Shown here in pieces: positions 1 to 27,479 of a stretch of 27,479 nucleotides of DNA. How positions within the stretch are numbered: the first letter of the stretch is position 1; every line of letters starts with the position of its first letter. Both the position numbers and the translations under genes were made by a program. The stretch comes from Dehalococcoidia bacterium (GTDB lineage: Bacteria > Chloroflexota > Dehalococcoidia > Tepidiformales > Tepidiformaceae), in contig JALOAP010000001.1 in the NCBI GenBank assembly GCA_023228745.1, forward strand, positions 1 through 27,479, written 5' to 3'. The notes under the pieces were generated by a model. That model searched no databases. It saw nothing but the letters and a program-made list of their open reading frames with translations, and had not been told where the DNA came from.

Positions 1-1
1 C

Positions 2-139
2 GCAAACGACGTGGTCGTGCCCGAATACGAGGGCGGCCTCGAGATCATGCGCCAGACGCTCGTGCTGCTCGGCTTCGACTCCGACGAAACGCTCCACCTC
101 GTCCAGGCCGTCCGCGACATCCAGTACGGCGACCGGTAG
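2..139 (+). CDS. 3' end of a gene running in from the left edge; resembles the C-terminal TrkA-N/KTN tail of a CPA2 (Kef-type) cation:proton antiporter
   Basis: Frame 2 reads ANDVVVPEYEGGLEIMRQTLVLLGFDSDETLHLVQAVRDIQYGDR* with GC3-rich codons; the 'VVVPEYEGGLEI' segment recalls CPA2 tails. Confidence 0.55.
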   Translation, partial: ANDVVVPEYEGGLEIMRQTLVLLGFDSDETLHLVQAVRDIQYGDR

Positions 140-172
140 CCGGGGATCGGTAGTCGGTCACCGGCTACGGTC
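131..172. terminator. Inverted repeat spanning two convergent stop codons (candidate bidirectional terminator)
   Basis: GACCGGTAGCCGG (131-143) pairs with CCGGCTACGGTC (161-172) with one bulge; it contains the TAG at 137-139 and the purF stop at 165-167. No clear U-tract. Confidence 0.5.
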
Positions 173-1634
173 TCCCCGCGCGGTTCAGGCTTTCGGCGGC
201 GGCGAGTGCGGGTTCGCGCTGGCGGCGAAGGTCGATCTGATCCATGTGCGGCTGCACGTTGCTCGGGTACTTGCCGGTGAAGCAGGCGTTGCAGAGCTCG
301 TTCTCCGGCTGCCCGATGGCCGCCACGAGCCCGTCGAGGCTGAGGTAGCCGAGGCTGTCGGCGCCGATGTGCTCGCCGATCTCCTCGACGCTCTTGTTCG
401 CGGCGATGAGCTCCGACTTCGTGGCCATGTCTACCCCGAAGAAGCACGGCGAGACAATAGGCGGCGCCGTGATGCGCATGTGCACTTCGGTGGCGCCGGC
501 ACGCCGCAGCAGGCCGATCACGCGCGGCGTCGTTGTACCCCGCACAATGCTGTCGTCCACAACGATCACGCGTTTGCCGCGCACAACGTCGGAGAGGACG
601 TTGAACTTCAGGCTCACGCCTGCTTCGCGGATGCGCTGGTCGGGCTGGATGAAGGTGCGCCCAACGTAGCGGTTCTTCACGAAGCCTTCGCGGTAGGGGA
701 TCCCGGCAGCACGGGCGTAGCCGATGGCGGCGGGCGTTGCTGAGTCGGGCACACCGATGACGATGTCGCCATCGACGCCGTGCTCGCGTGCGAGCTGTGC
801 GCCCATCTCTTCGCGCACGGGGTAAAGCAAACGCCCTGACAGGCGGCTGTCGGGGCGTGCGAAGTAGATGTATTCGAAGGTGCAGGCTGCGTGCACGGGA
901 GCTGGCGCAACGGGTGAGAAATGGCGAAGCCCATCGGCGTCCACCTGGATAACCTCGCCCGGGCGCACTTCGCGCTCCATAGCGACGCCAAGGTGTTCGA
1001 GCGCACACGACTCGGATGCGATGACCCAGCCGTTGCCCATGCGGCCGATGCAGAGTGGCCGCACGCCGAGCGGGTCGCGCACGCCGAAGAGGTGGTCCTT
1101 CGTCATGATCACGAGGCTGTAGGCCCCTTCGCAGCGGCGCATGACGTAGTGGAAGCGCTCCTCCCATGTCGCGCCGGGAGCGCGCGCCAACAGGTGCGCG
1201 ATGATCTCGGAGTCGGCGTTGGACTGGAATTCGACGCCCTGTGCTTCGAGGTCTTCGCGCAGGACAGCAGCGTTCGTCAGGTTGCCATTGTGCGCGAGGG
1301 CGATCTCGTCGCCCGTTTCACGGTCGTTGACGACGATCGGCTGGGCGTTGCAGGCGAGCGAGCCGCCGGCGGTGCTGTAGCGCGTGTGGCCGATGGCGAT
1401 GTCCCCGCGCAGAAAGGCGAGGTCTTCTTCGTCGAATACCTGGGAGACGAGGCCCATGCCCGTGCGGAGGGTGAAGTTGCCTGAGCCGTCGTTGGTCGCA
1501 ATCCCGGCGCTTTCCTGGCCGCGATGCTGAAGTGCGTAGAGACCGTAGAAGGTGAGTCGAGCTACATCTTCGCCGGGTCCGAAGACCCCGAAGACGCCAC
1601 AAGCTTCGCGGGGGTTGTCCGAATCGGGAATCAC
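165..1634 (-). CDS. purF: Amidophosphoribosyltransferase
   Basis: Propeptide plus N-terminal nucleophile Cys (REACGVFG), LQHRGQESAG, GHTRYST, AHNGNL, FEYIYFARPDS and the PRT motif VIVVDDSIVRGTT. Likely start is GTG at 1634 (GGGAGG upstream), not the ORF-track start at 1841. Confidence 0.97.
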   Translation of the reverse strand: MIPDSDNPREACGVFGVFGPGEDVARLTFYGLYALQHRGQESAGIATNDGSGNFTLRTGMGLVSQVFDEEDLAFLRGDIAIGHTRYSTAGGSLACNAQPIVVNDRETGDEIALAHNGNLTNAAVLREDLEAQGVEFQSNADSEIIAHLLARAPGATWEERFHYVMRRCEGAYSLVIMTKDHLFGVRDPLGVRPLCIGRMGNGWVIASESCALEHLGVAMEREVRPGEVIQVDADGLRHFSPVAPAPVHAACTFEYIYFARPDSRLSGRLLYPVREEMGAQLAREHGVDGDIVIGVPDSATPAAIGYARAAGIPYREGFVKNRYVGRTFIQPDQRIREAGVSLKFNVLSDVVRGKRVIVVDDSIVRGTTTPRVIGLLRRAGATEVHMRITAPPIVSPCFFGVDMATKSELIAANKSVEEIGEHIGADSLGYLSLDGLVAAIGQPENELCNACFTGKYPSNVQPHMDQIDLRRQREPALAAAESLNRAGRP

Positions 1635-1681
1635 AGCGGCGGGCGGGCCTCCCTGGCTGGGTGGGCGAGCGGGACAGTTCA

Positions 1682-1687
1682 AGTATA
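1682..1687 (-). promoter_or_regulatory. Candidate -10 box (TATACT) of purF
   Basis: TATACT on the minus strand, 47 nt upstream of the GTG start, between the palindrome and the SD. Confidence 0.5.
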
Positions 1688-1733
1688 TGGCGCGCGCCGA
1701 GCCCGGGGCAAAGAAGGCGAAAGAAGGGGAAAC

Positions 1734-1841
1734 GAGGTATGAAGCATGAGGCATGAGGCGTGAGCCCTGCGCCGGTTCCGCGTGCTTCGCGAAGCGCGGT
1801 GCGTCAGCGCAGGGCTCACGCCTTTCGCTTTCGCCTTTCAC
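1734..1841. repeat. Heptamer-armed palindrome with a 17-bp perfect inverted repeat
   Basis: GAGGTAT-GAAGCAT-GAGGCAT-GAGGCGT-GAGCCCT (1734-1768); AGGCGTGAGCCCTGCGC (1756-1772) is the exact reverse complement of 1807-1823. Confidence 0.85.
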
Positions 1842-2453
1842 CTACCCCGGGTACGGCCTCCCGCCCGGGCAGTAGCCGGTGCTCAGGACGCTGGCGGTCG
1901 TCCAGGCGCTCCAGTTCGCGCCGCCGCCGGAGATGCGGACTGCGGCGGCGACGTTGCCGGCAGGGTCGTAGGTGGAGTCGGGGTGCCAGCGCGGGTGGAT
2001 CTGGAAGTAGCCGCGCTCACCCTCTGCGCCGGTGGTGTTCGGGTTCCAGTTGCTTTCGCAGTAGGAAATCATGCAGCCGGCTTGCCCAAGCGCGGACGAG
2101 ATGACTTCCGGACAGCTACTGGATGTCGCGTAGACCTGGGGAGGAGGTGGTGGGGGAGGGGGAGCAGTGCGGGCAGGCTGCGGAGGTGGCGGAGGAGGCG
2201 GAGGAGGAGGTGGTGTGGGTGTCGGAGTGGGTGCAGCGGTCGGCAGGCCATAGGCCGCCACCACGGCGGGCGGGCTCGAATCTCCGCCCGCGCCGAAGAC
2301 GAAGACGGGCTGGGGCGTCGGAGTGGCGTAGTCGATGGCGACGGTGGCGCCGGTGCCGGGGTCGGTTCCGCACGCCGCGAGCGAGGGGACGAGCAGTGCG
2401 CTGCCGACAAGCCAAGCAGCGGCCCGGCCCTGGTATTTCAGTGCCTTTTTCAT
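1842..2453 (-). CDS. Lipoprotein with poly-Pro linker and C-terminal lysozyme-like (lytic transglycosylase/Rpf-like) domain
   Basis: Signal peptide with lipobox LAAC, PTPTPTPPPPPPPPPPP linker, then CES (catalytic-Glu-like) and GYFQI motifs; GAGG SD. Confidence 0.75.
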   Translation of the reverse strand: MKKALKYQGRAAAWLVGSALLVPSLAACGTDPGTGATVAIDYATPTPQPVFVFGAGGDSSPPAVVAAYGLPTAAPTPTPTPPPPPPPPPPPQPARTAPPPPPPPPQVYATSSSCPEVISSALGQAGCMISYCESNWNPNTTGAEGERGYFQIHPRWHPDSTYDPAGNVAAAVRISGGGANWSAWTTASVLSTGYCPGGRPYPG

Positions 2454-2651
2454 GGTTACCTCAGGACGATTTGGGGTGGTGTTTCGGGCGGCCCGGACAG
2501 GAAAGCCGAGCCTCTCTTGCTCCTCTAGCTCTTGCGAGTATCCGCATCTCCGATTGGCACCGTAATACCGTTTCCCCTAAGGAATAGTGCGAAATGCTGC
2601 ATTTAGCGCTTTCGAAACTGTTCCTACATATGTGTTGCGGTCCCGGACGAG

Positions 2652-2765
2652 TTGCCAGTTGCCAGTTGCCAGTCGCCAGTCGTCAGTCGCCAGCTGCCAG
2701 CGGGAGAGCTACCGGTCGCCTGGGCTTGACGCGGGCTCTGATAGCTGGCGACTGGCCGCTGGCCC
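2652..2765. repeat. Heptamer tandem array with an inverted heptamer arm
   Basis: Seven units TTGCCAG x3, TCGCCAG, TCGTCAG, TCGCCAG, CTGCCAG (2652-2700) and four inverted units CTGATAG, CTGGCGA, CTGGCCG, CTGGCCC (2738-2765). Confidence 0.9.
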
Positions 2766-2766
2766 G

Positions 2767-3369
2767 CTACCCCTTGCCCATCATCGCTGTGTGGATGCCG
2801 GTGACCTTTTCCGGGGGGAGGTGGCTGACGTCCGCCGCCTTGAGCAGCGAGAACTTGCCCTGTTCGAACGCGAGCGAGGTGATCGACGTGTTCGCCATGG
2901 GCACGGGTACCACGCGGTCGTCGCCCAGCGCTTCGCCGATGGCGACGCCGATCGCGATGTAGTGCGATACGGCGACAACGTCGCGGCCGGCATCGTGAGC
3001 CTCTGCTGCGAGCTCTCGGAGGCAGGCGACCACCTGCTCGCGCCATGCACGGAGGGTGTCGGGCTGGTCCGGCCAGCGGCCCGCCATGAACGGACCGATC
3101 ATCGCGCGGCGCTGCTCGACAGGCATCGAGGCGTCGAACACCTCGGCGACTTCGGCGCGCACGACGGTGTCGCAGGCGAGCGCTTCGGCGATGGGCACGC
3201 TGGTTTCGCGTGTGCGGCGGAGCGGCGATGTAATCACGCGCTGGACGTTCACCGCCTGGAGGAAGTCTGCCGCGTGGCGGGCCTGTTCGTGGCCGAGGGG
3301 ATCGAGCCCCGGGTCGAGATCGTCGACGCCCGCAGCGGCCAAACCGTGCCGGACGAGGTAGAGGGTCAT
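2767..3369 (-). CDS. Histidine phosphatase (phosphoglycerate-mutase-like) family protein
   Basis: LYLVRHG, SPLRRTRET and VSH motifs. Confidence 0.9.
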   Translation of the reverse strand: MTLYLVRHGLAAAGVDDLDPGLDPLGHEQARHAADFLQAVNVQRVITSPLRRTRETSVPIAEALACDTVVRAEVAEVFDASMPVEQRRAMIGPFMAGRWPDQPDTLRAWREQVVACLRELAAEAHDAGRDVVAVSHYIAIGVAIGEALGDDRVVPVPMANTSITSLAFEQGKFSLLKAADVSHLPPEKVTGIHTAMMGKG

Positions 3370-3430
3370 GTTGCATTGTCCTGGGTGGGTGGTGCCCCAA
3401 GCCTACGGGGCCAGCGTGACCGACGGAAGC

Positions 3431-3838
3431 TCACCCTGCACCCTGCTGGCTGCGCTCGGGGAAGATCGCGAACGTCCCGAGTGCCTTCGCAACGAGTCGC
3501 TCGCCGTTGCGCAGCTCCGATTCGAGCACGGCAATGCGGCGGCCCTTGCTGATAAGCCTCGTCTCACAGTCCACCACGCCTTCCACCACCGGCGCGATGT
3601 AGACCATCTTGATTTCGACGGTCGCGCACGACTCGCTCTCATCAAGGCGGCTGTAGACGGCCGAGCCCATGCCCTGGTCGGCGAGGGCGTAGAGTGCCGC
3701 GCCGTGCAGGACACCGTGCGGGTTGAGGACCTCCGGGCGAACGGTCAGCCGGCAGCGGCTGAAGCCTGTGGCGCGCTCGTACATGTCGATGCCGAGCAAG
3801 GGGCCGAGGCCACGGTCCACGCCTGGTGTCTTCGCCAT
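3431..3838 (-). CDS. PaaI-family hotdog-fold thioesterase
   Basis: NPHGVLHGAALYALADQGMG motif and ATVEIKMVYIAP; start ATG at 3838 has a GGAGG SD; TGnTACATT extended -10 upstream. Confidence 0.9.
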   Translation of the reverse strand: MAKTPGVDRGLGPLLGIDMYERATGFSRCRLTVRPEVLNPHGVLHGAALYALADQGMGSAVYSRLDESESCATVEIKMVYIAPVVEGVVDCETRLISKGRRIAVLESELRNGERLVAKALGTFAIFPERSQQGAG

Positions 3839-3904
3839 GCGACCCTCCGGGGATTGCGGGTGTGAAATGTAGCAGCCCGGGTGCCCCGTGGCTCGCAAAA
3901 GCGA

Positions 3905-5626
3905 TCAGGCCACGCGTTCGGGCTCCCGGGCCGGTTCCTCGCGCTCTTCGCGCGGGCCTTCGATCGCGGCGAGTGCGCACTTCGTATGTTCGAACACGTT
4001 GTCGCGCCCGAGCTTGTCGATCAGCCCAAAGCGTTCGAGCACCGGGTAGATGTCCACCTGGATGGCGGTCAGTACGATACGGCTGCCGTGCTGCCGGCGC
4101 TGTTCGATGATCGCTTCCAGTGTCAGCAGGCCCGACGTGTCGATGTGGTGGACGTCCTTCATTCGCAGGATGAGCGGGCGCTGTGTGGCGGCATCGCTGA
4201 TTTCGCTTTCGAACGCGGCGCTGCTGTGGAACGAAATCAGCCCCCGGGCCGAGTAGACCGCTACGTCGGGCCGGCCCTGGATGAGCGATGCGAGCTCTGG
4301 TGAAACCCGCGGGACACGGCCGGCTTCGTCGGGCCGCAGTTCCTCCGTCGCGGGCACCTGCACCAGCCGCCGGATGAGCAGAATCGCGGAGACGAGTACG
4401 CCGAATCCCACCGCGTAGGAAAGGTCGAAGAAGAGCGTGATGCCCATCGTCGAGGTCAGGACGAGCAGGTCCTCGCGCGGGGCCGTGCGCAGCAGCCGCA
4501 CGATCTCCGGTGCGTCGGCGATGTTCCAGGCGACGACGAGCAGGATGGCGGCGAGCGTTGTCAGCGGGATACTCCCGGCGAGCCCGCCGAGCGCGAGGGT
4601 CGCCACCAGCACGGTCAACGCATGGAAGACGCCTGTGAGGCGGGAGGTGGCGCCACTTCGCACGCCCGCACCGGTGCGGGCGATCGCTGCCGTGGCGGGG
4701 ATGCCACCCATGATCGGCGACACGAGGTTCGCGAGCCCCTGCCCGAAGAGTTCCTTGTTCGGGTTGTGGCGGACCTTTGCCCCGGCCATGCCGTCCGCCA
4801 CCACGGCGCTGAGCAACGACTCGACCGACCCCAGCACCGCGATCGAGACCGCGACGGGCAGCAGGTCGAAGGCGATGGAAGCGTCGAAGATGTTGAACGT
4901 GGGCTTCGGGAGGCCGCTGGGGAGTGCGCCGTAGCGGCTCGCGAGCGTCGGTGTGGGGACATCGAACGCCCAGACCAGCAGAGTCACGATGACGACGGCG
5001 GCCAGCGGTGCGGGGATGCGCCGCAATGCATGGACCTTCGCCCAGCCGATGAGGATGGCGAGCGAGAGCAGCCCCACGGCCGGAGTTGTGAAGCCGACCG
5101 TGTGAAGCTGGCTCAGGGTGTTGTAGGTCTTCTGATGGAAGTGCTCGAGGTCCGGGTTCGTCCCGGTGACGTCGAGAAAGTTGTTGAGCTGTCCGAAGGC
5201 GATGGAGAGCGCAATGCCGGCGGTGAACCCGACGATGACCAGCCCGGGCATGTAGCGAATGAGGCGCCCGAAGCGCAGCAAGCTCATGACGATGAGCAAT
5301 ATGCCGGCGAGGATGCCGACGGTCGTCAGCGCTTCCGGGCCGTAGCGGAGCACGGTCGCGCTGAGGATGGGTATCAGTGCCGCTGTGGGCCCGGTGATGT
5401 TGAATTCGGAGCCACCGAAGATCGAAGCCACGCCGCCCGCGAACACCGCCGTGTAGAGCCCCGCAATCGGCGGGGCCCCAACGGCAACGGCCAGGGCAAT
5501 GGACAGCGGCAGGGCGATGATGCCGACCACGAGGCCGGCGATCGCGTTGCGCCGCACTTCCTCCAGTGACATGGAGGACCACGCCGCGCGCGGAGGCGCG
5601 AGGAAACGAGTCATGTATGTGTTCAC
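3905..5626 (-). CDS. SulP/SLC26-family anion transporter with C-terminal STAS domain
   Basis: AGLVVGIIALPLSIALA, GLYTA, ITGPTAA, GGIPATAAIARTG and the STAS motif IDTSGLLTL. Start is 5626 (GTG) or 5614 (ATG). Confidence 0.93.
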   Translation of the reverse strand: MNTYMTRFLAPPRAAWSSMSLEEVRRNAIAGLVVGIIALPLSIALAVAVGAPPIAGLYTAVFAGGVASIFGGSEFNITGPTAALIPILSATVLRYGPEALTTVGILAGILLIVMSLLRFGRLIRYMPGLVIVGFTAGIALSIAFGQLNNFLDVTGTNPDLEHFHQKTYNTLSQLHTVGFTTPAVGLLSLAILIGWAKVHALRRIPAPLAAVVIVTLLVWAFDVPTPTLASRYGALPSGLPKPTFNIFDASIAFDLLPVAVSIAVLGSVESLLSAVVADGMAGAKVRHNPNKELFGQGLANLVSPIMGGIPATAAIARTGAGVRSGATSRLTGVFHALTVLVATLALGGLAGSIPLTTLAAILLVVAWNIADAPEIVRLLRTAPREDLLVLTSTMGITLFFDLSYAVGFGVLVSAILLIRRLVQVPATEELRPDEAGRVPRVSPELASLIQGRPDVAVYSARGLISFHSSAAFESEISDAATQRPLILRMKDVHHIDTSGLLTLEAIIEQRRQHGSRIVLTAIQVDIYPVLERFGLIDKLGRDNVFEHTKCALAAIEGPREEREEPAREPERVA

Positions 5627-5696
5627 CAGGTAGGGGTTGCGTCCTTAGTCCGGGGTGGCGAGGCGGCCGTCGCCTACAAGCGACCCGGGACTACGC

Positions 5697-5735
5697 TTCA
5701 TTTGTATCTTGGAATATAATAATCTATTGTGCAAG
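5697..5735. promoter_or_regulatory. AT-rich divergent promoter region with an imperfect palindrome (candidate ArsR operator)
   Basis: AATATAATAATCTATT (5713-5728) is self-complementary at 12/16 positions and contains TATAAT (5715-5720); it lies between the divergent sulP and arsR genes. Confidence 0.5.
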
Positions 5736-5767
5736 CTCCTCGGCCACCGGGTACCATGGGAGGTGCC

Positions 5768-6085
5768 ATGACGCTCCAGGACTTCAAAGCCGACCTCTTC
5801 CGCTCGCTCGGCAATCCCATCCGCATCCGCATCCTCGAGGTGCTCCGTGCGGCCGGGAGCCTGACCGTGGGGGAGATCCAGCAGCGTGTTGGCGCCGAGC
5901 AGTCGAACGTCTCCCAGCACCTGACCGTGCTGCGCACCCGTGGCCTCGTCGAGACCCGGCGCGAGGGCACGAGCATCTGGTACCGCGTGAGCCAGCCGGC
6001 TGTCTTCGAACTGCTGGACGTGGCGCGCCACATCTTCGACGCCCAGCTCGCCGCCCAATCGCGCCTCGCCAACTCCGCGCATTGA
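5768..6085 (+). CDS. ArsR/SmtB-family transcriptional regulator
   Basis: LFRSLGNPIRIRIL, SNVSQHLTVLR, GLVETRREG...YRV; ATG at 5768 has a GGAGG SD. Confidence 0.92.
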   Translation: MTLQDFKADLFRSLGNPIRIRILEVLRAAGSLTVGEIQQRVGAEQSNVSQHLTVLRTRGLVETRREGTSIWYRVSQPAVFELLDVARHIFDAQLAAQSRLANSAH

Positions 6086-6153
6086 TCTGACGGTCGCCAG
6101 CGGCTGGCGGCTGCTAAAGTACGCCACCGGGTTTCGCCCGGCGGAGCGTCTGC

Positions 6154-7497
6154 ATGGCATTCCTGCAATTCCCGGAGGGCTTTCAGTGGGGCGCCGCGAC
6201 CGCCGCCTACCAGGTTGAAGGCGCCTACAACGAAGACGACCGCGGCCTTTCGATCTGGGACACCTTCAGCCACCAGCCGGGCATGGTTGAGCGCGGCGAA
6301 ACCGGCGACGTCGCCTGTGACCATTACCATCGCTTCCGCGACGACATCGAGCTGATGGCCCACCTCGGGCTGGGGACCTACCGCTTCTCCGTATCGTGGT
6401 CCCGCGTACAGCCCTTCGGCTACGGTGCAGTGAACGAAAAGGGGCTCGCCTTCTACGATCGGCTGGTAGATGGCCTGATCGAGAAGGGCATCCAGCCCGC
6501 GGTCACGCTCTACCACTGGGACCTGCCACAGGGGCTCCAGGACCTCGGTGGCTGGGCGAACCGCGACACGGCCGAGCGCTTCGCCGAATACGCCGCCCTG
6601 GTCTACGACCGCCTCGGCGACCGCGTGACCCGCTGGATCACCCTGAACGAGCCGATCGTGTTCACGCTCATGGGCCACCTCACAGGGCGTATGGCGCCAG
6701 GCATCCGCGACATCGGCATCACCGCCAGGAGCATCCACCACGCGCTCCTCGCGCACGGCCGCGCCGTCGCGGCATTCCGTGCCAGCGGCCGCACGGGCGA
6801 AATCGGCATTACGAACGCGAACACCAGCTACGAACCCGCCGATGACCGCCCGGAGACACAGCAGGCGGTCGAACTGGCCCGGGACTTCGATAGCCGCCTC
6901 TTCCATGGCCCGGTGTTCGGCCGCGGCTACCCGGAGTCAGTGCTGCGTTACTACGAAGCGAAAGACGCGCCCTTCCCGATCGAGGCCGGCGACCTCGAGG
7001 CGATCGCTGCGCCAACCGATTTCCTCGGGCTGAACCTCTATTCCCGCGCTCGGATCGAGCCAGCGCCCGACCGCGGTGTCGGCTACCGGAACGCGGCGCC
7101 AACGCTGCCGCTCCTGCCGATGGGCTACGAAGCGGCGCCACACGCGCTCGGCGACTTCGTCCGCTGGGTCTCGAAGGAGTACGGCAACCCGCGCATCTAC
7201 ATCACCGAGAACGGCGTCTGCGACAACGCGGAGCCAGGCCCCGATGGCAGGATCGACGACCATGTGCGCGTCGACCTGCTCGGGCAGTTCCTCGCGGGCC
7301 TCCATGGCGCGATCCAAAAGGGGGCCGACGTCCGCGCGTACTACCAGTGGTCACTCATGGACAACTTCGAGTGGGCGTATGGCTACCGCATGCGCTTCGG
7401 CATGGTCCACACCGACTTCGCAACGTTGGAGCGGACGCCGAAGCGCAGCGCCGCGTGGTACAGCGAGGTCATCCGCCGTAACGGCGTCGAGGTGTGA
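6154..7497 (+). CDS. Glycoside hydrolase family 1 beta-glucosidase
   Basis: FQWGAATAAYQVEG, acid/base motif TLNEP, nucleophile motif YITENG, DNFEWAYGY. Confidence 0.95.
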   Translation: MAFLQFPEGFQWGAATAAYQVEGAYNEDDRGLSIWDTFSHQPGMVERGETGDVACDHYHRFRDDIELMAHLGLGTYRFSVSWSRVQPFGYGAVNEKGLAFYDRLVDGLIEKGIQPAVTLYHWDLPQGLQDLGGWANRDTAERFAEYAALVYDRLGDRVTRWITLNEPIVFTLMGHLTGRMAPGIRDIGITARSIHHALLAHGRAVAAFRASGRTGEIGITNANTSYEPADDRPETQQAVELARDFDSRLFHGPVFGRGYPESVLRYYEAKDAPFPIEAGDLEAIAAPTDFLGLNLYSRARIEPAPDRGVGYRNAAPTLPLLPMGYEAAPHALGDFVRWVSKEYGNPRIYITENGVCDNAEPGPDGRIDDHVRVDLLGQFLAGLHGAIQKGADVRAYYQWSLMDNFEWAYGYRMRFGMVHTDFATLERTPKRSAAWYSEVIRRNGVEV

Positions 7498-7502
7498 GGG
7501 AG

Positions 7503-7562
7503 ACCCCAGATCCCCGGCTCAGAAAGCTCCTCTCCTGCTATAGCTGGCGAGGGGTTTGGGGT
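7503..7562. terminator. Imperfect inverted repeat between the convergent GH1 and MFS genes
   Basis: ACCCCAGATCCCC ... GGGGTTTGGGGT brackets most of the 80-nt gap. Confidence 0.35.
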
Positions 7563-7577
7563 GATGGCTGAGGCGCG

Positions 7578-8888
7578 CTACGACTCGGCGAGCGTGAGCG
7601 AACTTCGCATGGCGGAGAAGCGCGCCAGCACCAGCGGCGCCTCGCAGGCAATGACCACGGCCACGCCCGCACCGCCAATCGCGGCGAGCGTCACGCGCGC
7701 CCCCGCGACCTCTGTCCCCACGCCCGTGAGCAGCAGCGGCAGCACCAGCAACGATTCGGTCAGCAGCTCGGCGCCGGCGAAGACGCGCGCCTGCTGACCC
7801 TGCGGCGCCGTGCCGGTGAGCGCCACGCGCGAGGCGACGACCGCGAGGCTGAGCGACAGCCCGAGCAGGAAGGCCGCGGGCAGCGCGACAATGTAGGTCG
7901 TGTTCATCGACGCTTCGAGTTCGACGATGGGCCGGACGCCGCTCAGTTCGATGACGGCACGCACGCCGTAGTCGAACACGGCGAAGGCGAAGAGCGCGAC
8001 GAGCATCCCGGCGAGCGAGCGCCGCATGAGCGCGGCGGCGCTGTGGGTGCTCATCTTCTTCAGCCCGGCCCCGAGCCCGAGGATGGCGCCCGCAGCACCG
8101 GGCACCACCAGGAAGGCGAGCCCTTCGCTGCCGATGCCGAGGTCGTGGCTCAGGTAGAACGGCAGGGCCACGATGACGCCGCGCGCGACGGCCGTCTTCA
8201 CGCCCAGCGTGGTGACCGCGATGCGCGCGTGCGGGTGGCGAAGGAAGAAGCGGCAGGTCGAGGCGAAGCAAAAGGGGTCGCGCCGCCCCACGCCGCCGAT
8301 CGCGCCGAGCCGCCGCGCCAGTTCGAACGAAAGCACGGTGACCACGAGCAGCGCGCCCGCCGTCACGATCATCATCAGTTCGGTGCCGCCCAGGAAGTAG
8401 AGGGCGGGGGCGAGCACCAGGACGCCCACACCCTGGCCGCCGTACTGCAGCGCGAGTACCAGTGAGTGCGCCCGGGAGACGGATTGCCGCTGGAGCACCG
8501 AGACGAGGGCCATCTCGGCGGGGGCGAACACCTGTGAGCCGACACCGAAGAGCAGCGCCACAAGCGCGGCCGTCGTGCCGTCTCGCAGGATCCCGATGCC
8601 CACGACAACGGGGAGCAGGCGCAGCACGGCCCCGAGCGCATAGCCGCGCGCGGGACCAATGCGGTCGGCGAGGGCGCCGCCAGCGAAGCCGAGCACCAGC
8701 CCGGGCGCCAGCGACGCAAGGAAGAGCCCGCTGATCCCGATGGCAGCGGAGGACTGCGTCCCGGCGGCGACGAAGAGCGCCGCGAGCAGGAGGTTCTGTG
8801 CCACCTGCGCGGTGAACTTCGATACGTAGTAGATCCCGGTGTTTACCCGGGTTTGTGTTTCCTCATCAACCACCACCGCCTCCTTCAC
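7578..8888 (-). CDS. MFS-type multi-pass membrane transporter
   Basis: About 11-12 hydrophobic segments, MFS motif-A-like GGALADRIGP and QQARVFA in the C-half. True start may be GTG at 8873, downstream of AAGGAGG. Confidence 0.8.
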   Translation of the reverse strand: MKEAVVVDEETQTRVNTGIYYVSKFTAQVAQNLLLAALFVAAGTQSSAAIGISGLFLASLAPGLVLGFAGGALADRIGPARGYALGAVLRLLPVVVGIGILRDGTTAALVALLFGVGSQVFAPAEMALVSVLQRQSVSRAHSLVLALQYGGQGVGVLVLAPALYFLGGTELMMIVTAGALLVVTVLSFELARRLGAIGGVGRRDPFCFASTCRFFLRHPHARIAVTTLGVKTAVARGVIVALPFYLSHDLGIGSEGLAFLVVPGAAGAILGLGAGLKKMSTHSAAALMRRSLAGMLVALFAFAVFDYGVRAVIELSGVRPIVELEASMNTTYIVALPAAFLLGLSLSLAVVASRVALTGTAPQGQQARVFAGAELLTESLLVLPLLLTGVGTEVAGARVTLAAIGGAGVAVVIACEAPLVLARFSAMRSSLTLAES

Positions 8889-9085
8889 CCTTAGTGACGG
8901 CGAGCCCGGCGCATCTCATGAGCCCCACCGCAGATATGTCACCAAACCGCCGCCCCCGGTGTTCCGGAATCAAACGTCATGTCCGCCCGCGCATTGCTCT
9001 GATCGCAGACTAGGGCCTGCTGTGTTTCGGTCTCGATAAGCGGAAAGCCCGGCTTTCCGAAAGCCGCATGGAGGGCATTCGGGCA

Positions 9086-10513
9086 TCATTCCGCACTCGC
9101 CGCGGCGGCGGGAACGGGCAGTGCGCCCCCGGCTGTTTCGCGGCGGAGTTCGCCGCGCGGCTTCGGTTCGAACACGCCACGCGAGTGGGGCTTGCCGGTG
9201 AGCCCGGGCGCCGTCTCGATGGCGATGACCAGGGCGAAGAACACCCAGAGGAAGGGGTCGTCCAGCAACCGTCCCTCTGACTGGCTGCTAAACAGGATCC
9301 CAAGCAGCGCGGCCCCCAGCCAGCCAACGAAGAGCCGGTTGTAGACCCGGCCGGTGGCGAAATAGGCGCGGACCATCGTTGCGCCAATGCGAAGGCTGAC
9401 GAAGAGGAGCGCTGCTGCTCCGACGATACCGAGTTCCGCCAGCACCGAGATCGCCGAGGTGTGCGACAGGGTGGTGCGAGCCCACCAGGGAAGGTAATCC
9501 AGGTAGCCCACGATCAGCGTCTCCTGGAAGTTGCCGGTGCCCCACCCGATGAGCGGGCTGTCCTTCCACATCTCCCAGCCCGCGCGGATGAGGAACTCGC
9601 GCTGGCCGATGAGGGACGCGCTGTTGGTCAACGACTTCACGCGTTCCGCGTCGGCCCCGCCCTGCATCAGCAGGAGCCCCACTCCCAGCACGAGTGCGCC
9701 CAGGGCGCCGAGCGTAAGCCTCGCCTTCGTGTAGCGCGCGATGGGTGCGGTCATCACCACGACGAAGCCCACGAGCAGCAGCATCACCCAGCCCGAGCGC
9801 GAGCCCGTCGCGAGGACGGCGATCGACCCCACGGCAAGCGTCGGCGCCGCGAGGTAGAGCGTCTGTCGTCGTGGCCCGGTCGCCAGCACCAGCCCGGCGG
9901 CGAGGCCGATGGCGATGACGAGGAAGCGCGCCAGCATGTTCGGGTCGGAGAAGGTTGCATTCGACCGGTAGACCCCGCCGGAGAAGAGCATGTCGCGCCA
10001 GGTGAACACGCCGAGGAGGCGCTGGCTCACGGCAAGTAGGGCAAGCAGGACTGCGGCCAGCAGGAAGGCCCCCGCGATGCGCTCCAGGTCGCGGCGGTCC
10101 TCGACGAGCGTAGGCGCGGCGAGCACGAAGCCGATGTAGAGCGGCAGGATGAGGACGCTGTTATCCGGCCGGAGCGGGTTATCGGACCAGCCGACCCCGG
10201 CGAAGAGCAGGAAGCAGAGCAGGCCGAGGGGCAGCAGCAGCGAGGAATTCGGGATGAGCCGCCAGGGCGTATGGCGCTCGCGGACGGCGACCACCACAAC
10301 CGTCGCAGCCATCGCCGCCTGCCCGGGGTTGAGCATCGAGCGCACGGCGCCGGCTGCCCCGGAAGAGCCAAGGCTATCCATGAGTTCGGTTTCGAGGAAT
10401 TCGAAGGGGAGGCCCAGGATGACGCACGGGATGAGCAGCTTCGGTTCCCGAAGGATGACGACAGCGCCCAGCAGCACGGCCTGCGCTGCGATAAGGAGGG
10501 CGATTTCCAGCAT
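9086..10513 (-). CDS. O-antigen ligase/Wzy polymerase-family membrane protein
   Basis: Multi-TM protein with ATFSDPNMLA, TGSRSGW, PLIGWGTGNF and SHTSAISVLAELGIVG motifs typical of the Wzy_C family. Confidence 0.85.
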   Translation of the reverse strand: MLEIALLIAAQAVLLGAVVILREPKLLIPCVILGLPFEFLETELMDSLGSSGAAGAVRSMLNPGQAAMAATVVVVAVRERHTPWRLIPNSSLLLPLGLLCFLLFAGVGWSDNPLRPDNSVLILPLYIGFVLAAPTLVEDRRDLERIAGAFLLAAVLLALLAVSQRLLGVFTWRDMLFSGGVYRSNATFSDPNMLARFLVIAIGLAAGLVLATGPRRQTLYLAAPTLAVGSIAVLATGSRSGWVMLLLVGFVVVMTAPIARYTKARLTLGALGALVLGVGLLLMQGGADAERVKSLTNSASLIGQREFLIRAGWEMWKDSPLIGWGTGNFQETLIVGYLDYLPWWARTTLSHTSAISVLAELGIVGAAALLFVSLRIGATMVRAYFATGRVYNRLFVGWLGAALLGILFSSQSEGRLLDDPFLWVFFALVIAIETAPGLTGKPHSRGVFEPKPRGELRRETAGGALPVPAAAASAE

Positions 10514-10583
10514 GCGGGAGGGTTAAGCCTCGTGAATCAGTTCACATTGACCGGTTTCCGGCCCATCCATACCATACGGCCCA

Positions 10584-11681
10584 ATGTCCCCGCGTACCAA
10601 CGGCTTCGAGCGAGACCTTAACCTCGTCCGGCGCCGGGCCTGGCTCTTCATCCCCTTCTTTGTCCTCGGCCTTCTTGCCGCATTCGCGGCGGGCACCGTC
10701 GCGGGTGATTCGACGGCGGTTGCGACCATGCAACTCGACACCATGGTCCACGACATGGTGCCCGGCGGCGACCGCGGCCTGCGCATTTTCGAAGCCCAGG
10801 CGATGACCACCGATGACCGCTTCAAGGCGGCTGTCCGCGAAGAGATCGGCGACCCGAACTTCGACATCGCGCGCTTCGTTGTGGTCCTGCGGCCCGTCTC
10901 CATCGCCGAGGGTGTTTCGCGCGGCACGCTGACGGTCTCCATCGCGGACAGCGATAAGGCCACCGCCGGCCGCTATCGCGATGCGTGGGTGTCCGTTTTC
11001 GAACACCACTACACGGCCCTCGACGGCCTCTTCCGCACGCGCTTCATCGAGAGCAAGCAGGACGTCGCCGACCTCGCCGAGCAGCGCTATACAGAAACGT
11101 TCGCAGCGATCCAGGGGCAGCACCCCGAGTTGCCGCTCGATGAACTGGTGCGGTCGCCCGACCAGCGCGGCTTCACGCTCGTCGAAGAGCTCAGCCGCCA
11201 GGAAGGGCAGCTCTTGCGGCAACTGGCCGAGGTCGAGGGCGCGCTCGCAAGCGGGAACGTAACGGGTGCCCTCGCGTCGGCGGTGCTTGGGACGCCCATC
11301 GCCGATGGCCAGGCACAGGCAGCGCTCGAAGGGCGCCGCGCGTCGCTCGAAGCCGCGATCGGCACCGTGCGCGAACAGCGCGCCGCCTACTCCGACGCGA
11401 GCCTCGACCCCGAGTTGCGGACCGCGATCGACGACCTGCGTTCGCTGGCGGACCTCCGGCTCGAAAGCGCGACGCGCCTGAACAACGCCCGCGTGGTCAT
11501 CACCTCCGCCCAGAGCGACGTCGAGACGACCTACACCTTTTCCGGCGGTGTCGCGGGTTCCATGGCCGGGCGGGTCGCGATTGTGGTCGCCATCACGGTT
11601 GTCTTCGGGGTCATCGCCATCTACGCGCTCGAATGGCTGTCGCAGGTGCGGACTGGCGTGGAAGAGCGCGAAACGGCCTGA
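10584..11681 (+). CDS. Membrane protein with polysaccharide co-polymerase (Wzz/PCP)-like topology
   Basis: N-terminal TM (LFIPFFVLGLLAAFAAG), long helical middle region, C-terminal TM (VAIVVAITVVFGVIAIYALEW); sits between wzy-like and GT genes. Confidence 0.55.
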   Translation: MSPRTNGFERDLNLVRRRAWLFIPFFVLGLLAAFAAGTVAGDSTAVATMQLDTMVHDMVPGGDRGLRIFEAQAMTTDDRFKAAVREEIGDPNFDIARFVVVLRPVSIAEGVSRGTLTVSIADSDKATAGRYRDAWVSVFEHHYTALDGLFRTRFIESKQDVADLAEQRYTETFAAIQGQHPELPLDELVRSPDQRGFTLVEELSRQEGQLLRQLAEVEGALASGNVTGALASAVLGTPIADGQAQAALEGRRASLEAAIGTVREQRAAYSDASLDPELRTAIDDLRSLADLRLESATRLNNARVVITSAQSDVETTYTFSGGVAGSMAGRVAIVVAITVVFGVIAIYALEWLSQVRTGVEERETA

Positions 11682-11695
11682 GCGAGCAGGGCGCC

Positions 11696-12676
11696 ATGCG
11701 CATCGCCGAGATCAACGATGTGGCCAACGTGGCTTCCGAGCTGGGCCGCGCGCTCGAAGCACGTGGCCACGATGTGACGCTGATCCAGCCGCGTGCCTTC
11801 GGGGCGAAGCTCCCATGGATGGTGAAGCCACTGGCGGCCCCCGCGCGCCTCGTCGACTGGGCGGGAATCATCCGTCACGTTCGCGCCGGCAACTTCGACG
11901 CCGTGCACATCCACTACGCGTCGACGGGCGTGCTGGGTGAACTTGGCCACTTCCCCTATGTGCTCCACTGCCACGGGACCGATGTACGCTCGATGACGCC
12001 GTTCACCCGCCCGCTTGTGACATGGGTGCTGCGGAACGCGGAGCACGTCTACTACGCCACGCCCGACATCCAGAAGAATGTCATCCCGTACCGGCCTGAC
12101 GCCGAATTCCTGCCGAATCCGATTGATGCCGAGATGTTCCGGCCGCTTACGCCGGCGCGCGACCAGCGCGATGTCTTCATCGCCTGTTGGCTGACCGGCA
12201 TCAAGGGTGCGCCGAATATCCTCGATGCCTGCCGGCGGCTGGCGGCCGAGCGCCCGGACATTCGCATCACCGGTATCGCCAGCGGCCCCTACGACGAGCG
12301 CTTCAGCGCACTCCCGAACGTGACGCTGCTGGCGCGGCAGCCGCGGGCGAAGTTGCCGGACATCATCGCCCGGCACGGCGTGGTCATCGGCCAGAGTCAC
12401 CTGGGTATCGCGGGGATGCTGGAGCTGGAGGCGATGGCCTGTGGCCGCCCTGTCGTCACCTCCTTCGCCTACAACGATGTCTACCCGGAGCCGAGCCCGA
12501 TGGTGCTCGCGGCTGACGGCGAGGAGATCGCCGCGGAGGTCATCCGCCTGGTGGACGACGCCGACGCCCGGCAGGCCATCGGCGACGCGAGCCGCGCCTG
12601 GGTGCAGCGCCACCACGACCCCCAGGTCGTCGCCACCCGCCTGGAGGCGACACTGCGCGAAGTCGCCGGCCGGTAG
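11696..12676 (+). CDS. GT-B glycosyltransferase (GT4-like)
   Basis: FDAVHIH, VLHCHGTD, FLPNPIDAEMF, IKG, ELEAMACGRPVV; start at ATG 11696 (MRIAEI), 14 nt after the upstream stop. Confidence 0.9.
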   Translation: MRIAEINDVANVASELGRALEARGHDVTLIQPRAFGAKLPWMVKPLAAPARLVDWAGIIRHVRAGNFDAVHIHYASTGVLGELGHFPYVLHCHGTDVRSMTPFTRPLVTWVLRNAEHVYYATPDIQKNVIPYRPDAEFLPNPIDAEMFRPLTPARDQRDVFIACWLTGIKGAPNILDACRRLAAERPDIRITGIASGPYDERFSALPNVTLLARQPRAKLPDIIARHGVVIGQSHLGIAGMLELEAMACGRPVVTSFAYNDVYPEPSPMVLAADGEEIAAEVIRLVDDADARQAIGDASRAWVQRHHDPQVVATRLEATLREVAGR

Positions 12677-12681
12677 GGAGA

Positions 12682-13044
12682 TCAGGCCGTGAGCTGTTCC
12701 AGCACGTGCCGCGCTGTCTGCCGGACTTCGACCCACTCCGGTGCGTTCTGCAACGCCTCGCGAGTCCAGAGGTCGTCCCGAGGCGGCATTGCACCGAGTT
12801 TGGCGTCGAGGGCACGGAGCGCGACCATCGCGCTCTCGCTTAACTTTCCCGATTCCAGCAGCGAATGCGACGCGCTGAAAGCATCGTCGAACTCCAGCGC
12901 GAGTTCGTCCGCGCATTCGGTGGTGTCGAGATCCTCAAGGTAGGCGAGTTGGGTGCCAGGCTCGGCTGCGAGGTGGGACACAGCAACGCGAAGCATCCCG
13001 AGGAGATTGTCCAGGGCAGCCTGATCGGTGAGTTGCACCATCAT
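12682..13044 (-). CDS. 120-aa acidic helical protein, putative immunity protein
   Basis: ATG overlaps the upstream stop (ATGA, 13044-13041); DELALEFDDAF and LWTREALQNAPEWVEVR; no signal peptide. Confidence 0.6.
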   Translation of the reverse strand: MMVQLTDQAALDNLLGMLRVAVSHLAAEPGTQLAYLEDLDTTECADELALEFDDAFSASHSLLESGKLSESAMVALRALDAKLGAMPPRDDLWTREALQNAPEWVEVRQTARHVLEQLTA

Positions 13045-13316
13045 CGGATCGTACCAGACTTGCCATCGCGTGGGCTGGATAGCCTCCAATACGGCCTCGC
13101 TCCGTGATGCCCACCGCCGGGGTGCCACCTGATGAGGCGCCCGGTTTCGCTTCCATCCGCCCGATACTCCCGCAGCACCCATCCCTGTCCCGCGCGGCTG
13201 CCTCGCCTCAGGCGTTCGACGCTCCACGCCGCCGGGTACCGAAGCTCGGATACCACTTCTTCCGGTGTCTTGCCTGCAAGCCAGTGAGGGTCATCGAACA
13301 GCTTTTCGATGTCCAC
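13041..13316 (-). CDS. 91-aa basic protein resembling a polymorphic-toxin C-terminal domain
   Basis: GTG at 13316, 1 nt after the purL TGA; GKTPEEV...GSRAGQGWVLREY...GRLIRWHPGGGHHGARPYWRLSS. Confidence 0.6.
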   Translation of the reverse strand: MDIEKLFDDPHWLAGKTPEEVVSELRYPAAWSVERLRRGSRAGQGWVLREYRADGSETGRLIRWHPGGGHHGARPYWRLSSPRDGKSGTIR

Positions 13317-13317
13317 C

Positions 13318-15543
13318 TCACGCCACGCCCGCCTCGTACGCTTCCTGCAGCGCGGCAACCGTCGTATCGATCGGGCCGAAGGCGAAACGGCCGCTATCGT
13401 TCGTGCGGCCGAGCCGCGTGACCGGCACCCCGATTTCCTGCGCGAGGTCCCGCAGCCGGGCGGTGCCACCAGCCTGGCGGAACTCGTCGCCGCGGACGCT
13501 GACCACGATTCGGCCCTGTGCCTCGCCGAAGAGTGCGGCGTCCAGCCGGCCCGTGACCTCCGTCTCCGCTTCGAAGCCACAATCGCCGAGAATCGCGGAT
13601 TCAGCGAGCGTCACCGCGAGCCCGCCGTCCGAGCAGTCGTGCGCCGAGAGCAGCAGGCCCTCGTCGTTCAGCCGCAGGACAAGCTGCTGCAGGCGGTGCT
13701 CCGCCTGCAGGTCGACCTCCGGCATACCAGCCACCTTGCCGTGCTCCGCCTCCAGGTATTCGCTCCCGGAAAGCGCGCTCGCGGGCTGTTCGACCGCTGC
13801 GCCAAGGAGCCATACGTCGCTATTCGCGCGCTGGAAGCCGGACTGGAGGTGCCGCGAAACGTCTTCGAGCAGCCCCAGCATGCCGATCACCGGGGTTGGG
13901 TAGATGGGCCGCTCGTCCGTCTCGTTGTAAAGGCTCACGTTGCCGCTGACGACCGGCGTGCTGAATACCGAGCACGCTTCGGAGATGCCGTGCACCGCCT
14001 GCGAAAGCTGCCAGTAGACGTCCGGCTTCTCCGGGTTGCCGAAGTTCAGACAGTCGGTGATGGCGACCGGCACGGCTCCTGTGCAGACGATGTTCCGGGC
14101 CGCCTCCGCGACGGCGATCGCAGAGCCGTTGTAGGGCGAGAGGTAGCAGAGACGGCCGTTGCAGTCGGTCGTGATGGCGATGCCCCGGTTCGTGCCATCG
14201 ATACGGATGACGGCCGCCCCGCCTCCGGGCGCGACGACAGTGTTGCCGCGCACCATGTGGTCGTACTGGCGGAAGATGGACCGCTTGCTCGTGATGTTCG
14301 GCCGCCGCAGGAGCCGCAAGAGCGCCCCCGTCGCCTCGCCCGGCGCGAGGTCGGGCAGGCTCGCGAGGTCGAACGCGTTCAGTTCGAGGATCTCGGCAGG
14401 AGGCACGCCTTCGCGGACGTAGTAGGGCGGTTCGGTCGCGATCTCCGTGGGCACGCGGGCGACTTCGACGCCGTCGTCGTGGATCACCACTTCGTTCCCG
14501 TCGGTGACCTGGCCGATCTCTTCGCAGTGAAGCTCCCAGCGGGAGAAAAGTGCCTTCACGTCGTCCAGGTGTTCGCGCTTCGCGATGACGAGCATGCGCT
14601 CCTGGCTCTCGCTGAGCATGATCTCGTACGGCGTCATTCCAGGTTCGCGGCGTGGTACCTTCGCGAGTTCGAGGAGCGCGCCCGAGTTGCCCCTGGCGCA
14701 GCACTCGACGACAGAACTCGTGAGCCCCGCGGCGCCCAGGTCCTGCAGCCCCACGATCCAGTCGCGATGCTCGGAGGCGAGTTCGTAGCAGGCCTCCATC
14801 AGGAGCTTTTCCAGGAACGGGTTTCCCACCTGCACCGCGGGACGCATCTCCTCGAAGCGCGCCTCGGGGTCGGTGCGGCTGGCGAGGCCGCTGGCGCCGT
14901 GGATGCCGTCGCGGCCGGTGTCGGCGCCCACGAGCAGCAGGGGGTTGCCCTTGCCGCGCGCGGCCGCTGAGAGCAGCTTCTTCGTCTCGGCAAGGCCGAC
15001 GCACATGGCGTTGACAAGCGGGTTGCCGGTGTAGGAATCGGCGAAGACCACTTCGCCGCCCACGTTTGGCACTCCCAGGCAGTTGCCATAAAACCCGATA
15101 CCCGCCACCGCGCCTTCGAGCAGCCAGCGGTTCTGTGGGTCATCGGGCGGGCCGAAGCGCAGCGAGTCGAGGACGGCGATGGGGTAGGCGCCCATCGCGA
15201 AAATGTCACGCACGATGCCGCCCACACCGGTCGCAGCACCCTGGAAGGGCTCGATCGCCGACGGGTGGTTGTGCGATTCCACTTTCATGACGACGCAGAG
15301 GCCGTCGCCGATGTCGATCGCGCCGGCATTTTCGGCGCCGGCCTCTGTCAGGACGCGGTCGCCGCCGGTGGGAAAGAGGCGCAGCAGCGGTTTGCTGTTC
15401 TTGTAGCCGCAGTGTTCGCTCCAAAGGGAGCCAAACATACCGAGCTCGACCTCGTTCGGCTCACGGCCGAGCTGCTGGACGAGCAGGTCGTACTCGTCGC
15501 GGCTGAGCGCGACTGCATCGAGGGCATCCTGGTCGACGGGCAT
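13318..15543 (-). CDS. purL: Phosphoribosylformylglycinamidine synthase subunit PurL (small form)
   Basis: WSEHCGYKNSK, KVESHNHPSAIEPFQGAATGVGG, QDLGAAG, MLSESQERM, NFGNPEK, VSGNVSLYNE, HDCSDGGL; 741 aa with no fused glutaminase domain. Confidence 0.98.
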   Translation of the reverse strand: MPVDQDALDAVALSRDEYDLLVQQLGREPNEVELGMFGSLWSEHCGYKNSKPLLRLFPTGGDRVLTEAGAENAGAIDIGDGLCVVMKVESHNHPSAIEPFQGAATGVGGIVRDIFAMGAYPIAVLDSLRFGPPDDPQNRWLLEGAVAGIGFYGNCLGVPNVGGEVVFADSYTGNPLVNAMCVGLAETKKLLSAAARGKGNPLLLVGADTGRDGIHGASGLASRTDPEARFEEMRPAVQVGNPFLEKLLMEACYELASEHRDWIVGLQDLGAAGLTSSVVECCARGNSGALLELAKVPRREPGMTPYEIMLSESQERMLVIAKREHLDDVKALFSRWELHCEEIGQVTDGNEVVIHDDGVEVARVPTEIATEPPYYVREGVPPAEILELNAFDLASLPDLAPGEATGALLRLLRRPNITSKRSIFRQYDHMVRGNTVVAPGGGAAVIRIDGTNRGIAITTDCNGRLCYLSPYNGSAIAVAEAARNIVCTGAVPVAITDCLNFGNPEKPDVYWQLSQAVHGISEACSVFSTPVVSGNVSLYNETDERPIYPTPVIGMLGLLEDVSRHLQSGFQRANSDVWLLGAAVEQPASALSGSEYLEAEHGKVAGMPEVDLQAEHRLQQLVLRLNDEGLLLSAHDCSDGGLAVTLAESAILGDCGFEAETEVTGRLDAALFGEAQGRIVVSVRGDEFRQAGGTARLRDLAQEIGVPVTRLGRTNDSGRFAFGPIDTTVAALQEAYEAGVA

Positions 15544-15590
15544 GCGGATAGCGTACTAGGGCAGGCTGCTTTGCGCCTCGCCCCGCCCAT

Positions 15591-15618
15591 GCCGCGGGCA
15601 TCCGTGCCAGCCCGCGGC
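15591..15618 (-). terminator. GC-rich hairpin downstream of ppa
   Basis: GCCGCGGGC (15591-15599) / GCCCGCGGC (15610-15618), perfect 9-bp stem. Confidence 0.4.
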
Positions 15619-15649
15619 GTCCGCCGGGTGCGGGAGCAGTCGAAGGCTC

Positions 15650-16195
15650 CTATTGGCGCAGTTCCGCCGGGAGGTTGGCGTAGTCCACGAGCGACTTTGC
15701 GATGACGGCGAGCGCACGCTGGCGGCCCTCGAACGGGTCGATCGCGACTTCCTTCTCTTCGAGCACCTTGTAGTCGAGGAAGAAGCGGGTGATCTCTCGC
15801 ATGATGTGCGGCGGTGCGTCGTTGAGCTCGTTGATATGGTTCCAGGCCGGGTCGTTGGCGTGGACCGCGAGGATCTTCTCGTCGTCCTTGCCCTGGTCCT
15901 TCATATGCATCACGCCGATCGGCCGGACGACGACGATTGTGAGCGGGTGGATGGGCTCCTGCCCGAGCACCAGCACGTCGAGTGGATCGCCATCATCGCA
16001 GAACGACCGGGGGATGAAGCCGTAGTTCGCCGGGTAGTGGACAGAGCTATAGAGGACGCGGTCGAGGATGAGCAGACCGCTCTTCTTCTCGAGCTCGTAC
16101 TTATTCTTGCTTCCGGCCGGGATTTCGATGACGACGGGAAGCGCTTCGTCGATGCGGGATGCATCGACCTCAATGTCGTGCCAGGGATGGGTCAT
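15650..16195 (-). CDS. ppa: Family I soluble inorganic pyrophosphatase
   Basis: IEIPAGSKNKYE, YPANYGFIP, DDGDPLDVLVL, DEKILAV, FFLDYKVLE. Confidence 0.96.
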   Translation of the reverse strand: MTHPWHDIEVDASRIDEALPVVIEIPAGSKNKYELEKKSGLLILDRVLYSSVHYPANYGFIPRSFCDDGDPLDVLVLGQEPIHPLTIVVVRPIGVMHMKDQGKDDEKILAVHANDPAWNHINELNDAPPHIMREITRFFLDYKVLEEKEVAIDPFEGRQRALAVIAKSLVDYANLPAELRQ

Positions 16196-16272
16196 GGTTC
16201 GAGGGTAGAGCGTTCCCGACTGTGGGCCAACGCATGGCTACCGGCTATGGAATCGGGGCCTACAATGGCCCT

Positions 16273-17151
16273 GTGGATGGCTTCGATGTGACCCCAGTGG
16301 AAGGGCTTCGATCGCCCGTCGTGATCATGGCCTTCACGGGCTGGAGCGATACCGGCACCGTGACAACCGACGTCGCCGACCGGCTCGTGCGGGCTTACAG
16401 CGCGCAGCGCTTCGCGACCGTGGACCCGGAAGACTACTACGTCTTCACCGACACGCGGCCGACCGTGCGACTCGATGTCAACGGCGTGCGCGAACTCGAA
16501 TGGCCCCGGAACGAGCTGCACTACGCCCGCCTGGCGGACGCGGCCCACGACATCGTCATTGTGAGTGGCGCCGAACCGAACCTTCGCTGGCGGACATTCG
16601 CCGAGCGGCTGAGCGAAGCGGTCGCCGCCTGCCAGCCGTCGCTGGTGTGCACGCTCGTCGCCCGTCCGGCGGCCACGCCACACACGCGGCCCGTGCCCGT
16701 CACGGGCTCCTCGGCCGACCCGGCCTTGGCGGCGAAGTTCGGCCTCGGCCGGTCGCTCTACCAGGGGCCGACGGGCATCCTTGGCGTCATCCACGATGTC
16801 CTGCGCAGGAAGTACAACGCGCCCCTTATCAGCCTGGCCGCAGGTGTGCCCCACTACCTGAACACGGACGAAAACCCGCCGGCGACGCTGGCACTTCTGC
16901 GCGCGCTCGAACCGGTTATCGGCCTTCCGCCACCGCTTGGCGACCTCGAAGAGCAGGGCGTCACCTTCGTCCAGCGCGTGGAAGAGGCGTCGCAGGGCGA
17001 CGAGCAGATCGCCGCCTACGTCCGCACGCTGGAAGAGCATTACGGCGAAGAGGAAGAGATCGAGGATGAAGGTGGCCCTGCCGAGCTGCCTTCGGCCGAT
17101 GATATCCTGCGCGATGTCGAAGACTTCCTCCGGGGGCAAGGCGAACCGTAG
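16273..17151 (+). CDS. PAC2 (proteasome assembly chaperone-like) family protein
   Basis: AFTGWSDTG, DPEDYYVFTDTRP, GAEPNLRWRTF, PHTRPVPVTG, YQGPTGILGV, VPHYL; start GTG at 16273 follows TACAAT by 6 nt. Confidence 0.88.
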   Translation: MDGFDVTPVEGLRSPVVIMAFTGWSDTGTVTTDVADRLVRAYSAQRFATVDPEDYYVFTDTRPTVRLDVNGVRELEWPRNELHYARLADAAHDIVIVSGAEPNLRWRTFAERLSEAVAACQPSLVCTLVARPAATPHTRPVPVTGSSADPALAAKFGLGRSLYQGPTGILGVIHDVLRRKYNAPLISLAAGVPHYLNTDENPPATLALLRALEPVIGLPPPLGDLEEQGVTFVQRVEEASQGDEQIAAYVRTLEEHYGEEEEIEDEGGPAELPSADDILRDVEDFLRGQGEP

Positions 17152-17180
17152 CCGGCGGCCCCCGGCCGGGGGAGGACAGG

Positions 17181-17702
17181 ATGTCCGTCCGTAACGTGCT
17201 CTGGAGACTGGCGTCACCCTACGATGCCTACGTCTCGCACGTGGCCCGGCTGAACCACGCCATCGAACGGATCCGGTACTTCACGGAGCTCGCGCTCCGC
17301 GGCGAAGCGGTGCTCCAGAGTTCGCTGCGGCTGGTGCCGAAGCAGGGCGACGCCGCCCGCCGCGCGGCCCTCTTCCGCGAGCAGGTGGCCCGCGCCGCCA
17401 CGAGCATGGATGATGCCGAGTTCGAGGCGTTCCTGGCAGTGGTGGGCGGTGGCGAACCGGCGGAAGTGGAGTCGAACCGGGCGCGCTCCCTGCAGCGGAT
17501 GTCCAGCACGCGCAGCGGCCTCGAGCACTACTTCGGGCAGGCGAGCCACGAGCTGCGTGTGCTGGAGGAGCGGGGCTACAACCCGCAGCGGGCAGATGTC
17601 GCCCGGCAGCTCCGTGCCAACCGCCTGCCCGCCGCGACGGTGGCCGACTACCGGCGCGTCCTGCGCGAACTCGGTGCCCGGGTCGCCCAGCACCCGGTGT
17701 AG
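17181..17702 (+). CDS. Hypothetical 173-aa helical protein
   Basis: Strong GGAGG SD, GC3-rich codons, 29 nt downstream of and co-oriented with the PAC2 gene; no motif recognised. Confidence 0.7.
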   Translation: MSVRNVLWRLASPYDAYVSHVARLNHAIERIRYFTELALRGEAVLQSSLRLVPKQGDAARRAALFREQVARAATSMDDAEFEAFLAVVGGGEPAEVESNRARSLQRMSSTRSGLEHYFGQASHELRVLEERGYNPQRADVARQLRANRLPAATVADYRRVLRELGARVAQHPV

Positions 17703-17822
17703 ACAAGTTCGCGTTGTCATCGGCCCGGACGACGGGGGATGTCGAGTCGGCCGATCAAGGTCGATGGTGATCCCGTGGTCAACTGCACGACAGCGGCAAG
17801 TTCTCAGGCGTAGGATGTATGC

Positions 17823-18089
17823 ATGGCTACCGCGTTGTCATCCCGAGGCATTTTTCGGCGAGCAATCCAACGGGCTCGGCGAGTTACGGGCCGCGAACTG
17901 CCCCCGAGCGTCGTGGTGCTCGCTCCAGACGATGCCTGGATGCTTTACGATGCCGAGGCGCGTAAGCATCTTGGCATGAGCGCAGAGGAGTTCGAGCGGG
18001 CTTGGAACCGGGGGGAATTCCGGACACGGCAGGAGGAGCCACAGGTGCGGCGAGTGTTGATGATCCGCACCTCTCGACCGAAGCCCTGA
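17823..18089 (+). CDS. 88-aa protein, antitoxin-like partner of a two-gene module
   Basis: TAGGAT-6nt-ATG start; DAEARKHLGMSAEEFERAWNRGEF resembles small helical antitoxin-type proteins (from recall). Confidence 0.65.
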   Translation: MATALSSRGIFRRAIQRARRVTGRELPPSVVVLAPDDAWMLYDAEARKHLGMSAEEFERAWNRGEFRTRQEEPQVRRVLMIRTSRPKP

Positions 18090-18098
18090 GGTCACGCC

Positions 18099-18646
18099 GT
18101 GGCTGGTGACCATCCAGCCGAGGCGCTGGCGAACTACTTGCGACCCCTCAGCCGCGCTCTACAGTGCATCGTTCCCCGGGCCACACTCATCACCGACTGC
18201 CATGATCCCCGCGATGGCCAGGACCGCTTCGTGGCACCAGCCGGCAACGCGCCGTTGCGTGTCGCTACAGTCCGCGGTGACCGGCGGTACTTCGTGATGG
18301 TTCGACAGCGCTTCCGGTTGATCGAATGGGACGACATCGACCGGGGACCCTGGAAAGTTCTACGACCAAGTATGAGTACTCGCTCTCCCACGAGGATGAA
18401 AGCGAGATACTTAGCTTCCACTACCATCCGGGTGAACAGGCCTTCAACGAGCCTCACCTCCACCTGCGGTCGGGGGCGGGCCAGCTTGGCCCCGAGCTGC
18501 AGCGGGCGCACATTCCGACTGCCCGGCTTGCTGTAGAGGACTTCATTCAGTTCCTGATCCGGGAGTATAAGGTCGAGGCTGCGCAGGACTACCGGAGGAA
18601 CTTGGAGCAGTCGAAAGGCCGCTTCGTCAAGTACAAGCGATGGTAG
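18099..18646 (+). pseudogene. Frameshifted gene (about 182 aa when joined), toxin-like protein with HYHP...PHLH motif
   Basis: Frame A reads MAGDHPAEAL...RGPWKV (18099-18359); frame B continues STTKYEYSL...EILSFHYHP...EPHLHL...AHIPTARL...* (18359-18646). Joining needs one extra base at GTT|TCT. Confidence 0.75.
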
Positions 18647-18745
18647 ACAGGCAGGGGCTCGGAACCTCGCGGTTGCAACGGAAAACGTGCCCCACCGGGA
18701 GTGCCGCTCGTGTACCGTTTGCGCATTACGCGCGGTGGTGGGGTG

Positions 18746-20101
18746 ATGCGCGTCCTGCTGGCCATGGCCGTGGCGCTCCTGGCGGTGGCGTTGTCCGCTG
18801 CCTGCAGCGAGAGCGACCCGCCGCCCATGCCATCCGTGCGCGAAGCTCGGGCCGAGCGCGATGTCGTCGACGGTGAGGCGCAGCTCACGACCACGGTGAC
18901 CGTCGCGTTCGACCGGGTCTTCGAGCTTGCCGAGAGCCGGGTCCCGCTGGCTTCGAAGTTCGAATTCGCCGTGCCCGGCTCCGGCCCAGGGGGCGACCAG
19001 CGGGTGCTGGTGCGGGAAGCGGAGGTGCAGCCGGGCAACGGGAGGGTGATCGTCCTCCGCGTCGATGCGCTCATCCCCGCGGAGAGCGAGCTAAAGGTCT
19101 CCAGGTCGGCCTTTCGTCGCAACGAGCCGGGCGAGTTGGTGAAGCCGGTAACGAGCGACCTGGCCGCGGAGATTACGCCGCTCGCCGCCATGGCCTTCGC
19201 CGTCACGCGGGAGGGGGTGCTCGGCGAGGCAGCGGAGTCGCCACCGCCGAGCGAGGCCGACCGTGACCCGGCAGTACAACGCGAGGCGCTCGCGGCCCAC
19301 CTCGACCTTCGCGGGATGCCGCCCGACGCAACCCGGCGGGCACTCGCTCGATACGACACCATCCCGCCGGAGCTGGTCCCTTCGCCGAAGCTGCGGGCGG
19401 CGCTGGCGGGCCTCACCGGTACCTTCGCCGAGCCGGCAATCGATGACCTGTTGACCGCCGCCAACTGTACCGAAGCCCCCGTCTCGCGCATCGTCTTCGA
19501 AGCCCCGCCCGACGAACCGGACCTCTTCGCACGGGTGACATTCGAGGACACGGGTGCACGCGTGGTGTCCATCGCGCCCGCCCTCGAAAGCGAACCCTTC
19601 GAGCGGCTCATCCCGGTGCTCGCCCACGAGGCGGTGCATTGTGACCGGGAGGATGGGAAGTTCGAAGAGGTGGCGGCAACAGCGTTCGATACCTTCCTCT
19701 GGATCCAGCTACTTTCCGTCGACCCGTCGCTCGCGGAAGGGCGCACCCAACTGGCACGGGAGTTGAACATCGACGCCGTTGCGATGTTCAACAGCGGCCG
19801 GCGCTTCCCGGAGGCGCTCGGCCTGCTGCCGAGCGTGGGTGTGGTGCAGGCGCTTCCGCTGACGAGCGCGGAGCACCGCTCGTTCGCCGACCTGGTGGCC
19901 GCAGCCTACGGGAGCCTTGGGAACAATTCGCCAGATGAGCCGCTCGCCCGGCAATACGTGCAGTTGCTCGCGCAGGCGACGGGGCACCCGGAGGGGTCGC
20001 CATTCAACCTCATCTACCTGGACGAGCTGCTGAGCCGGGCAACGAGTTCCGGCTTGCTGGCTGCGCTGCTCGAGATCTACGAGCTGGCGCCGACTGGCTA
20101 G
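18746..20101 (+). CDS. Lipoprotein with beta-rich N-terminal domain and C-terminal HEXXH (zincin-like) motif
   Basis: MRVLLAMAVALLAVALSAA-C lipobox; VLAHEAVHCDREDGKFEEVAA. Confidence 0.7.
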   Translation: MRVLLAMAVALLAVALSAACSESDPPPMPSVREARAERDVVDGEAQLTTTVTVAFDRVFELAESRVPLASKFEFAVPGSGPGGDQRVLVREAEVQPGNGRVIVLRVDALIPAESELKVSRSAFRRNEPGELVKPVTSDLAAEITPLAAMAFAVTREGVLGEAAESPPPSEADRDPAVQREALAAHLDLRGMPPDATRRALARYDTIPPELVPSPKLRAALAGLTGTFAEPAIDDLLTAANCTEAPVSRIVFEAPPDEPDLFARVTFEDTGARVVSIAPALESEPFERLIPVLAHEAVHCDREDGKFEEVAATAFDTFLWIQLLSVDPSLAEGRTQLARELNIDAVAMFNSGRRFPEALGLLPSVGVVQALPLTSAEHRSFADLVAAAYGSLGNNSPDEPLARQYVQLLAQATGHPEGSPFNLIYLDELLSRATSSGLLAALLEIYELAPTG

Positions 20102-20556
20102 CCGCGATCTCCGCCCGTTTCCGAAAGCGTCTTTTCGATGAGGGCCAGGAGTTGGTCTGCGGCGAAGGGTTTCTGGACGAAGGTCGTGTGTGGTGTCCGG
20201 GCGGCGAACTCGGCGGGGCCCTCGGCGCTGTAGCCGCTGATGAGGAACACGGGCAGGTCCGGCCACTTCCGCGCGATGTGGCGCCGGAGTTCGATGCCGG
20301 ATTCGCCGGGCATCACGATGTCGCTGATGACCAGGTCGGGGAGCTGGCTGGCCAGGATGGTGCGCGCTTCGTGGGCGTGGGAAGCCTGGAGGACGGTATA
20401 GCCCTGTGTCCGCAGGAGGCGGCTTAGCATCACCCGCACCGGGTCGTCGTCGTCAACCACCAGGATCACGCCGCGCACGGGCTTGCGCTCCTCACCTTGT
20501 TCTGTCCCGGACTCGCTGAGCCTGAGGAACGAGGCTGACGGCGCGTCGACCTGCAT
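20098..20556 (-). CDS. Single-domain response regulator (receiver)
   Basis: ILVVDDD, DLVISDIVMPGESG, FLISGY, FVQKPF; no output domain. Confidence 0.92.
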   Translation of the reverse strand: MQVDAPSASFLRLSESGTEQGEERKPVRGVILVVDDDDPVRVMLSRLLRTQGYTVLQASHAHEARTILASQLPDLVISDIVMPGESGIELRRHIARKWPDLPVFLISGYSAEGPAEFAARTPHTTFVQKPFAADQLLALIEKTLSETGGDRG

Positions 20557-20764
20557 AAGCTTCCCCCCAAGTGGCCACTGCGGGCTCAGCGAACCATTCT
20601 CCGGGGTGCCGGGCCGACGAGTTATCGGGGTTCACCCTCATAGGAGGGGGCCACCGCCTCCTTCCCGCTCTTTCGGGAGCATAACATCCTCCGTGCCTGG
20701 TGGTTTTCTTATTGCCCGCGTAGAGACATCTCATTAGTATCGAGTCAGTCTTGGGAGGAGCTGG

Positions 20765-21232
20765 ATGCGTTTTATTTGGACCGTTGTCTCTGCGGCGATC
20801 CTCCTGTTGCTCGCCTACCTGTTCCTTGCCTGGATGGTCGACGGCTACTTCGGTGGCAATATCGCTCCTTCGTGGCTCGAGCCAGATTCGTGGGACGCAC
20901 CCGATAGTTGGTCGGAATGGCGCGACATCGTCATCGTGATTGGCGGTATATTCGCCGCCCTTGCGTTCCTGCTGCTGTGCGTGCTGATCGCCGCCCTGGT
21001 GTTCCTGGTGTTCACGGCGCGGCGCATGCTCAAAGAAAACGTCGCCCCGGCAGTCGATTCGCTCAAGGATTCGCTGGACAATGTTCGTGGCACCACGGAG
21101 TTCGCTGGCGAGACGGTCGTCTCGCCCATCATCCGGGTGTACTCGGTCGTGCGCGGTGTGCGCGCCGGTGTGGGCGCGGTGACGAACCTGCCCGGCCGTG
21201 TGCGCGGGCGCCGCGGAGGTAGGAAACGGTGA
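20765..21232 (+). CDS. Membrane protein, DUF948/YtxG-like
   Basis: GGAGG SD; two hydrophobic segments then an amphipathic tail (AVDSLKDSLDNVRGTTEFAGETVVSPII). Confidence 0.6.
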   Translation: MRFIWTVVSAAILLLLAYLFLAWMVDGYFGGNIAPSWLEPDSWDAPDSWSEWRDIVIVIGGIFAALAFLLLCVLIAALVFLVFTARRMLKENVAPAVDSLKDSLDNVRGTTEFAGETVVSPIIRVYSVVRGVRAGVGAVTNLPGRVRGRRGGRKR

Positions 21233-21435
21233 ACGAGGGCCCTCGCCCCGCACCGGCGGCAGACGCCAACTCCGTCGTCGACTGGGCGCGCGCGCTGGCG
21301 CTTGGCATCCGCGACACCGCCCGTGACATGCTCGATGCCGGCCGCGATGAAGCCCGCGACGCCTACAACGAGTATTGGCGGCGCTACGACGCGAAGACGA
21401 AGCTCCGAAGCGAGCGGCGGCGCCGTCAGCGGTAG
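21229..21435 (+). CDS. Small 68-aa protein translationally coupled to the upstream membrane gene
   Basis: GTGA start/stop overlap at 21229-21232; helical charged C-terminus. Confidence 0.6.
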   Translation: MNEGPRPAPAADANSVVDWARALALGIRDTARDMLDAGRDEARDAYNEYWRRYDAKTKLRSERRRRQR

Positions 21436-21450
21436 CGCCGGCCACCGCGT

Positions 21451-21840
21451 CTACACGTTCCCGGTGCCGGGGCGCCCGGGACTCTCTACACCGAGCAGCT
21501 TGTTCCACAGCCGGTAGTCCACTGTCTCCTTGCGTACGTACCAGTTCTCCGGGGTGGCCACCATGTCGCCGCTGGCAGTGAACTCGCGGCAATCCCCCGC
21601 AAGGTCGATGTAGGTCGCTCCCTGGGCAAGTGGCTCGCCCGTGCGCAACACCGGGATCCGGCGCAACTCGTCTTTCGCCAGGTCGCGAAGGACGCTGTGT
21701 GTGTTCCCGGTATCGCCGGGGTGGAGTGGTGATCCCGGCCCTCCGCCACCGTGAAGCTGGCCCGCGACCGCATTGGAGCCCAGGTCGTCGCGGTAGTCCG
21801 GTGCGTGTGGTGTGCGCGCCTCGCTGTGCTTATCCGCCAT
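21451..21840 (-). CDS. Hypothetical protein (129 aa)
   Basis: ATG at 21840 with a GGGGG SD; the C-terminal part ELRRIPVL...LAQGATYIDL...EFTASGDM...NWYVRKETVDYRLWNKL looks protein-like and recalls an uncharacterised family. Confidence 0.75.
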   Translation of the reverse strand: MADKHSEARTPHAPDYRDDLGSNAVAGQLHGGGGPGSPLHPGDTGNTHSVLRDLAKDELRRIPVLRTGEPLAQGATYIDLAGDCREFTASGDMVATPENWYVRKETVDYRLWNKLLGVESPGRPGTGNV

Positions 21841-22038
21841 GTTGGTGCCCCCGTATCCCGCTGTTGGCGTGGGAATCGCTGCTGTGGCGAGCGCGGTGCT
21901 TCTCGCGGCACTGCTTGCCACGCCTCGACGTCCTTCGCACCGTTCACCGGCCGATGCTACGCGCCGCTGTGCTTCGAAGGTGGCAACTCGCCCGCGACCG
22001 AAGTTACGTCCCGCTCGCAGTGCCCGGGGTGACGCGAA

Positions 22039-22063
22039 GAGGCCCGGCATTTCGCCGGGCCTC
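22039..22063 (-). terminator. Hairpin terminator candidate of the multicopper oxidase gene
   Basis: GAGGCCCGGC-ATTTC-GCCGGGCCTC, perfect 10-bp stem 30 nt after the stop; weak U-tract. Confidence 0.6.
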
Positions 22064-22093
22064 GCCTGCAGGGAGATGAACGCTGCAGTGCCG

Positions 22094-23170
22094 TTAGGCT
22101 TCGACCTTCAGGGCGGTCGCCATGCCGAAGAAGCCGGATGGCGTCTCCGCGTGCGAGAGCACGTGGCAGTGGAAGACCCAGACGCCTTCCTCTGTACATT
22201 CGACGAGGGCGTCGTACCGGCTGCCGGGCGCCACGTCGATCGTGTCGCACTTGTACGGCTGCGGGAGCGGCCAGCCGTCCTTCGCCGTGATGAGCATGGG
22301 CATCCCATGCAGGTGCAGCGGGTGGTTCATGAAGCCCGCGTTCATGTAGCGAATGAGCAGCCGGTCGCCGAGCTTGGCCGTGAACATCTCTGTCGCTGGC
22401 CAGCTCTTGCCGTTGATCGTGAAGCCGAGCGAGGTGTCGTTTACGACAAAGATCCACTCCTTGTCGTACTGCGGCATCGTTGAGGGGTCCTCCGGGTCGA
22501 TGATGAACGCCCCGAGCAGGCCGCGGTTCACCTGGTCAGCCGAGTTGTGGTGCGCGTGGTACATGTGTGTGCCCGAGTTGCGCAGCTTGAACTCGTAGGT
22601 GAAGGTTTCGCCCGGCTTGATGGGGTCCTGGGTCAGGCCGCCAACACCGTCCTGGGAGAAGGGCACGAACAGGCCGTGCCAGTGGACTGCCGTGCTCTCT
22701 GTCAGGTTGTTGGTCACGTTGATGCGGACGGTCTCACCCTGCGTCGCGCGGATGACCGGGCCGGGGATCATGTTGTTGTAGCCGCGGGCCTTCTCGATGT
22801 TGCCCGGCTCCGTCTCCCACTCGACCTCGTCGACCGTGAGGTTGAAGACCTTCACATCGCCGTCCATCGTCCATTCGAGCGGTTGGTTGCCCTTGCCCTT
22901 GGTGAGCGGCGACTCCTGGTTATCGAGAAATTGCTGGATGCCGGCAGAGTGGTCGTGGTCGATGTCCTCCCACTCCTCCTGGGAAGCGGCCGTTACTGCC
23001 GCCGCTGGCGTCTTTGTGTCCTTGTAGTCGACGTTGTTGGCGGCATCGGCGCCGTCGTCGTTACACGCTGCAGCGATAAGCCCACCCGCCATAGGGACGG
23101 CCGCGCCAACAGCGGCCGCGCGCTTGAGGAAGCCCCGGCGGGGGACGCGAACAGTCTCAAATTGTGCCAT
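22094..23170 (-). CDS. Tat-exported two-domain multicopper oxidase (small-laccase-like)
   Basis: RRGFLK Tat motif and AAAC lipobox; copper motifs VHWHG, YHAH, HPLHLHG and HCHVLSHAE...GM. Confidence 0.9.
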   Translation of the reverse strand: MAQFETVRVPRRGFLKRAAAVGAAVPMAGGLIAAACNDDGADAANNVDYKDTKTPAAAVTAASQEEWEDIDHDHSAGIQQFLDNQESPLTKGKGNQPLEWTMDGDVKVFNLTVDEVEWETEPGNIEKARGYNNMIPGPVIRATQGETVRINVTNNLTESTAVHWHGLFVPFSQDGVGGLTQDPIKPGETFTYEFKLRNSGTHMYHAHHNSADQVNRGLLGAFIIDPEDPSTMPQYDKEWIFVVNDTSLGFTINGKSWPATEMFTAKLGDRLLIRYMNAGFMNHPLHLHGMPMLITAKDGWPLPQPYKCDTIDVAPGSRYDALVECTEEGVWVFHCHVLSHAETPSGFFGMATALKVEA

Positions 23171-23195
23171 GGATGTCCGTTCCTTTGTTACAGGG

Positions 23196-23211
23196 TATGA
23201 CGAGTGTCATA
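23196..23211. promoter_or_regulatory. Perfect palindrome TATGAC-N4-GTCATA overlapping a candidate -10 (TACCCT) of the MCO gene
   Basis: Read directly in the sequence; minus-strand TACCCT at 23192-23197, then an AAGGA SD before the ATG at 23170. Confidence 0.5.
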
Positions 23212-23378
23212 TTTAGCGGTATAACACAGGACGGCCGAACGGTCGGGAAGGATGGGGCCCTAAGGTCATTTGTGTTATTTGTCACGAACACCGGTGTCAT
23301 CAATATCGATGCCACATGCCCGTGACCGAGCAAAATTCCTGGACGCCGTAGGCAGCCCTGGGGCCCCGGTGGGGTGTG

Positions 23379-24176
23379 CTACTCGGCGTCGAATTCGCGG
23401 GGGAACGGAAGCGCGGGAACTGCACCGTGGAGGCGGCCCCGCATCCGTTCGGCGAGAAGCGCGGCGCGGGGCGCGGTGGTGGCGACCAGCAGCCACAACG
23501 CCACCAGGGACGCGGACCCGAACAGGATCGATGCGGTCACATCGGTGGGCCAATGGGCCCCCACCCAGAGCCGCGAATAGGCCGTCAGCAGGATGGCCAC
23601 CAGGGCGGCGAGGCGCACGGGCAACACTGCCCGCGGCGGCAGAAGCGCCCCGGCGAGCAGGATCCACGCTCCGAAGAACGCCACTGCCATCGACGTATGG
23701 CCACTGGGGAACGACGTCCCGGATGGGTACTCAAGGATGTTGATCGAACCCGAAGGGCGCGGCCGGTCGACCAGGAGCTTCATCACATGATTCGCCGGTG
23801 CGACCAGGGCGGCCAGCACGAAAAATGCCCCGGCATCCCAGCGGCGTAGCGCCACCAGCGCCAGGATCGTCGCCAGCCACATCGCGGGGATGCCCTGCGT
23901 GTGAAGCCAATCGTTGAAGAGCCAGGCGAGTGGCCGCATGCCGCCGACGTCCTGGGCCGCCCGCATCGTTGGACTATCGACCGCCGCAGGTTCGCCGGCC
24001 ATCACGAATACGGTGAGGGCCAGCCCGGAGGCAACAAGCGCGACGAGGACGTTGAGTGTAGGGCGGAGCGCCGGCAGATGGATGGCGGCCGGGGGCGCCG
24101 CGGGGCGCTCGGGCGATGGTGCGATCAACAGTCGAACCTCAGGCGAAGACGCGCCAGGGAATGTGAACCGCCTCAC
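23379..24176 (-). CDS. PAP2-family membrane phosphatase
   Basis: KLLVDRPRP (C1), SFPSGHT (C2), SRLWVGAHWPTDV (C3); start uncertain. Confidence 0.9.
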   Translation of the reverse strand: MRRFTFPGASSPEVRLLIAPSPERPAAPPAAIHLPALRPTLNVLVALVASGLALTVFVMAGEPAAVDSPTMRAAQDVGGMRPLAWLFNDWLHTQGIPAMWLATILALVALRRWDAGAFFVLAALVAPANHVMKLLVDRPRPSGSINILEYPSGTSFPSGHTSMAVAFFGAWILLAGALLPPRAVLPVRLAALVAILLTAYSRLWVGAHWPTDVTASILFGSASLVALWLLVATTAPRAALLAERMRGRLHGAVPALPFPREFDAE

Positions 24177-24285
24177 GTTTCACCGTAATAGACGGCGGGG
24201 CGGACCATGGTTAGCCAGCCTCAGATATAGAGAGGTTCTTTATCATATATTCGGCTGTTGAATCGATGTAGAGGAGAAGAACTGC

Positions 24286-24873
24286 TCAGGCCCCGGGCAC
24301 GGTGGCGGGAAAGACATCGGCGACGGGCAGTGAGAAGCCCTCGACCGGGAAACCGGCGTCGTCGCTGGTGAGTATTCCGCCTTCGACGAACCGGTGCGAA
24401 TCGCCGTTTGGGCGGTGGACCGTGATGGACCGCCCCGCAGGCCGGACGAGCCACACGCGCTTGGCCCCGGCGGTGAGGTATTCCTGTGCTTTCATCTCGC
24501 TGTCGCGCTCGAGGTCGGAAGGGGAGATCACCTCGATGGCGAGCGTCGGCGGGCCGGGGAAGTAGCCGATAGGTTCACCGGCCTTCGCGAGTGTCGCCGC
24601 ATCAATCCAGTACACATCTGGCGCAACTATGCGGTCGGGGTTCTCGCGCAGCAGGAAGCCAGTCTCGAACTGGACAACGCCCAGTTCGTGCGCCTCCACG
24701 AACGCGTCGAGGGCACGGAAGACGCGGCGCGCGAACACGCCATGTTGGAACGCGGGTGGGGGCATGTGGATCACCTCACCGTCGAACAGCTCCATCCGCC
24801 TGCCCTCCGGGTCGTCGGGCAGGTGCATGAACTCCTCGGCGGTGAGGAGCCGGGGCCGGGATGCCGTCGTCAT
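24286..24873 (-). CDS. Uma2-family (PD-(D/E)xK) putative endonuclease
   Basis: MELFDGEV, APDVYW, PTLAIEVISPSD, KAQEYLTAGAKRVWLV; likely start ATG at 24873 (alternative 24882). Confidence 0.92.
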   Translation of the reverse strand: MTTASRPRLLTAEEFMHLPDDPEGRRMELFDGEVIHMPPPAFQHGVFARRVFRALDAFVEAHELGVVQFETGFLLRENPDRIVAPDVYWIDAATLAKAGEPIGYFPGPPTLAIEVISPSDLERDSEMKAQEYLTAGAKRVWLVRPAGRSITVHRPNGDSHRFVEGGILTSDDAGFPVEGFSLPVADVFPATVPGA

Positions 24874-24930
24874 AGCGCTCATCCTACCGCAACCGCGGCG
24901 ATTCTACTCGCGTACGACCCGCACGGAGCG

Positions 24931-26190
24931 TCAGACGGCCAGCTTCACGTCGGTGATACCGGGCACCGGATAGGCACGGGCGAACTCGGCGACTTCCTGC
25001 CGCACCGTCTCGCGTACGCCATCGCCATCCGGGTCCTTCACCACGCGCAGGATCCAGCCGGCCACGCGCTTCATCTCGTCCGGGCCCATGTCGCGCGAGG
25101 TCAACGCCGGTGTACCGAGCCGCAGTCCGCTGCCCACGTAGGGCGGGCGCTCGTCGTAGGGGATCGTGTTCCGGTTGGTGATGATCCCCGCTCCCTGGAG
25201 TGCGTTCTGCGCCTTCAGGCCGCTGATCCCGACGGAGTTGCAGTCCGCGAGCAGCAGGTGGTTATCGGTCCCGCCCGAAACGAGCCGCAGCCCGCCCGCC
25301 TGCAGCGCCTCCGCGAGCGCCTTCGCATTTTCGACGATGCGGCGCGCGTAGTCTGCGAACTCCGGCTGTAGTGCCTCGGCGAAGGCCACCGCCTTCCCGG
25401 CGATCGAGTGCATGTGGGGGCCGCCCTGTGTGCCGGGGAACACGGCCTTGTCGATCGCCTCGGCCAGCGCCGCCGTCGAGAGGATCATGCCGCCGCGTGG
25501 GCCGCGCAGGGTCTTGTGCGTCGTGGTCGTGATCATGTCGGCATGCGGCACGGGCGAGTCGTGCTGGCCGCCGGCGATGAGCCCGGCAATGTGCGACATA
25601 TCGACCATGAGCAGCGCGCCGCACGCCTTCGCCACCTGGGCGAAAGCCGCGAAATCGATCTTCCGCGGGTAGGCGGTGTAACCGGCGACGATGACCTTCG
25701 GCTTCGATTCGAGCGCGAGCTTGCGTACGGCAGCCATGTCGATGACTTCCGATTCGCGGTCGACGCTGTAGGGAACGAAGTTGTAGAGCCGCCCGCTGAA
25801 GTTGACCGGCGAGCCGTGCGTCAGGTGGCCACCCTGGTCGAGGCTGAGGCCCATGATGGTGTCACCCGGTTCGACCGTGGCCAGGTAGGCGGCCATGTTC
25901 GCTTCCGCACCGGAGGTGGACTGCACGTTCGCGTGTTCGGCGCCGAAGAGCTGCTTCGCGCGGTCGATAGCGAGCGATTCGAGGCGATCGCTGTGCTGGT
26001 TGCCCGCGTAGTAGCGCTTACCCGGGTAGCCCTCGGCGTACTTATTGGTGAAGACGGAGCCAGTGGCTTCGAGGACGGCTGCCGAGGCGTAGTTCTCGCT
26101 CGCGATCATCTCGAGCGATTCGACCTGGCGCGTCCGCTCGTCGGCGATGATTGCGGCGACATCGGGGTCGCGCTGCGAAAGGGCGCTCAT
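24931..26190 (-). CDS. glyA: Serine hydroxymethyltransferase
   Basis: LEMIASEN, NKYAEGYPGKRYYAG, GGHLTHG, DMSHIAGL, PLP-lysine motif TTTTHKTLRGPRGG, FPGTQGGP, GGTDNHL; GGAGG SD. Confidence 0.99.
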   Translation of the reverse strand: MSALSQRDPDVAAIIADERTRQVESLEMIASENYASAAVLEATGSVFTNKYAEGYPGKRYYAGNQHSDRLESLAIDRAKQLFGAEHANVQSTSGAEANMAAYLATVEPGDTIMGLSLDQGGHLTHGSPVNFSGRLYNFVPYSVDRESEVIDMAAVRKLALESKPKVIVAGYTAYPRKIDFAAFAQVAKACGALLMVDMSHIAGLIAGGQHDSPVPHADMITTTTHKTLRGPRGGMILSTAALAEAIDKAVFPGTQGGPHMHSIAGKAVAFAEALQPEFADYARRIVENAKALAEALQAGGLRLVSGGTDNHLLLADCNSVGISGLKAQNALQGAGIITNRNTIPYDERPPYVGSGLRLGTPALTSRDMGPDEMKRVAGWILRVVKDPDGDGVRETVRQEVAEFARAYPVPGITDVKLAV

Positions 26191-26316
26191 AGGGCCTCCG
26201 GGTGCGCTTGGGGGATGAGCGGATCGTACCAGAGGCGTGGGTGTGGGTCAGGGTGATGCAGGCGGCGGGCACTTGCGCTTCTCCGATGCCGGCGGAGGCC
26301 GCTCACCAAGTCCGGC

Positions 26317-27228
26317 TTAGTCCTCGTCCGTGAAGAAGTCGGTGTCGATTTTTCGAACCTCGTAGACCGCCTTGGTGGTCACACCGAGGCCGACGTCGTA
26401 CATCATTGCCGCCAGCTGCTGCCCATCCACGAGGACGATCCGCTCGTTCATCCGCTCCGCGTCAGAGTAGGCGTCTCGCGTGAAAGTGGACGATGTAATG
26501 AGTACGCCCTTTTTGGCGCGGTGTGCCGCGAGGGCGCCGGCGAAAGCGCGAACTACAGGTGCACCGACACTCCCTTCCCAGCGTTTCGCCTGGATGTACA
26601 CGAGGTCGAGTCCTAGCTTGTCTTCTTTGATAACGCCGTCGATCCCGCCGTCTCCACTGCGCCCGAGGGTTTCGCCAGAATCTGGTGTGCCACCGTAGCC
26701 CAACCTCAGTAGGAGTTGCACCACCAGCCGCTCGAAGAACGCCGGTGACATCGCTTTGACGGCTCGCAGCAACTCATCCTCGATGGAAGCCCGGATGCGC
26801 TCGTAACTGGTGTCCAATTCCTCTTCGGGGTCGAGTGGGATCGGCACGGCAGCAACGGACGCATCGCCCCGCTTGGCTCTCGAACTCCCCCTCCACTCTC
26901 GCATCTCGGGGAAGCGGTCCGTGAGCAGTCGCGTGCTAAGGGATGGAAGACTCTCTTCGAGGACCTGTTTCCCCCGGGAAGTGATACGAACCGTGCCACG
27001 TGCTTCAGATTTCAATAGCCCGGCCTTGAGGAGGTAAGCCCTCGCCCAGTGGACGCGGCTGCGAAAGAGGGGCCCCTTCCCGGAGGGCCGCAACTGTGTT
27101 CGCTCCGATTCCGAAAGTCGGAACTCGTCTGCGAGCGCTCGGTGCAGTTCCGAGATCGAGTAGGTATCGCCATCGGAAATGTGCTTCAAGAGGGGAAGCA
27201 TCAACGTTTCGTAGTCAGGAATGGCCAA
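26317..27228 (-). CDS. mrr: Mrr-family type IV restriction endonuclease
   Basis: MAIPDYETLMLPLL N-terminal domain, FRSRVHWARAYL, FFERLVVQLL, SGDGGIDGVI, IQAKRW, GVLITSSTF; TTG start with a GGAGG SD. Confidence 0.95.
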   Translation of the reverse strand: MAIPDYETLMLPLLKHISDGDTYSISELHRALADEFRLSESERTQLRPSGKGPLFRSRVHWARAYLLKAGLLKSEARGTVRITSRGKQVLEESLPSLSTRLLTDRFPEMREWRGSSRAKRGDASVAAVPIPLDPEEELDTSYERIRASIEDELLRAVKAMSPAFFERLVVQLLLRLGYGGTPDSGETLGRSGDGGIDGVIKEDKLGLDLVYIQAKRWEGSVGAPVVRAFAGALAAHRAKKGVLITSSTFTRDAYSDAERMNERIVLVDGQQLAAMMYDVGLGVTTKAVYEVRKIDTDFFTDED

Positions 27229-27329
27229 CTCGCTCCTCCCGCCGTAAAGGCGCCCCGATTATCCCCGTCGGCCGGTGTACCGCAACCTGGGGCGTGTCGA
27301 TACGCTACCCCTTACCCGCCCGCCCTTTG

Positions 27330-27335
27330 TACAAT
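27330..27335 (+). promoter_or_regulatory. Candidate -10 box (TACAAT) of the tRNA gene
   Basis: TACAAT ends 7 nt before the mature tRNA 5' end. Confidence 0.6.
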
Positions 27336-27342
27336 CACAGGT

Positions 27343-27430
27343 GGAGAGGTGTCCGAGTGGTTGATGGTGCCGCTCTCGAAAAGCGGTGTGCAGCGATGCA
27401 CCGGGAGTTCGAATCTCCCCCTCTCCGCCA
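27343..27430 (+). tRNA. tRNA-Ser (anticodon CGA)
   Basis: Acceptor stem GGAGAGG/CCTCTCC, anticodon arm CCGCT-CTCGAAA-AGCGG, long variable arm GTGCA-GCGA-TGCAC, T-arm GGGAG-TTCGAAT-CTCCC, discriminator G, encoded CCA. Confidence 0.98.
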
Positions 27431-27479
27431 CTTTCCCACCCTTCCCCTCCCCACCCCCCAATTTACGATTCACGAACAG

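Follow-up and report, generated by a model that had tools for sequence, protein, structure and literature searches.

Pairs of a polymorphic-toxin tip and an immunity gene, orphan modules included, are an already known kind of genetic element. In the Rhs tip/RhsI modules and their orphans (PMC3482391, PMC3150448), a small basic toxin is tightly linked to an acidic immunity gene, the tip occupies the C-terminal site of RHS proteins, and copies without delivery parts occur. The cassette analysed here is built in the same way, and its tip family is found at the same C-terminal RHS site. It differs from these modules in lying away from any full-length rhs gene, without RHS-core homology and directly behind the stop of a housekeeping gene, and in its toxin and immunity families, which match no Pfam Ntox, Tox or Imm model. 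The Salmonella orphan Rhs toxin-antitoxin (TA) system (PMC7043789) is reported likewise to consist of a delivery-less Rhs tip with its immunity protein inside the producing cell; that orphan adjoins a full-length rhs gene, whereas our cassette does not. In the clusters of orphan immunity or acquired interbacterial defence genes, two reports (PMC10470768, PMC10539506) describe immunity genes that are retained without a deliverable toxin, presumably for surviving the effectors of neighbours, and many loci of the immunity family described below are of this type. In contrast to those clusters, the toxin gene of our locus is intact, and the members of its immunity family occur singly, dispersed behind the 3´ ends of core genes, rather than as parts of mobile poly-immunity islands. 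What is new, compared with these systems, is a pair of unnamed families, with a toxin model that has no solved structural relative, and a solo arrangement at the tails of core genes in which a series of decay stages is visible.

The cassette lies in a 27,479-nt stretch of DNA, here called the window, which comes from a metagenome-assembled genome of 3.54 Mb (586 contigs, 83% complete, ~67% GC). Two small genes, ORF91 and ORF120, follow the 3´ end of purL (Table 1), which was identified by Pfam matches to AIRS (4.7e-55), AIRS_C (2e-47) and the FGAR-AT linker. The junction between purL and ORF91 is too short to hold a promoter or a suitably spaced Shine-Dalgarno sequence, ORF91 and ORF120 overlap, as is similar to the close toxin/immunity spacing seen at other loci, and only 5 nt separate the ORF120 stop from the end of the convergent glycosyltransferase gene. 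No promoter-like or terminator-like sites were found in 12300-13900. An earlier interpretation made from the letters alone (the sequence-only reading) had given the same coordinates, purL-GTG spacing and ATGA overlap, and its picture of a basic ORF91 followed by an acidic helical ORF120 is borne out by isoelectric points of 9.97 and 4.31 and by an all-helical model for ORF120. The GC3 values of ORF91 (0.685) and ORF120 (0.744) are lower than those of purL (0.86) and of the neighbouring genes (~0.85), a compositional difference that fits a possible foreign origin. The cassette also occurs, nearly unchanged, on contigs of several further metagenomes (landfill, sediment and biofilm). One metagenome piece spans both the immunity/glycosyltransferase and the toxin/immunity junctions, and the purL stop is crossed by one piece only, which reaches no more than 15 bases into the side of purL.

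Table 1. Features of the purL-linked cassette and its borders (positions in the window)
Feature	Position	Strand	Basis
purL (FGAM synthase II, 741 aa), gene whose 3´ end bears the cassette; stop TGA 13320-13318	13318..15543	-	Pfam
Junction TGA-G-GTG (purL stop, single base G 13317, ORF91 start)	13314..13320	-	sequence
ORF91, putative stand-alone polymorphic-toxin C-terminal domain, unnamed family; 91 codons, start GTG 13316-13314, stop TGA 13043-13041	13041..13316	-	phmmer and AF2
WHPGGGHHG signature loop, ORF91 residues 64-72	13101..13127	-	alignment A1
ATGA overlap, ORF91 stop/ORF120 start	13041..13044	-	sequence
ORF120, predicted cognate immunity protein, 120 aa, unnamed family; start ATG 13044-13042, stop TGA 12684-12682	12682..13044	-	family HMM, AF2, complex model
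DELALEFDD, conserved acidic motif, ORF120 residues 46-54	12883..12909	-	63-sequence alignment
GT4 glycosyltransferase, convergent, cassette boundary	11633..12676	+	Pfam Glyco_transf_4, Glycos_transf_1

ORF91 was searched exhaustively with phmmer against 1.84 billion representative proteins, which gave 424 homologues with E<=1e-3, of which 215 have E<=1e-10. Among the matches listed, most of the longer proteins, with lengths up to 2756 aa, carry the domain at their extreme C-terminus, and other family matches are proteins of 90-130 aa. Several of the long members have RHS_repeat, DUF6531 or DUF6443 upstream of the ORF91-type domain (RHS_repeat in P0010, P0029, P0031, P0047 and P0106) and are named RHS repeat-associated core domain proteins in their sources, while the short ones are named hypothetical. 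RHS-like open frames of 1500-2100 aa were also present at loci of Streptomyces, Micromonospora, Kribbella and Planctomycetota. The linkers ahead of the domain in the long proteins are variable and often Gly/Ala-rich or hydrophobic. ORF91 itself contains 13 R, 12 G and 5 W, and the signature loop falls within residues 64-77, which read WHPGGGHHGARPYW. In an alignment of 42 family sequences (A1, ~59% mean column identity), L13, W31, G39, G43, G45, H65, P66, G67, G72 and Y76 are invariant and the near-invariant positions include R49, Y51, T58, W64, H71 and W77, with W64 and H71 at 90% or more. ORF91 retains every one of the invariant and near-invariant residues, and its start coincides with the domain boundary. 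By its homologues, ORF91 is thus a predicted RHS-type polymorphic-toxin tip of ~90 aa from an unnamed family, a putative catalytic domain of the sort that elsewhere terminates RHS-repeat and other long secreted toxins, in agreement with the likeness to toxin tips that the sequence-only reading had proposed.

Assignment to a described family was less successful. Neither ORF91 nor ORF120 matched Pfam, NCBIfam or PADLOC, and the single PHROGs match for ORF91 was weak (E 0.026) and concerned a family whose function is not known. Searches of Pfam with 42 toxin and seven immunity members gave only noise, with no Ntox match for the 42 members even at E<=1, and a PDB sequence profile search with ORF91 also returned only noise. 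The AlphaFold (AF2) model of ORF91 (pLDDT 94.6) combines a four-stranded antiparallel sheet with three short helices at the N-terminus; with Foldseek it had no match in PDB or Swiss-Prot, and the ORF120 model matched only generic helical bundles in PDB. Matches among AFDB clusters and the ESM Atlas were either proteins without a name or C-terminal parts of LXG, PT-VENN and RHS proteins, and these model-based matches would fit the toxin-tip class and indicate no activity. Barnase, colicin and RelE structures were not ranked in the Foldseek PDB, VIA-wide or Swiss-Prot searches. The arrangement of N-terminal helices and a four-stranded sheet is only loosely reminiscent of the BECR fold, and a BECR or barnase-like RNase of the Ntox RNase families was rejected, as there was no sequence or fold match. 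Ntox44, a lead from one of the AFDB matches, was ruled out because Ntox44 is all-alpha. The suggestion that the pair belongs to named Ntox RNase and Imm families was therefore not sustained, given the lack of a Pfam or NCBIfam match or of a convincing fold match. The ORF91 motif is also absent from the 2012 polymorphic toxin catalogue (PMC3482391) and from the literature that was searched.

Two described tips were compared with ORF91 in more detail. The best VIA match among 48,161 chains was PT7(Bc) (8owu_C), with a Z of 5.7, which is below the noise level of the tool, and an rmsd of 2.4 A over 62 of 76 residues. PT7(Bc), with its partner PIM7(Bc), is a short LXG-linked DNase toxin with a novel fold (10.1101/2021.10.19.465003; PDB 8owu). 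It is a small basic tip with its active site covered by an acidic immunity surface, and the same is predicted for ORF91 by the models; ORF91, in contrast, has no sequence similarity to it and is paired with a different immunity family. Tox-REHH (Rehh/RehhI), a divergent HNH DNase (10.64898/2026.09.22.753552), is an unannotated tip of RHS, LXG or CdiA proteins with conserved Arg, Glu and His residues that is neutralised by an acidic immunity surface; ORF91 is alike in these features, in the last of them by prediction. Rehh, however, has R46, H52, E53, H102 and H121 in a longer domain together with Imm22, whereas ORF91 has R49, E50, H65 and H71 in 91 aa, and the identification of ORF91 as Tox-REHH was rejected, as both residue spacing and partner family differ.

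A word-based search with ORF120 (net charge ~-13) found few relatives only. With an HMM built from seven members, a match to the ORF120 family was found immediately 3´ of the toxin domain at ~75 of the 80 genome loci, whether the toxin was fused to RHS or solo. The loci come from Actinomycetota, Planctomycetota, Chloroflexota, Binatia, Elusimicrobiota, Bacteroidota and others. The sequence-only reading had proposed checking whether homologues of ORF91 form the C-termini of long proteins and are followed by the same partner, and both were found. Judged by conservation, with 424 homologues and the partner in ~75 of 80 loci, the ORF91/ORF120 pair is more than two chance open reading frames. Alignment of 63 immunity sequences showed E47, W93 and W104 to be invariant and D46 and L50 to be conserved at 90% or more, with D46, E47 and L50 lying in the acidic DELALEFDD motif. 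The AF2 model of ORF120 (pLDDT 94.4) is an all-helical bundle without a PDB relative.

Modelling of the ORF91-ORF120 complex gave a score of 0.86 compared with 0.20 for the best control, both values being the model's own confidence. Of 80 solved complexes, 58 attain this mark, as do 2 of 110 mismatched pairs; these rates are a rough guide here, where own alignments were used. The predicted interface involves residues 36-44, 56-59, H65 and Y76 on the toxin side and residues 39-47, 49-55 and 83-93 on the immunity side. This supports binding in which ORF120 would occlude the putative active face of ORF91. Taken with the position of its family directly downstream of the tip, the passing of the controls by the complex model agrees with the immunity-like role claimed earlier, and ORF120 is the predicted cognate immunity protein of the ORF91 tip, of a family that is likewise unnamed. 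The target of the toxin is probably nucleic acid: a nuclease is suggested because the protein is basic, has conserved His, Glu, Arg and Tyr residues, and would be covered by an acidic partner. The tip (WHPGGGHHG..PYW) and its helical partner (DELALEFDD) thus occur from Streptomyces to Planctomycetota and Chloroflexota, with no Pfam model for either.

Solo copies, defined by a stop codon no more than 30 codons ahead of the domain, are not confined to the window. A solo toxin and immunity pair is present in three more genomes of the same family, and solo pairs occur across four genera of one family. In G012 the pair follows purL after a 62-nt gap, in G025 it lies 17 nt after an ATP-grasp gene, and in G034 it is at another site than purL. 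In genome contigs overall there are ~20 solo loci, a good number of them without RHS-like sequence within 6 kb. The solo pairs usually sit directly 3´ of housekeeping genes, in several cases with overlaps or gaps of 1-17 nt. Thus, the toxin starts with TTG 4 nt past the stop of RecN (L024) and with TTG 10 nt past that of an amidohydrolase (L014), and it overlaps PolX (L012; GTGA) and GltX (L077; ATGGCTGA). The junctions are not tight at the loci following GH57 (L056), VKOR (L036), HxlR (L047) and an anti-sigma-like (zf-HC2) gene (L057). Among relatives of the window's organism, G001, of the same genus, lacks the cassette and has another convergent gene after purL, G003 lacks the cassette too, and the domain is carried by only 2 of 400 other sampled Chloroflexota genomes. 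A shared insertion behind the purL-linked cassettes of the window and G012 was neither favoured nor rejected by the tree and an AU test (p 0.32).

The cassette is thus a patchy accessory element that tends to adjoin the tails of expressed genes. Two checks proposed in the sequence-only reading, whether stand-alone copies recur in Chloroflexota and how the purL neighbourhoods of relatives compare, were answered by the recurrence in three more genomes of the family, as well as in other phyla, and by the contrast between G012, with purL and the cassette, and G001, with purL and no cassette. The suggested tie to purine biosynthesis, however, was not supported: the upstream housekeeping genes are many and unrelated, and therefore purL is a landing site with no specific link to purine synthesis.

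We then considered which of the two partners is retained, using loci collected through the immunity gene, which are free of bias towards an intact toxin. In ~30 assessable metagenome loci obtained in this way, the toxin was intact in ~10, present as remnants or frameshifted in 5 (L102, L105/L106, L110, L118) and missing from ~14. Some of the toxin-less immunity copies again follow housekeeping genes, namely lepA, an rpoD-like gene and a PQQ dehydrogenase gene. The clearest case is L123, in which purL, the immunity gene and a P450 gene are orthologous to, and collinear at ~85% DNA identity with, the purL-toxin-immunity-P450 arrangement of G012. The two loci differ by an indel of ~320 nt (330 nt in G012 compared with 11 nt in L123), which starts 19 nt past the purL stop, spans the entire toxin ORF and stops at the immunity ATG. 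By parsimony, the indel would reflect loss of the toxin in L123 rather than its gain in G012. The immunity genes of L123 and G012 are 88% identical with a dN/dS of 0.135, compared with 0.071 for the purL fragment and 0.039 for the P450 fragment. The immunity gene has therefore been kept under constraint where one of the two lineages is without the toxin.

In light of these loci, we lean towards the view, held with somewhat better than even confidence, that the window carries a captured solo toxin-immunity cassette that is expressed by coupling to purL and kept mainly for immunity, with the toxin intact and neutralised. This option, a captured orphan cassette that preserves immunity, was one of two raised in the sequence-only reading, and it is favoured because immunity-only and toxin-decayed loci are common and because L123 has lost exactly the toxin ORF while its immunity gene is constrained. 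The cassette, sitting between the stops of purL and the convergent glycosyltransferase gene, would have no promoter of its own; it would most likely be transcribed with purL and translated by coupling, first at TGA-G-GTG and then at ATGA, and this layout makes the tandem translation proposed in the sequence-only reading plausible. The acidic DELALEFDD surface of ORF120 is modelled as covering the conserved His/Tyr face of ORF91. The lasting benefit would most likely be immunity to toxins of neighbours that bear the same tip, ORF120 thereby acting as an orphan immunity protein, and the intact toxin would be a neutralised passenger at an early point in a course that runs from gain through toxin decay to immunity only. 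Of 40 genomes sampled from the family, 20 encode RHS-repeat proteins, G025 and G034 among them, and neighbours armed with RHS toxins are therefore plausible. If this is correct, the loci would display stages in the life of such cassettes outside rhs loci, namely integration behind a core gene, a toxin that is intact and neutralised, its decay or exact removal, and an orphan immunity gene that stays conserved, which bears on the spread of immunity to interbacterial toxins in uncultured Chloroflexota.

The strongest competitor, although we regard it as unlikely, is that the pair works as a TA-like addiction or defence module, in which the solo toxin is selected for itself, the immunity protein is the less stable partner and a housekeeping transcript drives both. 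Such a module may stabilise its own locus or kill the cell under stress or phage attack. The intact ORF91 with all of its conserved residues, solo copies that are conserved as well as the fused ones, the tight coupling of the genes with predicted binding of their products, and the persistence of solo pairs in four genera of one family are all in keeping with this, and there are precedents both in the orphan Rhs modules of Salmonella, which are reported to function as type II TA systems (PMC7043789), and in Ntox24 versions in apparent TA systems (PMC3482391). Compared with a type II TA system, the two genes are adjacent and co-oriented, with the ATGA overlap and products that are predicted to bind. 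An antitoxin that binds DNA and regulates its own synthesis is another matter: family and fold searches revealed no DNA-binding domain in ORF120, there is no promoter-like site at which autoregulation could act, and neither protein matched a TA or defence family in Pfam, NCBIfam or PADLOC. A pure addiction module also predicts that immunity decays after toxin loss, whereas the common toxin-less loci have a conserved immunity gene. These immunity-only descendants argue for an immunity benefit, unlike what is described for the Salmonella TA orphan (PMC7043789). The choice between immunity reservoirs and addiction modules bears on the broader question of why toxins without delivery parts persist.

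A related and more speculative view, to which we give a rather low probability, is that the solo pairs are distinct promoter-less 'operon-tail' elements that land precisely at the stop codons of housekeeping genes such as purL, recN, gltX and polX. On this still doubtful account, they would rely on host transcription and translational coupling, would behave as self-stabilising TA-like modules with a toxin fold that lacks a solved relative, and would leave the immunity-only loci as fossils.

It is improbable that the solo toxin is instead a weapon exported by an unrecognised route, or a reserve tip that recombines into a full-length rhs gene. Swapping of stand-alone cassettes into polymorphic toxins is established (PMC3482391), and half of the sampled genomes of the family, including the solo-pair genomes G025 and G034, encode RHS proteins. 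The window copy, however, is not fused to a delivery region: the purL stop is 1 nt upstream, and its start at the domain boundary leaves no room for a leader. No RHS-core remnant that could serve recombination was found upstream of the window copy or of the other solo copies, with a stop within 30 codons in each, and no full-length rhs or cdiA gene with a shared junction, as upstream of classical orphan cassettes, was found with the window copy. Among the window genes that were scanned against Pfam, no secretion or RHS genes were detected, in line with the absence of a delivery domain and secretion genes noted in the sequence-only reading. An LXG protein was not found, and the sole RHS match of the bin, with a different tip, is on a 4.1-kb contig that is probably contamination because its GC content is 41% compared with ~67% for the window.

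Finally, production of ORF91 as a C-terminal extension of PurL, by frameshifting or read-through at the purL stop, is very improbable and a PurL-toxin fusion was rejected. In its favour, the purL TGA and the frame of ORF91 are a single base apart, and at L014, L024 and L056 the toxin is in frame with the upstream gene with a single stop codon between. Against it, the shift needed in the window is +1 at GCG-TGA-G without slippery re-pairing, the G012 toxin lies 62 nt after purL with stops in between, three in-frame cases in about a dozen is the chance expectation of one in three, and all solo copies possess a start codon of their own (ATG, GTG or TTG) where the domain begins.

One further observation concerns the state of the toxin genes. 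At positions that were not used in finding them, and with caveats of ascertainment, solo toxins are not more degenerate than fused ones. A pure passenger should decay, yet ORF91 is intact and has kept a start codon, which speaks against regarding it as a pure passenger; the toxin may itself be under selection.

Comparison of toxin-immunity loci downstream of purL revealed that a metagenome locus (L123) and the purL-toxin-immunity-P450 locus of another Tepidiformaceae genome (G012) are orthologous, with L123 lacking the toxin ORF and exactly that ORF. The missing ORF is accounted for by an indel of ~320 nt whose end is the immunity ATG, and the immunity genes of the two loci share 88% identity with a dN/dS of 0.135. 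G002, a genome congeneric with the window, carries purL on a contig (C17, L090) that ends at 36855, exactly at the purL 3´ end. This break could reflect variable or repeated sequence just 3´ of purL.

Genes of the immunity (ORF120) family were also detected in other settings. One lies directly 3´ of lepA (L135:1106-3350) with no toxin, is broken across two frames and looks like a decayed immunity-only relic. Another, on a metagenome contig of 27% GC (L127:122-1841), follows a pair of small genes that, as judged by eye, resemble an antitoxin of the Phd/YefM type and a toxin of the RelE/ParE type, and is itself followed by more small ORFs. The cluster could be an islet in which TA and immunity genes are mixed.

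Three solo toxins, which lack a delivery part, share the reading frame of the housekeeping gene that precedes them (L014, L024 and L056). By chance one in three such toxins would do so, which agrees with the number of in-frame cases; a toxin made as a read-through fusion with the preceding gene is an unlikely possibility.

Features of the window and of the loci compared
Feature	Position	Context
purF	window 165-1841	distant from purL
Uma2-family putative endonuclease	window 24286-24882	one flank of glyA
glyA (SHMT)	window 24931-26190	between Uma2-family and Mrr genes
Mrr restriction endonuclease	window 26317-27228	other flank of glyA
Junction of solo toxin and upstream amidohydrolase	L014:5989-6003	in frame, separated by the amidohydrolase stop codon only
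Junction of solo toxin and upstream RecN	L024:5989-6000	in frame, separated by the RecN stop codon only
Junction of solo toxin and upstream GH57	L056:5950-5985	in frame, separated by the GH57 stop codon only
purL-immunity-P450, metagenome contig Ga0307374_10057347	L123:3-2526	compared with G012:C120 (L004/L093)

The sole RHS-repeat protein of the bin holding the window (G000) occupies an entire 4.1-kb contig (C312; L097:1-4153) and has a hydrophobic tip resembling a transmembrane segment. The GC content of this contig is 41%, compared to ~67% for the window, and the contig is probably binning contamination.

Follow-up and report, generated by a model that had tools for sequence, protein, structure and literature searches.

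Within a 27.5-kb contig that forms the whole of the window analysed here, and that belongs to a metagenome-assembled genome of 3.54 Mb (586 contigs, 83% complete), a small intact gene is followed by a reading frame that loses its register partway through. The locus raises the question of whether the two frames downstream of the small gene are pieces of a single gene, whether the break between them exists in the organism, and what the gene pair encoded before the break. A sequence-only reading had proposed an 88-aa gene, a GTG-start ORF 9 nt further on, and a -1 shift that leads to a stop at 18646 and a protein of 182 aa. The same arrangement was obtained when we re-read the sequence, and we used it as the basis for the comparisons below.

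Layout of the locus

The 88-aa gene runs without a break on the + strand from ATG 17823 to TGA 18087-18089, with AGGA at 17812-17815, 7 nt before the ATG. A gap of 9 nt separates it from the large gene, which begins with GTG at 18099; the sequence GAGG at 18088-18091 overlaps the TGA of the 88-aa gene and lies 7 nt before this GTG. Frame 0 of the large gene reads ...CGG GGA CCC TGG AAA GTT (GTT at 18357-18359), encoding ...DRGPWKV, then falls out of register and meets a stop at 18534-18536. Meanwhile, the -1 frame is open from 18326 and closes with TAG at 18644-18646. From 18362 onwards this frame has the family-typical sequence TTKYEYSL...PHLHL...HIPTARL...KRW, with FHYHPGEQAFNEPHLHL in its middle part and KYKRW at its C-terminal end. 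Joining 18099-18359 to 18362-18643 gives 182 residues, including one unknown residue at the break. A promoter and terminator scan of the region found no sigma-70-type consensus and no terminator. The features used in the text are as follows.

17145 to 18706, + strand: variable stretch of ~1.56 kb holding a 173-aa ORF and the two-gene cassette; its flanks are 57 bp apart in the congener G002
17703 to 17822, + strand: intergenic leader, 5' of the 88-aa gene, with the AGGA noted above
17823 to 18089, + strand: 88-aa small partner gene, a TumA-like putative antitoxin, with a ~54-aa core containing LGMSxxEFxxxWxxGEF and a helical model; a related motif occurs upstream of canonical TumE genes
18099 to 18359, + strand: first 87 codons of the TumE-like gene, read in frame 0 from a GTG start to the residues RGPWKV
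18357 to 18361, + strand: lesion site, with one base absent between 18359 and 18360, in the codon after Val (ancestor TCT or ACT)
18362 to 18646, + strand: C-terminal 94 codons and TAG in the -1 frame, with conserved YxY, HYHP (family consensus HWHP), PHLH, HIPT and R..E

One gene interrupted by a missing base

Five close homologs found by a word-indexed search (179-191 aa, 36-55% identity) align end to end and are collinear across RGPWK[VA][STN]T, with no break at the lesion point. A profile search of 1.84 billion representatives returned 2,223 proteins at E<=1e-3, and 1,433 of these reached E<=1e-10. Nearly all of the top 150 matches are 170-190 aa long and match positions 1 to 182, and the 143 matches at E<=1e-30 are mostly full length, again 170-190 aa. 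A comparison across WKV-STT had been suggested as a check on the joined protein; when it was run, the homologs proved to be single, continuous proteins of ~180 aa. Given this continuity across RGPWK[VA][STN]T, exactly one base is missing at 18359/18360.

The codons of two relatives place the loss directly. The homologous stretch is TGG AAG GTC TCG ACG in L018 and TGG AAG GTG ACT ACC in L019, and the window is one base short after the Val codon. The residual CT fits either TCT (Ser) or ACT (Thr), so there are two equally good ancestral reconstructions. The lesion had earlier been written as GTTTCT to GTTCT; the loss of one base stands, while the ancestral TCT is only one of these two equal options.

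The full-length protein could still be made, at a low and regulated level, if ribosomes underwent a programmed -1 slip at the lesion site. The downstream frame is indeed open and well conserved, and low-level synthesis of a toxin is a conceivable form of regulation. However, the stretch CCC TGG AAA GTT CTA (18348-18362) contains no X XXY YYZ heptamer, in agreement with the earlier remark that a canonical slippery site is missing, and the homologs are all single ORFs, none of which needs a shift. The runs AAA and TT are also too short for transcriptional slippage. We therefore give a programmed shift almost no credence.

Most of the family signature has survived in the interrupted gene. In the joined large protein, 23 of the 26 positions conserved in at least 80% of relatives are retained, and the exceptions are W109Y in HWHP (Trp in 96% of relatives), G142A, and W165Y, the last of which is common to close relatives. 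This near-complete retention speaks for a recent lesion. The best reading of the locus is thus that the large gene is a young pseudogene and that the 88-aa antitoxin-like gene has been left as an orphan.

The deletion in other assemblies and strains

The out-of-register 106-aa ORF is called with identical sequence on contigs of ERZ27247346, ERZ27247376, and SRR8449813. Over 12.3 kb, 7 substitutions and 1 indel separate the ERZ27247346 contig (36.9 kb) from the window. When Logan contigs from four runs were placed on 17700-18800, a 732-nt contig from a 2025 sediment metagenome of another study crossed the lesion site gap-free with a single SNP, the synonymous 18282 C>A. At least three haplotypes from different samples, all of them seen as assembled contigs, have the deletion in common. 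The contigs of runs X3 and X7 end before the lesion site; we did not take these gaps as polymorphism because both runs also show gaps elsewhere, at 2-4x depth.

These contigs bear on whether the frameshift arose only during sequencing or assembly, with the organism itself carrying an unbroken gene. Such an error is conceivable, given that the lesion site lies in a short run (AAAGTT), that the source is a fragmented MAG of many contigs, and that two runs have contigs ending before they reach it. Against it, the identical lesion occurs in the three assemblies named above and in the 2025 sediment run, two of these having SNPs elsewhere, and runs of two or three T are not error-prone in short-read data. 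The long genes of the window had been described as intact, and the neighbouring long genes were indeed found whole. An artefact is thus very improbable. Of the two possibilities that the sequence-only reading had left side by side, real inactivation and assembly error, the recurrence in three assemblies and an independent run favours the first. Contigs from other samples show the same lesion, two of these contigs alongside SNPs, and it is therefore not an assembly error. The one-base deletion is genuine and common to all sampled strains, at a contig-level view in which a minority intact allele is possible.

Further strain SNPs were observed in run X3, a leachate metagenome. The SNP 18226 G>A would turn Arg43 into His, a residue found in relatives at this position, and two others, at 17861/17865, fall in the N-terminal, non-conserved part of the 88-aa gene.

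Relationship of the large protein to TumE

Standard annotation resources do not name the pair. Both proteins and their relatives were scanned with Pfam, NCBIfam, and PADLOC, and no match rose above threshold. Against the Pfam model of TumE (DUF6516, PF20126; gathering score 23.4 bits), the joined protein had no match at E<=1, and none of 108 family members had one at E<=0.1. PDB sequence-profile searches with both proteins returned only chance matches to ribosomal proteins (E ~0.03-0.5). The family itself is large: clustering at 50% identity gives 2,223 clusters, most of them from Chloroflexota and Actinomycetota.

An AlphaFold2 model of the large protein, built from 108 sequences, has a pLDDT of 94.8 and a pTM of 0.91, and is predicted to consist of an N-terminal helix, ~9 antiparallel strands, and two long C-terminal helices. 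The conserved cluster comprises H108, H110, H120, H122, H138, R143, and E147. Foldseek found nothing in the PDB at E<=0.001 for this model, and an exhaustive VIA-align search of solved structures peaked at a Z of 6.1, which VIA-align itself rates as noise. Foldseek against the AFDB clusters returned uncharacterised proteins and a partial DUF4160 match, with no TumE entry. In the ESM Atlas, the matches were unnamed Actinomycetota clusters and a cluster with PF20126 in 11% of its members. This last cluster had a structural TM of 0.51/0.54 and a feature score of 0.90, and 55 of the 100 nearest clusters were in that set.

This lead was followed by profile comparisons, for which the relatives and 300 genomes of the phylum supplied Pfam-positive TumE ORFs. 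With hhalign, the 108-sequence family alignment matched 8 TumE sequences at a probability of 63% and the set of 27 Pfam-positive TumE ORFs at 94.1% (P 1.2e-7, 128 columns, score 50.0). Twenty column-shuffled controls and one reversed control all scored 16.3 or lower, against 50.0 for the real alignment. The match spans the N-terminal helix and the sheet, with the motifs YxY, [YF][HD][WN]xP, and PHxH aligned, and reciprocal HMM searches between the large-protein family and TumE gave cross-matches of 1.8e-5 and 1.2e-6. Judged by these profile matches, the large protein is a remote homolog of TumE that lies outside the Pfam family as currently defined. The likeness of HxHP...PHxH to DUF6516/TumE, first noticed from the letters of this gene, therefore holds as remote homology, on the evidence of hhalign (94.1%), the HMM cross-matches, and the Atlas.

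TumE-TumA is a validated toxin-antitoxin system whose toxin inhibits translation and whose toxin gene usually lies downstream of the antitoxin gene (PMC10584680). TumE has an alpha+beta fold in which two helices pack on a seven-stranded antiparallel sheet (PMC10584680), and no solved structure resembles it (PMC10584680; Durairaj et al., Nature 2023). The cassette shares with this system the order of its genes (the small partner first, the larger protein, here with a predicted alpha+beta fold, downstream), profile homology over almost the whole length of TumE, and a GMSxxEF..G[ED][FL] partner, which in this phylum also precedes canonical TumE genes. For neither family does a solved structure resemble the protein, and both have a patchy, multicopy distribution. 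The two also differ in several respects. Proteins of this clade are ~180 aa long, compared with ~100-160 aa for the sampled TumE ORFs, and have an additional hairpin, whose RGPW motif the closest relatives conserve, as well as extra C-terminal helices. HWHP in this clade stands against YDNxPH in TumE, and the Pfam model does not detect the clade. In the window, moreover, the putative toxin gene is broken, and its function is predicted from homology.

Two other families were considered and rejected. DUF4160 (PF13711) resembles the large protein in a Foldseek match over residues 75-173 (E 1.7e-4, TM 0.41/0.65) and in a strand followed by a PHxH motif, which reads PHFH in DUF4160 proteins. However, the hhalign probability was 3.8%, there was no HMM match, Pfam included, and the Foldseek match is only partial, covering half of the large protein. 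We take DUF4160 to have different gene partners as well. DUF2290 (PF10053, with a PADLOC model too) matched the C-terminal half weakly and below threshold (E 0.063 in Pfam, 0.016 in PADLOC), with an ESM Atlas feature score of 0.84, but every match was far under the curated cut-offs and no relationship is supported.

The small partner and the gene pair

A partner HMM was built from four upstream small proteins and iterated on six-frame ORFs of the fetched loci. It describes a core of ~54 aa with the consensus ...LT..EA..LfD..Ar..LGMSgEEF.raW..GEf......v.rv.ml, which was found in 20 distinct relatives' loci. In all 20, the core immediately precedes the large gene and has the same orientation, and the loci with no partner match are mostly cut by a contig end. 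The gap between the genes is 9 nt in L017, as in the window, and 12 nt in L019. The earlier suggestion of a conserved gene pair in Chloroflexota and Actinomycetota is upheld, with homologs in MAGs of both phyla.

The AlphaFold2 model of the 88-aa protein has a pLDDT of 81.5, with a core above 90, and predicts helices at 35-50, 54-62, and 73-80 and a less confident N-terminal helix. The protein had no match in Pfam or the PDB and no recognised DNA-binding or antitoxin fold. When 1,304 ORFs from 29 canonical TumE loci were searched with the partner HMM, six were matched (best in L037, E 8.6e-7), and each of the six immediately precedes the TumE gene in the same orientation. The pattern ...YE.kYGMSs.EF.rRf..GeL... 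is common to these ORFs and the partner in the window. An hhalign comparison of the partner with the TumE-side ORFs gave 94% (P 1.3e-7, 39 columns), a score with some circularity, since these ORFs had themselves been selected by the partner HMM. The position of these partner-like ORFs beside TumE is independent, non-circular evidence.

Variants of the pair were also seen. A locus of the same class (L010:855-1488, from G037) has two tandem copies of the small gene upstream of one large gene. In L018:1-226, the small partner upstream of the homolog P0006 is seemingly split over two frames, which may be a sequencing error, as the contig names point to a long-read assembly.

Distribution, genomic setting, and decay

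The records of relatives, obtained by searching genome contigs with a 6-sequence alignment, come from Dehalococcoidia, Tepidiformaceae, Anaerolinea, other Chloroflexota, Actinomycetota, and one Deltaproteobacteria MAG. The large-protein family was found in 13 of 61 relatives and in 23 of 301 genomes of the phylum (E<=1e-8), with up to 11 copies per genome. This patchy, multicopy, accessory distribution is typical of type II toxin-antitoxin modules.

The two-gene module was not found in the congeners G001 and G002. In G002, which is 91% complete, 57 bp separate the flanking PAC2 gene from the 466-aa gene; G001 has the 173-aa ORF, with ruvC after it. The GC content of the cassette is 0.60-0.64, compared with 0.70-0.72 in its flanks. 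Neither gene has a further copy in the window's genome, which also gave no match to canonical TumE (PF20126). A search for repeats that would mark mobile-element boundaries detected none, direct or inverted, on either side of the cassette. The cassette looks acquired: its GC is below that of the flanks, it was not found in two congeners, and the family is patchy, multicopy, and broken in several relatives.

Three copies, all in MAGs, look broken. The copy in G003 (L008) lies in two frames and has a truncated partner; a record titled Tepidiformaceae (L023) gives the same HMM matches as this one. The G046 copy has in-frame TAG and TAA stops, and the G043 copy has an N-terminal frame change.

Proposed function and its alternatives

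Taking these lines together, we consider the probable explanation of the locus to be a recently inactivated putative toxin of a divergent TumA-TumE-type module, beside an orphaned antitoxin-like gene. The cassette would have a type II toxin-antitoxin layout, with the small antitoxin first and the toxin directly downstream and probably co-translated, and would belong to a divergent, longer (~180 aa), so far unannotated clade of the TumE superfamily. By analogy with TumE, the His/Arg/Glu cluster may form the active site of a translation-targeting, possibly RNase-type, toxin. The toxicity of the large protein, its neutralisation by the 88-aa protein, and its biochemical target are likewise predicted from this analogy. 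The cassette would represent a lower-GC accessory insertion in this Tepidiformaceae-like species, in which a single-base deletion after codon 87 has truncated the putative toxin.

The pair could instead be a conserved operon in which a small helical regulator or chaperone accompanies a metal-binding enzyme and which has no toxin-antitoxin function; the frameshift would then be the loss of a dispensable accessory gene. The conserved His-rich motif could bind metal, the partner is without a known antitoxin fold, and there was no match in defence or toxin-antitoxin libraries. However, both genes are remote homologs of the two components of a validated toxin-antitoxin system, and a patchy distribution with up to 11 copies per genome and frequent decay suits selfish modules better than a housekeeping enzyme. 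We regard this operon as unlikely, though the least remote of the alternatives.

Within the toxin-antitoxin explanation, loss of the toxin with the antitoxin kept might itself be selected, the orphan TumA-like gene conferring anti-addiction or immunity on the arrival of TumE-like cassettes. Selection of this kind would account for the recurrent toxin-side lesions (the window, G003, G046, and G043), and we rate it as distinctly doubtful. The broken gene itself is a case of routine pseudogene decay in a poorly known family, and the repeated inactivation of the putative toxin beside an intact partner adds modestly to what is known of the way such modules decay.

The family is a more useful result than the broken gene. 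It extends the TumE superfamily to a longer architecture with motifs of its own (RGPW, HWHP, PHLH, and HxPTGR). No Pfam, NCBIfam, or PADLOC model covers it, yet both genes are tied to TumA-TumE, which provides a testable annotation for thousands of hypothetical proteins. As a more speculative reading, the 2,223 clusters might form a branch of separate function, with an active site made up of the His cluster and a target other than that of TumE.

Neighbouring features

Three features around the cassette were recorded. The 173-aa ORF (17181-17702, + strand) lies between the PAC2 gene and the cassette; it has 59% identity to its G001 counterpart, and none was found at the corresponding position of G002. 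A 12-nt direct repeat with identical copies, CGCGTTGTCATC, occurs at 17710-17721, just past the stop of the 173-aa ORF, and at 17831-17842, just inside the start of the 88-aa gene. By our own estimate, ~0.1 such 12-nt repeat pairs are expected by chance per 2 kb, and the repeat could be an operator-like element or chance. Finally, the 466-aa ORF (18701-20101, + strand) has a lipoprotein-like signal (…LAVALSAAC) and a HEAVH (HExxH-type) motif, is listed in the gene tables without a Pfam family, and is conserved in both congeners.
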